A DNA stretch of 38,812 nucleotides, from IMG/VR virus record IMGVR_UViG_3300019926_000031, positions 1-38,812 of that record; one strand, given 5' to 3'. A model generated the notes under the pieces. The model was given only the letters and a program-made list of their open reading frames with translations, made no database searches and was not told the origin of the DNA. Every line of letters starts with the position of its first letter. Within the stretch, counting starts at the first letter, position 1. This stretch comes from a virus. Shown piece by piece: positions 1-38,812 of this stretch. Position numbers and translations under genes: made by a program.

Positions 1-99
1 GGCTTGGTCTACCACTGTGAAGTGGTACGATTCCTTCAGTTGGTCGAATTGCTGTTCGGTAAACGCTCCGCTGAACGAACGGGCTTTGATTTCATCCAT
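1..99. repeat. Direct terminal repeat (99 bp, identical to 38714-38812); circular-contig overlap
   Basis: Exact match GGCTTGG...TTCATCCAT at both ends; the stop of ORF 102..512(-) lies just upstream of the ATG at 99, which is the same gene as 38612..38812(-). Confidence 0.95.
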
Positions 100-101
100 C
101 G

Positions 102-512
102 TTAAGTATCCTCCTGCGTATCTGTCCGCGACTGGGCGTTCTTGGCCGGCGACGTGTAGTCGTCCATCGTCCTGTTGATTCTCTCCGGCGGCTCGCGTTC
201 CGCGTGATTGACTGGGTTTACGACCTCCTCGACCGGGCCGTAGTTGCTGTCGTACGACAGTAGTGCCTCGGCCAGATAGACAGGTATCTCATCGTCTGCG
301 CCAACTGATTCACCGCGCTTTTGAATCTCTCCCTCATCGTCTCGGTACAGCTCGATCTTTGCGACGACCTCCGCAGTCCCGTGTGAGATAATTTCGGCGG
401 CCCACCAGATCCGGCTTGCCATCGGATTCGTTCGCAGGACTGGGTTCTCCAGTTCGTGGCGCGGATGCTGCCAGTGGATATGGACCTGCGTTCCGTGGTA
501 GGTCCCTTTCAT
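102..512 (-). CDS. Hypothetical protein (136 aa)
   Basis: Acidic ORF coupled to neighbours in the leftward operon. Confidence 0.75.
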   Translation of the reverse strand: MKGTYHGTQVHIHWQHPRHELENPVLRTNPMASRIWWAAEIISHGTAEVVAKIELYRDDEGEIQKRGESVGADDEIPVYLAEALLSYDSNYGPVEEVVNPVNHAEREPPERINRTMDDYTSPAKNAQSRTDTQEDT

Positions 513-676
513 TCGCTCTCACCGTTCACAGAACCGTCCGCTCCGGGCTCGGTATCGGACTTTCCAAGACGCTTGGCTACTGCTGCCCAAGACTCTTTCT
601 CTGCCTTCGGCACTCCAATCTCAGTTATTTTCTTCAGTCCGATTCCCCCGGTATTGTCGGTTTTTCGGTCAGTCAT
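509..676 (-). CDS. Hypothetical protein (55 aa, MTDRKTD...)
   Basis: ATGA overlap at 673-676 with the upstream gene; GGCGGTG SD-like motif. Confidence 0.7.
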   Translation of the reverse strand: MTDRKTDNTGGIGLKKITEIGVPKAEKESWAAVAKRLGKSDTEPGADGSVNGESE

Positions 677-822
677 TGTATCACCGCCATCGTTTTGTCT
701 GGCTGTACCCACGCCTGATGGTTTTCTCGCTCGTAGATGGTAAAATCACCATCTATCTTCATGCTTGCGTACTTAACTCGTTCTTTGTGTGCTAACGGCG
801 CTGGAATCTCTGGCTCAGTCAT
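673..822 (-). CDS. Small hypothetical protein (49 aa; MTEPEIP...FTIYERENHQAWVQPD)
   Basis: Translated manually; overlaps both neighbours; resembles small haloarchaeal 'TIYxxENxxAW' proteins. Confidence 0.65.
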   Translation of the reverse strand: MTEPEIPAPLAHKERVKYASMKIDGDFTIYERENHQAWVQPDKTMAVIQ

Positions 823-973
823 TGTTAAGGAACGCGATGTTACACGCTTGCGTTGCTATAATCACTGCGGCAGTGTCTCCGGTTATCAGCTCTACAACCC
901 ATAAGCCAAGCGTCAACAACACAATAGCCATGAACGTCAATTGTAGGACTATTTTCAGTGTTTGCATAGTCAT
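815..973 (-). CDS. Small membrane protein (52 aa)
   Basis: Manual translation MTMQTLKIVLQLTFMAIVLLTLGLWVVELI...; hydrophobic; coupled at both ends. Confidence 0.6.
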   Translation of the reverse strand: MTMQTLKIVLQLTFMAIVLLTLGLWVVELITGDTAAVIIATQACNIAFLNND

Positions 974-1083
974 TGGAGTTCCCCGTACACATCAGAGCCC
1001 TGACGCGCGTAGAACCGCGCAAGTCGCTTGTCTAACGGTACTCTGTGGCCCGTAACCGTCTTAACGTAGTATTGGATGTTCAT
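970..1083 (-). CDS. Small hypothetical protein (37 aa, MNIQYYVKTVTG...)
   Basis: Starts just after the stop of 1086..1310; ATGA overlap downstream. Confidence 0.6.
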   Translation of the reverse strand: MNIQYYVKTVTGHRVPLDKRLARFYARQGSDVYGELQ

Positions 1084-1085
1084 TG

Positions 1086-1310
1086 TTATAGTGGTGAAAC
1101 GATGAAAGTATCTGCCATGCCTTCGTTTGATTCCCATGCGGACACGTACCATTGGGTCTCTTGGGTGAACGTTGTGAACGTCTGTACATCAGAGCGGTAA
1201 TCAGCGTCCATGACAACATAGACGCTATCCCCGACCTTAGAGACTTGATGGGTTGCATCCTGTCCTTTCATCCGTTCAACAACGTCGTCTTGTGACGCTT
1301 GCTCGCTCAT
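1086..1310 (-). CDS. Hypothetical protein (74 aa)
   Basis: Acidic ORF; ATGA-coupled to the upstream gene. Confidence 0.7.
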   Translation of the reverse strand: MSEQASQDDVVERMKGQDATHQVSKVGDSVYVVMDADYRSDVQTFTTFTQETQWYVSAWESNEGMADTFIVSPL

Positions 1311-1447
1311 GCTAGAGCCACCGTTTCGTGGAACACATGGCCGAATTCACACTCATATTTCTCGACAAGGACACCTTCATCCCGCTCGGTTGTCTCTTGC
1401 AGGCTCGTTGCGCCGTCGCAGTTTTCGTGGTTGCAGTGTAGCGCCAT
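1307..1447 (-). CDS. Small Cys/His metal-binding protein (46 aa, MALHCNHENCDG...YECEFGH)
   Basis: Manual translation; first sizeable gene of the leftward operon. Confidence 0.6.
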   Translation of the reverse strand: MALHCNHENCDGATSLQETTERDEGVLVEKYECEFGHVFHETVALA

Positions 1448-1471
1448 TACGTCTTACTCTGTGTGGGCCAT

Positions 1472-1530
1472 GCACTTAGTAGTACCGAATACGTACACTT
1501 TATGTACTCGGCCTGTATAGGGGTATGTGT
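1472..1530. promoter_or_regulatory. Divergent early promoter region with three GTAC boxes at 11-bp phasing
   Basis: AT-rich CTTTATGTA box; GTAC at 1482, 1493 and 1504; lies between divergent operons. Confidence 0.55.
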
Positions 1531-1659
1531 ATGGGACGACGACCTAACATCCGTGAACCACTCGCGGAGACACTTGAAGAGGTAAAGCAAGAAAATGACT
1601 ATAGCTCGCTTGGCGCGGCCATGACACATATCGCTCGGGAGGCAGGATATGACATCTAA
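1531..1659 (+). CDS. Small ribbon-helix-helix-like regulator (42 aa, MGRRPNIREPLAETLEEVKQENDYSSLGAAMTHIAREAGYDI)
   Basis: Manual translation; strand-helix-helix pattern; first gene after the divergent promoter. Confidence 0.6.
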   Translation: MGRRPNIREPLAETLEEVKQENDYSSLGAAMTHIAREAGYDI

Positions 1660-2104
1660 GTTAGACCACACCGATGAATCAACGTTACGCCGACTTCACC
1701 GCGACAAACGCCTTAGTTTAGAACGTATTGGGGAGCGGTGTGGAGTTCACAGGCAAACAGTTTACTATTGGATGCAGAAACATGGTATACAAATGCATGA
1801 CCGCGAAGAGCAAGTTGAACGCGCTAAAAAACTTCGGCCTGCGTTCTACAAAACTGACGAATCTGGATATGAAATCTGGCGAACGTATCTAGGCAGTGGA
1901 GAAGAACGCGCACGTCTACCTGTTCATAGATTAGCAGCCGTCGCTTGGTTCGGTTTTGATAAGGTTGCAGACAACGTTGTTCACCACGAATCAAATATCC
2001 CTTGGGATAATCGAGAGGATAACCTGTCAGTGATGTCTGATAATGAGCATAAGTCGCTCCACGCATATTTATCGGATTTCGGAGGTGCATATACAGATGC
2101 CTGA
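1649..2104 (+). CDS. HTH + HNH homing-type endonuclease (paralog 1)
   Basis: N-terminal HTH (LERIGERCGVHRQTVYYW); HNH core VHRLAAVAWFG...VHHESNIPWDNREDNL...EH. Confidence 0.85.
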   Translation: MTSKLDHTDESTLRRLHRDKRLSLERIGERCGVHRQTVYYWMQKHGIQMHDREEQVERAKKLRPAFYKTDESGYEIWRTYLGSGEERARLPVHRLAAVAWFGFDKVADNVVHHESNIPWDNREDNLSVMSDNEHKSLHAYLSDFGGAYTDA

Positions 2105-2267
2105 ACTTGCAATCTTCGCTACAGAGTGCCGGAACTGTGAAAAACAAATCACGTATAGCGAACCCGTGCGTGCGGGGACACAAGACCTGTCCGGGAGACA
2201 AGCCCGTAGGGTTCGGTGTAGTAATTGTAATACGACTAACTTTATTGAACAGGAGCAAGTGCAATGA
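2097..2267 (+). CDS. Small Zn-ribbon protein (56 aa)
   Basis: GGAGGTG SD before the ATG at 2097; CxxC...CxxC. Confidence 0.7.
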   Translation: MPELAIFATECRNCEKQITYSEPVRAGTQDLSGRQARRVRCSNCNTTNFIEQEQVQ

Positions 2268-2327
2268 CCAAGAGAGAACGGAACGAGTATGAGCAACGGA
2301 GGGAGAGTGTTCCGGTGGTGCCACAAA

Positions 2328-2732
2328 ATGGATAGAAAATACTACGAAAACTACCGCGCTTTGCAAAACCACGGTGTGAACGTTCGCAAAGAGCGTATTC
2401 CACCGATGAACGCTGGTGGTGACAGTGAGACAATTCCCCACTATACGCTCAAGTGCTTAATGGCCTTTGTCGGTGCCAGAGACTACGGCTATATGGCTGA
2501 TTTAGAGGTTGAGGTACCTTCAGGGGAGATTGACTGTCTTCTATGGGGCCACCAAGAAAGGCTAACCTATGCCTGTGAAATTGAGACCTCTCCAACAGAG
2601 GAAACCAAACAGGAAAAACTCGACAAGTACGTTCATGCTATCCCTGCAATTGACGATATGGTATGGATCAACCCAGCGAATTACAGCATGGACATGGTAG
2701 AAGCCACCGAACAACTGAGTGAGAAACTATGA
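2328..2732 (+). CDS. Putative PD-(D/E)XK-fold nuclease
   Basis: EVEVPSGEIDCLLW...YACEIET pattern; GGTGGTG SD before MDRKY (the ORF track starts at 2289). Confidence 0.5.
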   Translation: MDRKYYENYRALQNHGVNVRKERIPPMNAGGDSETIPHYTLKCLMAFVGARDYGYMADLEVEVPSGEIDCLLWGHQERLTYACEIETSPTEETKQEKLDKYVHAIPAIDDMVWINPANYSMDMVEATEQLSEKL

Positions 2733-3148
2733 CGAAAACATTAGCAACCGGCAGTTTAGCAAAGCTCAAGAACAACATCGATACGATTGCGCCATGTCTC
2801 TACGCAGACGGGGTGTGGACAGTTGACGACATAGACGCAGATAATGATGCACTGCGTCCTGCGATGCAACTACTCCATAAGTGTGGCGCGGTCGAACACT
2901 TAGGGCTAACACATGTGAGCGTTGGTCAGCAAACCAAGAAAATGACGAAATGGCGCTGGACAGACAGTAGACTACAAGGCAAGCTCCAAGAGCACTACGA
3001 AGACCGTGATACCATGCCCTGTGGAATAGAGGGGCATACGCCGCATATCCACAACCATAGAGACGTGGATGGGTTAACGTGCAAGCACTGTGTCGCAAAC
3101 GGCAACTATCCAGAATTCGAGAAAGAGGAAATCAAGGACTTGCTATGA
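2729..3148 (+). CDS. Putative wHTH + Zn-binding protein (tandem paralog A)
   Basis: C-terminal DTMPCG..H..HI..H.DVDGLTC..C...YPEF; similar to the next gene. Confidence 0.7.
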   Translation: MTKTLATGSLAKLKNNIDTIAPCLYADGVWTVDDIDADNDALRPAMQLLHKCGAVEHLGLTHVSVGQQTKKMTKWRWTDSRLQGKLQEHYEDRDTMPCGIEGHTPHIHNHRDVDGLTCKHCVANGNYPEFEKEEIKDLL

Positions 3149-3555
3149 GAACATTCAGTTCAATTAACACAGATGACTGGGATTGGCTCACAGCGAATGT
3201 AGAGCGGTTCAAGCCGTTTCTTGACGCTGACGGGGAATGGTCGGCCAGTGACTTTGACGCCGCGACAAAGCCACAGAGGCACAGTCTACAGTCAGTCAGA
3301 GAGCACAATGCAATCAAGCGTGTTGGAGAGGTTAGCAAAGGCACGAGTTCGTCGTATGCGTATGTTTACCGCTGGAATCCCGAAGTGCAAGACCGGCTCC
3401 AAGAGTACCTTGCCGAGTTAGACACACTCCCCTGCGGGCATAGAGCACACGTCAAGCATCATGACGACGTGGATGGGTTGACCTGCCGATACTGTATCAA
3501 CCTCAGAGACGAGTACCCGGAGTTCGACAAAGCAACGGTCAAAGAGAGACTATGA
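3145..3555 (+). CDS. Putative wHTH + Zn-binding protein (tandem paralog B)
   Basis: ATGA coupling at 3145; DTLPCGHRAHVKHHDDVDGLTCRYC...YPEF. Confidence 0.7.
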   Translation: MRTFSSINTDDWDWLTANVERFKPFLDADGEWSASDFDAATKPQRHSLQSVREHNAIKRVGEVSKGTSSSYAYVYRWNPEVQDRLQEYLAELDTLPCGHRAHVKHHDDVDGLTCRYCINLRDEYPEFDKATVKERL

Positions 3556-3773
3556 TATACCACACTCCAATGAGCACAGTTGGCGGCGATAAACGCATCT
3601 ACCACACAGACAAGGATTGTAGGCACTTACCAGACGATCCAGACGGCTATTATGAACGCGAGGAACCCGTTGATGGGTGGGAGCTATGCCAGACTTGCGA
3701 AGGCACAGAGACCCATACGAACGGCGATAATAGCCTATATAAGAAAATCAGCGACCCGGAGTTCACAGCATGA
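3552..3773 (+). CDS. Small Cys/His protein (73 aa)
   Basis: YHxxxxC...CxxC; coupled to neighbours. Confidence 0.7.
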   Translation: MIYHTPMSTVGGDKRIYHTDKDCRHLPDDPDGYYEREEPVDGWELCQTCEGTETHTNGDNSLYKKISDPEFTA

Positions 3774-3859
3774 AATGTATTGAGTGCGGCCACAAGATAC
3801 GGACAGAAATGGATACAGAGATTTGCACCAGTTGTACGGAGAGTGAGAGTAATGCCTGA
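3770..3859 (+). CDS. Zn-finger microprotein (29 aa, MKCIECGHK...ICTSC)
   Basis: Manual translation; ATGA coupling. Confidence 0.55.
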   Translation: MKCIECGHKIRTEMDTEICTSCTESESNA

Positions 3860-4106
3860 GTGCGACTGTGGGGCCGAGATAACTGCTAAGAACAGCGCCG
3901 GCCACTATCGGGATAGTTGCATTAACTGTATCCAACAAGCCGCTCAGACAACGGCTCACGTCCAAACGTGCGAGGCTAAATCTTGCACTGTCTGCGATAG
4001 CTGGCTTCAGGAGACACAGCGCTGGGTGTCTTTCTTATATGCCGCCGTGCAACTCCGCAGGAGTCGTGAAAATAACCCTAACAGTACGCTCAACCAGTTC
4101 AAATGA
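3852..4106 (+). CDS. Cys-rich hypothetical protein (MPECDCG...)
   Basis: In-frame ATG at 3852 overlapping the previous gene's end; several Cys pairs. Confidence 0.6.
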   Translation: MPECDCGAEITAKNSAGHYRDSCINCIQQAAQTTAHVQTCEAKSCTVCDSWLQETQRWVSFLYAAVQLRRSRENNPNSTLNQFK

Positions 4107-4426
4107 ACACGAAACACGTCACTATCAGTTATGAAGTCCCACGGAATCCAGAAGCCTATCAAGCAACGACGCATTTTGGTCAGCGGGCAAAAGGCAGAGT
4201 GCCACCAAAGCACAGAGATAAGATTATCCGGGAATGCATCAAGAAAGGGAAGATCCGAGGCACAACGCCAACGCAGGCTTGTCAGGAAGATGGCGTAAAG
4301 CAATACTTCGCCTTTGAACGGTCAATTGAAGGCTCAGATTGGCGTGTTGTTGTCGGCATCCGGCCAAAAGCCTTCAAGGAAGACGATATCAAGCATTACG
4401 CTGTTACAATCGTTGACGTGGAATGA
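4103..4426 (+). CDS. Basic hypothetical protein, possibly DUF4258/RelE-like RNase fold
   Basis: YxxTxHFxQR...II..CIxxG pattern; unusually basic for a halovirus protein. Confidence 0.45.
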   Translation: MNTKHVTISYEVPRNPEAYQATTHFGQRAKGRVPPKHRDKIIRECIKKGKIRGTTPTQACQEDGVKQYFAFERSIEGSDWRVVVGIRPKAFKEDDIKHYAVTIVDVE

Positions 4427-4560
4427 AAGATATCCTCTTACGACAGAGTGGCGCGGATATTCGCATTACTGTTTCAGATGAGGATTATGAGAAGATACTC
4501 GACGCCGGCCATATCATCAAAGAGGAAGGCCTGAACCCGGCGGTTGTGACGCTTCGGTAG
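4423..4560 (+). CDS. Small hypothetical protein (45 aa, MKDILLRQSG...)
   Basis: Manual translation; ATGA coupling. Confidence 0.55.
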   Translation: MKDILLRQSGADIRITVSDEDYEKILDAGHIIKEEGLNPAVVTLR

Positions 4561-4644
4561 TTCTCAAAAAGGTAGGCTCTAGATTGGAGCCCGTCCTAAG
4601 CCATCTTTGGCTTGTGGCTACGATACCTTATATCTGTTGGAGAA
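4561..4644. ncRNA. Putative structured RNA / terminator (3-way junction) between convergent operons
   Basis: Stems AAGGTA/TACCTT, GGCTC/GAGCC (7-nt loop), AAGCCA/TGGCTT and outer TTCTC/GAGAA; T-run follows the inner junction on the minus strand. Confidence 0.45.
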
Positions 4645-4655
4645 GGGTTAGTTAC

Positions 4656-4751
4656 CTATACGTCTGTCTTCCGGCCACAACTGGGACAGGTTGCTCGCTT
4701 AAGATCGCCTGAGTAATCCCAGTTATAGCCACACTTGTCACACTCGTTCAT
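4656..4751 (-). CDS. CPxCG-type Zn-finger microprotein (31 aa, MNECDKCGYNWDYSGDLKRATCPSCGRKTDV)
   Basis: Manual translation; TAATG coupling to the RNA ligase stop. Confidence 0.7.
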   Translation of the reverse strand: MNECDKCGYNWDYSGDLKRATCPSCGRKTDV

Positions 4752-5440
4752 TAGTGACGTTCACCGTCGTACCAGTCAAACATATCCCGCCGTAGTTTGG
4801 CAAAATAGTTGGAACGTGGCGGCTTGTCTGCCGACCACGCACGCGGCACTTCGGGCGACGTGAACATGATACCTTCGCAAAATGTTCCGTTAGACACCGA
4901 AGCCTCATCTAAAGATGCACCGTGCATCTTGGAGTAAAAGAGGCTGAATAGGTCATCTTCAAACCAGCCGCTAATGGTGTCAAAGTCTTGTGGGTATTCC
5001 CCCCAACTATTATAACTACACTTTTGCCGGAGCCATTCAAACGGGATAAATAACAGTTCGTCTAGTTCGTGGTTGTTGCCGTTAATCTTCGGCCCAACCG
5101 TTTCGCCAAAGTGATATCCCTCTGCAAGCCCATCAGTATAGCCACGGGTAACAGAGTTTTGGACAGCCCGAGCAATCCGCTGGTGCATGGTTGACCCATA
5201 CGGTTCAACCCAATTCATTGACTTATTACCGGCACGGGCAAAGGCGTCAACAACTTCACCGTTTTCAACATAGATGGCACAGTTAGTCCCGTCTAGTTTT
5301 TCAACGGCTTGCCACTCGGTGAATTGTAGCAATTCGCTGTTCCGATTATCATACACGACATAATCACCATCCTCGTTTTCATGCCGTTCAAATGGCGATT
5401 CAATCTTCGGGAATCTTGGCGGGACGCTTGGCGCTTGCAT
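4751..5440 (-). CDS. ATP-dependent RNA ligase (Rnl2-like nucleotidyltransferase)
   Basis: FPKI N-terminus, motif I EKLDGTN, GExxGPKINGN, EGIMF (motif IV), AKLR (motif V); likely start MQAP at 5440. Confidence 0.85.
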   Translation of the reverse strand: MQAPSVPPRFPKIESPFERHENEDGDYVVYDNRNSELLQFTEWQAVEKLDGTNCAIYVENGEVVDAFARAGNKSMNWVEPYGSTMHQRIARAVQNSVTRGYTDGLAEGYHFGETVGPKINGNNHELDELLFIPFEWLRQKCSYNSWGEYPQDFDTISGWFEDDLFSLFYSKMHGASLDEASVSNGTFCEGIMFTSPEVPRAWSADKPPRSNYFAKLRRDMFDWYDGERH

Positions 5441-5548
5441 TGCAAATACTACTACCACTACTACCAATGTAAAAGTTGGGGATTGTAACCCAATCAATAC
5501 CTTTTTGGCTATGCGTGTTCTTAGATATAACTACGCAGTTGCACGCCA

Positions 5549-5582
5549 CGTAGAAAGACCGCGATGGACAAGTCTTTCTACG
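5549..5582. repeat. Perfect 11-bp inverted repeat (CGTAGAAAGAC / GTCTTTCTACG)
   Basis: Arms 5549-5559 and 5572-5582 with a 12-nt loop. Confidence 0.8.
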
Positions 5583-5634
5583 ATATCCACCACCTTGAGT
5601 GTTGGGTTTGAGCGGTGCCTGCGAAGGCAAAATC

Positions 5635-6252
5635 ATGACCGAAATCACAGTCCGCTGCGATAGGTGTGGCAGAGAATTTGGATCAAATCGTGCGCTTAGT
5701 ATTCACAAGACCACCGGCCATGACAAACCATATAGAGAGGAAGAAAGCCTGAAAAGGTTATACTATGAGGAGGGTTTGACTCAAAAACAGATAGCCGAGA
5801 AGTTTGATGTCCACCGGCAAACAATAGCAAACGCAATTGAAGATTTGGGGATTGAGAAAAAAGATAGGTATGAAATTCTAGCAGGGATGCTAAGAGAGGA
5901 ATACGCCACATTCTACCAAAATGAGAAAGGGTATGAAAAGTGGAGTACAGAGAATGGTGAAGTCTATCTCCACCGCTTAATCTGTGTTGCAGAGTACGGG
6001 TTTGACGCCATCCGGGATAATCACGTCCATCATAAGAACGGCATAAGGTGGGATAACAGAGTGGAGAATCTTGAGGTACTATCGGCTAAAGAACACATTC
6101 AAATGCACCATCAAAAGTTGAGTCAACGCGAGTATGAAGAAATCAGGGAAAGGGCAGAATTGGAGGATGTGACCCACAAAGAGTTAGCAAACGAGTACGG
6201 TATTGACGAATCAAACGTGACGAGGACCATCAACAATGAATCTAACTGTTAA
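5635..6252 (+). CDS. C2H2-Zn + HTH + HNH endonuclease + C-terminal HTH (paralog 2)
   Basis: CDRC...HxxxxH; HTH TQKQIAEKFDVHRQTI; LHRLICVAEYG...VHHKNGIRWDNRVENL. Confidence 0.85.
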   Translation: MTEITVRCDRCGREFGSNRALSIHKTTGHDKPYREEESLKRLYYEEGLTQKQIAEKFDVHRQTIANAIEDLGIEKKDRYEILAGMLREEYATFYQNEKGYEKWSTENGEVYLHRLICVAEYGFDAIRDNHVHHKNGIRWDNRVENLEVLSAKEHIQMHHQKLSQREYEEIRERAELEDVTHKELANEYGIDESNVTRTINNESNC

Positions 6253-6379
6253 ATGCCGAAACTGTGACAGTCTTGTAGAGCTAATCAGACGACCAGATCG
6301 AACGCTAGCACTCCGATGTGACTGCCCTGAACAACGGAGCATTAGAGTGCAACGGAAAATGCCGGAGGGATGGGAATGA
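6236..6379 (+). CDS. Small Cys-rich protein (47 aa, MNLTVKCRNC...RCDC)
   Basis: Manual translation; ATGA-coupled to the next gene. Confidence 0.55.
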   Translation: MNLTVKCRNCDSLVELIRRPDRTLALRCDCPEQRSIRVQRKMPEGWE

Positions 6380-6822
6380 GTGAATACAGAGACAAGGCCG
6401 ATACAAGCCGGTGTTACTTCTGTCCCAAGCGGAACGACATTGAGGTGCATCATATTGTTCCGCAACGCTTCAACGGGAGCGACAGTCGGGAGAACCTTGT
6501 TGCATTGTGCGACCGTTGCCACAGGAAGATTGAAGCGCTATACGACAAGCGGTTCTATGAGAGGCTCGGCATAGCCGATGAAACCGGCGACCGGAAGGCG
6601 CACTTTGAGTGTGTGGGTCAAGACTGTCAACAGCGGGCGCAAGTGCGTCTCAAGAACGAAGCGGGATTCCCACGGTGGAATTGTTTGGATTGTGCTACCC
6701 GCACAGCTACCAGAACGGAGATCACAATCATAGAAGACATGACAGACAAGTTCCAGAGTCGGCTTGAGTGGGTCGAAACGGCGAAAGCCCATAACAAACT
6801 CAAGTCCACAAGCTTGTACTGA
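6376..6822 (+). CDS. HNH endonuclease (CxxC-HH-N-CxxCH, McrA/gp74-like core) with a second Zn site
   Basis: CYFC...EVHHIVP...ENLVALCDRCH. Confidence 0.85.
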   Translation: MSEYRDKADTSRCYFCPKRNDIEVHHIVPQRFNGSDSRENLVALCDRCHRKIEALYDKRFYERLGIADETGDRKAHFECVGQDCQQRAQVRLKNEAGFPRWNCLDCATRTATRTEITIIEDMTDKFQSRLEWVETAKAHNKLKSTSLY

Positions 6823-6884
6823 TACACTACTACTACACTACATACAAATAATACGTAATATTACTACTACTACAAACTACTACA
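6823..6884. repeat. (TAC)n-rich, nearly G-free array upstream of the RHH-MCM operon
   Basis: Several CTACTAC(TAC) units around an AT-rich core AAATAATACGTAATATT. Confidence 0.6.
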
Positions 6885-7286
6885 ATGAGCAAAGAACGAA
6901 TCTCTGCCTCAGTTGACCCGGAAGTTGATGCGTACCTCTCACGAGAAACGGTTAACGCGTCAGGACTAATCAACCAGCTCGTGAAACAGCAAATGTCTGC
7001 GGGAGACGACAGCAAGCAACTCCTACAACTCCGGTTGGAACAAATCAACTCGGAAATTGACCGCCACGAGTCGCAGCTTGAGACGCTTGAGAAAGAGCGT
7101 GAAGGCGTCAAGAAACGGCTTGAGAAAATCAAAGAGGAAGAACACGGCCAACGTCAAAAAACGCTTGAGAGGCTTGAGACAGTCCCGTGGAAAGAAGACA
7201 ATCCTGCAATCAAGACGAATGCAGAAGACTTGGGTATGGAACCACACGAACTGATTAACGAACTGGAGGATTACCATGCTGAGTGA
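6885..7286 (+). CDS. RHH/CopG-like DNA-binding protein with coiled coil
   Basis: MSKERISASVDPEVDAYL...VNASGLINQLV N-terminus followed by a heptad-rich segment. Confidence 0.7.
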   Translation: MSKERISASVDPEVDAYLSRETVNASGLINQLVKQQMSAGDDSKQLLQLRLEQINSEIDRHESQLETLEKEREGVKKRLEKIKEEEHGQRQKTLERLETVPWKEDNPAIKTNAEDLGMEPHELINELEDYHAE

Positions 7287-8497
7287 ATCAGAGTCAGACG
7301 CGCTACACGCGTTCGTTCGCAACTACTGTGAGAACGAAGTAGCAGAGCTATGCAAGAAATGGCCACCAAGTGATTGAATTAGCAGCACTGCCCGAAGACA
7401 CTGGTGGGCAGACACCAGACAAAATCAAGGTTGAAGTGACAAACGACCTTGCTGGAACAGTCTCAGCAGGGGACCGTGTTGAGATATCTGGTGTGCTGAA
7501 AACTGAAACCGAAGACTTACACACAAAGCAGAACCCAGACATTCGCCGGCCTATCTACCTTGAAGGGCGTGCGATACAGAACGAACAAGAGAGTTTCGCG
7601 GAGATTGAGCCGTCCCGGATCGATGAAATCAAGGAGTTAGCAGGTGAGCCTGACATTTACCAACAACTCATAGACTCCTTTGCACCACACATTTACACAA
7701 CGGAACAAGGCGACCGTCAGAAACTCGCTATCATTCTGGCGTTGTTCGGTGGGGTACAGAAACAACTCCCAACAGGATCACAGATTCGAGGGAACATCAA
7801 CGTCTTACTTATTGGGGACGGCGGGACAGCAAAAAGCCAGTTCCTCAAGACAGCAGAAAAACTTGCACCGAAAAGCGTGCTTGCATCCGGGAAAGGAGCA
7901 ACAGCAGCAGGACTTACTGCTACGGCAGAACAGTCAAACCTCACGGGAGAATGGTCACTCAAGGCTGGCGCATTGGTCATGGCCGACCTACTGAGAGAAT
8001 ACATCGCCTATGCACGGCAAAAAGAGCCAACGTATGCGTCCGAAGATGTGAAACAGCGGCTCATAAGCTACTATGTTGACCTTCGGGAACAATCCGAAGA
8101 CGGCGATGAACCCGGACCACGACACAATGACAGCCTGCGGCGACTGGCTCAGGCAAGTGCCAGAGTGCGACTGTCCGAAGACATAGAAATGGAAGATGCA
8201 GAACGGGCCATAGATATGTTCAAGTTCACGGTCGGGCAAGTCGGACTTGACGAAGACGGGAACGTAAGCGGGAACCAACTCAATGGCGGCAAGCGAACCG
8301 ACAAATCGCAAGAAGACTGTATTGAGAATGTGCAAGAGGCAATCAGGCAGTTAGAAGGCGATAATCCGGCAAGGATAGATGAGATAAAGGACAGACTCAC
8401 AGGCATCAAGGACAAGAAGATTGAGTATGAGATACAGAAACTCAAGCAACAGGGAGAAATCTATGAGCCACGAACAGACAAATTCCGGGTGAGCTAA
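7276..8497 (+). pseudogene. mcm: MCM helicase gene with two internal deletions (33-aa N-terminal fragment 7276-7377; remainder 7370-8497)
   Basis: OB-fold remnant (GQTP..I.V...DLAG.V.AGDRV), Walker A GDGGTAKS, AAGLTA, WSLKAGALVMAD fused directly to LLREYIAYAR; Walker B, sensor 1 and Arg finger are absent. Confidence 0.85.
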
Positions 8498-8499
8498 CA

Positions 8500-8973
8500 A
8501 TGCCAACAGAAAATACTACACTCAAACGAGTGCATGAATTTACAGGTGCATGGCGTTGGCCGGAAGATGTAGAGCGGTTTATTAGAGATGAGTGCAACGG
8601 GAAATGCTTACACGTATGTTGTGGGAAGTCTGACTTAGGGGATGTGACGTTAGATGCTGATGCAGGCAATAGCCCCGATATAGCTGGAGATATGACGGAA
8701 TTGCCCTTTAGAGATTGCGAGTTTGACACTGTGATAGCTGACCCCCCGTGGAAATCTGTCGATATATTTGATAGACATGGTATGTTTTATGAGTTAGTTA
8801 GAGTCACAAAACGGCAAGGAAAAATAATCCATAACGCTACATGGGTCCCCGAAAGTGAGCAATGCGAAAAACTCGCAGAATACAGGCGGCAAGATATATC
8901 GTTCGGTGATGCAAGCATTATCAGCATCTTTGAACGGTGGAAAGATCAAACCAGCTTAGAAAAATATCAATAA
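8500..8973 (+). CDS. Minimal amino (N6A/N4C) methyltransferase
   Basis: SAM-binding LHVCCGKS, GDMTELPF and catalytic DPPW. Confidence 0.75.
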   Translation: MPTENTTLKRVHEFTGAWRWPEDVERFIRDECNGKCLHVCCGKSDLGDVTLDADAGNSPDIAGDMTELPFRDCEFDTVIADPPWKSVDIFDRHGMFYELVRVTKRQGKIIHNATWVPESEQCEKLAEYRRQDISFGDASIISIFERWKDQTSLEKYQ

Positions 8974-9605
8974 TGGTAAGCACACACCAGAGTAACACAG
9001 GCGATATGAACATCCTACACTGTTTCGCAGATGAGGGAATTGAATCGGAAGCATTAGCGGCATATGGCGATGTGACAAGAGTAGGGCTAGACCCACAAGA
9101 CACACCATACACTAGAACACTCATTCAAGCAGATGCGCGAGAAGTGAACTTCAACCAAGAGTTTGACTTGGGGCTGTTCCATCCACCATGTCAGCGTTGG
9201 GCGGTCGGATCATACACTAGCGGCGACCCAAAAGACAGACATGATAATCTCATTCCAGTGGCGCGAGAGATAGCACAAGAACACTGCAAGAACTGGATAA
9301 TCGAAAATGTCCCACAAGCACCACTCAAAGATCCAGTGTTCTTGGATGGGCGTATGTTCGGAAGCCCATTGGTCTATGAGCGGGCATTTGAGACGAACTA
9401 TCACGTACCACAACCACCACGGCAAAAGACGTTTGCTCAAGTGAGCGAGGGAATACAGACCCATCATGAAAACGGTGGATTCCAAGGATCAAAACAAGAA
9501 TGGAAGTCTCTCAAAGGGTATACTGGAGAATATAATAGCCGGAGCTTAAAGCGCGAAGCAATCCCAAGAGCATACATTAACTACCTAATCAGACCACTCC
9601 TATAA
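8973..9605 (+). CDS. Short C5-cytosine DNA methyltransferase
   Basis: Motif I-like LHCFADEG, catalytic PPCQ, IIENV; ATG at 8973 coupled to the previous stop. Confidence 0.8.
   Translation: MVSTHQSNTGDMNILHCFADEGIESEALAAYGDVTRVGLDPQDTPYTRTLIQADAREVNFNQEFDLGLFHPPCQRWAVGSYTSGDPKDRHDNLIPVAREIAQEHCKNWIIENVPQAPLKDPVFLDGRMFGSPLVYERAFETNYHVPQPPRQKTFAQVSEGIQTHHENGGFQGSKQEWKSLKGYTGEYNSRSLKREAIPRAYINYLIRPLL
8984..9003 (+). repeat. 20-bp direct repeat, copy 1 (ACACCAGAGTAACACAGGCG)
   Basis: Identical to 9616-9635; both copies lie at gene 5' ends encoding HQSNTG. Confidence 0.9.
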
Positions 9606-9823
9606 TGGTTAGTAAACACCAGAGTAACACAGGCGGGAACAGCTATGATAGTGAGGCAGGACGCTTCCTCTCTAGTGAGAACGACGTAAATCCAATCCCA
9701 GTAATCAGGGGGATACGGAAGTATGATCGAGCACTTTCGTACCACCAAGAGGCACACAAACGCGACGTGGATGCAGAAATCAAGAAAGCGATAGCGAGGA
9801 AACTGCAGGAGTTAGATGGATGA
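9605..9823 (+). CDS. Hypothetical protein (72 aa)
   Basis: Coupled at both ends. Confidence 0.7.
   Translation: MVSKHQSNTGGNSYDSEAGRFLSSENDVNPIPVIRGIRKYDRALSYHQEAHKRDVDAEIKKAIARKLQELDG
9616..9635 (+). repeat. 20-bp direct repeat, copy 2
   Basis: Identical to 8984-9003. Confidence 0.9.
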
Positions 9824-10368
9824 GAGAACTACAAGACACAGCTGATGGGGAACCACCATTCCCGATTAAGTATTATAGCGTTCAACCGAACCGATGGACG
9901 TTCAAAAGCGATAAGATACGGCAATGGGTAGAATCGCACTTGCATGGCAAGGTCTTGAATGCGTGTGCCGGGAAGACAAAACTGAATCATAACGGTGAGA
10001 TCGTTCGGAACGACTATAACCCGGAGCGGGATGCACACACGCATCATGATGTGACAGAGATATCAGAGCACTTTGAGCCAAACTCATACGATTGTATAGT
10101 CTTTGACCCTCCGTTCAGCGAGAAACAGGCCGATAGCTCGTATGATGGCGTTCAGGTGGCAGAGATAGGCCAAGCAATGCAGCAGTTTGACCAGCTCTTA
10201 CGAGCAAATGGAACAGTCATTCAGATGGGCTTCACTACAACGTGTATGCCGGGGCAGTTGGATTACAAACGCCAAGAGGTTGCTATCTTCAATACGCTCG
10301 GCAGGATGAACGACTGGCTCGGAACGGTAGATAAACGCATGAGTTCTGACCTACGTAGTTACGAGTAG
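9820..10368 (+). CDS. Minimal adenine-type DNA methyltransferase
   Basis: VLNACAGKT (motif I-like) and catalytic IVFDPPF. Confidence 0.8.
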   Translation: MRELQDTADGEPPFPIKYYSVQPNRWTFKSDKIRQWVESHLHGKVLNACAGKTKLNHNGEIVRNDYNPERDAHTHHDVTEISEHFEPNSYDCIVFDPPFSEKQADSSYDGVQVAEIGQAMQQFDQLLRANGTVIQMGFTTTCMPGQLDYKRQEVAIFNTLGRMNDWLGTVDKRMSSDLRSYE

Positions 10369-10378
10369 GCACCACAAG

Positions 10379-10410
10379 CTTTATTATACATCCGGCATAT
10401 TGTTTAGATA
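10379..10410 (+). promoter_or_regulatory. Promoter CTTTATTATAC-N12-GTTTAG(A/G)TA (also at 17217-17248 on the minus strand)
   Basis: Identical 11-bp TATA-like box and identically spaced GTTTAG in two intergenic regions. Confidence 0.65.
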
Positions 10411-10421
10411 GGTGCGAACCA

Positions 10422-10721
10422 ATGCAAGATAAGAACCTATCCGATGTGTCCGAAGGCGACTACGTTGAAGTTGAAATTGTGAACGACTGTCCGCTTGGGG
10501 GCGCAACGCAGCAAGCCGGATTCACCGTTGAAGAGACGACCATGACCGAAATCCGGGGTACCGATGAGTCATGGGGCGATGAGTGTGTTATCAGCGGGTT
10601 CGGCACTGACACGATATCATACAGTGACGCTGGAAAGTCTGGTGAAGTTGATGAAGTGCGTATCATGGAAACGACTGACGATAATGTTCCGATTCACGGA
10701 AGCGGTACGGTGGTGGCCTAA
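10422..10721 (+). CDS. Hypothetical acidic protein (99 aa)
   Basis: ORF following the promoter; GGTG SD-like motif. Confidence 0.7.
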   Translation: MQDKNLSDVSEGDYVEVEIVNDCPLGGATQQAGFTVEETTMTEIRGTDESWGDECVISGFGTDTISYSDAGKSGEVDEVRIMETTDDNVPIHGSGTVVA

Positions 10722-10725
10722 AACA

Positions 10726-11028
10726 ATGTACGGACACAAACAGCAATACCACGTTACCGAAGAGAACGACCGACTCGGCCCAAAGATGCAACAGACTATC
10801 AAACTCATGTCTCAGCGTGGGCAGATGCCGAGTAAAAACCAGCTTGCCAAGTCTGTCGGCCCCAACGGAAGCCAAGACTACGGCTATCGAATCGTCAACC
10901 GATGCATCAAGGCCGGTCTACTGACGGTTGATCCAGATAGTGACATGGCGAATCCACACGGTAGGGGCGCGGTCAAGATAACCGACAAGGGCATGAGCGT
11001 TGCGAATGACCTGTTGGCGGAGGAATAA
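10726..11028 (+). CDS. Winged-helix DNA-binding protein
   Basis: SKNQLAKSVG...GYRIVNRCIKAGLL...ITDKG pattern; likely start at 10726. Confidence 0.65.
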   Translation: MYGHKQQYHVTEENDRLGPKMQQTIKLMSQRGQMPSKNQLAKSVGPNGSQDYGYRIVNRCIKAGLLTVDPDSDMANPHGRGAVKITDKGMSVANDLLAEE

Positions 11029-11030
11029 TA

Positions 11031-11219
11031 ATGCAAGCCGAACTGCCAACCAAGACGGTCAATCCACGGACAGAGATACAGGAGTGTTGGAGAGTGCAAG
11101 CGAGTGAGAACATCAGCGATAATACCATCCGGTGTGTGGTTGACGAACTCGTGATTGAAGACACGGTTGATGCGATGATTACCGAACTGGTGGACTTTGA
11201 GGCAGTCCGACAGTTGTAG
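11031..11219 (+). CDS. Hypothetical protein (62 aa)
   Basis: Acidic ORF in the operon. Confidence 0.65.
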   Translation: MQAELPTKTVNPRTEIQECWRVQASENISDNTIRCVVDELVIEDTVDAMITELVDFEAVRQL

Positions 11220-11267
11220 CAACAGAGAACCACAAACTATAAGTGCAAAGGGGCATATTGTACTAAC

Positions 11268-11522
11268 ATGGCGCAACAGACCAACGCCGCAGTCGAGCCG
11301 GATCATCAAGAGACCCAGCGCGTCGCCGCGCTGATTGAGCGTGACTTTGCGGGCGTCACCACCGACACCAGCCGGGACACGGTCAAAGTGACGTTTGGCG
11401 ACTATCTGCCACCTGAGACGGCGCAGATAGCCCGCGAGCACGGCTATCAACTCTACGCAGTGTTCGGCTCAACTGCCGACTTCGTGGCTGAGGATTCGGC
11501 GCGGATGGACCGGCTTGACTAA
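11268..11522 (+). CDS. Hypothetical protein (84 aa)
   Basis: Leaderless-type start after a CTATAAG box. Confidence 0.7.
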   Translation: MAQQTNAAVEPDHQETQRVAALIERDFAGVTTDTSRDTVKVTFGDYLPPETAQIAREHGYQLYAVFGSTADFVAEDSARMDRLD

Positions 11523-11578
11523 GCCACCCACTGTATCCTCTCACTGGGGGCTGTCCCTGCCAGCGAATGCAGGGGTTA

Positions 11579-11806
11579 ATGGCACAGGTCACACCACAAA
11601 TCACAGCCAAAATCATGGCGTACAGAGCAATGAACTACAACCAACAGGAGATAACCGAAAAGGTGCCCGTGAGCTATTCAACGGTGAACAGGATGCTCAA
11701 TCAGATCGAAATTGAAGCAAAGAAATCGGACGAACCGCTGGAAGTGTTCGGTGAGAACATGGAAAACCTACTTGACGTTACGGTTGGGGTAACTAACAAT
11801 GAGTAA
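11579..11806 (+). CDS. HTH DNA-binding protein
   Basis: YNQQEITEKVPVSYSTVNRML HTH pattern. Confidence 0.65.
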   Translation: MAQVTPQITAKIMAYRAMNYNQQEITEKVPVSYSTVNRMLNQIEIEAKKSDEPLEVFGENMENLLDVTVGVTNNE

Positions 11807-12095
11807 GAAAGCAAAACGAAGACTAATCATGGAGGCGGTTGACTATCCAGACAAGCGCGTTAATTACCATGGCGAGGGTTTCACGTACAAACGCAGCGGT
11901 GAACTGCTGAATGAAGAACTGAGAGAGGTGCTGAAGGCCCTTGATGTTTGGTCGGATGCGTTTGAGACACGGCATAAGCGGGCGTGGCGTCGTTACATTC
12001 GAGACGCAGTAGGCTTAGAGTACGATAGTATGATGGGTTGGGAATCGTTTAGTGAACATGACCTAATGCAAATCTATCACGAGGTGCAAGAATGA
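11799..12095 (+). CDS. Hypothetical protein (98 aa)
   Basis: Overlapping operon gene. Confidence 0.7.
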   Translation: MSKKAKRRLIMEAVDYPDKRVNYHGEGFTYKRSGELLNEELREVLKALDVWSDAFETRHKRAWRRYIRDAVGLEYDSMMGWESFSEHDLMQIYHEVQE

Positions 12096-12484
12096 CGCAA
12101 AAAATCATAGTCAATCGCGGTTATGGTGGATTTAGCATTGCTGACGATGTTGTGACCCTGATGCGCGAAGAACTCAACTGTGAGGTGGCACAAGACCTCA
12201 CACTACCGGGAGAGAGTTACGACGACGGTAGTGAGCGGGACGCAAATGATTTTCGAGACTGTTGCTATCCAAGGGATGATGAGATGGCACGAGACCATGA
12301 GTGTCTTGTTGAGGCTGTTGAACGCGGGTGGACAAATGACCTATCCGTTTGTGAAGTGCCTAGTGATGTTAAGTGGGTTATTACCGAGTATGACGGAGCC
12401 GAAACCGTCCGAGAAAAACATCGGACTTTCCCAAGTGGAGACTTAGCGAAAGGCATTGCAAGGTCTTACGAGGTGCAAGACTAA
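12092..12484 (+). CDS. Conserved-looking phage hypothetical protein (130 aa)
   Basis: GAGGTG SD; IVNRGYGGFS...EYDGAETVREKH; flanked by 13-bp direct repeats. Confidence 0.7.
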   Translation: MTQKIIVNRGYGGFSIADDVVTLMREELNCEVAQDLTLPGESYDDGSERDANDFRDCCYPRDDEMARDHECLVEAVERGWTNDLSVCEVPSDVKWVITEYDGAETVREKHRTFPSGDLAKGIARSYEVQD

Positions 12485-12693
12485 TGCCATACCCACCGGG
12501 ACTATCACGGCAAGATAAGGTCAGAGCGGGAATCATCCAAGAGACGGTCCACTGTGTCGAGTGTGACGCCGAGGTAACAAGTGAAGACCATGCAGAGTGG
12601 TGCGAACTATCGGACTTGGACGTTGATGAACTCGCGGAACTGGAAGCAGAGGAAGCACAGCATATTGAATACGATCCGGTTGAACACCAATGA
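12484..12693 (+). CDS. Hypothetical Cys/His protein (69 aa)
   Basis: TAATG coupling; CxxC...H...C. Confidence 0.65.
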   Translation: MPYPPGLSRQDKVRAGIIQETVHCVECDAEVTSEDHAEWCELSDLDVDELAELEAEEAQHIEYDPVEHQ

Positions 12694-13025
12694 GTAACGG
12701 GATTACAGACTTGAGCGTGTTGCACGACAAACCGTATAGTGACATCAAAGGCGATTGGATCAAAGTTGAGCAAGAAGTAGACAATCGTGATCCGTTAAAC
12801 CCATCACAAGACGACAGAACAGACTTAGTGAGCACAGAAACGCAGGAGGGTTGGATAGCCGGCAGAGGGAACGGCACAGGTGTCTACTATGACAGCGAGC
12901 TAGGTGAGGTAATGACGCATAATATTGGACCAGCAATTTACCTCAAGACCGCACGAGATACTGTGTTAGAAGTTCGGACCGACAAGGAAAACAACAAACT
13001 ACTTGACTACAAGAACAATGACTAG
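12690..13025 (+). CDS. Hypothetical protein (111 aa)
   Basis: ATGA coupling. Confidence 0.7.
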   Translation: MSNGITDLSVLHDKPYSDIKGDWIKVEQEVDNRDPLNPSQDDRTDLVSTETQEGWIAGRGNGTGVYYDSELGEVMTHNIGPAIYLKTARDTVLEVRTDKENNKLLDYKNND

Positions 13026-13155
13026 TACACAGTCCTGTCCGTGTGGTCTGGATTACTATGGTGAGATGGTATCGGTAGAGTCTCGCTTGCGGCCACGGAA
13101 TAGAAGCGAAATCTGTGTTGACTGTCGGTTTAGTTGGGGTGTGAAAGATGACTGA
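13018..13155 (+). CDS. Small Cys-rich protein (45 aa, MTSTQSCPCG...CVDC)
   Basis: Manual translation; fills the gap with overlaps at both ends. Confidence 0.55.
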   Translation: MTSTQSCPCGLDYYGEMVSVESRLRPRNRSEICVDCRFSWGVKDD

Positions 13156-13348
13156 GGAAATCCCGACAGGAGAGAAAACGACAGTGCCAGCGAGTGAGTT
13201 GGAGGATTTAGTGGAACAGTGGGAAAAGAACGGCGCGGATGATTTTGACAACGGCACCAACTACTACCGACGGTTTACAGGCAAACAGCAACTAAAAGAC
13301 GCTGTGGAACTCCAAGCACTCATAGACAAACACGACCCAAAACAATGA
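13148..13348 (+). CDS. Hypothetical protein (66 aa; VPxxEL...ELxALI family)
   Basis: Coupled; similar to the C-terminal half of 15992..16294. Confidence 0.7.
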   Translation: MTEEIPTGEKTTVPASELEDLVEQWEKNGADDFDNGTNYYRRFTGKQQLKDAVELQALIDKHDPKQ

Positions 13349-13500
13349 CCAAGACAGCAGCATACATCTACGGCGTTGTAATCGGTTACTGGATAGGGGC
13401 AGGGTATGCACCAACCGGGATAGGAATCTACGGTGCTGGCTTCCTCTCGTTAGTGCTGATAACGATTGCGTACTACTTGGAGAAACAAGATGGCAATTGA
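13345..13500 (+). CDS. Small membrane protein (51 aa)
   Basis: Manual translation MTKTAAYIYGVVIGYWIGAG...FLSLVLITIAYYL. Confidence 0.6.
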   Translation: MTKTAAYIYGVVIGYWIGAGYAPTGIGIYGAGFLSLVLITIAYYLEKQDGN

Positions 13501-13591
13501 CTTCACGAGCGGAACGAGCTGCCCGGAGTGTGCAAACCTCTTGTGGGGAGACAATTACTGCCCGAACTGTCGGACTACATACGATGACTAA
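13490..13591 (+). CDS. CPxC Zn-finger microprotein (33 aa, ...CPECA...YCPNC...)
   Basis: Manual translation. Confidence 0.6.
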   Translation: MAIDFTSGTSCPECANLLWGDNYCPNCRTTYDD

Positions 13592-13621
13592 GTCTATAAG
13601 GATGGCCCCGTAAGTATAACT

Positions 13622-13984
13622 ATGGCAGATGCATACAAATGCGACCGGTGCGGAGAGTACAAGGACGGTAAGCCAGAGTGTCTGTTTGAGTTTCCAAATC
13701 CATTCAGGCAAGGGCTGACGGATAATGACGAACGTAAGATGTCGCTCTGTGCTGACTGTCAAGATGCTCTTACCGAGTTCATGAGCATGAGCGCAGACGA
13801 CGACAACGGCCTATTCAATGTCGAGTTTGAGTATACTGGAGAACCAATAGCAGGAACCACAAATCACGAGTTCCCATCTTTCAGTGATAGGGTGAGAACT
13901 CTTGAGATGGATATCCAGCAACCACGTCGTATGCGGCGAACAGACCTCAAGCGACAAGTTGACATGGGTGCAAAGAATTACTAA
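13622..13984 (+). CDS. Zn-binding hypothetical protein (MADAYKCDRC..., paralog of 16291..16488)
   Basis: CDRC...LCADC. Confidence 0.7.
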   Translation: MADAYKCDRCGEYKDGKPECLFEFPNPFRQGLTDNDERKMSLCADCQDALTEFMSMSADDDNGLFNVEFEYTGEPIAGTTNHEFPSFSDRVRTLEMDIQQPRRMRRTDLKRQVDMGAKNY

Positions 13985-14136
13985 TGACCGGCAATCATCG
14001 GTATATTAACAATGCAGACCAACAGCGGTGTAGATACGGCCACTTCGCTACGGTGCTGAGTGAGAGTGAGACTTTGATCCGAGTCGAGTGTACAGTCTGT
14101 AACGAGAAACACGCACTGTGGGGTTCGGAGATATAG
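13984..14136 (+). CDS. Small Cys/His protein (50 aa)
   Basis: Manual translation; TAATG coupling; CRYGH...CTVC. Confidence 0.5.
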   Translation: MTGNHRYINNADQQRCRYGHFATVLSESETLIRVECTVCNEKHALWGSEI

Positions 14137-14179
14137 CGGCAAGGGCGTTTATAATCGGTACGTTTTAGTCGGTGTAGGT

Positions 14180-14881
14180 ATGAGTATATGGCAAGCACCT
14201 TTTGGTAACACCGCTACTGGTGGTGTTGCACACTCAGTCATGGCTGTATCCAAACACAAGCAGACACAGTGCAAGCACTGCGAAGACAACTATACAACCG
14301 GCTTTGATGCACAATACTGTTCAGAACAGTGCTTCTATCGGGAAAAGGGTTCAAGCGCACAGAACATTTTGAAACACGATCACCGTCTGTGCGGAACCTG
14401 CGCAGCTATACTCAAGCAGATCGACCCACCGAGCGAGGAGTGGGAGCACAAACGCCAGAGTATGCAAGAAGTCCTGTTAGAGAACGGGGCAGAGCTCATA
14501 CAAGGCGACTCCAGGATAGAGATAGACGCAACAGAGGCAACCGGCCATAGACCAATCACGGATGCAGTCATCGGGTTTCAGGATAGCACCCCAGAAGCGA
14601 CGGACGTACTAAGAGATAGCCACACAGACAAGTATTCTATTGAGCAAATCACACGCACTGGATTAGGGTGTGAGTGTGGCAATGCAGATACAACGCATAC
14701 TTCGGATATACTCCAACAAGCTGACCTTGTTCGTGTTTTATCTAACTATGTTCAAACGTTTCGGTTACTCTACCACGAAGGGCAGTTAGACCAGATGATA
14801 GACAAGGACATCTTTTTCACAGAATACAAGCGTTCACAGGACATTACATACGCACTGGGGAAAGCACTACACAGTAAGTAA
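14180..14881 (+). CDS. Multi-Zn-finger hypothetical protein (233 aa)
   Basis: CKHC..YCSEQC, HRLCGTC, CECG; preceded by a TTTATAA box at about 14148. Confidence 0.7.
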   Translation: MSIWQAPFGNTATGGVAHSVMAVSKHKQTQCKHCEDNYTTGFDAQYCSEQCFYREKGSSAQNILKHDHRLCGTCAAILKQIDPPSEEWEHKRQSMQEVLLENGAELIQGDSRIEIDATEATGHRPITDAVIGFQDSTPEATDVLRDSHTDKYSIEQITRTGLGCECGNADTTHTSDILQQADLVRVLSNYVQTFRLLYHEGQLDQMIDKDIFFTEYKRSQDITYALGKALHSK

Positions 14882-14883
14882 TC

Positions 14884-15141
14884 ATGGTACTACAATCAGA
14901 CGTAACGGTCGACATAGACACAGAGACGATAAATAATGCAGTGCGAGAGAAATTCACGGAAGCATCTGGTCCACCGGATACAACGCAAGTAAAAGCACCT
15001 ATCTCGCCGTTTGATGAGTGCTTCCAGTCTGTTAACGATGTCCTGAAAGACACAGATGCAATCCCGGATGATGCGCTTATCCAACGCATTGTTGTTGATG
15101 CACCCGGTGAGTATGTTCGTGTCTGGTACGATACGGAGTGA
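14884..15141 (+). CDS. Hypothetical protein (85 aa)
   Basis: Acidic ORF. Confidence 0.65.
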   Translation: MVLQSDVTVDIDTETINNAVREKFTEASGPPDTTQVKAPISPFDECFQSVNDVLKDTDAIPDDALIQRIVVDAPGEYVRVWYDTE

Positions 15142-15148
15142 CTAAGAC

Positions 15149-15253
15149 ATGTGTGATGGATACTTCACGCCACAGCGTTGTGATATACACGGCGTTTATC
15201 GAACATTAGTATGTCAACAGTGTGTTTTAGAAACGGACGAGAGCGGCGACTGA
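15149..15253 (+). CDS. Possible Cys/His microprotein (34 aa, MCDG...CDIHG...CQQC)
   Basis: Manual translation of the gap before TerS. Confidence 0.4.
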   Translation: MCDGYFTPQRCDIHGVYRTLVCQQCVLETDESGD

Positions 15254-15277
15254 AGCGGTTTATTTGAAACGATAGCC

Positions 15278-15874
15278 ATGAGTAGTACCAACGGAGTGAA
15301 AGCGGATGAGCGGCCAGAGAGCGCCGTCTGTAACGTCGAAGACTGTTCGGCGTGGAAGACAGGCGACTTAAACTTCTGCCATCATCACAAAGGCATGGCA
15401 AAAGGCGGTGGGACAGAGAACAATGGGAACGCCGTGAAGCACAATCTTGACGCTGATAGGTCAAAGCTCTGGGAACGGATGCCTGACACCCGGCAAGAAG
15501 TCTTTGAAGGCATTGTTGAGAGCCTTCGAGAGCGATACGAGGAATATCACGGCAGAGAGCCGGTTGGCGATGAGATTGAAGATTTCCGGGAGATAGCATG
15601 GTCAGTGATTGAGAAACGGTATGCTCGTGACTACATGGCGGAATGCATGGACGAAACAGGTAATCCGCTCATGGAACGCGTTACCCGGACGGTCGACGGC
15701 GAGAAAGTCACGTTTGAGCAACCGAACGGGCTACTCGGACGAATCTCGGAGAATCGCCGTGAGGATCGCCTACTCAAGAAACACACTGGGCTGTATAAAG
15801 ACCCAGAGAGCCAGCAGGCAGATGCGTCAAAAGAACAGGCAGAGTTAGTTCGGAAGGCGCTGCAAGAGGATTAG
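15278..15874 (+). CDS. terS: Terminase small subunit (putative)
   Basis: CHHHKG...GNAVKHN motif typical of HGG/GNxNAxKHG-type small terminases; upstream of TerL. Confidence 0.65.
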   Translation: MSSTNGVKADERPESAVCNVEDCSAWKTGDLNFCHHHKGMAKGGGTENNGNAVKHNLDADRSKLWERMPDTRQEVFEGIVESLRERYEEYHGREPVGDEIEDFREIAWSVIEKRYARDYMAECMDETGNPLMERVTRTVDGEKVTFEQPNGLLGRISENRREDRLLKKHTGLYKDPESQQADASKEQAELVRKALQED

Positions 15875-15999
15875 TCGGGTTGGAGCCGTTGATTACAACC
15901 GGGGCACATGATTTCAGTCTCTGGGTCGGTAGACCATCCAGTGATGCCAAGGCCACAGGTTTCACACGTCCAGTCGAGTTGGGTTTTATCGTCACTCAT
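15871..15999 (-). CDS. Zn-finger microprotein (42 aa, ...CETCG...MCPGC...)
   Basis: Manual translation; its stop overlaps the TerS stop. Confidence 0.6.
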   Translation of the reverse strand: MSDDKTQLDWTCETCGLGITGWSTDPETEIMCPGCNQRLQPD

Positions 16000-16294
16000 A
16001 GCTGTAGTCGTCTATCAGGGCTTCAACATCTTCTGCGAACGATTCAACGACGTTAGCAGTTTCGTAGTGGCCGCCACTGCCTGCCTGTTGTGCCGTGTTG
16101 AGTAGGTCGCTATGGAGTTCCTGTAGGGCTTCCACGGGGACGGCGTCAACACGTTCACGGACTGCATCACGCCCGCTGAAGTGCTTTTTTAGGCCCTTGT
16201 GAGCGGCATCGGAACCCCACACACTGCCGTGATATAGGTCTTGGTTGACCATAACGGAGTAGAGTTCGGAGTCCGAAGGGTCGCTATCGGTCAT
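15992..16294 (-). CDS. Hypothetical protein (100 aa)
   Basis: ATGA coupling; VPVEAL...EDVEALI motif. Confidence 0.7.
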   Translation of the reverse strand: MTDSDPSDSELYSVMVNQDLYHGSVWGSDAAHKGLKKHFSGRDAVRERVDAVPVEALQELHSDLLNTAQQAGSGGHYETANVVESFAEDVEALIDDYSYE

Positions 16295-16488
16295 ATTTCA
16301 CCCTCAAATAACTCTGCGACCTCTTGATCTGCTGTTTCAGCACACTCTGGGCAGAGTTCGGCCTTCGATTTGGTGGTTGAATCAGTCCACCCTGTAATAC
16401 CTCTTGAAGCGTAAGAGCGGTACTTACGCCGGCATGGCGAACCTTCTCGATACTCATCACAGCGGTCGCATTTGTATGCGTCTGTCAT
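16291..16488 (-). CDS. Zn-binding protein (MTDAYKCDRC..., paralog of 13622..13984)
   Basis: CDRC...LCPEC. Confidence 0.7.
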   Translation of the reverse strand: MTDAYKCDRCDEYREGSPCRRKYRSYASRGITGWTDSTTKSKAELCPECAETADQEVAELFEGEI

Positions 16489-16491
16489 CGT

Positions 16492-16611
16492 TCAAGCCTC
16501 TGGTGGTGCAACGGTCACTATTCTATTCTGGTAGTTGATTGGGACCGTCACTTCAACCGTTTCGCCGGATTGGAGCTGTTCTAACTGTTCTGTGTTGAGT
16601 TGGACGTACAT
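16492..16611 (-). CDS. Small hypothetical protein (39 aa, MYVQLNTEQLEQL...)
   Basis: Manual translation; TAATG coupling. Confidence 0.55.
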   Translation of the reverse strand: MYVQLNTEQLEQLQSGETVEVTVPINYQNRIVTVAPPEA

Positions 16612-16913
16612 TATCGTTCAAGCCTCTCTTGCAGGGTCTTCACATCCGTTTGCAGGTCTTTCAGCCGCCCTTCAACGGTGTCTAACCTCTCATACAACTC
16701 ATCAACGTCAAACTCGACACCCGGTTCGTTGACCATTGAGAGTTGGTCTTTCAGTTCCTTGATTTCGTCCGCTGTCTCTTGGTTGGCTATATCTGAGCTA
16801 TCACCCAAAAGCCGGGCTATAACGGACTTGTAAGGCTCGTCGTCATACTGCCGTAGCTCTTTGAGTTGCTGTGCTTGCGTCTTCGTAATTTGGATTGTTG
16901 TGTGTTCGGTCAT
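16611..16913 (-). CDS. RHH/antitoxin-like DNA-binding protein with coiled coil
   Basis: TTIQITKTQAQQLKELR...YKSVIARLL pattern. Confidence 0.65.
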   Translation of the reverse strand: MTEHTTIQITKTQAQQLKELRQYDDEPYKSVIARLLGDSSDIANQETADEIKELKDQLSMVNEPGVEFDVDELYERLDTVEGRLKDLQTDVKTLQERLER

Positions 16914-16962
16914 TGATGCACCGCACGCCCACAGTAGCCGGTGAGACTATACAACCTGTGGG

Positions 16963-17217
16963 TTAGGCGAAGGTGAGTTCTGAGGTTTCAAACTGTGCAA
17001 CGCTTTCTGGGTTACACTCCTTGAGAACCTTCCGAACGTAACTCTCGGTCGGCTGATCGGTAAGGATGTTGTTGCACTCAATAACGTTTTCACAGAACTC
17101 GACAACCGTCATGTCGAGATTGTCAGCGGCTTTGTCTCGGATGTGGTTTGCTTTGTCGCCGCTCGGTCCCGCTTCGCCCGTGTAGATCGTGACGAGTTCT
17201 CGCACAGTCTGACTCAT
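16963..17217 (-). CDS. Hypothetical protein (84 aa)
   Basis: Leaderless start after the conserved promoter. Confidence 0.7.
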   Translation of the reverse strand: MSQTVRELVTIYTGEAGPSGDKANHIRDKAADNLDMTVVEFCENVIECNNILTDQPTESYVRKVLKECNPESVAQFETSELTFA

Positions 17218-17268
17218 ACCTAAACGTTATAGCGCAGGTATAATAAAGGTAACGGTTTAGCTATAACC
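17218..17268. promoter_or_regulatory. Back-to-back promoter region with an 8-bp inverted repeat GTTATAGC/GCTATAAC
   Basis: Arms 17226-17233 and 17260-17267; CTTTATTATAC box on the minus strand at 17238-17248. Confidence 0.55.
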
Positions 17269-18888
17269 ATGCCAGAACAAGACGCCACCTTAGCCGACGT
17301 GCTTGGGCAATATGCTCCGGGGACGGGTAAAGATAGATACGTCCGGTTCATCGATGAGGTTTTAGACTATCCTGTCACGGACACGCTTGAGACGATGGCC
17401 AAGTCCTTGGAACAGAACGAGCAAACCTTGGCTGTTGGGGCGAACGGACCGGGTAAGAGTTATGCAGCCGCTCTGTTGGCTGTCACAGTGCTCTATACCA
17501 ACGCCGACGTGGTTGTTCCAGTCACGGCAGGGAACGGTGACACGCTCAAGAATAGTATCTGGAAGCCAATCAAGTCTATTTGGCGTAGCACGGGCTTGCC
17601 GGGTGACTACAAGGATAACGATAGGAGCCTGCATACTGGCTTTGATGATGAGTGGTTCCTAGAGTGTCATTCACCGCGACACCCTGACGACCTTGAGGGC
17701 GACCACAACAATAACGTGGTCTATATCATTGAAGAAGCTGATAAACCCGGCGTCACTGCGGAACACATCGACTCGGCACGGTCTACGCTTGGCGACGACG
17801 ACCATATTCTAGTGATTGCGAACCCGCCGACAGATGAGACGAACGTTGTAGCGGACCTAATGCAGAATCCTGAGTGGCATAGGCTTCAATTCCCAACGTG
17901 GGAATCTCGGAATGCTCGGGTTGACCGTGGAATCTGTGACAAGGATAAGATAGGTGGCATTGCCGGCCTGAGTAAGATGCAGTCCGACTGGGCCGAGTAT
18001 CATGATTCTAGTTGGCCCGGCATTGAGAGAGTTATAGAAGTTAGCAGTCCGTACCTCACACCAGAAGGGGAACCGACTACAAAAGAGTGGGAAGCGGCAC
18101 GGGAAACTCAGCCGAACGAAGTGGTCGGTCGAGAGGGGTTGTATGATCCGAACGTCAAAGCGAAAGAGAACCCAGAGTTTCGGGCAGACCTAGATGAGCG
18201 TTGGTATAAGCGACGTGCGGGAGTTATGCCAGCGGACGGGGCAGAGAAATGGCGTCCGTGGTCTATCGCTGATGTAGAGGCAGGGTATAGTAGAGACGTT
18301 GGCTATGTTCGTGAGACGCCGGAGTGTCTTGGTGTCGACGTGGCTGATGAGACGGACAAGACTGTTGCTGTCGGGTTGCATGACCAAAAGGCAGTTATCG
18401 AATACACTAGCCAGCGGAAACTACCGGAGCAGCGCACAGAACTCTTAGAGAAAATCCGAGAGTGGCCGGACATGGATGGCAGGGTCGATGCCGTGGGCAG
18501 TGGACGGGACATAGCCCAAACACTCGCTGAACGGTTTGCTGGCTTTTCCGAGTTCGGGAATGGTGAAGTGGCTGTTGATGATGACTATCGCCATAAGTGG
18601 GACCATGGCCTACAACTCATAGGCGAATGGCTCCGCAGTGGTGGTAGTTTTGATGACGGGAATCTATACGAACAACTCAAAGTAGCCGCTCGAATCATTC
18701 AGTTCCAGCGTAACCACCTAAAAAGCCGTGGTAAAGTGATTGAAGCCACGACGAAAGACACGCTTAAGAAAGAGTTAGGTTACTCTCCAGATGAGCTTGA
18801 CGCATTGCTGATGAGTCTATACGCACGAGAAACAGATAAAGCCATCTCACGAACAACGTCAACCTATAACAAGATTACAACGCAATGA
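17269..18888 (+). CDS. terL: Terminase large subunit
   Basis: Walker A GANGPGKS, Walker B YIIEEAD, IANP coupling motif, nuclease LGVDVA...DAVG and D-ELDAL. Confidence 0.92.
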   Translation: MPEQDATLADVLGQYAPGTGKDRYVRFIDEVLDYPVTDTLETMAKSLEQNEQTLAVGANGPGKSYAAALLAVTVLYTNADVVVPVTAGNGDTLKNSIWKPIKSIWRSTGLPGDYKDNDRSLHTGFDDEWFLECHSPRHPDDLEGDHNNNVVYIIEEADKPGVTAEHIDSARSTLGDDDHILVIANPPTDETNVVADLMQNPEWHRLQFPTWESRNARVDRGICDKDKIGGIAGLSKMQSDWAEYHDSSWPGIERVIEVSSPYLTPEGEPTTKEWEAARETQPNEVVGREGLYDPNVKAKENPEFRADLDERWYKRRAGVMPADGAEKWRPWSIADVEAGYSRDVGYVRETPECLGVDVADETDKTVAVGLHDQKAVIEYTSQRKLPEQRTELLEKIREWPDMDGRVDAVGSGRDIAQTLAERFAGFSEFGNGEVAVDDDYRHKWDHGLQLIGEWLRSGGSFDDGNLYEQLKVAARIIQFQRNHLKSRGKVIEATTKDTLKKELGYSPDELDALLMSLYARETDKAISRTTSTYNKITTQ

Positions 18889-20870
18889 GTAGAACAAGTC
18901 GTGCATGGGAAGCCCTGCAAGAGCGGTTAGACCAAACTGTTGAGACGGTCACACGCAGCGCTCGGATTGATATAGTCTCTGGCGGCGTTGATGAGATTGA
19001 CCCACCCGAAGATTTAGACAAGTTTGCTGAACAGGCACGAACGACAGGGCCTGTTCGGAAGAATCTCCGGCAGTTCGTGAATGATGTGTGGGAACCCGGC
19101 TATCGGGTGACTGCCGAATCCGGGCAAACTGAAGCCTACTTTGAGGGTGGGGAGGATGCGCCTGAGGGAACGCCTGAAGGTGGCTTCCTCGCTAATGCTG
19201 GTGTGTTCGGTGGGGAACGGCACACTGACTTTTACGATTTCGGTAAGGCAACCACATGGCAGAAGTGGGTTCGTGGGACGATCCTCGTTGAACTCTTGAA
19301 GTCTGAGCCAGAGAATCCAGACAGTCCGATTACTGGCTTCTACCATATCCGGCCTGAAACAATCTACCCGCAAGTGCAAAATAATACGAATATCCTCCTT
19401 CCAGCGGACACTGAAAACCTACCGGATGATGTAGACACTGAGGAAGTCGAGAAAACCAAACGCGGGGAAGTGGCTGCGTACATTCAGTTTGATGATGAGT
19501 CAATCTTGGGCATCCGGCGTGGTGGGTTTGACCGACAGCAGATCCCACTGAGTCAAAACGACGTAATGAAGCAAGTCCTTGACCCAGATATCGGGGATGA
19601 TGCGGGGCTTGCTGACACGCAGGGCGTGTTTGGCACGTCTATCATTGAGGGTATCACCGAGGATATTGAGGAATACAAGCGCATCAAGCGAGACCGGGCA
19701 GAGGCTATATCTCGGAAGGCATACGGCGTGTGGACGGCACAGTTCAAGCCAGAGGTAATTGAACGCGGTAACACCACCGAGGTTGTTGAATGGTCTGACA
19801 GAGCAATCCAGAACGCAGAGGCAGACCTTGAAAGCATGGGGCCGGGTGACATATACACATCCGATGCGAATATCGACCTTGAAAAGTTTGAGCCGGATGT
19901 GCCAGAACTGAACCCGGTCATTCAGCAGTACATTAACATCATGCTGGCACCGTTGCCGGCACCGAAGTACATGATTGGCTTCGCTGAAGGCATCAATAGG
20001 GATGTTACCTCAGAACAGAAAGAAGCCTATCATGACCTCTTGAGTCAGGAACGCCGCTATCAGGAAAAGAAGTGGACGCCTGTACTGAGAGAGGTAGCCG
20101 AGCGACAAGGGTTAGATACTGATGGCTTAGAACTCAAGCTAGAGCCACAGACCGAGGAGAATCCGGTAAAGTCTCTGTCGACTGACGAAATTGATAGGAT
20201 GAACACCTATGTTTCAACCTTAAATGCGGCAGCAGGGCCACAGGCCGGGCCAACGGCGCTTGTTGACGCCCAAGAGTTGCTTGAAGTGCTTGACTTCCCG
20301 ACGGACGATATGGACGAACCCGAAGATGTAGTTGATGAGCTGTCGACCGAGGAAACTGAAGCGGCATGGCAGGACATCATGGGTGTAGATGCGTTAGCCA
20401 CGCAGTACAGCGAGGGTGATACAGTACAGACGCCGCAAGGGATTGGCGTTATCTCTGGTGTGTTCACAAGCTCGTTTGATGACGTTGAAGCGTCTAGTAA
20501 CAGTCCTGCATATGCTGTTGCACTCAAGGACGCACGGGTTGGAAGTCAGTTCTACAAAGCCTCACAGTTAGAAGAAGCAGAACTACCGGACGTTGATGTT
20601 GACGAACCGTCGTCCGACATTGAGGCAATGCTTGATATTGCCGCTGCAACGGATGGCGAATATGAGGCTCTTGATTGGACAATGCCGGAGTCATGGCGCG
20701 AGAGTGAAACACCTGCCCGTGTTATCTTGTTGAAGGCGTGGGCGGACATGAACGGGCAGTTTGACTGTGATGGGGCTTGTTGTATGGGCGACCTAAAGGA
20801 CGCCGAACTCTGTGCGAGTATGAAGGATGAAGTCTTGGGGACGGATGAATGGCGCGGTTGGGGTGGTTAG
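18885..20870 (+). CDS. Portal protein with a C-terminal extension
   Basis: Follows TerL; GFYHIRPE, FGTSII..., PAPKYMIG portal-like segments; extra ~155-aa C-terminal modules. Confidence 0.85.
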   Translation: MSRTSRAWEALQERLDQTVETVTRSARIDIVSGGVDEIDPPEDLDKFAEQARTTGPVRKNLRQFVNDVWEPGYRVTAESGQTEAYFEGGEDAPEGTPEGGFLANAGVFGGERHTDFYDFGKATTWQKWVRGTILVELLKSEPENPDSPITGFYHIRPETIYPQVQNNTNILLPADTENLPDDVDTEEVEKTKRGEVAAYIQFDDESILGIRRGGFDRQQIPLSQNDVMKQVLDPDIGDDAGLADTQGVFGTSIIEGITEDIEEYKRIKRDRAEAISRKAYGVWTAQFKPEVIERGNTTEVVEWSDRAIQNAEADLESMGPGDIYTSDANIDLEKFEPDVPELNPVIQQYINIMLAPLPAPKYMIGFAEGINRDVTSEQKEAYHDLLSQERRYQEKKWTPVLREVAERQGLDTDGLELKLEPQTEENPVKSLSTDEIDRMNTYVSTLNAAAGPQAGPTALVDAQELLEVLDFPTDDMDEPEDVVDELSTEETEAAWQDIMGVDALATQYSEGDTVQTPQGIGVISGVFTSSFDDVEASSNSPAYAVALKDARVGSQFYKASQLEEAELPDVDVDEPSSDIEAMLDIAAATDGEYEALDWTMPESWRESETPARVILLKAWADMNGQFDCDGACCMGDLKDAELCASMKDEVLGTDEWRGWGG

Positions 20871-21136
20871 TGTAGGCCTGATTGTGTCCCAAACCGGTCA
20901 ACGTTTTCCATCACAATATCATACTCAGGCACTTGCTCACCTTCGTCAACCGGTGTGAACGTTTCCGACTTAATCATAACCTCAAATGAATCGCGCGCTG
21001 GTTCATGCCACATTTTCACGAACTCAGCATCTTCCGGTAGGCCGTTAACAAAGCGCGTGCGGGGGTGGAACAGGTCAAGAATAAACTCTCGACCGATTAC
21101 GATACGCCGGACTTGCCTTCTATCAGCATCGGACAT
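20867..21136 (-). CDS. Hypothetical protein (89 aa), antisense insertion in the head module
   Basis: Acidic ORF with LPEDA...F..V.EGE.VP; its stop overlaps the portal stop. Confidence 0.7.
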   Translation of the reverse strand: MSDADRRQVRRIVIGREFILDLFHPRTRFVNGLPEDAEFVKMWHEPARDSFEVMIKSETFTPVDEGEQVPEYDIVMENVDRFGTQSGLH

Positions 21137-21148
21137 TGCACACTAATA

Positions 21149-22123
21149 ATGAGTTGTCACGCACATAAACATGACGCACTAAGCCCATACACGTTTGAGC
21201 GGAGCGAGAGCGAACCCACGAACACTTACACCGCTCAACAGCAATTCGCACAACGCCTAAGGGGAACACTTGCACGCATCAACGCCAAGATTAAAGAAGC
21301 AGTCGGCGAAAGAGACCTATTCAACCTCCAAGACGAAGCGCTGGCCGATGATGTACCAGATAGGGTGTTTGAGTTCCCAACGGACAGGCGGAAAATTGCA
21401 GGGTTTCTGGTTTGGCTTCGAGAACAGTTAGATGAGAACTTTCTTGCTGTTGTCGGGCCGGACAGAAACCAGTTTATACGAAAGGCCTACGCCGCTGGGA
21501 TACGGAACGCAGCAGACCAACTATCCGAGCTTGACGTAGCGTTTCTCCAAGAGGATACGGATACCTTAGTCGGGCGGCCAATCCACCGGAGTAGCCTACA
21601 GGAACTCTACACCAGAGCGTATGAACAGTTAGTTTCTGTTCGGGATGATATCGCCCAAGACGTTCGGGATATGCTCTTGAGTGGGTTCCGAGAGGGCAAA
21701 GGACCACGAGAGATAGCCCGCACACTCACGAATAGAGTGGACAGTATTGGCAAGCATCGCAGTACGATGATTGCCCGGAGTGAGGTTATCAACGCACACA
21801 GCGAAGGCACACTCACAACGGTAGAGGAAGCCAACAGAACGTCTGAGAGAGAAGCGGCAGTCACACACGGTGAATGGGATGCGGCAAATGACAGTCGGAC
21901 GTGTGCCTTCTGTAGAGCCTTAGACGGGACACGCCTCACAGTAAGCGAGATGCGAAACAATGCTGTGAACATTACTGGGAATCTCCCAGAGTCGTTTATC
22001 GGTCGCACGTTGACGTTGAAGCCGCCAGCACACCCAAACGGGAGATGTAATATATCTATCAGTATCGGGGCAACGATAGACAGGCCGTTGAATGAACGCT
22101 TGCCAAACGGGATACAAGCATGA
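21149..22123 (+). CDS. Head morphogenesis protein (SPP1 gp7/MuF-like)
   Basis: RSTMIARSEV...W....DSRTCAFC..LDG...PPAHPNGRC. Confidence 0.85.
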   Translation: MSCHAHKHDALSPYTFERSESEPTNTYTAQQQFAQRLRGTLARINAKIKEAVGERDLFNLQDEALADDVPDRVFEFPTDRRKIAGFLVWLREQLDENFLAVVGPDRNQFIRKAYAAGIRNAADQLSELDVAFLQEDTDTLVGRPIHRSSLQELYTRAYEQLVSVRDDIAQDVRDMLLSGFREGKGPREIARTLTNRVDSIGKHRSTMIARSEVINAHSEGTLTTVEEANRTSEREAAVTHGEWDAANDSRTCAFCRALDGTRLTVSEMRNNAVNITGNLPESFIGRTLTLKPPAHPNGRCNISISIGATIDRPLNERLPNGIQA

Positions 22124-22560
22124 CGGAAACAGACCACGACAAAATACGATCCATTGCAGAACAACTTTCAGGTAGAACATTGCCCGGACTAACAGACTCA
22201 ACACTCATTGACATCATCGAAGCGAACATTAGAGAGAACAGCCGCGAGAGTAGCGGTGATACGACCGTTCAGGATGACGATGATGTGCTGTTGATGGACA
22301 CAAGTGGTGGGGCTGGGACGGTCACACTCCCGGAGACAGCGGATACGGGGCGGACAGTAACAGTGGTTGATAACGCCGGCAATGCAGCCACGAACACTAT
22401 CACAGTCACGGCAACGAACACAACGGTTTTCGACCTACCGGATGTGACAATTGACGCCGACTTTGCAGTATATACGTTCCAGTTCTTCAACGGTCGGTGG
22501 ATTGTGGTTGAAGCGTTTGAGGGCGGGGCAAGCAGTCTCTTGAGTGGTGTCACGCTATGA
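22120..22560 (+). CDS. Virion/decoration protein with a beta-rich domain
   Basis: LMDTSGGAGTVTLP...VVDNAGNAATNTITV; same domain pattern in 36033..36509. Confidence 0.6.
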   Translation: MTETDHDKIRSIAEQLSGRTLPGLTDSTLIDIIEANIRENSRESSGDTTVQDDDDVLLMDTSGGAGTVTLPETADTGRTVTVVDNAGNAATNTITVTATNTTVFDLPDVTIDADFAVYTFQFFNGRWIVVEAFEGGASSLLSGVTL

Positions 22561-24737
22561 CATTTGAACAAGTCACGCCGGGGTATGCAGCCTTAGCCGT
22601 TGACAGCGGTGACGTACCCACAGAGGATAGCACGCTTGTCTCAGGCGTTGCAATCGGTGAGAACGACATTACCATAGGTGGCAGTGGAAAGCAAACGCTC
22701 TGGCCGAAGGAAACGCTCAAAGAGGCAGCAGACGCCTTAGAAGGGCAACCACTCGCAACGGACACCGACCATACAGCAGAGAACCCGAAAGCACAAACCC
22801 CGGTTGAAGCAATCGCTGGGGAAGTGGTTAACGCCGGGTATGTTGATGGCGTCGGCGTTGTCTTTGAAGCCGAACTCGATGATGAGAGTCTTGCCGACAA
22901 GGTTCGGAACGGGCGGCTTGAAGTCTCACCGCTTGTGAGCCGAGACCTTGAACCGCTTGAAGACGGTGAAGCGGCGTTCAAAGCGACGAACATCAACCGC
23001 TGGCGGGACTTAGCACTCGTAGCGAACGGGGCCGCGCCAAGCAACGAAATCACGGTCGGGGAGAACCCACTAACCGCAGAAGCGTTGCATGAGGCACTGC
23101 AAGAACTAGTCCCACCGGAGCAAGCCGCAGAGAACGCACGGCGTGGCTTAGAGTGTGTTGAAGAGGTTGAGACAGATGCAGGAGAGGCACAGGGGAGGGA
23201 CACCGCGAGAGCAATCATTGACAGTGTGGAAAATAATGAACCACTCTCAGAAGATATGGTGTCAGAGATTGCCAGCTTTGACCGCCATAGAGAGCAAGGC
23301 AATCACACCATAGACGATGAGTTTGAAGGCAATCCTTGTGAGGATAACGGCTATGTGAGTTGGCAACTCTGGGGCGGTGACGCTGGTGTTGATTGGGCAC
23401 AAGATAAGAATGAAAGCATGGCAGAGTCACAAGGCCAGAATCCAAGCACAGAGATACCCAACGCCGAAGCCCTCAAAACAGTTGCCGGTGTCACATTTGA
23501 AGATACCGACACCGGAGAGTTAGACGAAAGCGAAATCCCGAACGAAGGGTATGAAAGTCATTACCTCTACCCGGAGGATACCAAAACCGAGAGTGGCTAC
23601 CCCGTCGTTGACGCAGAGGGCAACCTTCGCAAAGGGAATGTAGACGCGGCATGGTCGCTTGGAGCAAGAGGGCGTGCATCCGAAGATGAGCACGACTCTC
23701 GGCTGATGGAACTCGCACAAGAGTTTGACAATCCCCCAGAGTGGGCTATGGATGATGCTGAGTCAATGGCGGACATGGCCGACCTAAGTAACGGCGACCT
23801 TGTGCGCTGGAATAGTGGCGGGGACAGAGACGCCTTCGGAATGGTGGAAGACACCATTTCAGAAGGGCAGTTTGATGATGAGATTGACGGTGATGTGACG
23901 GTTGAGGCACCTGCGGCGCTTATCACTGTGCATACGCCCGGTGATGACGGGTGGGAGGAAACAGAGCAACAGGTGGCACACAAACCAGACACACTTGAGA
24001 TTATCGACGAACTGCCGGACCCAGAGAGTCTTGCGAAACACGAGGAAAACATGGCAAGCGTCCCGGATAGCCTGAAGTTCGATAATCCCGGTGAAGCCAT
24101 GAGCAAGGCGCAAGGCATGGGTTTTGAGGAAATCCATAGTCACGGAGAGGGAGAATCAACTATCTTCATGCCGGGGCCAACGCATGAAGACCTGCTGTCG
24201 GAACTTGAGACCCAGAGCGATGACGGGACGCAAGAGTCTATGTCCCAGAGTTCTGTGGTTGCGGACTCCAAACTAACAATGGACGAAATTACTGATACTG
24301 ACGTGGCTGTGCTTGAAGCCGCAGAATCTCTTGATGAGCCTGTTCAGGCACTAGAGGAGTTTGCGGCCACGGAACAGCCAACGGTTGTGAACGGAGAAAC
24401 GTTTGAAAGTATGCGCGGCGTGCTTGAGGAAGCCCTGAACGAAAAGGCAGACCTCAAGGAGAGCACGATTGAAGCCCTGTCGTTTGGCGCACTCGTGAGT
24501 GAGTTCCAGAACGACGACGGGGAACTTGTTGCCGAAGCCCTCGTGCAGAATCCTGAGACAAGTCAGCCGGAAGACAACGGTGAGGAAGCCCTGTCGGAAG
24601 ATGCGGATGTTGAAAAGGCAGAGGCACTGTATCAGGATTATCAGAGCCTTGGGCTTGGCGGTGAGGGAATCAAAGACGACATTGTTGAAGCACTCGGTGT
24701 GAGTGACTTTGACGAAGCAAAAGAGGTGCTTAACTAA
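22557..24737 (+). CDS. Modular prohead protease / scaffold protein
   Basis: N-terminal protease-like domain (TDH...GEVV...EVSP) upstream of cement and MCP genes; several internal modules and an acidic scaffold tail. Confidence 0.75.
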   Translation: MTFEQVTPGYAALAVDSGDVPTEDSTLVSGVAIGENDITIGGSGKQTLWPKETLKEAADALEGQPLATDTDHTAENPKAQTPVEAIAGEVVNAGYVDGVGVVFEAELDDESLADKVRNGRLEVSPLVSRDLEPLEDGEAAFKATNINRWRDLALVANGAAPSNEITVGENPLTAEALHEALQELVPPEQAAENARRGLECVEEVETDAGEAQGRDTARAIIDSVENNEPLSEDMVSEIASFDRHREQGNHTIDDEFEGNPCEDNGYVSWQLWGGDAGVDWAQDKNESMAESQGQNPSTEIPNAEALKTVAGVTFEDTDTGELDESEIPNEGYESHYLYPEDTKTESGYPVVDAEGNLRKGNVDAAWSLGARGRASEDEHDSRLMELAQEFDNPPEWAMDDAESMADMADLSNGDLVRWNSGGDRDAFGMVEDTISEGQFDDEIDGDVTVEAPAALITVHTPGDDGWEETEQQVAHKPDTLEIIDELPDPESLAKHEENMASVPDSLKFDNPGEAMSKAQGMGFEEIHSHGEGESTIFMPGPTHEDLLSELETQSDDGTQESMSQSSVVADSKLTMDEITDTDVAVLEAAESLDEPVQALEEFAATEQPTVVNGETFESMRGVLEEALNEKADLKESTIEALSFGALVSEFQNDDGELVAEALVQNPETSQPEDNGEEALSEDADVEKAEALYQDYQSLGLGGEGIKDDIVEALGVSDFDEAKEVLN

Positions 24738-25150
24738 TGGCAGAACCTAGTGCAAGTGCGGAACTTGGCGATGCGGCGTATGGCTCTGACCCGGGGGTGG
24801 TTACCTACGAAGCAGATGAGGCTATCTCTGCCGGGGATGCTGTCACCATTGACAGCACGAATCAACTCCTACAGGCGGCCAACTCTGGTGACACGAACGC
24901 TCGCGTTGTCGGCATTGCGGCTGATGACGCCACTGACGGTGACGAAGTGGGCGTCTATGTGTCCGGTCGAGTAGTCGCAAATGTCGGCAGTGGCGTCACG
25001 GCTGGTGAAGAACTCGCCGCTAGCACGACTGACGGCCAGCTTGCGGCTGGCAGTGGTGGGCCGGTTGCACTCACTGATGCTGGTGGGGTTGCTGGCCTGT
25101 CTGCCGGGTACAGTCTTGATAGTAACACCGCAGTTGTGGAGATTCGATAA
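24737..25150 (+). CDS. Capsid cement/decoration protein (DUF2190-like)
   Basis: EAISAGDAV...VVGIA..DA..G..V.V...G pattern; lies between protease and MCP. Confidence 0.75.
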   Translation: MAEPSASAELGDAAYGSDPGVVTYEADEAISAGDAVTIDSTNQLLQAANSGDTNARVVGIAADDATDGDEVGVYVSGRVVANVGSGVTAGEELAASTTDGQLAAGSGGPVALTDAGGVAGLSAGYSLDSNTAVVEIR

Positions 25151-25995
25151 TGCCTATTGAACAGCGAGATGTTCCGGTTCAGCCGGAGACGATTCTTCGA
25201 GAGGTTCAGGAGCGAACGCAGCCAACCTACCAGTTCCGCGAAGCATTCCGGGACTTTGACGCAAGTGATCAGGACGCCGAGGAACTCAAGTTCCCGGTCC
25301 CAGACGACGACCTTGAAGGCCACGTTGTTGAGATTGACGAAGGCTCTGATTTCCCGCGTTCGGAACTCAACTATTCGGAAGTCTCTGCGGTCCGACAGAA
25401 GTACGGCTTTGAGGTTGTCATTACCGATGAGGCTGTTCGGTTTGGCCGTGTAGATATCGAAATGGAGAGTCAGGAGGAAATGGCTCGCGCGGCCACCAAG
25501 AACCTTGACCAGCGGGCATTCAACCTGCTGGATAGCAACAATAACGGCACTGTCGTTGGCAACGACGGCGAAGACCTTGACTTTGAGGCTGTTGTTGAAG
25601 CCTACGAGGTGCTGAACGCTGGTGAATACGACCTTGGACAGACTGGAATGCTTGCCGGCACGGATGCTGTCCGTGACCTGAGCCTTGACGACTCGTTTAA
25701 TCGGGCAACCGAACTCGGTGATAGTCTCGTTACCGACCAAGGGCCGGAGGTTATTGGTGAGATATATAATATCCCGGTTATGCGGACCAATACCGGGGAC
25801 TTTGGCGACGATGAAGCGTTCATGGTCGACATGAGCAAGTACGGCTACCTTGCCGAGTGGGAACCCATGTCGGTCAACACGTACCGCGAGGAATCCAACC
25901 AGCAGACCGTCTATCAGATTAGCGGTCACAATGGCTTTGCTGTCACTGACGCTGACGCCTGTGTCAAACTACAGGGCGGAACTAGTGGAGCATAG
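25150..25995 (+). CDS. Major capsid protein (HK97 fold)
   Basis: EIDEGSDFP, KYGFEVVITDEA, GEIYNIPV; position in the head module. Confidence 0.88.
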   Translation: MPIEQRDVPVQPETILREVQERTQPTYQFREAFRDFDASDQDAEELKFPVPDDDLEGHVVEIDEGSDFPRSELNYSEVSAVRQKYGFEVVITDEAVRFGRVDIEMESQEEMARAATKNLDQRAFNLLDSNNNGTVVGNDGEDLDFEAVVEAYEVLNAGEYDLGQTGMLAGTDAVRDLSLDDSFNRATELGDSLVTDQGPEVIGEIYNIPVMRTNTGDFGDDEAFMVDMSKYGYLAEWEPMSVNTYREESNQQTVYQISGHNGFAVTDADACVKLQGGTSGA

Positions 25996-26051
25996 AGCGG
26001 CTATACTCGGTGATTAGGGTGGTCTGACTATCCTAATCATAAGCGGCTATA
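25996..26051 (+). terminator. Hairpin downstream of MCP flanked by AGCGGCTATA direct repeats
   Basis: TGATTAGGGTGGTC/GACTATCCTAATCA stem (26011-26039) with G-U pairs; repeats at 25996-26005 and 26042-26051. Confidence 0.5.
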
Positions 26052-26058
26052 GTCACCC

Positions 26059-26415
26059 ATGTCAACAGCCACACCACAACAGGTAACCAACGTCATATCA
26101 ACTGACCTTAGCGACAGTCAAATCCAAAGTTACCTTGATGACGTAACTTTTGAAGCCGAACAGGCGATAGACAAATACCAAAGTAAACTCTCCACAGAAG
26201 CGAAGGAACAGTTAGAGAAATATCTTGCCGCGCTGAGAATCCGGCAGTGGAGAGATAAAGGCATCAGTAGCACATCCAGAGAGACGGCAAGTGTGACCTA
26301 CGAGGGGATGGGTATAGAAGCGCTTAAGAAGGCTGTTGACAAACGCGATCCAAGCGGGACGTTAGCCTTCCAGACGGACACAGACAGATACACAGGAGTT
26401 GCAAGCCATGACTAA
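26059..26415 (+). CDS. Head-tail adaptor (gp15/gp6-like)
   Basis: Follows MCP; DLSDSQIQSYL...YLAA...SVTY. Confidence 0.7.
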   Translation: MSTATPQQVTNVISTDLSDSQIQSYLDDVTFEAEQAIDKYQSKLSTEAKEQLEKYLAALRIRQWRDKGISSTSRETASVTYEGMGIEALKKAVDKRDPSGTLAFQTDTDRYTGVASHD

Positions 26416-26641
26416 AGCACGTTGTACGCGAGGATTTGGAATAGTCACTGACCCAGAAACGGGTGAGGAAATCAACGTTGAAGGGGAATTTGAGACGACA
26501 GCGGAACAGTTTGAACGCCTTGATGCGGCATACTCCGGGATGGAAATTATTGAATCGGATGATAGTTGCGCGCATGGGGATTGCAGCCGGACTGTGACGG
26601 ATAGTAAATACTGCTGGCAACACCCAACCGATGACAACTAA
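26408..26641 (+). CDS. Small virion-module protein with a C-terminal C3H finger
   Basis: CAHGDC...YCWQH. Confidence 0.6.
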   Translation: MTKARCTRGFGIVTDPETGEEINVEGEFETTAEQFERLDAAYSGMEIIESDDSCAHGDCSRTVTDSKYCWQHPTDDN

Positions 26642-26912
26642 CAAACGCCCGTGGTACTGCGACGGGGAGCTGATTAATGAATACAAACACGCAACTCAAA
26701 GTTTAGCGATGCATAAAGCCCTCAAGATAACAAAGAGCATTATCGTTAACCTTGGCTTGATTATAATCACGCTCTATGGGCTTCGGCTGGGGGCTAGCCC
26801 ATCGCGCATTGTCCCCCTATCGTTGCTTATCCTTGCAGCCTTCAACGGTGTCGAATATTCAGAAATCCAGAGTTTGAAACAGGCAATCACTGAGTCTAAC
26901 GATAAAGACTAA
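26631..26912 (+). CDS. Membrane protein (about 2 TM; holin-like candidate)
   Basis: Hydrophobic IIVNLGLIIITLYGL and IVPLSLLILAAF. Confidence 0.55.
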   Translation: MTTNKRPWYCDGELINEYKHATQSLAMHKALKITKSIIVNLGLIIITLYGLRLGASPSRIVPLSLLILAAFNGVEYSEIQSLKQAITESNDKD

Positions 26913-27217
26913 GTGGCAGTATCCCGTTGTCTTAGGTGGCTACGAACTGGTGGTAAAACACCTTCGGATAGCCGTGTAACGTCGCCGCGAGGTAGCGAGG
27001 ACGCACAACCACTGGTTGCCTGTGACCTATCTCGTTTAGGGTGTCTGTCTCTATCGGGCATAGTTTGTTTTTGCATCCGTAGCCAAGTAGCCAACGGCAA
27101 CCGGCTTAAGACCGGTCCCTAAGTGGGTACCACGGTGCAAATCCGTGCGGATGCATATGCTCAAGATGCAAGCCTTGAGCGACGGCAAGACGGTTTTGTG
27201 GGATACTAGTAATCCAC
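26913..27217 (+). ncRNA. Putative ~300-nt structured RNA enclosing tRNA-Leu
   Basis: Long-range AGTATCCC(26918-25)/GGGATACT(27200-07) and GTGG/CCAC stems plus five local hairpins; no credible CDS. Confidence 0.5.
27073..27155 (+). tRNA. tRNA-Leu (anticodon TAA), no encoded CCA
   Basis: Acceptor GCATCCG/CGGATGC+A; D arm GCC/GGC; anticodon arm ACCGG-CTTAAGA-CCGGT; long variable arm CCC/GGG; T arm CACGG-TGCAAAT-CCGTG. Confidence 0.9.
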
Positions 27218-27278
27218 ATGAGACGGCATTAGTGTACACGCCGAAACCGGACAAAACCGAGCGATTATACAACTCACA

Positions 27279-27509
27279 ATGAGTGATAACAATCCATATC
27301 CCGATGAACCAGAACTGTTTGATGAGGAAGGCGATAGCATGGCCTTTGGCGTGGGTTTAGGCGACGGTTTCAAACGACTGAAGCCGCTACCGGGCCGATA
27401 CAAGAGTGCCAAGGCAAACCCGTACTACTACTATCCGGGCTTTATCATCGGCTATCTCCTGAAGGCGCTTGGAGTAGCATTGCTAGCATACGCTGGTGTT
27501 CAGGTGTGA
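27279..27509 (+). CDS. Small membrane protein (76 aa)
   Basis: C-terminal TM segment GFIIGYLLKALGVALLAYAGV. Confidence 0.65.
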   Translation: MSDNNPYPDEPELFDEEGDSMAFGVGLGDGFKRLKPLPGRYKSAKANPYYYYPGFIIGYLLKALGVALLAYAGVQV

Positions 27510-27931
27510 CAGATTTTAATCTTGAGTTAGACGGGTTTGAAAAGACCAAACAGCGATTTGAGGAGCTCCGGGAACGGTACGACGGCGATGGCGTGACCTA
27601 TGTTGTGGGTACAAGCGTTGAATACGGGGTATTTTTGGAGTTCGGAGCCGAAGACCTACCCCCTTACCCATGGTTTCGGCCAGCTATTCGAGAGTTCCGA
27701 GCGGATCCAGAGTCGTTCCTGTTGGACAACACAGACTTCGGCAGTGTCGATGAGATAGAAACGACTGAGGAATTAGTCAAAGCCGTGAGTTTTGCATTAG
27801 AGAACAAAATGACTGCCAACGTGAATGCACAGGACCCATCGGCGGATAGAAGTCCGGGCGTTGACCCAGACCATCCGTCGAGAGACACTGGCAACTTGGC
27901 CGCAAGCGTCTCTGCCGTAAGAATTAACTAA
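27506..27931 (+). CDS. HK97 gp10-like neck/tail completion protein
   Basis: VGTSVEYGVFLEFG...PYPWFRPA and RDTGNLAAS motifs. Confidence 0.75.
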   Translation: MTDFNLELDGFEKTKQRFEELRERYDGDGVTYVVGTSVEYGVFLEFGAEDLPPYPWFRPAIREFRADPESFLLDNTDFGSVDEIETTEELVKAVSFALENKMTANVNAQDPSADRSPGVDPDHPSRDTGNLAASVSAVRIN

Positions 27932-27952
27932 CCTTGGCACATATATACGCGC

Positions 27953-28639
27953 GTGCCGAACCAATATAGCGACCCACAACCGTACCAAGACAAAGAAACT
28001 CTTGAGCGGCTATACCATGATGAAGGTATGACCGCAAAAGAGATCGGAGAACATTTTGACGTTTCGCAAGCTACAATCTCCCGCTGGCTTGATCGGAGGG
28101 ATGTAGAAACCAAGACATCCGCTGAAAAGCGAGAGGAACGAGGAACACACCACCGCCCAGTTAAAGAAGGTCCGCACACTGATGAGGAATGGCTTCGTGA
28201 ATGTTACTTTGGCCGGAAAATGTCAATTACTGAAATGGCAGATGAAGCCGGTCTGAAAAGCGAAGTGTCGATCATGAGACAGATGGATCGGTATGGTATT
28301 GACCGACGGCCGAACTACGTGACAAGGGTTTTGCGCGATCCGGGTGCTGGGTTTGTCCATGCAGATGCATATGGATACGAAATTATCAGGCATTCTGTGG
28401 ACGACCAAATCCAGTACTACAAACACCACCGGCTTATTGCGATGGCAGAGCATGGAATCGAGGAAGTGAAACAGAAACACATCCACCACAAGAATAACAT
28501 TCCATGGGACAACCGACCGGAGAACCTACAACTTGTTGATGGGAACAAAGAACATGCACAATATCACAAAGACGAGTGGGGTGGACAAGGCCGTCCCAAT
28601 GCACCAAGAGACGAAGACACGGGGCGGTTCACAGGGTAG
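27953..28639 (+). CDS. HTH-HTH + HNH homing-type endonuclease (paralog 3)
   Basis: LERLYHDEGMTAKEIGEHFDVSQATISRW; HHRLIAMAEHG...IHHKNNIPWDNRPENL. Confidence 0.85.
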   Translation: MPNQYSDPQPYQDKETLERLYHDEGMTAKEIGEHFDVSQATISRWLDRRDVETKTSAEKREERGTHHRPVKEGPHTDEEWLRECYFGRKMSITEMADEAGLKSEVSIMRQMDRYGIDRRPNYVTRVLRDPGAGFVHADAYGYEIIRHSVDDQIQYYKHHRLIAMAEHGIEEVKQKHIHHKNNIPWDNRPENLQLVDGNKEHAQYHKDEWGGQGRPNAPRDEDTGRFTG

Positions 28640-28666
28640 CAACATCCAAGCAGTGAGGATTAACTG

Positions 28667-29080
28667 ATGAGCAAGTTTGATAGGGTCCGGAGTGGCTTTA
28701 AACGAGCGCATGACGACCTGTTTGATGCGCCGTTTGATGCCGAGTTTGTCAACACAACACAGGGGAGTTACGACCCAAACACAGGCGAGATAACCGGGAG
28801 TACCGAAACCTCACTCGGAACGATAGCCGTCGAGATAGTCCCACCAGCGATGGACACCACAGTTGATGTAAGTGGTACGAGTTTCAGTTGGGACACCAGC
28901 ATTCGCTTCCCGGAAGATAAGCAACCCGGCGATTTGGTCCCCTTAGGAGAGGATAGCAGAGAGCCGACACAGGTTATCATAACTGACCCAGAGGAAGGAA
29001 GCACAGACACGTATGAACTACACGGATACTCCTACGAAAAGGGTTCTGGCATGATAATGTGCCGGTTAGTAGAGCAATAA
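28667..29080 (+). CDS. Head-tail joining/stopper protein (putative)
   Basis: GSYDPNTGE motif; position in the module. Confidence 0.6.
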   Translation: MSKFDRVRSGFKRAHDDLFDAPFDAEFVNTTQGSYDPNTGEITGSTETSLGTIAVEIVPPAMDTTVDVSGTSFSWDTSIRFPEDKQPGDLVPLGEDSREPTQVIITDPEEGSTDTYELHGYSYEKGSGMIMCRLVEQ

Positions 29081-29086
29081 TGTAAA

Positions 29087-29620
29087 ATGCCACAGAAAGT
29101 AATAGAGCCATTAGAGGCACAGATACGGCAGTATTTGGTTGACAATATCAGACCTGCCGAAATGCACGGGTATGACCCACAACAGACTGACCCAACGGCG
29201 GGTGACTTCCTCCCAATCTCAAATGATTGGTCGGATTACGGGGATACATACCCTGTAATTGTTGTCCAAGAGAACAACGGGCCAACAATCCCGAACAGTG
29301 GAAACACGAACGTAAACGGTATCCAAGGCGATGGGTCCGGCACCAATCAAACGGCTGTCCATCCGATCACAATCAGTGTGCAAGCCACACAGGACGGTGA
29401 CTATTTAAACAATGTAGACTACCAAACCCTCGTAACGGATATCTATGCAGAGTGTCGGTTTCAACTCAAAGACATTGACGCGGTGGATGAAGCACTCTAC
29501 ACGGGTGATTTGACACCACCAACGCAAACACGAAGCAATGAGGAAACGGACAGTGGCAGTACAGTGACGTGGCTCCAAAGACAAGGGACTGTTCCCGTAG
29601 GATTCCGGTACACACCATAA
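29087..29620 (+). CDS. Tail terminator (putative)
   Basis: Position before the tail tube; YPVIVV...ITISVQA pattern. Confidence 0.55.
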   Translation: MPQKVIEPLEAQIRQYLVDNIRPAEMHGYDPQQTDPTAGDFLPISNDWSDYGDTYPVIVVQENNGPTIPNSGNTNVNGIQGDGSGTNQTAVHPITISVQATQDGDYLNNVDYQTLVTDIYAECRFQLKDIDAVDEALYTGDLTPPTQTRSNEETDSGSTVTWLQRQGTVPVGFRYTP

Positions 29621-29784
29621 TGACTTACGCAACAGGACTACGATTACTCGCGGCGATTAACGCATTGCTCTGCCTGACAGTCATCTTAGCGCCCGTCTGT
29701 GGGCCGCTAGGATTCTTCTTTTATCTCAAGGCACGGCAGAAGGAAAAAGAAAAGCAGCGACTACTAAACGCGCAAACTAACTAA
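29620..29784 (+). CDS. Small membrane protein (54 aa)
   Basis: TAATG coupling; TM segment followed by a basic tail. Confidence 0.55.
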   Translation: MTYATGLRLLAAINALLCLTVILAPVCGPLGFFFYLKARQKEKEKQRLLNAQTN

Positions 29785-29785
29785 C

Positions 29786-31003
29786 ATGGCAAACACACAA
29801 GCGGGCGTAAGACCGTATCGTATTGAGTGGATTCAAGAAACAACTGAAGGCGAAGTGCCAAGTGACCCAGAATGGAACCTGTTTAGCGACAATATCATCA
29901 ACGCTCCCCAGTGGGAGCCAGATGCAAACACCACCCGACAGGATGGGGCGGGCAAGGCCACAGCCGCAGGCTTCTATAACGGCAGTGAAACCCACGAAAT
30001 CACTGTTGAGTATGATTTACAGCAGTGGTATGTTGATGGGTCTGGAGCCACTGTTGACGCTGGTGGTGACTTCCTTGAACCAACCAGTGATAACGGACTG
30101 AAGGCCACGCACTCCATTGTAGACCGCTCTGTGCAAGCTGACGGTGGCGCTGATGGCGCTGGCCGGCGAATCTATACGGTTATCAAGGGCGCACGCCCTG
30201 ACACGCTCACAGCGCCGTTTGAGACGGATGATGGCACACCACTCTCGCAAGAGTTGGCGTATCAGGCTGGGAAGATTCGGCAGTATGATATCAGCCAACC
30301 CTCTGCAAGCACAACGCTGGATGTAACTAATAACGGTACCACTAGTGTTGATGTGACTATCGAAGATGAGGGGGCGGCTACGGCGGAAACAATCACCGTG
30401 GCTGGTGGAAGTACAACAACCACAACGGCAACCTTTGGAAATATTGACGCTGTTGAACTCTCGACTGACACAGACGGCGATGTGGTTGTGTCCGATGGGT
30501 CTGGGACGGACCTAATGACTATCAAGGGTTCGGACAAGTACCCTGCTGGAGAGGGAGACCTTGGCGTGCCAGCGCTTGGAAGCGGGAGTCATGCAAGCGC
30601 GCTTGGTACCAGTTTCATCAGATTCCTCGACAACGAAGATACGACTGATGAGCTTATAATCCCGAACGTTGATACCGAAACTGAAATCGTCAGCGGTGAA
30701 ATGGAAGTCTCAACCGGGTTGGATAGCAACGCAAAGGCAGGCACGGCCCGCCAGAACATCCATAACACGAACTGGGAATATACTATAACGGCTAGCCTTG
30801 CCGGGCCACGGATTACGGTTGACCAAACGCAAAATTACCTAACTGAAACGACAGGGACTATCGTATGGAATGCAAGCAAGGGCTCCATTGAGTTTAACGG
30901 TGCCTTCATTCAGAGCCCGGGCGAATTCACAAAAGAGGCTGGCAACGGGAAGCTCATTACCGACAACGAATTTGAGGCTCAGACGCTCACGGTGAGTAAT
31001 TAA
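29786..31003 (+). CDS. Major tail tube protein
   Basis: Thr/Gly/Asp-rich, 405 aa, upstream of chaperone and tape measure. Confidence 0.75.
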   Translation: MANTQAGVRPYRIEWIQETTEGEVPSDPEWNLFSDNIINAPQWEPDANTTRQDGAGKATAAGFYNGSETHEITVEYDLQQWYVDGSGATVDAGGDFLEPTSDNGLKATHSIVDRSVQADGGADGAGRRIYTVIKGARPDTLTAPFETDDGTPLSQELAYQAGKIRQYDISQPSASTTLDVTNNGTTSVDVTIEDEGAATAETITVAGGSTTTTTATFGNIDAVELSTDTDGDVVVSDGSGTDLMTIKGSDKYPAGEGDLGVPALGSGSHASALGTSFIRFLDNEDTTDELIIPNVDTETEIVSGEMEVSTGLDSNAKAGTARQNIHNTNWEYTITASLAGPRITVDQTQNYLTETTGTIVWNASKGSIEFNGAFIQSPGEFTKEAGNGKLITDNEFEAQTLTVSN

Positions 31004-31344
31004 TGACTAAAGTAGACCTAAACGATGTGCAAGAGGCAAAGGCAGAGCGCGACGAAAACGGCGACCTACTCCCAGACACAAAGACGTTTGAATACGAGGG
31101 GGAAACGAAAGAAGTTGATGTGCTCCCAGTGACCGGTGGGCTTGGGAATAGACTCGCAAAACACCAAGAGGGGCTTGAGGAACTTGAACCTAAGAGCGTG
31201 GCGGCTGTTCTCTCTGTCATGTGTCCCGATCTCGAAGGAATCACAGCCGATGATGTTGAGGATATGCCCCTTGAATACGAGGTTGGCCTAACTAATGCAG
31301 TCGCCGAGCAAATGCCGGAAACGGAAATCGCAGAGGGAAACTAA
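31003..31344 (+). CDS. Tail assembly chaperone (gpG-like)
   Basis: Between tail tube and TMP; ends in the slippery site GGGAAAC. Confidence 0.8.
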   Translation: MTKVDLNDVQEAKAERDENGDLLPDTKTFEYEGETKEVDVLPVTGGLGNRLAKHQEGLEELEPKSVAAVLSVMCPDLEGITADDVEDMPLEYEVGLTNAVAEQMPETEIAEGN

Positions 31345-31571
31345 CCCCGAAACAGCGGTATGAGAAACGATGTGAGTTTGAGTTTTGGGCACACGAAACA
31401 CTGAATCTAACGTACATGGAATTAGCCCAATACTCGGCGGACGAAATCAAGCGGTTGCAGAAAGGCGCACAGATACACAATGAGAAAAAGGAGCGAGCGG
31501 CACAGTCTGGCAGACAGCCAAGCACGAGCCAACGAGAAAGAGAACAAGAAGCCTTAGCAAAATTTGAATAA
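31335..31571 (+). CDS. -1 frameshift extension of the tail chaperone (gpGT-like)
   Basis: G GGA AAC at 31335-31341; the -1 frame is open (GKLTPKQRYEKRCEFEFWAHE...LAKFE) to TAA at 31569-31571, overlapping the TMP ATG. Confidence 0.85.
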   Translation, partial: GKLTPKQRYEKRCEFEFWAHETLNLTYMELAQYSADEIKRLQKGAQIHNEKKERAAQSGRQPSTSQREREQEALAKFE

Positions 31572-33289
31572 TGGTGTTCGGTGATGATCTGTCTGTGCGA
31601 GTGGATGCACAGACACAAGACTTTCGACGTGGTATTAACCGCTCGACAGAGAGTTTAGACGACTTGCAATCTAATGCTGTGCAAACGGCTGCAACGTTAG
31701 GACTCATGGCTGGGAAGGCCGAGAGTGCCGGCGACGAAATGACCGGGCTATCTGCCCGAACGTCAGCCGCAAGTGCGTCAACTGCTGGCCTAACGTCTAC
31801 CCTCTCCACTGCAAGTGTCTCTGCAAGCGGCCTGAGCACTGTCCTAACAGTATCGCTCTTGCCGGCGCTAACTGCCCTCGCCACTGCGGCTGTGCCTGTT
31901 GTGACGGCATTAGGAGGGCTTGTGGCTGTTGCTGGGGCTATCGGTGGCGTTGGGCTTGTTGGTGCGATTGGGGCAATAGCGACCAACACAGAGGCGCTTA
32001 AGGGCGAGTTCAGCAGTTTACTTGATACAATTAGGACTGAGTTTGAACCAGTATTTAGCGTAGCAACTGGTGTGCTCCAAATCCTGATTAACGACTTTGA
32101 GGATATCATCAGCACGTTAGTCCCGTCGCGTTCGGTACTCCAATCGCTTGGGGCCGATTTCGTCAATCTTGGCCGGGCCGTGATTGACGTGCTCCCGGCA
32201 CTGGCAAACCTCGCTGTCGAGTTGGCAGATGAGTTCTTGCCATCATTCGTAACGCTCGCTGAAGATGTGTTGCCACAAGTGCCTGACTTTATCAGGACGC
32301 TTGTGTCTGTGTTTGAGCGGCTGATTCCGTCGTTTAGCCGTGCAAGCGATATTCTAGTTGCTCTTGGCCCGGAACTGCTTGACCTTGGCTTCGCCGCTCT
32401 AAACGTCGTTGGGCCGGCATTAGAGACAATCGGGACAACGGTCCTTGATGCAATCCGTGGCTTCAACGAGTTGTCAAGTAATACCCAACAGTTAGGTATT
32501 GCCCTTGGGACAGTGGCACCAATAGTGGCAGCTATCGCTTACACTCTTGGCGGCCCTGTCACACTTGCTATAGCAGGGCTTACAGCCGGGATTATCGGGC
32601 TTAAAACCGCCTTTGACAACAACTTCGCCGGCATCCGGGGAATAGTGAGTGGTTTTGCCGCTCAAATCCAGCGTGTCTTGCCAGCCGCGAGAGAGGCATT
32701 CGGCGCGTTTGTCTCTGGCGTTAATCTCGGAGGGATTATCGACTCACTTGGGACGTTCGAGCGTATTCTTCGTGAGCAACTTCGGGCTTCATTGGTCGCA
32801 CTGAAACCTGTCTTCGGTGATATCAAGACGCTACTTCAAGAGAATCAAGAAGAGTTTGGTATCATCGGTAACGCTGTTGGGGGCGTTGTACGCTCCTTGA
32901 TCGGATTTGCACAAACCATCCTGAAGGTCTTAGGCCCGGCATTCCGGAAGGTTGGCATCCCCATCATCAGAGGGTTTATAACCCTTCTTGACGGCGCTAT
33001 CTCGAATGTTGCCAACCTAATTCAACTCTTTGGCGCACTACGCAACCAAGAATTTGGTAGAGTGCAGGATATCGGCGGCAGAATCCTTGAGGAAGGCGCA
33101 CAGACCTACGGAGAGTTGCTGCCAAGCCAGCAGACTATCCAAGGAGCGGCACAGCAGGCACAGCAGACTGTCGAAGTCATCGTCGAAGAGGACACTGATA
33201 TCGTTGACACGCGGATAAACGATACCGTGGACAGGCGAAATAGACAGACAAACAGGGAGAGTTATCTACTCGGGGACCGGACGCCATGA
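31571..33289 (+). CDS. Tape measure protein (572 aa)
   Basis: LSVRVDAQT N-terminus; Ala/Gly/Leu-rich amphipathic repeats; follows the G/GT pair. Confidence 0.9.
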   Translation: MVFGDDLSVRVDAQTQDFRRGINRSTESLDDLQSNAVQTAATLGLMAGKAESAGDEMTGLSARTSAASASTAGLTSTLSTASVSASGLSTVLTVSLLPALTALATAAVPVVTALGGLVAVAGAIGGVGLVGAIGAIATNTEALKGEFSSLLDTIRTEFEPVFSVATGVLQILINDFEDIISTLVPSRSVLQSLGADFVNLGRAVIDVLPALANLAVELADEFLPSFVTLAEDVLPQVPDFIRTLVSVFERLIPSFSRASDILVALGPELLDLGFAALNVVGPALETIGTTVLDAIRGFNELSSNTQQLGIALGTVAPIVAAIAYTLGGPVTLAIAGLTAGIIGLKTAFDNNFAGIRGIVSGFAAQIQRVLPAAREAFGAFVSGVNLGGIIDSLGTFERILREQLRASLVALKPVFGDIKTLLQENQEEFGIIGNAVGGVVRSLIGFAQTILKVLGPAFRKVGIPIIRGFITLLDGAISNVANLIQLFGALRNQEFGRVQDIGGRILEEGAQTYGELLPSQQTIQGAAQQAQQTVEVIVEEDTDIVDTRINDTVDRRNRQTNRESYLLGDRTP

Positions 33290-35202
33290 CAGATATCACT
33301 GTTGAACTAAGCAAAAACAACAAGTCAGCCACGCTTGACGCTGATAAAGAAATAATTAGCATTGACTCAGTTGACTTGGAACACACTGCTGTCTCAGGCT
33401 ATGATATCACGGTTATCCCAAAGGACAGTTATCGAGACTATCAGCTCGGAACGGCCACAATCAACATAAACGGGAGTCCTGTCATATCTGGCGAAATCCA
33501 AGATATCTCGAAAAGTAACGACAGTATCAGAATCCGTGGGGCAGGGCCGGCAGAACAACTCCGGTCCGATAACACGGTCAAAACCTATTCCGATATCCCG
33601 CACTATCTGGCTATTAGAGACTATGTTGACACGACAAATGCGGACAGTTGGACGGTTACAGAGCCGTTTGTCCGTGATATCCAGACTGATAGCCTCTTTA
33701 CTGACGCGCCGGATTTGGATGGATTTGACGACGTTATTTCCCAACCTGCTGATGATGTGCCACTAATCATAAACGACTTTAACGACATTCGGCCAGCGCA
33801 GGTTTGCTTCTTTACCGAAGCTGAAAACGCGGCTCGGCAGTTTGGGACTGTCGTTGATGTGACTACTGTCGGCGAAGATATGAGTAACTTTGAGGGCCTA
33901 GAATTATCAAGCCTTAACGATGCTGTTGGGGTTGACTTTACAACCGACTACCGTATCCCAGCGGACGACTTTGATGTATTCCACAGGGTTAAGTTAGATG
34001 GCTTTGACGGGGAGTTAACGATATCCGTTGACGGGACTACGGAACGGTCAATACAGTTTGCCGGTGGATCATCATCTTTTGACTGGGCGAATAATATCGG
34101 TTCAGCATCGGCAGATTTGACCGCTGGAAGCCACGAAACAGAGATTAGGATTACGAACTATAACAGCGGGAGTGTCATTGTTGATTGTGTGGCTCCGCAT
34201 GACACAGGAGATAGATTTGGAGGGTACAATCTAACCTTTGACGACACTGTTGATACAAATTTTTACACCCTTGGCGGACCTGAACTCTATCCAGAATCCG
34301 TGGAAGCCATAGCTCAAGTGGACTCAATTTATCACGTCAATAAGATAGACACACAACTCACAATCAATGACACATCCAATCAACAATCCATTGACCACTC
34401 CGTTGATGGGGGTACTGATTATGTGACAAATAATAACACAGCGTCAGCAACAACTGACTTTGACGCAATCAACGAGTTTGGGTCAAGCGCGCAGGTCAGA
34501 CTAGTCCTAAGTCGGTTCGCGAGCGATACCACAACGACTCCAACGAACGGCGATAGCGAACAGATAATCAGTGACTTAGAAGTTAGACTGTCCACAGACG
34601 ACCTCCCCATTATTGATGAGTTAACAACGGACAGAGATAACTGGTTGCTAAACCTCCAACAGTTGCATCAGGACGGACAGATGCGGTTTGTTGTTGACCA
34701 TAGAGATGTGGGGCTTGTTGTTGAGTCGTTTAGAACGGCTGACCCTGCTGTTGTGCAACCCGATGAGTGGGTCACAAGAGACTTGGACGCTGTTGAGTTC
34801 TCGCGTAACACGAGGGATTATTATAACGTCATAAACGGCTATCCAGCCGACCCAAACGCAGGCTTATCAGACATAACGATTGTTGACAGCAACGATATTA
34901 ATAGGGTTGGAATTAGAGAGGAAGAGTCCGTTGCAATCTCGGCACAGTCACTAGATGAGTTAATAGATATCGCCAAACAAGAGCTAAGAGAGGCTATCGC
35001 AAGCGATGAGTTCAGCGGCAGTATCAAGATATTTCCAGAGTATATTCGACCGGGCTATCCCTATGAGCCAGATGAGTTCGAGGATAACCTATCAAACGCC
35101 GAAAAGGTGACAATCAGCTATGCAAACCAGCAAGCACGGGGTCGGATTGACTTCGGTTCTCGAAAAGATTTGGTTGCATCGCTCCAACAACTAAAAGAAT
35201 GA
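33286..35202 (+). CDS. Tail tip/baseplate hub protein (638 aa)
   Basis: Follows TMP; beta-rich acidic central insert. Confidence 0.65.
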   Translation: MTDITVELSKNNKSATLDADKEIISIDSVDLEHTAVSGYDITVIPKDSYRDYQLGTATININGSPVISGEIQDISKSNDSIRIRGAGPAEQLRSDNTVKTYSDIPHYLAIRDYVDTTNADSWTVTEPFVRDIQTDSLFTDAPDLDGFDDVISQPADDVPLIINDFNDIRPAQVCFFTEAENAARQFGTVVDVTTVGEDMSNFEGLELSSLNDAVGVDFTTDYRIPADDFDVFHRVKLDGFDGELTISVDGTTERSIQFAGGSSSFDWANNIGSASADLTAGSHETEIRITNYNSGSVIVDCVAPHDTGDRFGGYNLTFDDTVDTNFYTLGGPELYPESVEAIAQVDSIYHVNKIDTQLTINDTSNQQSIDHSVDGGTDYVTNNNTASATTDFDAINEFGSSAQVRLVLSRFASDTTTTPTNGDSEQIISDLEVRLSTDDLPIIDELTTDRDNWLLNLQQLHQDGQMRFVVDHRDVGLVVESFRTADPAVVQPDEWVTRDLDAVEFSRNTRDYYNVINGYPADPNAGLSDITIVDSNDINRVGIREEESVAISAQSLDELIDIAKQELREAIASDEFSGSIKIFPEYIRPGYPYEPDEFEDNLSNAEKVTISYANQQARGRIDFGSRKDLVASLQQLKE

Positions 35203-35417
35203 ATGCATGGACAGATAACCCATTTTTATTGGAGGCTATCACCTATATGAGCCAATCCCGTGCAGAGATATACGCAGACTTAGCAGTTTGCACGGGGATT
35301 TTTGTTTTAGGCTGGGAGCATAGCACTCCGTCAATAGCCATTGCGGCAATGGCTTTTGTCCAATCAATCAAAGTTGCAGATATGATGCGGGCATATAGGA
35401 GTGCCAAAAATGAGTGA
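35199..35417 (+). CDS. Small membrane protein (72 aa)
   Basis: ATGA coupling; two hydrophobic stretches. Confidence 0.55.
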   Translation: MNAWTDNPFLLEAITYMSQSRAEIYADLAVCTGIFVLGWEHSTPSIAIAAMAFVQSIKVADMMRAYRSAKNE

Positions 35418-36036
35418 TAGAACAAAATATAGCGTAGAAACCCAGTCAAACGGCAACTTTGATGTAGAGTTCAACACGGCAGATTTGCATAGCCTCACAC
35501 GCGGAGATACAACAACCTTTGAGTTTTCGTTTCCGCACCCATCGGATGATTTGACAGTCGTTTCCGGAGAGACAAAGACGATCCCACAAGGACAAAGCAG
35601 ACTCTTTGATGAGATTGTGGTGGAATCGAATGCAGAGCTAATCATTGACGGGGAAGCTCAAGCCAACATTGTCACAAATGACGGGACAATAACAGTCAAC
35701 GGAGAGTTGCAAGTTGTTCCTGATGTGGTTGGAGTGTTGCGGCAGTTTGAGGATTATGCCGGTAGCTATGTTGAGCAAACGACTGTCAACGGCGTTGTCC
35801 GGTACCATGAGCAACTACCAGCACGGGCGGACGTGGACAGTCTTGTGATAAGTATCCGACCGTCACAGTTTCTGCGAGATAGAAACGTAACGGGTATCTG
35901 GTGTATCGTAGATAATGTAACCGACACACGGCCGTTAGCACTGTCAACATCGCGGTTTAGACTAGATGTGACAGTGTTAGCCGAGTTTGCACAGTTTGAC
36001 GACCATACCGACATTAACAACAACTTAGCACTATGA
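35410..36036 (+). CDS. Minor tail protein (putative)
   Basis: Tail module position; beta-rich. Confidence 0.6.
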   Translation: MSDRTKYSVETQSNGNFDVEFNTADLHSLTRGDTTTFEFSFPHPSDDLTVVSGETKTIPQGQSRLFDEIVVESNAELIIDGEAQANIVTNDGTITVNGELQVVPDVVGVLRQFEDYAGSYVEQTTVNGVVRYHEQLPARADVDSLVISIRPSQFLRDRNVTGIWCIVDNVTDTRPLALSTSRFRLDVTVLAEFAQFDDHTDINNNLAL

Positions 36037-36509
36037 CAATAAAACTTGACGAAGACAACATTACCGTCAGTCCAACGCAGATAGATGATACCGATAGTCC
36101 ATACCTGACAAATGGTGAACAGTACATCTATGTTGATACAACAGACGGCCCGGTCACAATCCAGTTAGCCTCAAGCGATACAGTCGATGGCGCTGAAATC
36201 AGGATTATAGACACCGGAGAGAGTGCAAGTGCCAACCCTATCACAATCCAGACTGAGGGAACAGAGAATATCAACCCCGGCAGTAATAGCAGTATCACGC
36301 TTACTGTTGATGGAACGTATGTTGATCTATTTAGCGACGGTAGTAATTGGTTTAGCGACAGAGCAGTTACATCGTTGTTTCATCAGCAACGATATCAGCC
36401 ATGTCCTTGGGCTTTGAGAGGGTTTGCACTTCTAAGACGACGTGGGCAGTATCTTCGCTGTCTTGCTTCTTGTGGACAACGCTATACGCCTCTAAGAGAC
36501 TGTCTATAG
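36033..36509 (+). CDS. Tail fibre/adhesin N-terminal domain, apparently truncated after about residue 111
   Basis: Acidic beta domain to about 36366, then an atypical Arg/Cys-rich tail antisense to the convergent gene. Confidence 0.55.
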   Translation: MTIKLDEDNITVSPTQIDDTDSPYLTNGEQYIYVDTTDGPVTIQLASSDTVDGAEIRIIDTGESASANPITIQTEGTENINPGSNSSITLTVDGTYVDLFSDGSNWFSDRAVTSLFHQQRYQPCPWALRGFALLRRRGQYLRCLASCGQRYTPLRDCL

Positions 36510-36621
36510 GATAGCCGTTATCAACCCAGTAATTAAACACATCAAGCCAGAATTGCTCTGGCCGGCCTTCTACATCGCCTTGTCCGAACTGTTCCAAGTC
36601 TAATTCGGCTGTATGTATCAT
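36367..36621 (-). CDS. Hypothetical protein (84 aa), last gene of the leftward operon
   Basis: Acidic; ATGA-coupled upstream. Confidence 0.7.
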   Translation of the reverse strand: MIHTAELDLEQFGQGDVEGRPEQFWLDVFNYWVDNGYPIDSLLEAYSVVHKKQDSEDTAHVVLEVQTLSKPKDMADIVADETTM

Positions 36622-36722
36622 TCTCGTTCCTCACACACTAACTCGTGTTGTCTGGCTATCTCTGTGCTCATAAACCGTTGCTCGCAATACTCGCACTCGG
36701 CTGTGGTTCTCTCGTAACTCAT
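36618..36722 (-). CDS. C2HC-type Zn-finger microprotein (34 aa, ...CEYCEQRF...QHELVC)
   Basis: Manual translation; ATGA coupling at both ends. Confidence 0.65.
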   Translation of the reverse strand: MSYERTTAECEYCEQRFMSTEIARQHELVCEERE

Positions 36723-37348
36723 AGTTCGTTTTTAAGCTCTTCAATCGCCGTTAGACCGATTCCAGTTGCCCATGCACACGCTCTTTTGAGTGCCCGTGTT
36801 TCAGCCAACTCGTTCAGTAGATGTGCATCATCCCCGTCTTGCCGGTCAACGTGCGCGCTCCCGAAGCCAGAGTATTCCTTACCATCTTCAGTGGTTGCGA
36901 TAGCACGGAACTCCGCATACTCAAAGCCAGATTCTGACGCTGTAGTGACCGGCTCCGCTGTCACAGAGACACCATACTTTGATGCAATCATGCAGTAGCC
37001 CTTCCGGTTGACGGTTGGGACACCCTGAATCTCATCAATAAAGTGGCCGGGAAGCCAATCCGTAGGGTTCTCATCAAGCGACGGTCCTTCATCTGGCACA
37101 TCAACTACATCGTCTGGTTGTGTGTTGGTCACTGTAGCCGCTTGCCCGCCGTCTGGAGTCGTTTCAACTACGTCCGTAGTGTTCGCATCGGATGCTTCTT
37201 CGGTCCCATTAGAGGCTTCGCTGTCCGGTGGGATGATTTCTAAGTCCCGGACACTACCGAACTCATCAACGGCTTGTTCGCACTCTTGTCGGCTATCTTT
37301 ATGCCACTCATCGCCTGTGTTAACGTCTCTTACAATCCAGTCGTTCAT
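36719..37348 (-). CDS. Putative single-strand annealing protein (Rad52/Sak-like)
   Basis: IQGVPTVNRKGY..., AEFRAIAT..DG..YSGFGSA, ELAETRALKRA...GIG...EEL. Confidence 0.6.
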   Translation of the reverse strand: MNDWIVRDVNTGDEWHKDSRQECEQAVDEFGSVRDLEIIPPDSEASNGTEEASDANTTDVVETTPDGGQAATVTNTQPDDVVDVPDEGPSLDENPTDWLPGHFIDEIQGVPTVNRKGYCMIASKYGVSVTAEPVTTASESGFEYAEFRAIATTEDGKEYSGFGSAHVDRQDGDDAHLLNELAETRALKRACAWATGIGLTAIEELKNEL

Positions 37349-37587
37349 GCGTTCCTCCGCTGTTCTGCGTGGTCACGTTCGTCAACCCAGCCGTTTCGGA
37401 TTGGATAGATCGCCGCTTGGTTCAGACAGGACTTGCAGCTTGCGAACGTCACTGTCTTGCCGCCACCGCTGGCTTCAACGACGAATCCAGCAGGCGACCC
37501 ACACTGATAGTGGCACTTCCCGCCGCCAGTGTAGTACTTCACGTTGCGGATCTTCTCTATCTCACCGCCGAAAGTCGGGTCACTCAT
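37345..37587 (-). CDS. Zn-binding hypothetical protein (80 aa)
   Basis: GGTGGTGG SD before MSDPTF; CHYQC...CKSC. Confidence 0.65.
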   Translation of the reverse strand: MSDPTFGGEIEKIRNVKYYTGGGKCHYQCGSPAGFVVEASGGGKTVTFASCKSCLNQAAIYPIRNGWVDERDHAEQRRNA

Positions 37588-38209
37588 TTCCACCACCATC
37601 CGCGAGATCGTCCGAGTCTTCGCCGTTGCCGGACTCGCTTCTCCATTTGGCCCAGTGGTCAGGATACGGTCGCTCGTTCGCCATCACATCCTTTACCGGC
37701 GCTGGCACGTCGTCGATGTGCGTCGGTCGTGGGTAGTGGTCCTCAAGCTTGGACTGGATACGGTTCGGAGAGCCGTTGCGACGACCGACGACCTTGTAGT
37801 CTTGGTAGTGCGGCAACGTGCTGACGCATTTGAAGTACTGGCTGTCGAGCGGACTGCCGGCCCAGTAGAGCCACAGGTAGCCCGTTGCGTCGTCGGAGAT
37901 GCGAAGGACGATGTCTCCCTCACTCATCTCCAACGGTGCGATGAACTCGTGCAGACTGGGCGACCAGTACGTGTTCTGGATGTAGTTCGCAAGACGCTGG
38001 CAGGCATCGCTGGGCACCTCCCGCAGGCGGTCGCGGGCACGGCGCTCGAATTGATTCAGGACCGGGCCGCCGTCGCAGTCCCATCGCGGGCACTCGTCGC
38101 CGCCGAACGTGGATTGCGTCCGGGGAACGTCTCGACCACACGTCTCACACGACCGCCTTCGAGCAAGTGAATCGCAGACAGTACCTTCGCTTTTTGATGT
38201 CCGGCTCAT
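37580..38209 (-). CDS. Hypothetical protein with an N-terminal Zn ribbon (209 aa)
   Basis: CETC...CPRWDC; coupled. Confidence 0.7.
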   Translation of the reverse strand: MSRTSKSEGTVCDSLARRRSCETCGRDVPRTQSTFGGDECPRWDCDGGPVLNQFERRARDRLREVPSDACQRLANYIQNTYWSPSLHEFIAPLEMSEGDIVLRISDDATGYLWLYWAGSPLDSQYFKCVSTLPHYQDYKVVGRRNGSPNRIQSKLEDHYPRPTHIDDVPAPVKDVMANERPYPDHWAKWRSESGNGEDSDDLADGGGNE

Positions 38210-38454
38210 TGCTCCCCACCGTCCACAGAGTCGGCCGGTTCGGTTCCAGTTCCGGCAGGCTTCTCAATGTCGAACATCGTGGTCCGACAGTCGGTAGAAA
38301 CGCACTCAAACCAGTTCCAGACGTAAGTGCTGCTGGTCGGGACGCCCGCCTTACCACAGCCGGGACAGGCCGGGTTTGCGTGGTCGACGCTGGCCGCCCA
38401 CTGTCGCGTTTCGTCGTCTGCGAACGCTTCTCGTAGGTCTTGATTGGAGCTCAT
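38206..38454 (-). CDS. Zn-ribbon hypothetical protein (82 aa)
   Basis: GGAGGTG SD; CPGCG...CVSTDC. Confidence 0.65.
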   Translation of the reverse strand: MSSNQDLREAFADDETRQWAASVDHANPACPGCGKAGVPTSSTYVWNWFECVSTDCRTTMFDIEKPAGTGTEPADSVDGGEQ

Positions 38455-38612
38455 CAGTAGCGCGGCACCTCCGTGATAGCGCCACAGACTCCACACTCCC
38501 ACCGCTCGACGATGCCCTCGTTGTGTTGGTCGCTCACTGCGTGCTGTCCGTCTTTACTCCAGTCGTCGTGCGTTTTGCCGCACTCGTGACATTCGGTAGC
38601 TGTCTCTGGCAT
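38454..38612 (-). CDS. Zn-finger microprotein (52 aa, ...CHECGK...WECGVCG...)
   Basis: Manual translation; TAATG and TGATG coupling. Confidence 0.65.
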   Translation of the reverse strand: MPETATECHECGKTHDDWSKDGQHAVSDQHNEGIVERWECGVCGAITEVPRY

Positions 38613-38812
38613 TAGTTGTCCTCCACATTTTCGTCCGCTCCGGGCTCGGAACCGGCAGCGGGTTTAGCTACCACAGATGCATATACGTCAAACTCCGACA
38701 TTGAACCCATGCCGGCTTGGTCTACCACTGTGAAGTGGTACGATTCCTTCAGTTGGTCGAATTGCTGTTCGGTAAACGCTCCGCTGAACGAACGGGCTTT
38801 GATTTCATCCAT
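38612..38812 (-). CDS. Hypothetical protein (66 aa) spanning the terminal overlap
   Basis: Its start is duplicated at 1-99, directly downstream of 102..512(-). Confidence 0.7.
   Translation of the reverse strand: MDEIKARSFSGAFTEQQFDQLKESYHFTVVDQAGMGSMSEFDVYASVVAKPAAGSEPGADENVEDN
38714..38812. repeat. Direct terminal repeat copy (99 bp)
   Basis: Identical to 1-99. Confidence 0.95.

Follow-up and report, generated by a model that had tools for sequence, protein, structure and literature searches.

The locus examined here raises the question of why a viral tRNA gene should sit in a gap of 366 bp between two genes of the head-tail region, i.e., whether it is a domain or product of one large structured RNA, or the occupant of a site that other RNAs can occupy as well. 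The window (the whole stretch of DNA that was analysed, 38,812 nt) is a complete-looking IMG/VR record (IMGVR_UViG_3300019926_000031) with direct terminal repeats, and the first-pass annotation, made from its letters alone, had proposed a densely structured RNA of ~300 nt at this place, with an outer helix closing over five hairpins (A to E) and a tRNA-Leu(UAA). Comparison with related viruses points to a tRNA slot with changing contents, situated among the head-tail genes of Hatrivirus-like tailed viruses of haloarchaea (Pyrstoviridae), a reading to which we give a probability of roughly 60%. The features of the locus are collected in Table 1.

Table 1. Features at and around the tRNA-Leu locus (positions are those of the window).
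Feature	Position	Strand	Basis or remark
93-aa protein gene, two hydrophobic segments	26631–26912	+	ORF list; left end of the block common to HATV-3-like viruses
Conserved non-coding 5′ flank, ~145 nt	26913–27057	+	Divergence and indels between copies
Outer helix, 5′ strand	26913–26933	+	Complementary in the window; unsupported as a conserved helix
Hairpin A, sole flank helix with comparative support	26938–26973	+	Four forms, constant GGC/GCC base
Variable patch within hairpins B and C	27002–27008	+	Alignments; CGCACAA replaced by TAGCT in L015, L016 and L017
Cassette-specific tRNA leader, 15 nt, T-rich, with T-run GCATAGTTTGTTTTT	27058–27072	+	Common to tRNA-Leu copies only; the others diverge from here
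tRNA-Leu(UAA), type II, 83 nt, no encoded CCA	27073–27155	+	ARAGORN and cloverleaf by hand
Probable small ORF, 41 codons (38 from the ATG at 27166)	27157–27282	+	TGA overlaps the ATG of the next gene (ATGA)
Hairpin E, GCUCAAG/CUUGAGC, 8-nt loop containing the second AUG	27159–27180	+	Followed by T-run 27194–27197
Outer helix, 3′ strand	27187–27217	+	Inside the small ORF; changes at third codon positions
76-aa protein gene, hydrophobic C-terminus	27279–27509	+	ORF list; beyond the conserved block

The cultured virus nearest to the window is Haloarcula tailed virus 3 (HATV-3; Hatrivirus, Pyrstoviridae), and the two genomes form a mosaic of patches with 75–98% identity (blastn). One of these patches spans exactly positions 26631–27282, i.e., the gene for the 93-aa protein and the gap only, with blastn identity beginning at the first of these positions and stopping at the second. 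Past this border, HATV-3 and three contigs (L009, L016 and L033) carry a different gene of 171 aa in place of the 76-aa gene of the window. Besides the window, eight copies of the block were located via DNA patterns, protein look-ups and cluster members, i.e., in HATV-3 and in seven metagenome or virome contigs (L009, L030, L015, L016, L017, L032 and L033), the flanks of which are 90–98% identical to those of the window. L009 is the same contig as L031 and is identical to L030 at this locus, and L017 is cut within the tRNA.

The distribution of the block is narrow. With DNA patterns and protein scans, other phage records, metagenome scans and species genomes yielded no copy (the metagenome DNA pattern overlapped the variable patch, so that L015-type copies could be missed by that scan), and patterns and protein scans of viral contigs returned only already-known copies or nothing. 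The 93-aa protein is 98–99% identical in the relatives, with variable columns distributed 5:1:34 over codon positions 1, 2 and 3, and matched no Pfam family. Its distant homologues (38–48%) have no gap downstream of them, which suggests that the element is restricted to this close group. Neither an intergenic gap nor a tRNA was present at this place in two distant relatives that were found via a gpG-like tail protein (L002 and L003). The slot and its flanks do not appear in the HATV-3 record or in the 2021 paper introducing this virus.

The complete tRNA-Leu of the first-pass annotation was confirmed, as ARAGORN called a single tRNA in the window, a tRNA-Leu(UAA) at 27072–27156, and the cloverleaf drawn by hand closes one nucleotide further in on either side. 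By hand, an acceptor stem of 7 bp (GCAUCCG/CGGAUGC, with A27155 as the discriminator), an anticodon arm with a 5-bp stem and a 7-nt loop holding U33 and a purine at 37 (ACCGG-CUUAAGA-CCGGU) and a long variable arm (CCC-UAAGU-GGG) can be drawn, and the substitutions found in L015, L016 and L032 preserve this cloverleaf. However, all tRNA-Leu copies have the T-loop UGCAAAU, not UUCRANY, and a D-loop (AGUAGCCAA) without GG, and U55 and G19 are missing from the conserved elbow (G18 G19; U54-U55-C56). Probably because of this odd T-loop and D-loop, the tRNA-Leu was left unmatched by the Rfam tRNA model (RF00005, gathering score 29 bits) even at E ≤ 10 in a 901-nt search, while the same tool gave 53 bits for a tRNA-Gln of HATV-3, 37 bits for L009 and 51 bits for a tRNA-Met of L033.

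TTA makes up 11.4% of the Leu codons in the window, a virus of ~50% G+C, and 13.7% in HATV-3, and UUA is rare in G+C-rich haloarchaeal hosts. The tRNA-Leu may be a working decoder that helps to read UUA; this role is not certain, because U55 and G19 are lacking and the tRNA is not matched by the Rfam model. As with the tRNAs of tailed phages and archaeal tailed viruses, the window has, among its late genes, a single tRNA whose codon is used frequently by the virus, and several families of archaeal tailed viruses (arTVs) carry tRNAs (PMC8651126).

What singles out the locus is the variation between its copies. Two conserved flanks, i.e., a left one of ~145 nt that is non-coding and a right one that begins with (T)ATGCTCAAGATG, bracket an exchangeable cassette, which is tRNA-Leu(UAA) in the window and another tRNA-shaped gene, or genes in an array, in relatives. 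The tRNA-Leu with its 15-nt T-rich leader is carried by the window, L015, L016, L017 and L032. In L009 and L030, the slot holds a tRNA-shaped RNA of 131 nt (Y; 37.3 bits with the Rfam tRNA model) in which 71 nt replaces the anticodon arm. In HATV-3, it holds an RNA of 155 nt (X) that has an acceptor stem of six pairs and a T-arm with UUCGAAU, in which no anticodon arm could be recognised and for which no Rfam match was obtained. In L033, X is followed by a short hairpin between 9-nt direct repeats (TCTAGACCG) and then by a normal tRNA-Met (51.3 bits, Rfam). The X elements of HATV-3 and L033 differ at four positions, all of them in loops or changing G-U to G-C.

The precision of the exchange is clearest in L009, which aligns with the window without a break over 23410–27057 (3.6 kb) and again over 27133–27282 (from the T-arm onward) at ~91%, so that the cassette alone differs. 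Intron-bearing tRNAs were considered for the unusual occupants and rejected: when every single-intron deletion was passed to ARAGORN, the L009 element gave no normal anticodon loop with U33 and the HATV-3 element gave no tRNA whatsoever. A search for tmRNA found none. The enclosed segment ranges from 99 to 284 nt and is unrelated in sequence among copies; since the tRNA can be replaced in this way, it is not a domain of one conserved fold.

This conserved, selected slot for exchangeable tRNA or tRNA-like genes in haloviruses is a variant of the known viral tRNA regions, and like the tRNA regions of tailed viruses, which are known to vary between related viruses, it differs from one relative to the next. 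Unlike usual viral tRNA genes, however, the tRNA of the window lies in a defined slot with conserved non-coding flanks, its relatives hold tRNA-shaped RNAs that do not decode, and its own T-loop and D-loop are unusual enough to fail the Rfam model.

The left flank itself is under constraint. Its mean pairwise divergence is 6.6% (two replaced patches excluded) vs. 15.7% at the third codon positions of the 93-aa gene, i.e., it evolves ~2.4 times slower than these neighbouring positions, indicating purifying selection on a non-coding sequence. An ORF was considered on either strand and rejected, since the copies differ from one another by indels of 10, 3 and 2 nt, which are incompatible with a single reading frame. 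Within this flank, selection on a fold is best seen in hairpin A, which takes the form GGUG-GUAAAA-CACC in the window, L015, L017 and L033, AGUGG-UAAAACA-CCACU in L032, UCGGG-GGAA-CCCGA in HATV-3 and L009, and UCGGG-GUAA-CCCGA in L016; the keeping of a stem-loop in four forms is a classical sign that it is selected. Box C/D motifs were looked for in the flank by eye and none were seen.

On the right side, the last 126 nt of the gap appear to be coding. The small ORF at this place is likely translated, to judge from its pattern of changes: in its last 79 nt, variable columns fall 5:4:13 at codon positions 1, 2 and 3 (13/22 at third positions, binomial p ~0.012), and the frame is open in six of the seven copies. 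In L032, it is kept open through +1 and –1 indels 45 nt apart, and in L016 an uncompensated –1 frameshift lies in the T-run. The ATGA overlap with the next gene is retained although that gene differs (76 aa in the window, 171 aa in HATV-3), and the JGI annotation calls the ORF as a 43-aa gene in one contig. Outside this virus group, no homologue of it was found. The 366-bp gap is probably not non-coding over its whole length.

The first 47 nt of the small ORF, i.e., hairpin E and the next 25 nt including the T-run, hold only two variable columns vs. 22 in the following 79 nt. The stem of hairpin E is invariant in all seven full copies, the sole change being C/A in the loop, and its folding energy is unremarkable (z ~ –1).

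The spacing between the cassette and the small ORF suggests how the slot might work. In copies of the window, L009 and HATV-3 types, 1 nt separates the discriminator base from the AUG (at 27157 in the window), and in L033 the spacing is 4 nt. A second, independent junction of this kind is found in HATV-3, where an unannotated tRNA-Gln is followed by 2 nt and then by the ATG of gp19. In Haloferax, cleavage of tRNA-like t-elements by RNase P and tRNase Z sets the ends of the adjoining RNAs (PMC4326828), and 72% of the mRNAs are leaderless when leaders of 0–5 nt are counted as such (PMC4983044).

We infer that the late transcript includes the slot and that host RNase P and tRNase Z would excise from it whichever tRNA-shaped RNA is present there. 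The flank contains no copy of the promoter box of the virus itself (CTTTATTATAC), which favours such co-transcription. After the cut by tRNase Z, a single base would precede the AUG at 27157 (U-AUG), giving the leaderless form preferred by haloarchaeal ribosomes, and the small ORF would pass ribosomes on to the next gene via the ATGA overlap. Local signals for stability, processing or termination may then be given by hairpin A, which the upstream product would carry, and by hairpin E together with the U-run behind it; neither would be part of a 300-nt fold. The tRNA of the window is probably an ordinary viral tRNA in a variable slot, cut out of the late transcript by these two enzymes, and the fallback offered by the first-pass annotation, i.e., a processing signal in the late transcript, is plausible. 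Two observations go against parts of this scheme: the first ATG of L032 is ACG, which would move the AUG to a distance of 10 nt from the cut, and the small ORF of L016 is frameshifted. If the slot works as proposed, archaeal viruses would use host tRNA-processing enzymes to divide a late transcript and make leaderless mRNAs, and the exchange of unrelated tRNA-shaped RNAs at one site would be explained.

Tentatively, this proposal may be taken one step further, to the possibility that the conserved job of the slot is RNA punctuation and not decoding. On this view, excision would split the late transcript, so that the tail genes would be read from a leaderless mRNA and the head mRNA would keep the conserved ~145-nt flank, structured by hairpin A, at its 3′ end. 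X and Y would then count as new viral t-elements. As in the t-elements of Haloferax volcanii (e.g., upstream of 5S rRNA), the tRNA-shaped RNA of the slot directly abuts the start of the next RNA, and the HATV-3 and L009 elements keep an acceptor stem and T-arm, without a normal anticodon arm; acceptor stem and T-arm are what RNase P and tRNase Z need (PMC4326828). Unlike with the t-elements, the downstream RNA is here an mRNA and not an rRNA, the element of the window is a full tRNA, and the cleavage is a proposed one. The slot also resembles the tRNA punctuation of mitochondria, in that a tRNA lies between coding regions, with a start codon 1–4 nt past its 3′ end, and its excision would yield a leaderless mRNA. 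However, only two independent junctions of this kind were found, and no tRNAs lie between the other viral genes. If true, the punctuation reading would place a mitochondria-like device in an archaeal virus.

A different view of the same flanks, which we regard as doubtful, is that they delimit a stand-alone tRNA expression unit, with a promoter in the left flank, a terminator in the right one (hairpin E and the T-run at 27194–27197) and downstream genes expressed by read-through. T-runs are the usual archaeal termination signal, and they flank the tRNA at 27064–27072, just before it, and at 27194–27197, after hairpin E; if these are terminators, they would favour a separate transcription unit for the tRNA. 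The conserved flanks also end near the expected start and stop of such a transcript, hairpin E and its T-run are the best-conserved portion of the right flank, and L033 lines up several tRNA-shaped genes in the manner of a small operon. Nevertheless, a terminator at this place would sever the tail genes, and the length of the T-run after hairpin E is inconstant among copies (3, 4 or 5 T). As to the promoter, a TTTA box is present at 27035–27038, ~25 nt ahead of the cassette border, but the bases beside it vary (G27039C and G27041C), the HATV-3-type tRNA-like RNA begins at 27056, too near to the box, and the flank bears no likeness to CTTTATTATAC or to the haloarchaeal TTWT/CGAAA motifs (PMC4983044).

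Less probably, the flanks would not act as RNA themselves and would be mere linker DNA at a module border, conserved because recombination between co-infecting viruses, perhaps with the aid of the many HNH endonucleases, spreads the block again and again, the tRNA being cargo. Such an origin would suit the mosaic genomes (patches of 75–98%), in which the borders of the block, at 26631 and 27282, coincide with those of a high-identity patch and a cassette is swapped between conserved flanks, as in the module-border linkers of mosaic phages. It would also suit the short CATA(T/G) repeats at both cassette borders, the 9-nt direct repeats in the L033 array, the HNH_3 endonuclease gene that substitutes for part of the neighbouring tRNA-Gln in L033, and the HNH gene 670 nt downstream in the window. 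Unlike in such linkers, however, the flank is more constrained than the neighbouring synonymous sites and one of its hairpins is structurally conserved. Recent spread alone is insufficient to account for the 2.4-fold slower change of the flank, the rebuilding of hairpin A in four forms argues for selection on its fold, and the 47 nt with hairpin E are near-invariant while the next 79 nt vary.

This leaves the single ~300-nt structured RNA, in which hairpins A to E would lie inside the outer helix (26913–26933 with 27187–27217), together with the tRNA, itself a domain of this RNA or processed from it. All 57 of the 57 base pairs listed for it are indeed complementary in the window, and the whole 305 nt fold with an MFE of –113.8 kcal/mol (z = –2.85) when the tRNA is included and with z = –1.9 to –2.4 when it is masked. 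With the cassette masked, both flanks together gave z = –0.7 to –3.0 across copies, somewhat better than shuffles, and the MFE structure retained the GUAUCCC/GGGAUAC pairing in most copies. An artificial join of the two flanks reached z = –2.96 and was rejected as a junction artefact. The folding energy of the 5′ flank alone, on the other hand, does not stand out from that of shuffled controls (z = –0.6 for the window; –0.25 to –1.84 in six relatives, with one of +0.49), so that this flank fails the refutation test set by the first-pass annotation, and the dense structure proposed is for most of the region not above chance.

The outer helix fares no better by its own strength. Its –21.3 kcal/mol falls in the 5% tail only if the 21-nt 5′ segment is fixed beforehand; when any 21-nt window of the flank was allowed, 99 of 200 shuffles equalled it. 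Of 247 pairs with equal spacing from other parts of the genome, 7 matched it. Nothing useful came from RNAduplex when it was applied to the entire flanks. The two internal loops of the helix are of 1 × 6 nt (C26917 vs. 27208–27213, and G26926 vs. 27194–27199), and the archaeal bulge-helix-bulge motif (two 3-nt bulges, 4-bp helix) is absent from it.

Across the relatives, the outer helix is broken on both strands and none of its pairs shows a compensatory change. On the 5′ strand, GTGG becomes GTGA in L009 (G26916A) and AGTATCCC becomes AGTACCTC in L032 (T26922C), with the partner uncompensated, and in L033 the GTGG/CCAC stem is lost (GTTG/CCAG). On the 3′ strand, the breaks are T27204C (HATV-3 and L033) and T27207G or C (L009, L015, L016 and L032), and these are synonymous-site changes of the small ORF, i.e., the strand varies as a coding region does. 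The hairpins proposed within the helix had mixed fates. While hairpin A is supported by its four forms and hairpin E is invariant, the replaced patch of L015–L017 costs hairpin B both of its 3′ strands (GACG and CAC) and hairpin C its 5′ strand, and hairpin D loses the pair C27019-G27058 in four copies (G27058T), in each case uncompensated.

Covariation was likewise missing from all helices save hairpin A. In a five-sequence alignment, one pair of the listed structure had changed on both sides, a count matched in 194 of 500 shuffles; for seven 5′ flanks, RNAalifold returned a covariation term of –0.04. Because all copies are at least 88% alike, such comparative tests have low power, and missing covariation is weak evidence against a structure, the absence of which it leaves unproven. 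RNAalifold favoured a local closure of the flank (columns 3–11 with 131–140), which suits three one-sided changes better than the long-range helix does, although this is weak support from the same alignment. In this comparison, the two flanks show no joint variation of the kind that a closed RNA would impose.

Searches with known models agree. Rfam 15 gave no gathering-level family for the region and nothing relevant at E ≤ 10, in line with the first-pass annotation, which saw no RNase P, SRP or group I intron consensus there. Self-cleaving ribozymes (hammerhead, twister, HDV-like and others) gave no match at E ≤ 10 in 26600–27500 or in the HATV-3, L009 and L033 loci. For the window and these three related loci, Rfam returned only tRNAs and chance matches far below threshold; the latter were Plastid-ycf2 (on the antisense strand of the tRNA), RF_site8, c-di-GMP-I-UAU and PreQ1. 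As in GOLLD and other large phage ncRNAs, a viral non-coding region adjoins a tRNA, but unlike in GOLLD no Rfam model matches at E ≤ 10, helices that covary are lacking, and the flank is one of 145 nt with one supported hairpin. With uncompensated breaks at 26916, 26922, 27204 and 27207, a helix of chance-level strength, hairpins B, C and D broken, a flank z of ~ –0.6, no Rfam family and an interior of 99–284 nt that is exchanged between the same flanks, the single ~300-nt RNA is very unlikely, even though its flanks are under selection, and its striking closed fold appears to be a product of reading a single sequence.

Finally, the annotation of HATV-3 is touched by these comparisons at two places. 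The gene annotated as gp21 is probably a false ORF over the tRNA-like RNA plus a small real ORF, and the unannotated tRNA-Gln is overlapped by the annotated start of gp19. As HATV-3 is a cultured virus, its RNA ends are open to direct mapping.

Compared by blastn over its full length (1-38812), the window forms a fine-grained mosaic with Haloarcula tailed virus 3 (HATV-3), its closest cultured relative: the two genomes match in 33 patches, which range in length from 26 to 2847 nt and are 73-100% identical. In its head module, the window is unrelated to HATV-3, yet is 81-94% identical to L009, a metagenome or virome contig that carries the same conserved flanks around an exchangeable tRNA-shaped cassette.

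In the RNAs occupying this slot in HATV-3 (X, 155 nt, also present in contig L033) and in L009 (Y, 131 nt), the acceptor stem is present and the T-arm is canonical, but a normal anticodon arm is lacking. They share the short motifs UGACUCC, AAAGGCNAGCCA and UAUGGGAA. When X and Y were considered as tRNAs with one intron, removal of no single intron yielded a normal tRNA. In the slot of L033, where X is the first of several elements, two 9-nt direct repeats (TCTAGACCG) bracket the short hairpin, and may be a recombination scar.

Coordinates of the features in the window, HATV-3 (L001, L012) and the contigs L009 and L033
Feature	Location	Remarks
X, unclassified tRNA-shaped RNA	L012 14263-14417	
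Y, unclassified tRNA-shaped RNA	L009 161-291	minus strand
Slot array: X, short hairpin (GAGUGG...CCACUC), tRNA-Met(CAU)	L033 1082-1365	
gp21, "hypothetical protein", 98 aa	L012 (HATV-3 record) 14246-14542 = L001 3401-3697	annotated
tRNA-Gln(UUG)	L001 2556-2633 = HATV-3 record 13401-13478	unannotated; Rfam 53 bits
Free-standing HNH_3 endonuclease, N-terminal helix-turn-helix domains	window 27953-28639	

In the window, each border of the cassette carries a short CATA(G/T) repeat (27058-27062 and 27153-27158), with CCATATC and GCATATG as their counterparts in L009 and CCACATG and CCATATG in HATV-3; these could be due to chance or could be a recombination core. A 14-nt inverted repeat (86% complementary) has one arm at the end of the 93-aa gene (26879-26892) and the other (27010-27023) in the region of hairpin C, a stem proposed in the 5′ flank.

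The annotated gp21 of HATV-3 crosses X and then enters the small ORF (a probable 41-codon frame), and its coding appearance is confined to the last 41 codons. This gp21 is probably a false gene call. The tRNA-Gln of HATV-3 contains the annotated GTG start of gp19, for which the ATG located 2 nt past the tRNA 3′ end is the more likely start. In L033 (3-290), the 5′ two-thirds of this tRNA-Gln are replaced by an HNH_3 endonuclease gene, which ends 0-1 nt ahead of a remnant comprising the last 27-28 nt (i.e., the T-arm and 3′ acceptor strand). The HNH_3 gene of the window itself separates the gpG-like tail gene from the tail gene that follows, a place occupied in HATV-3 by a dissimilar HNH gene.
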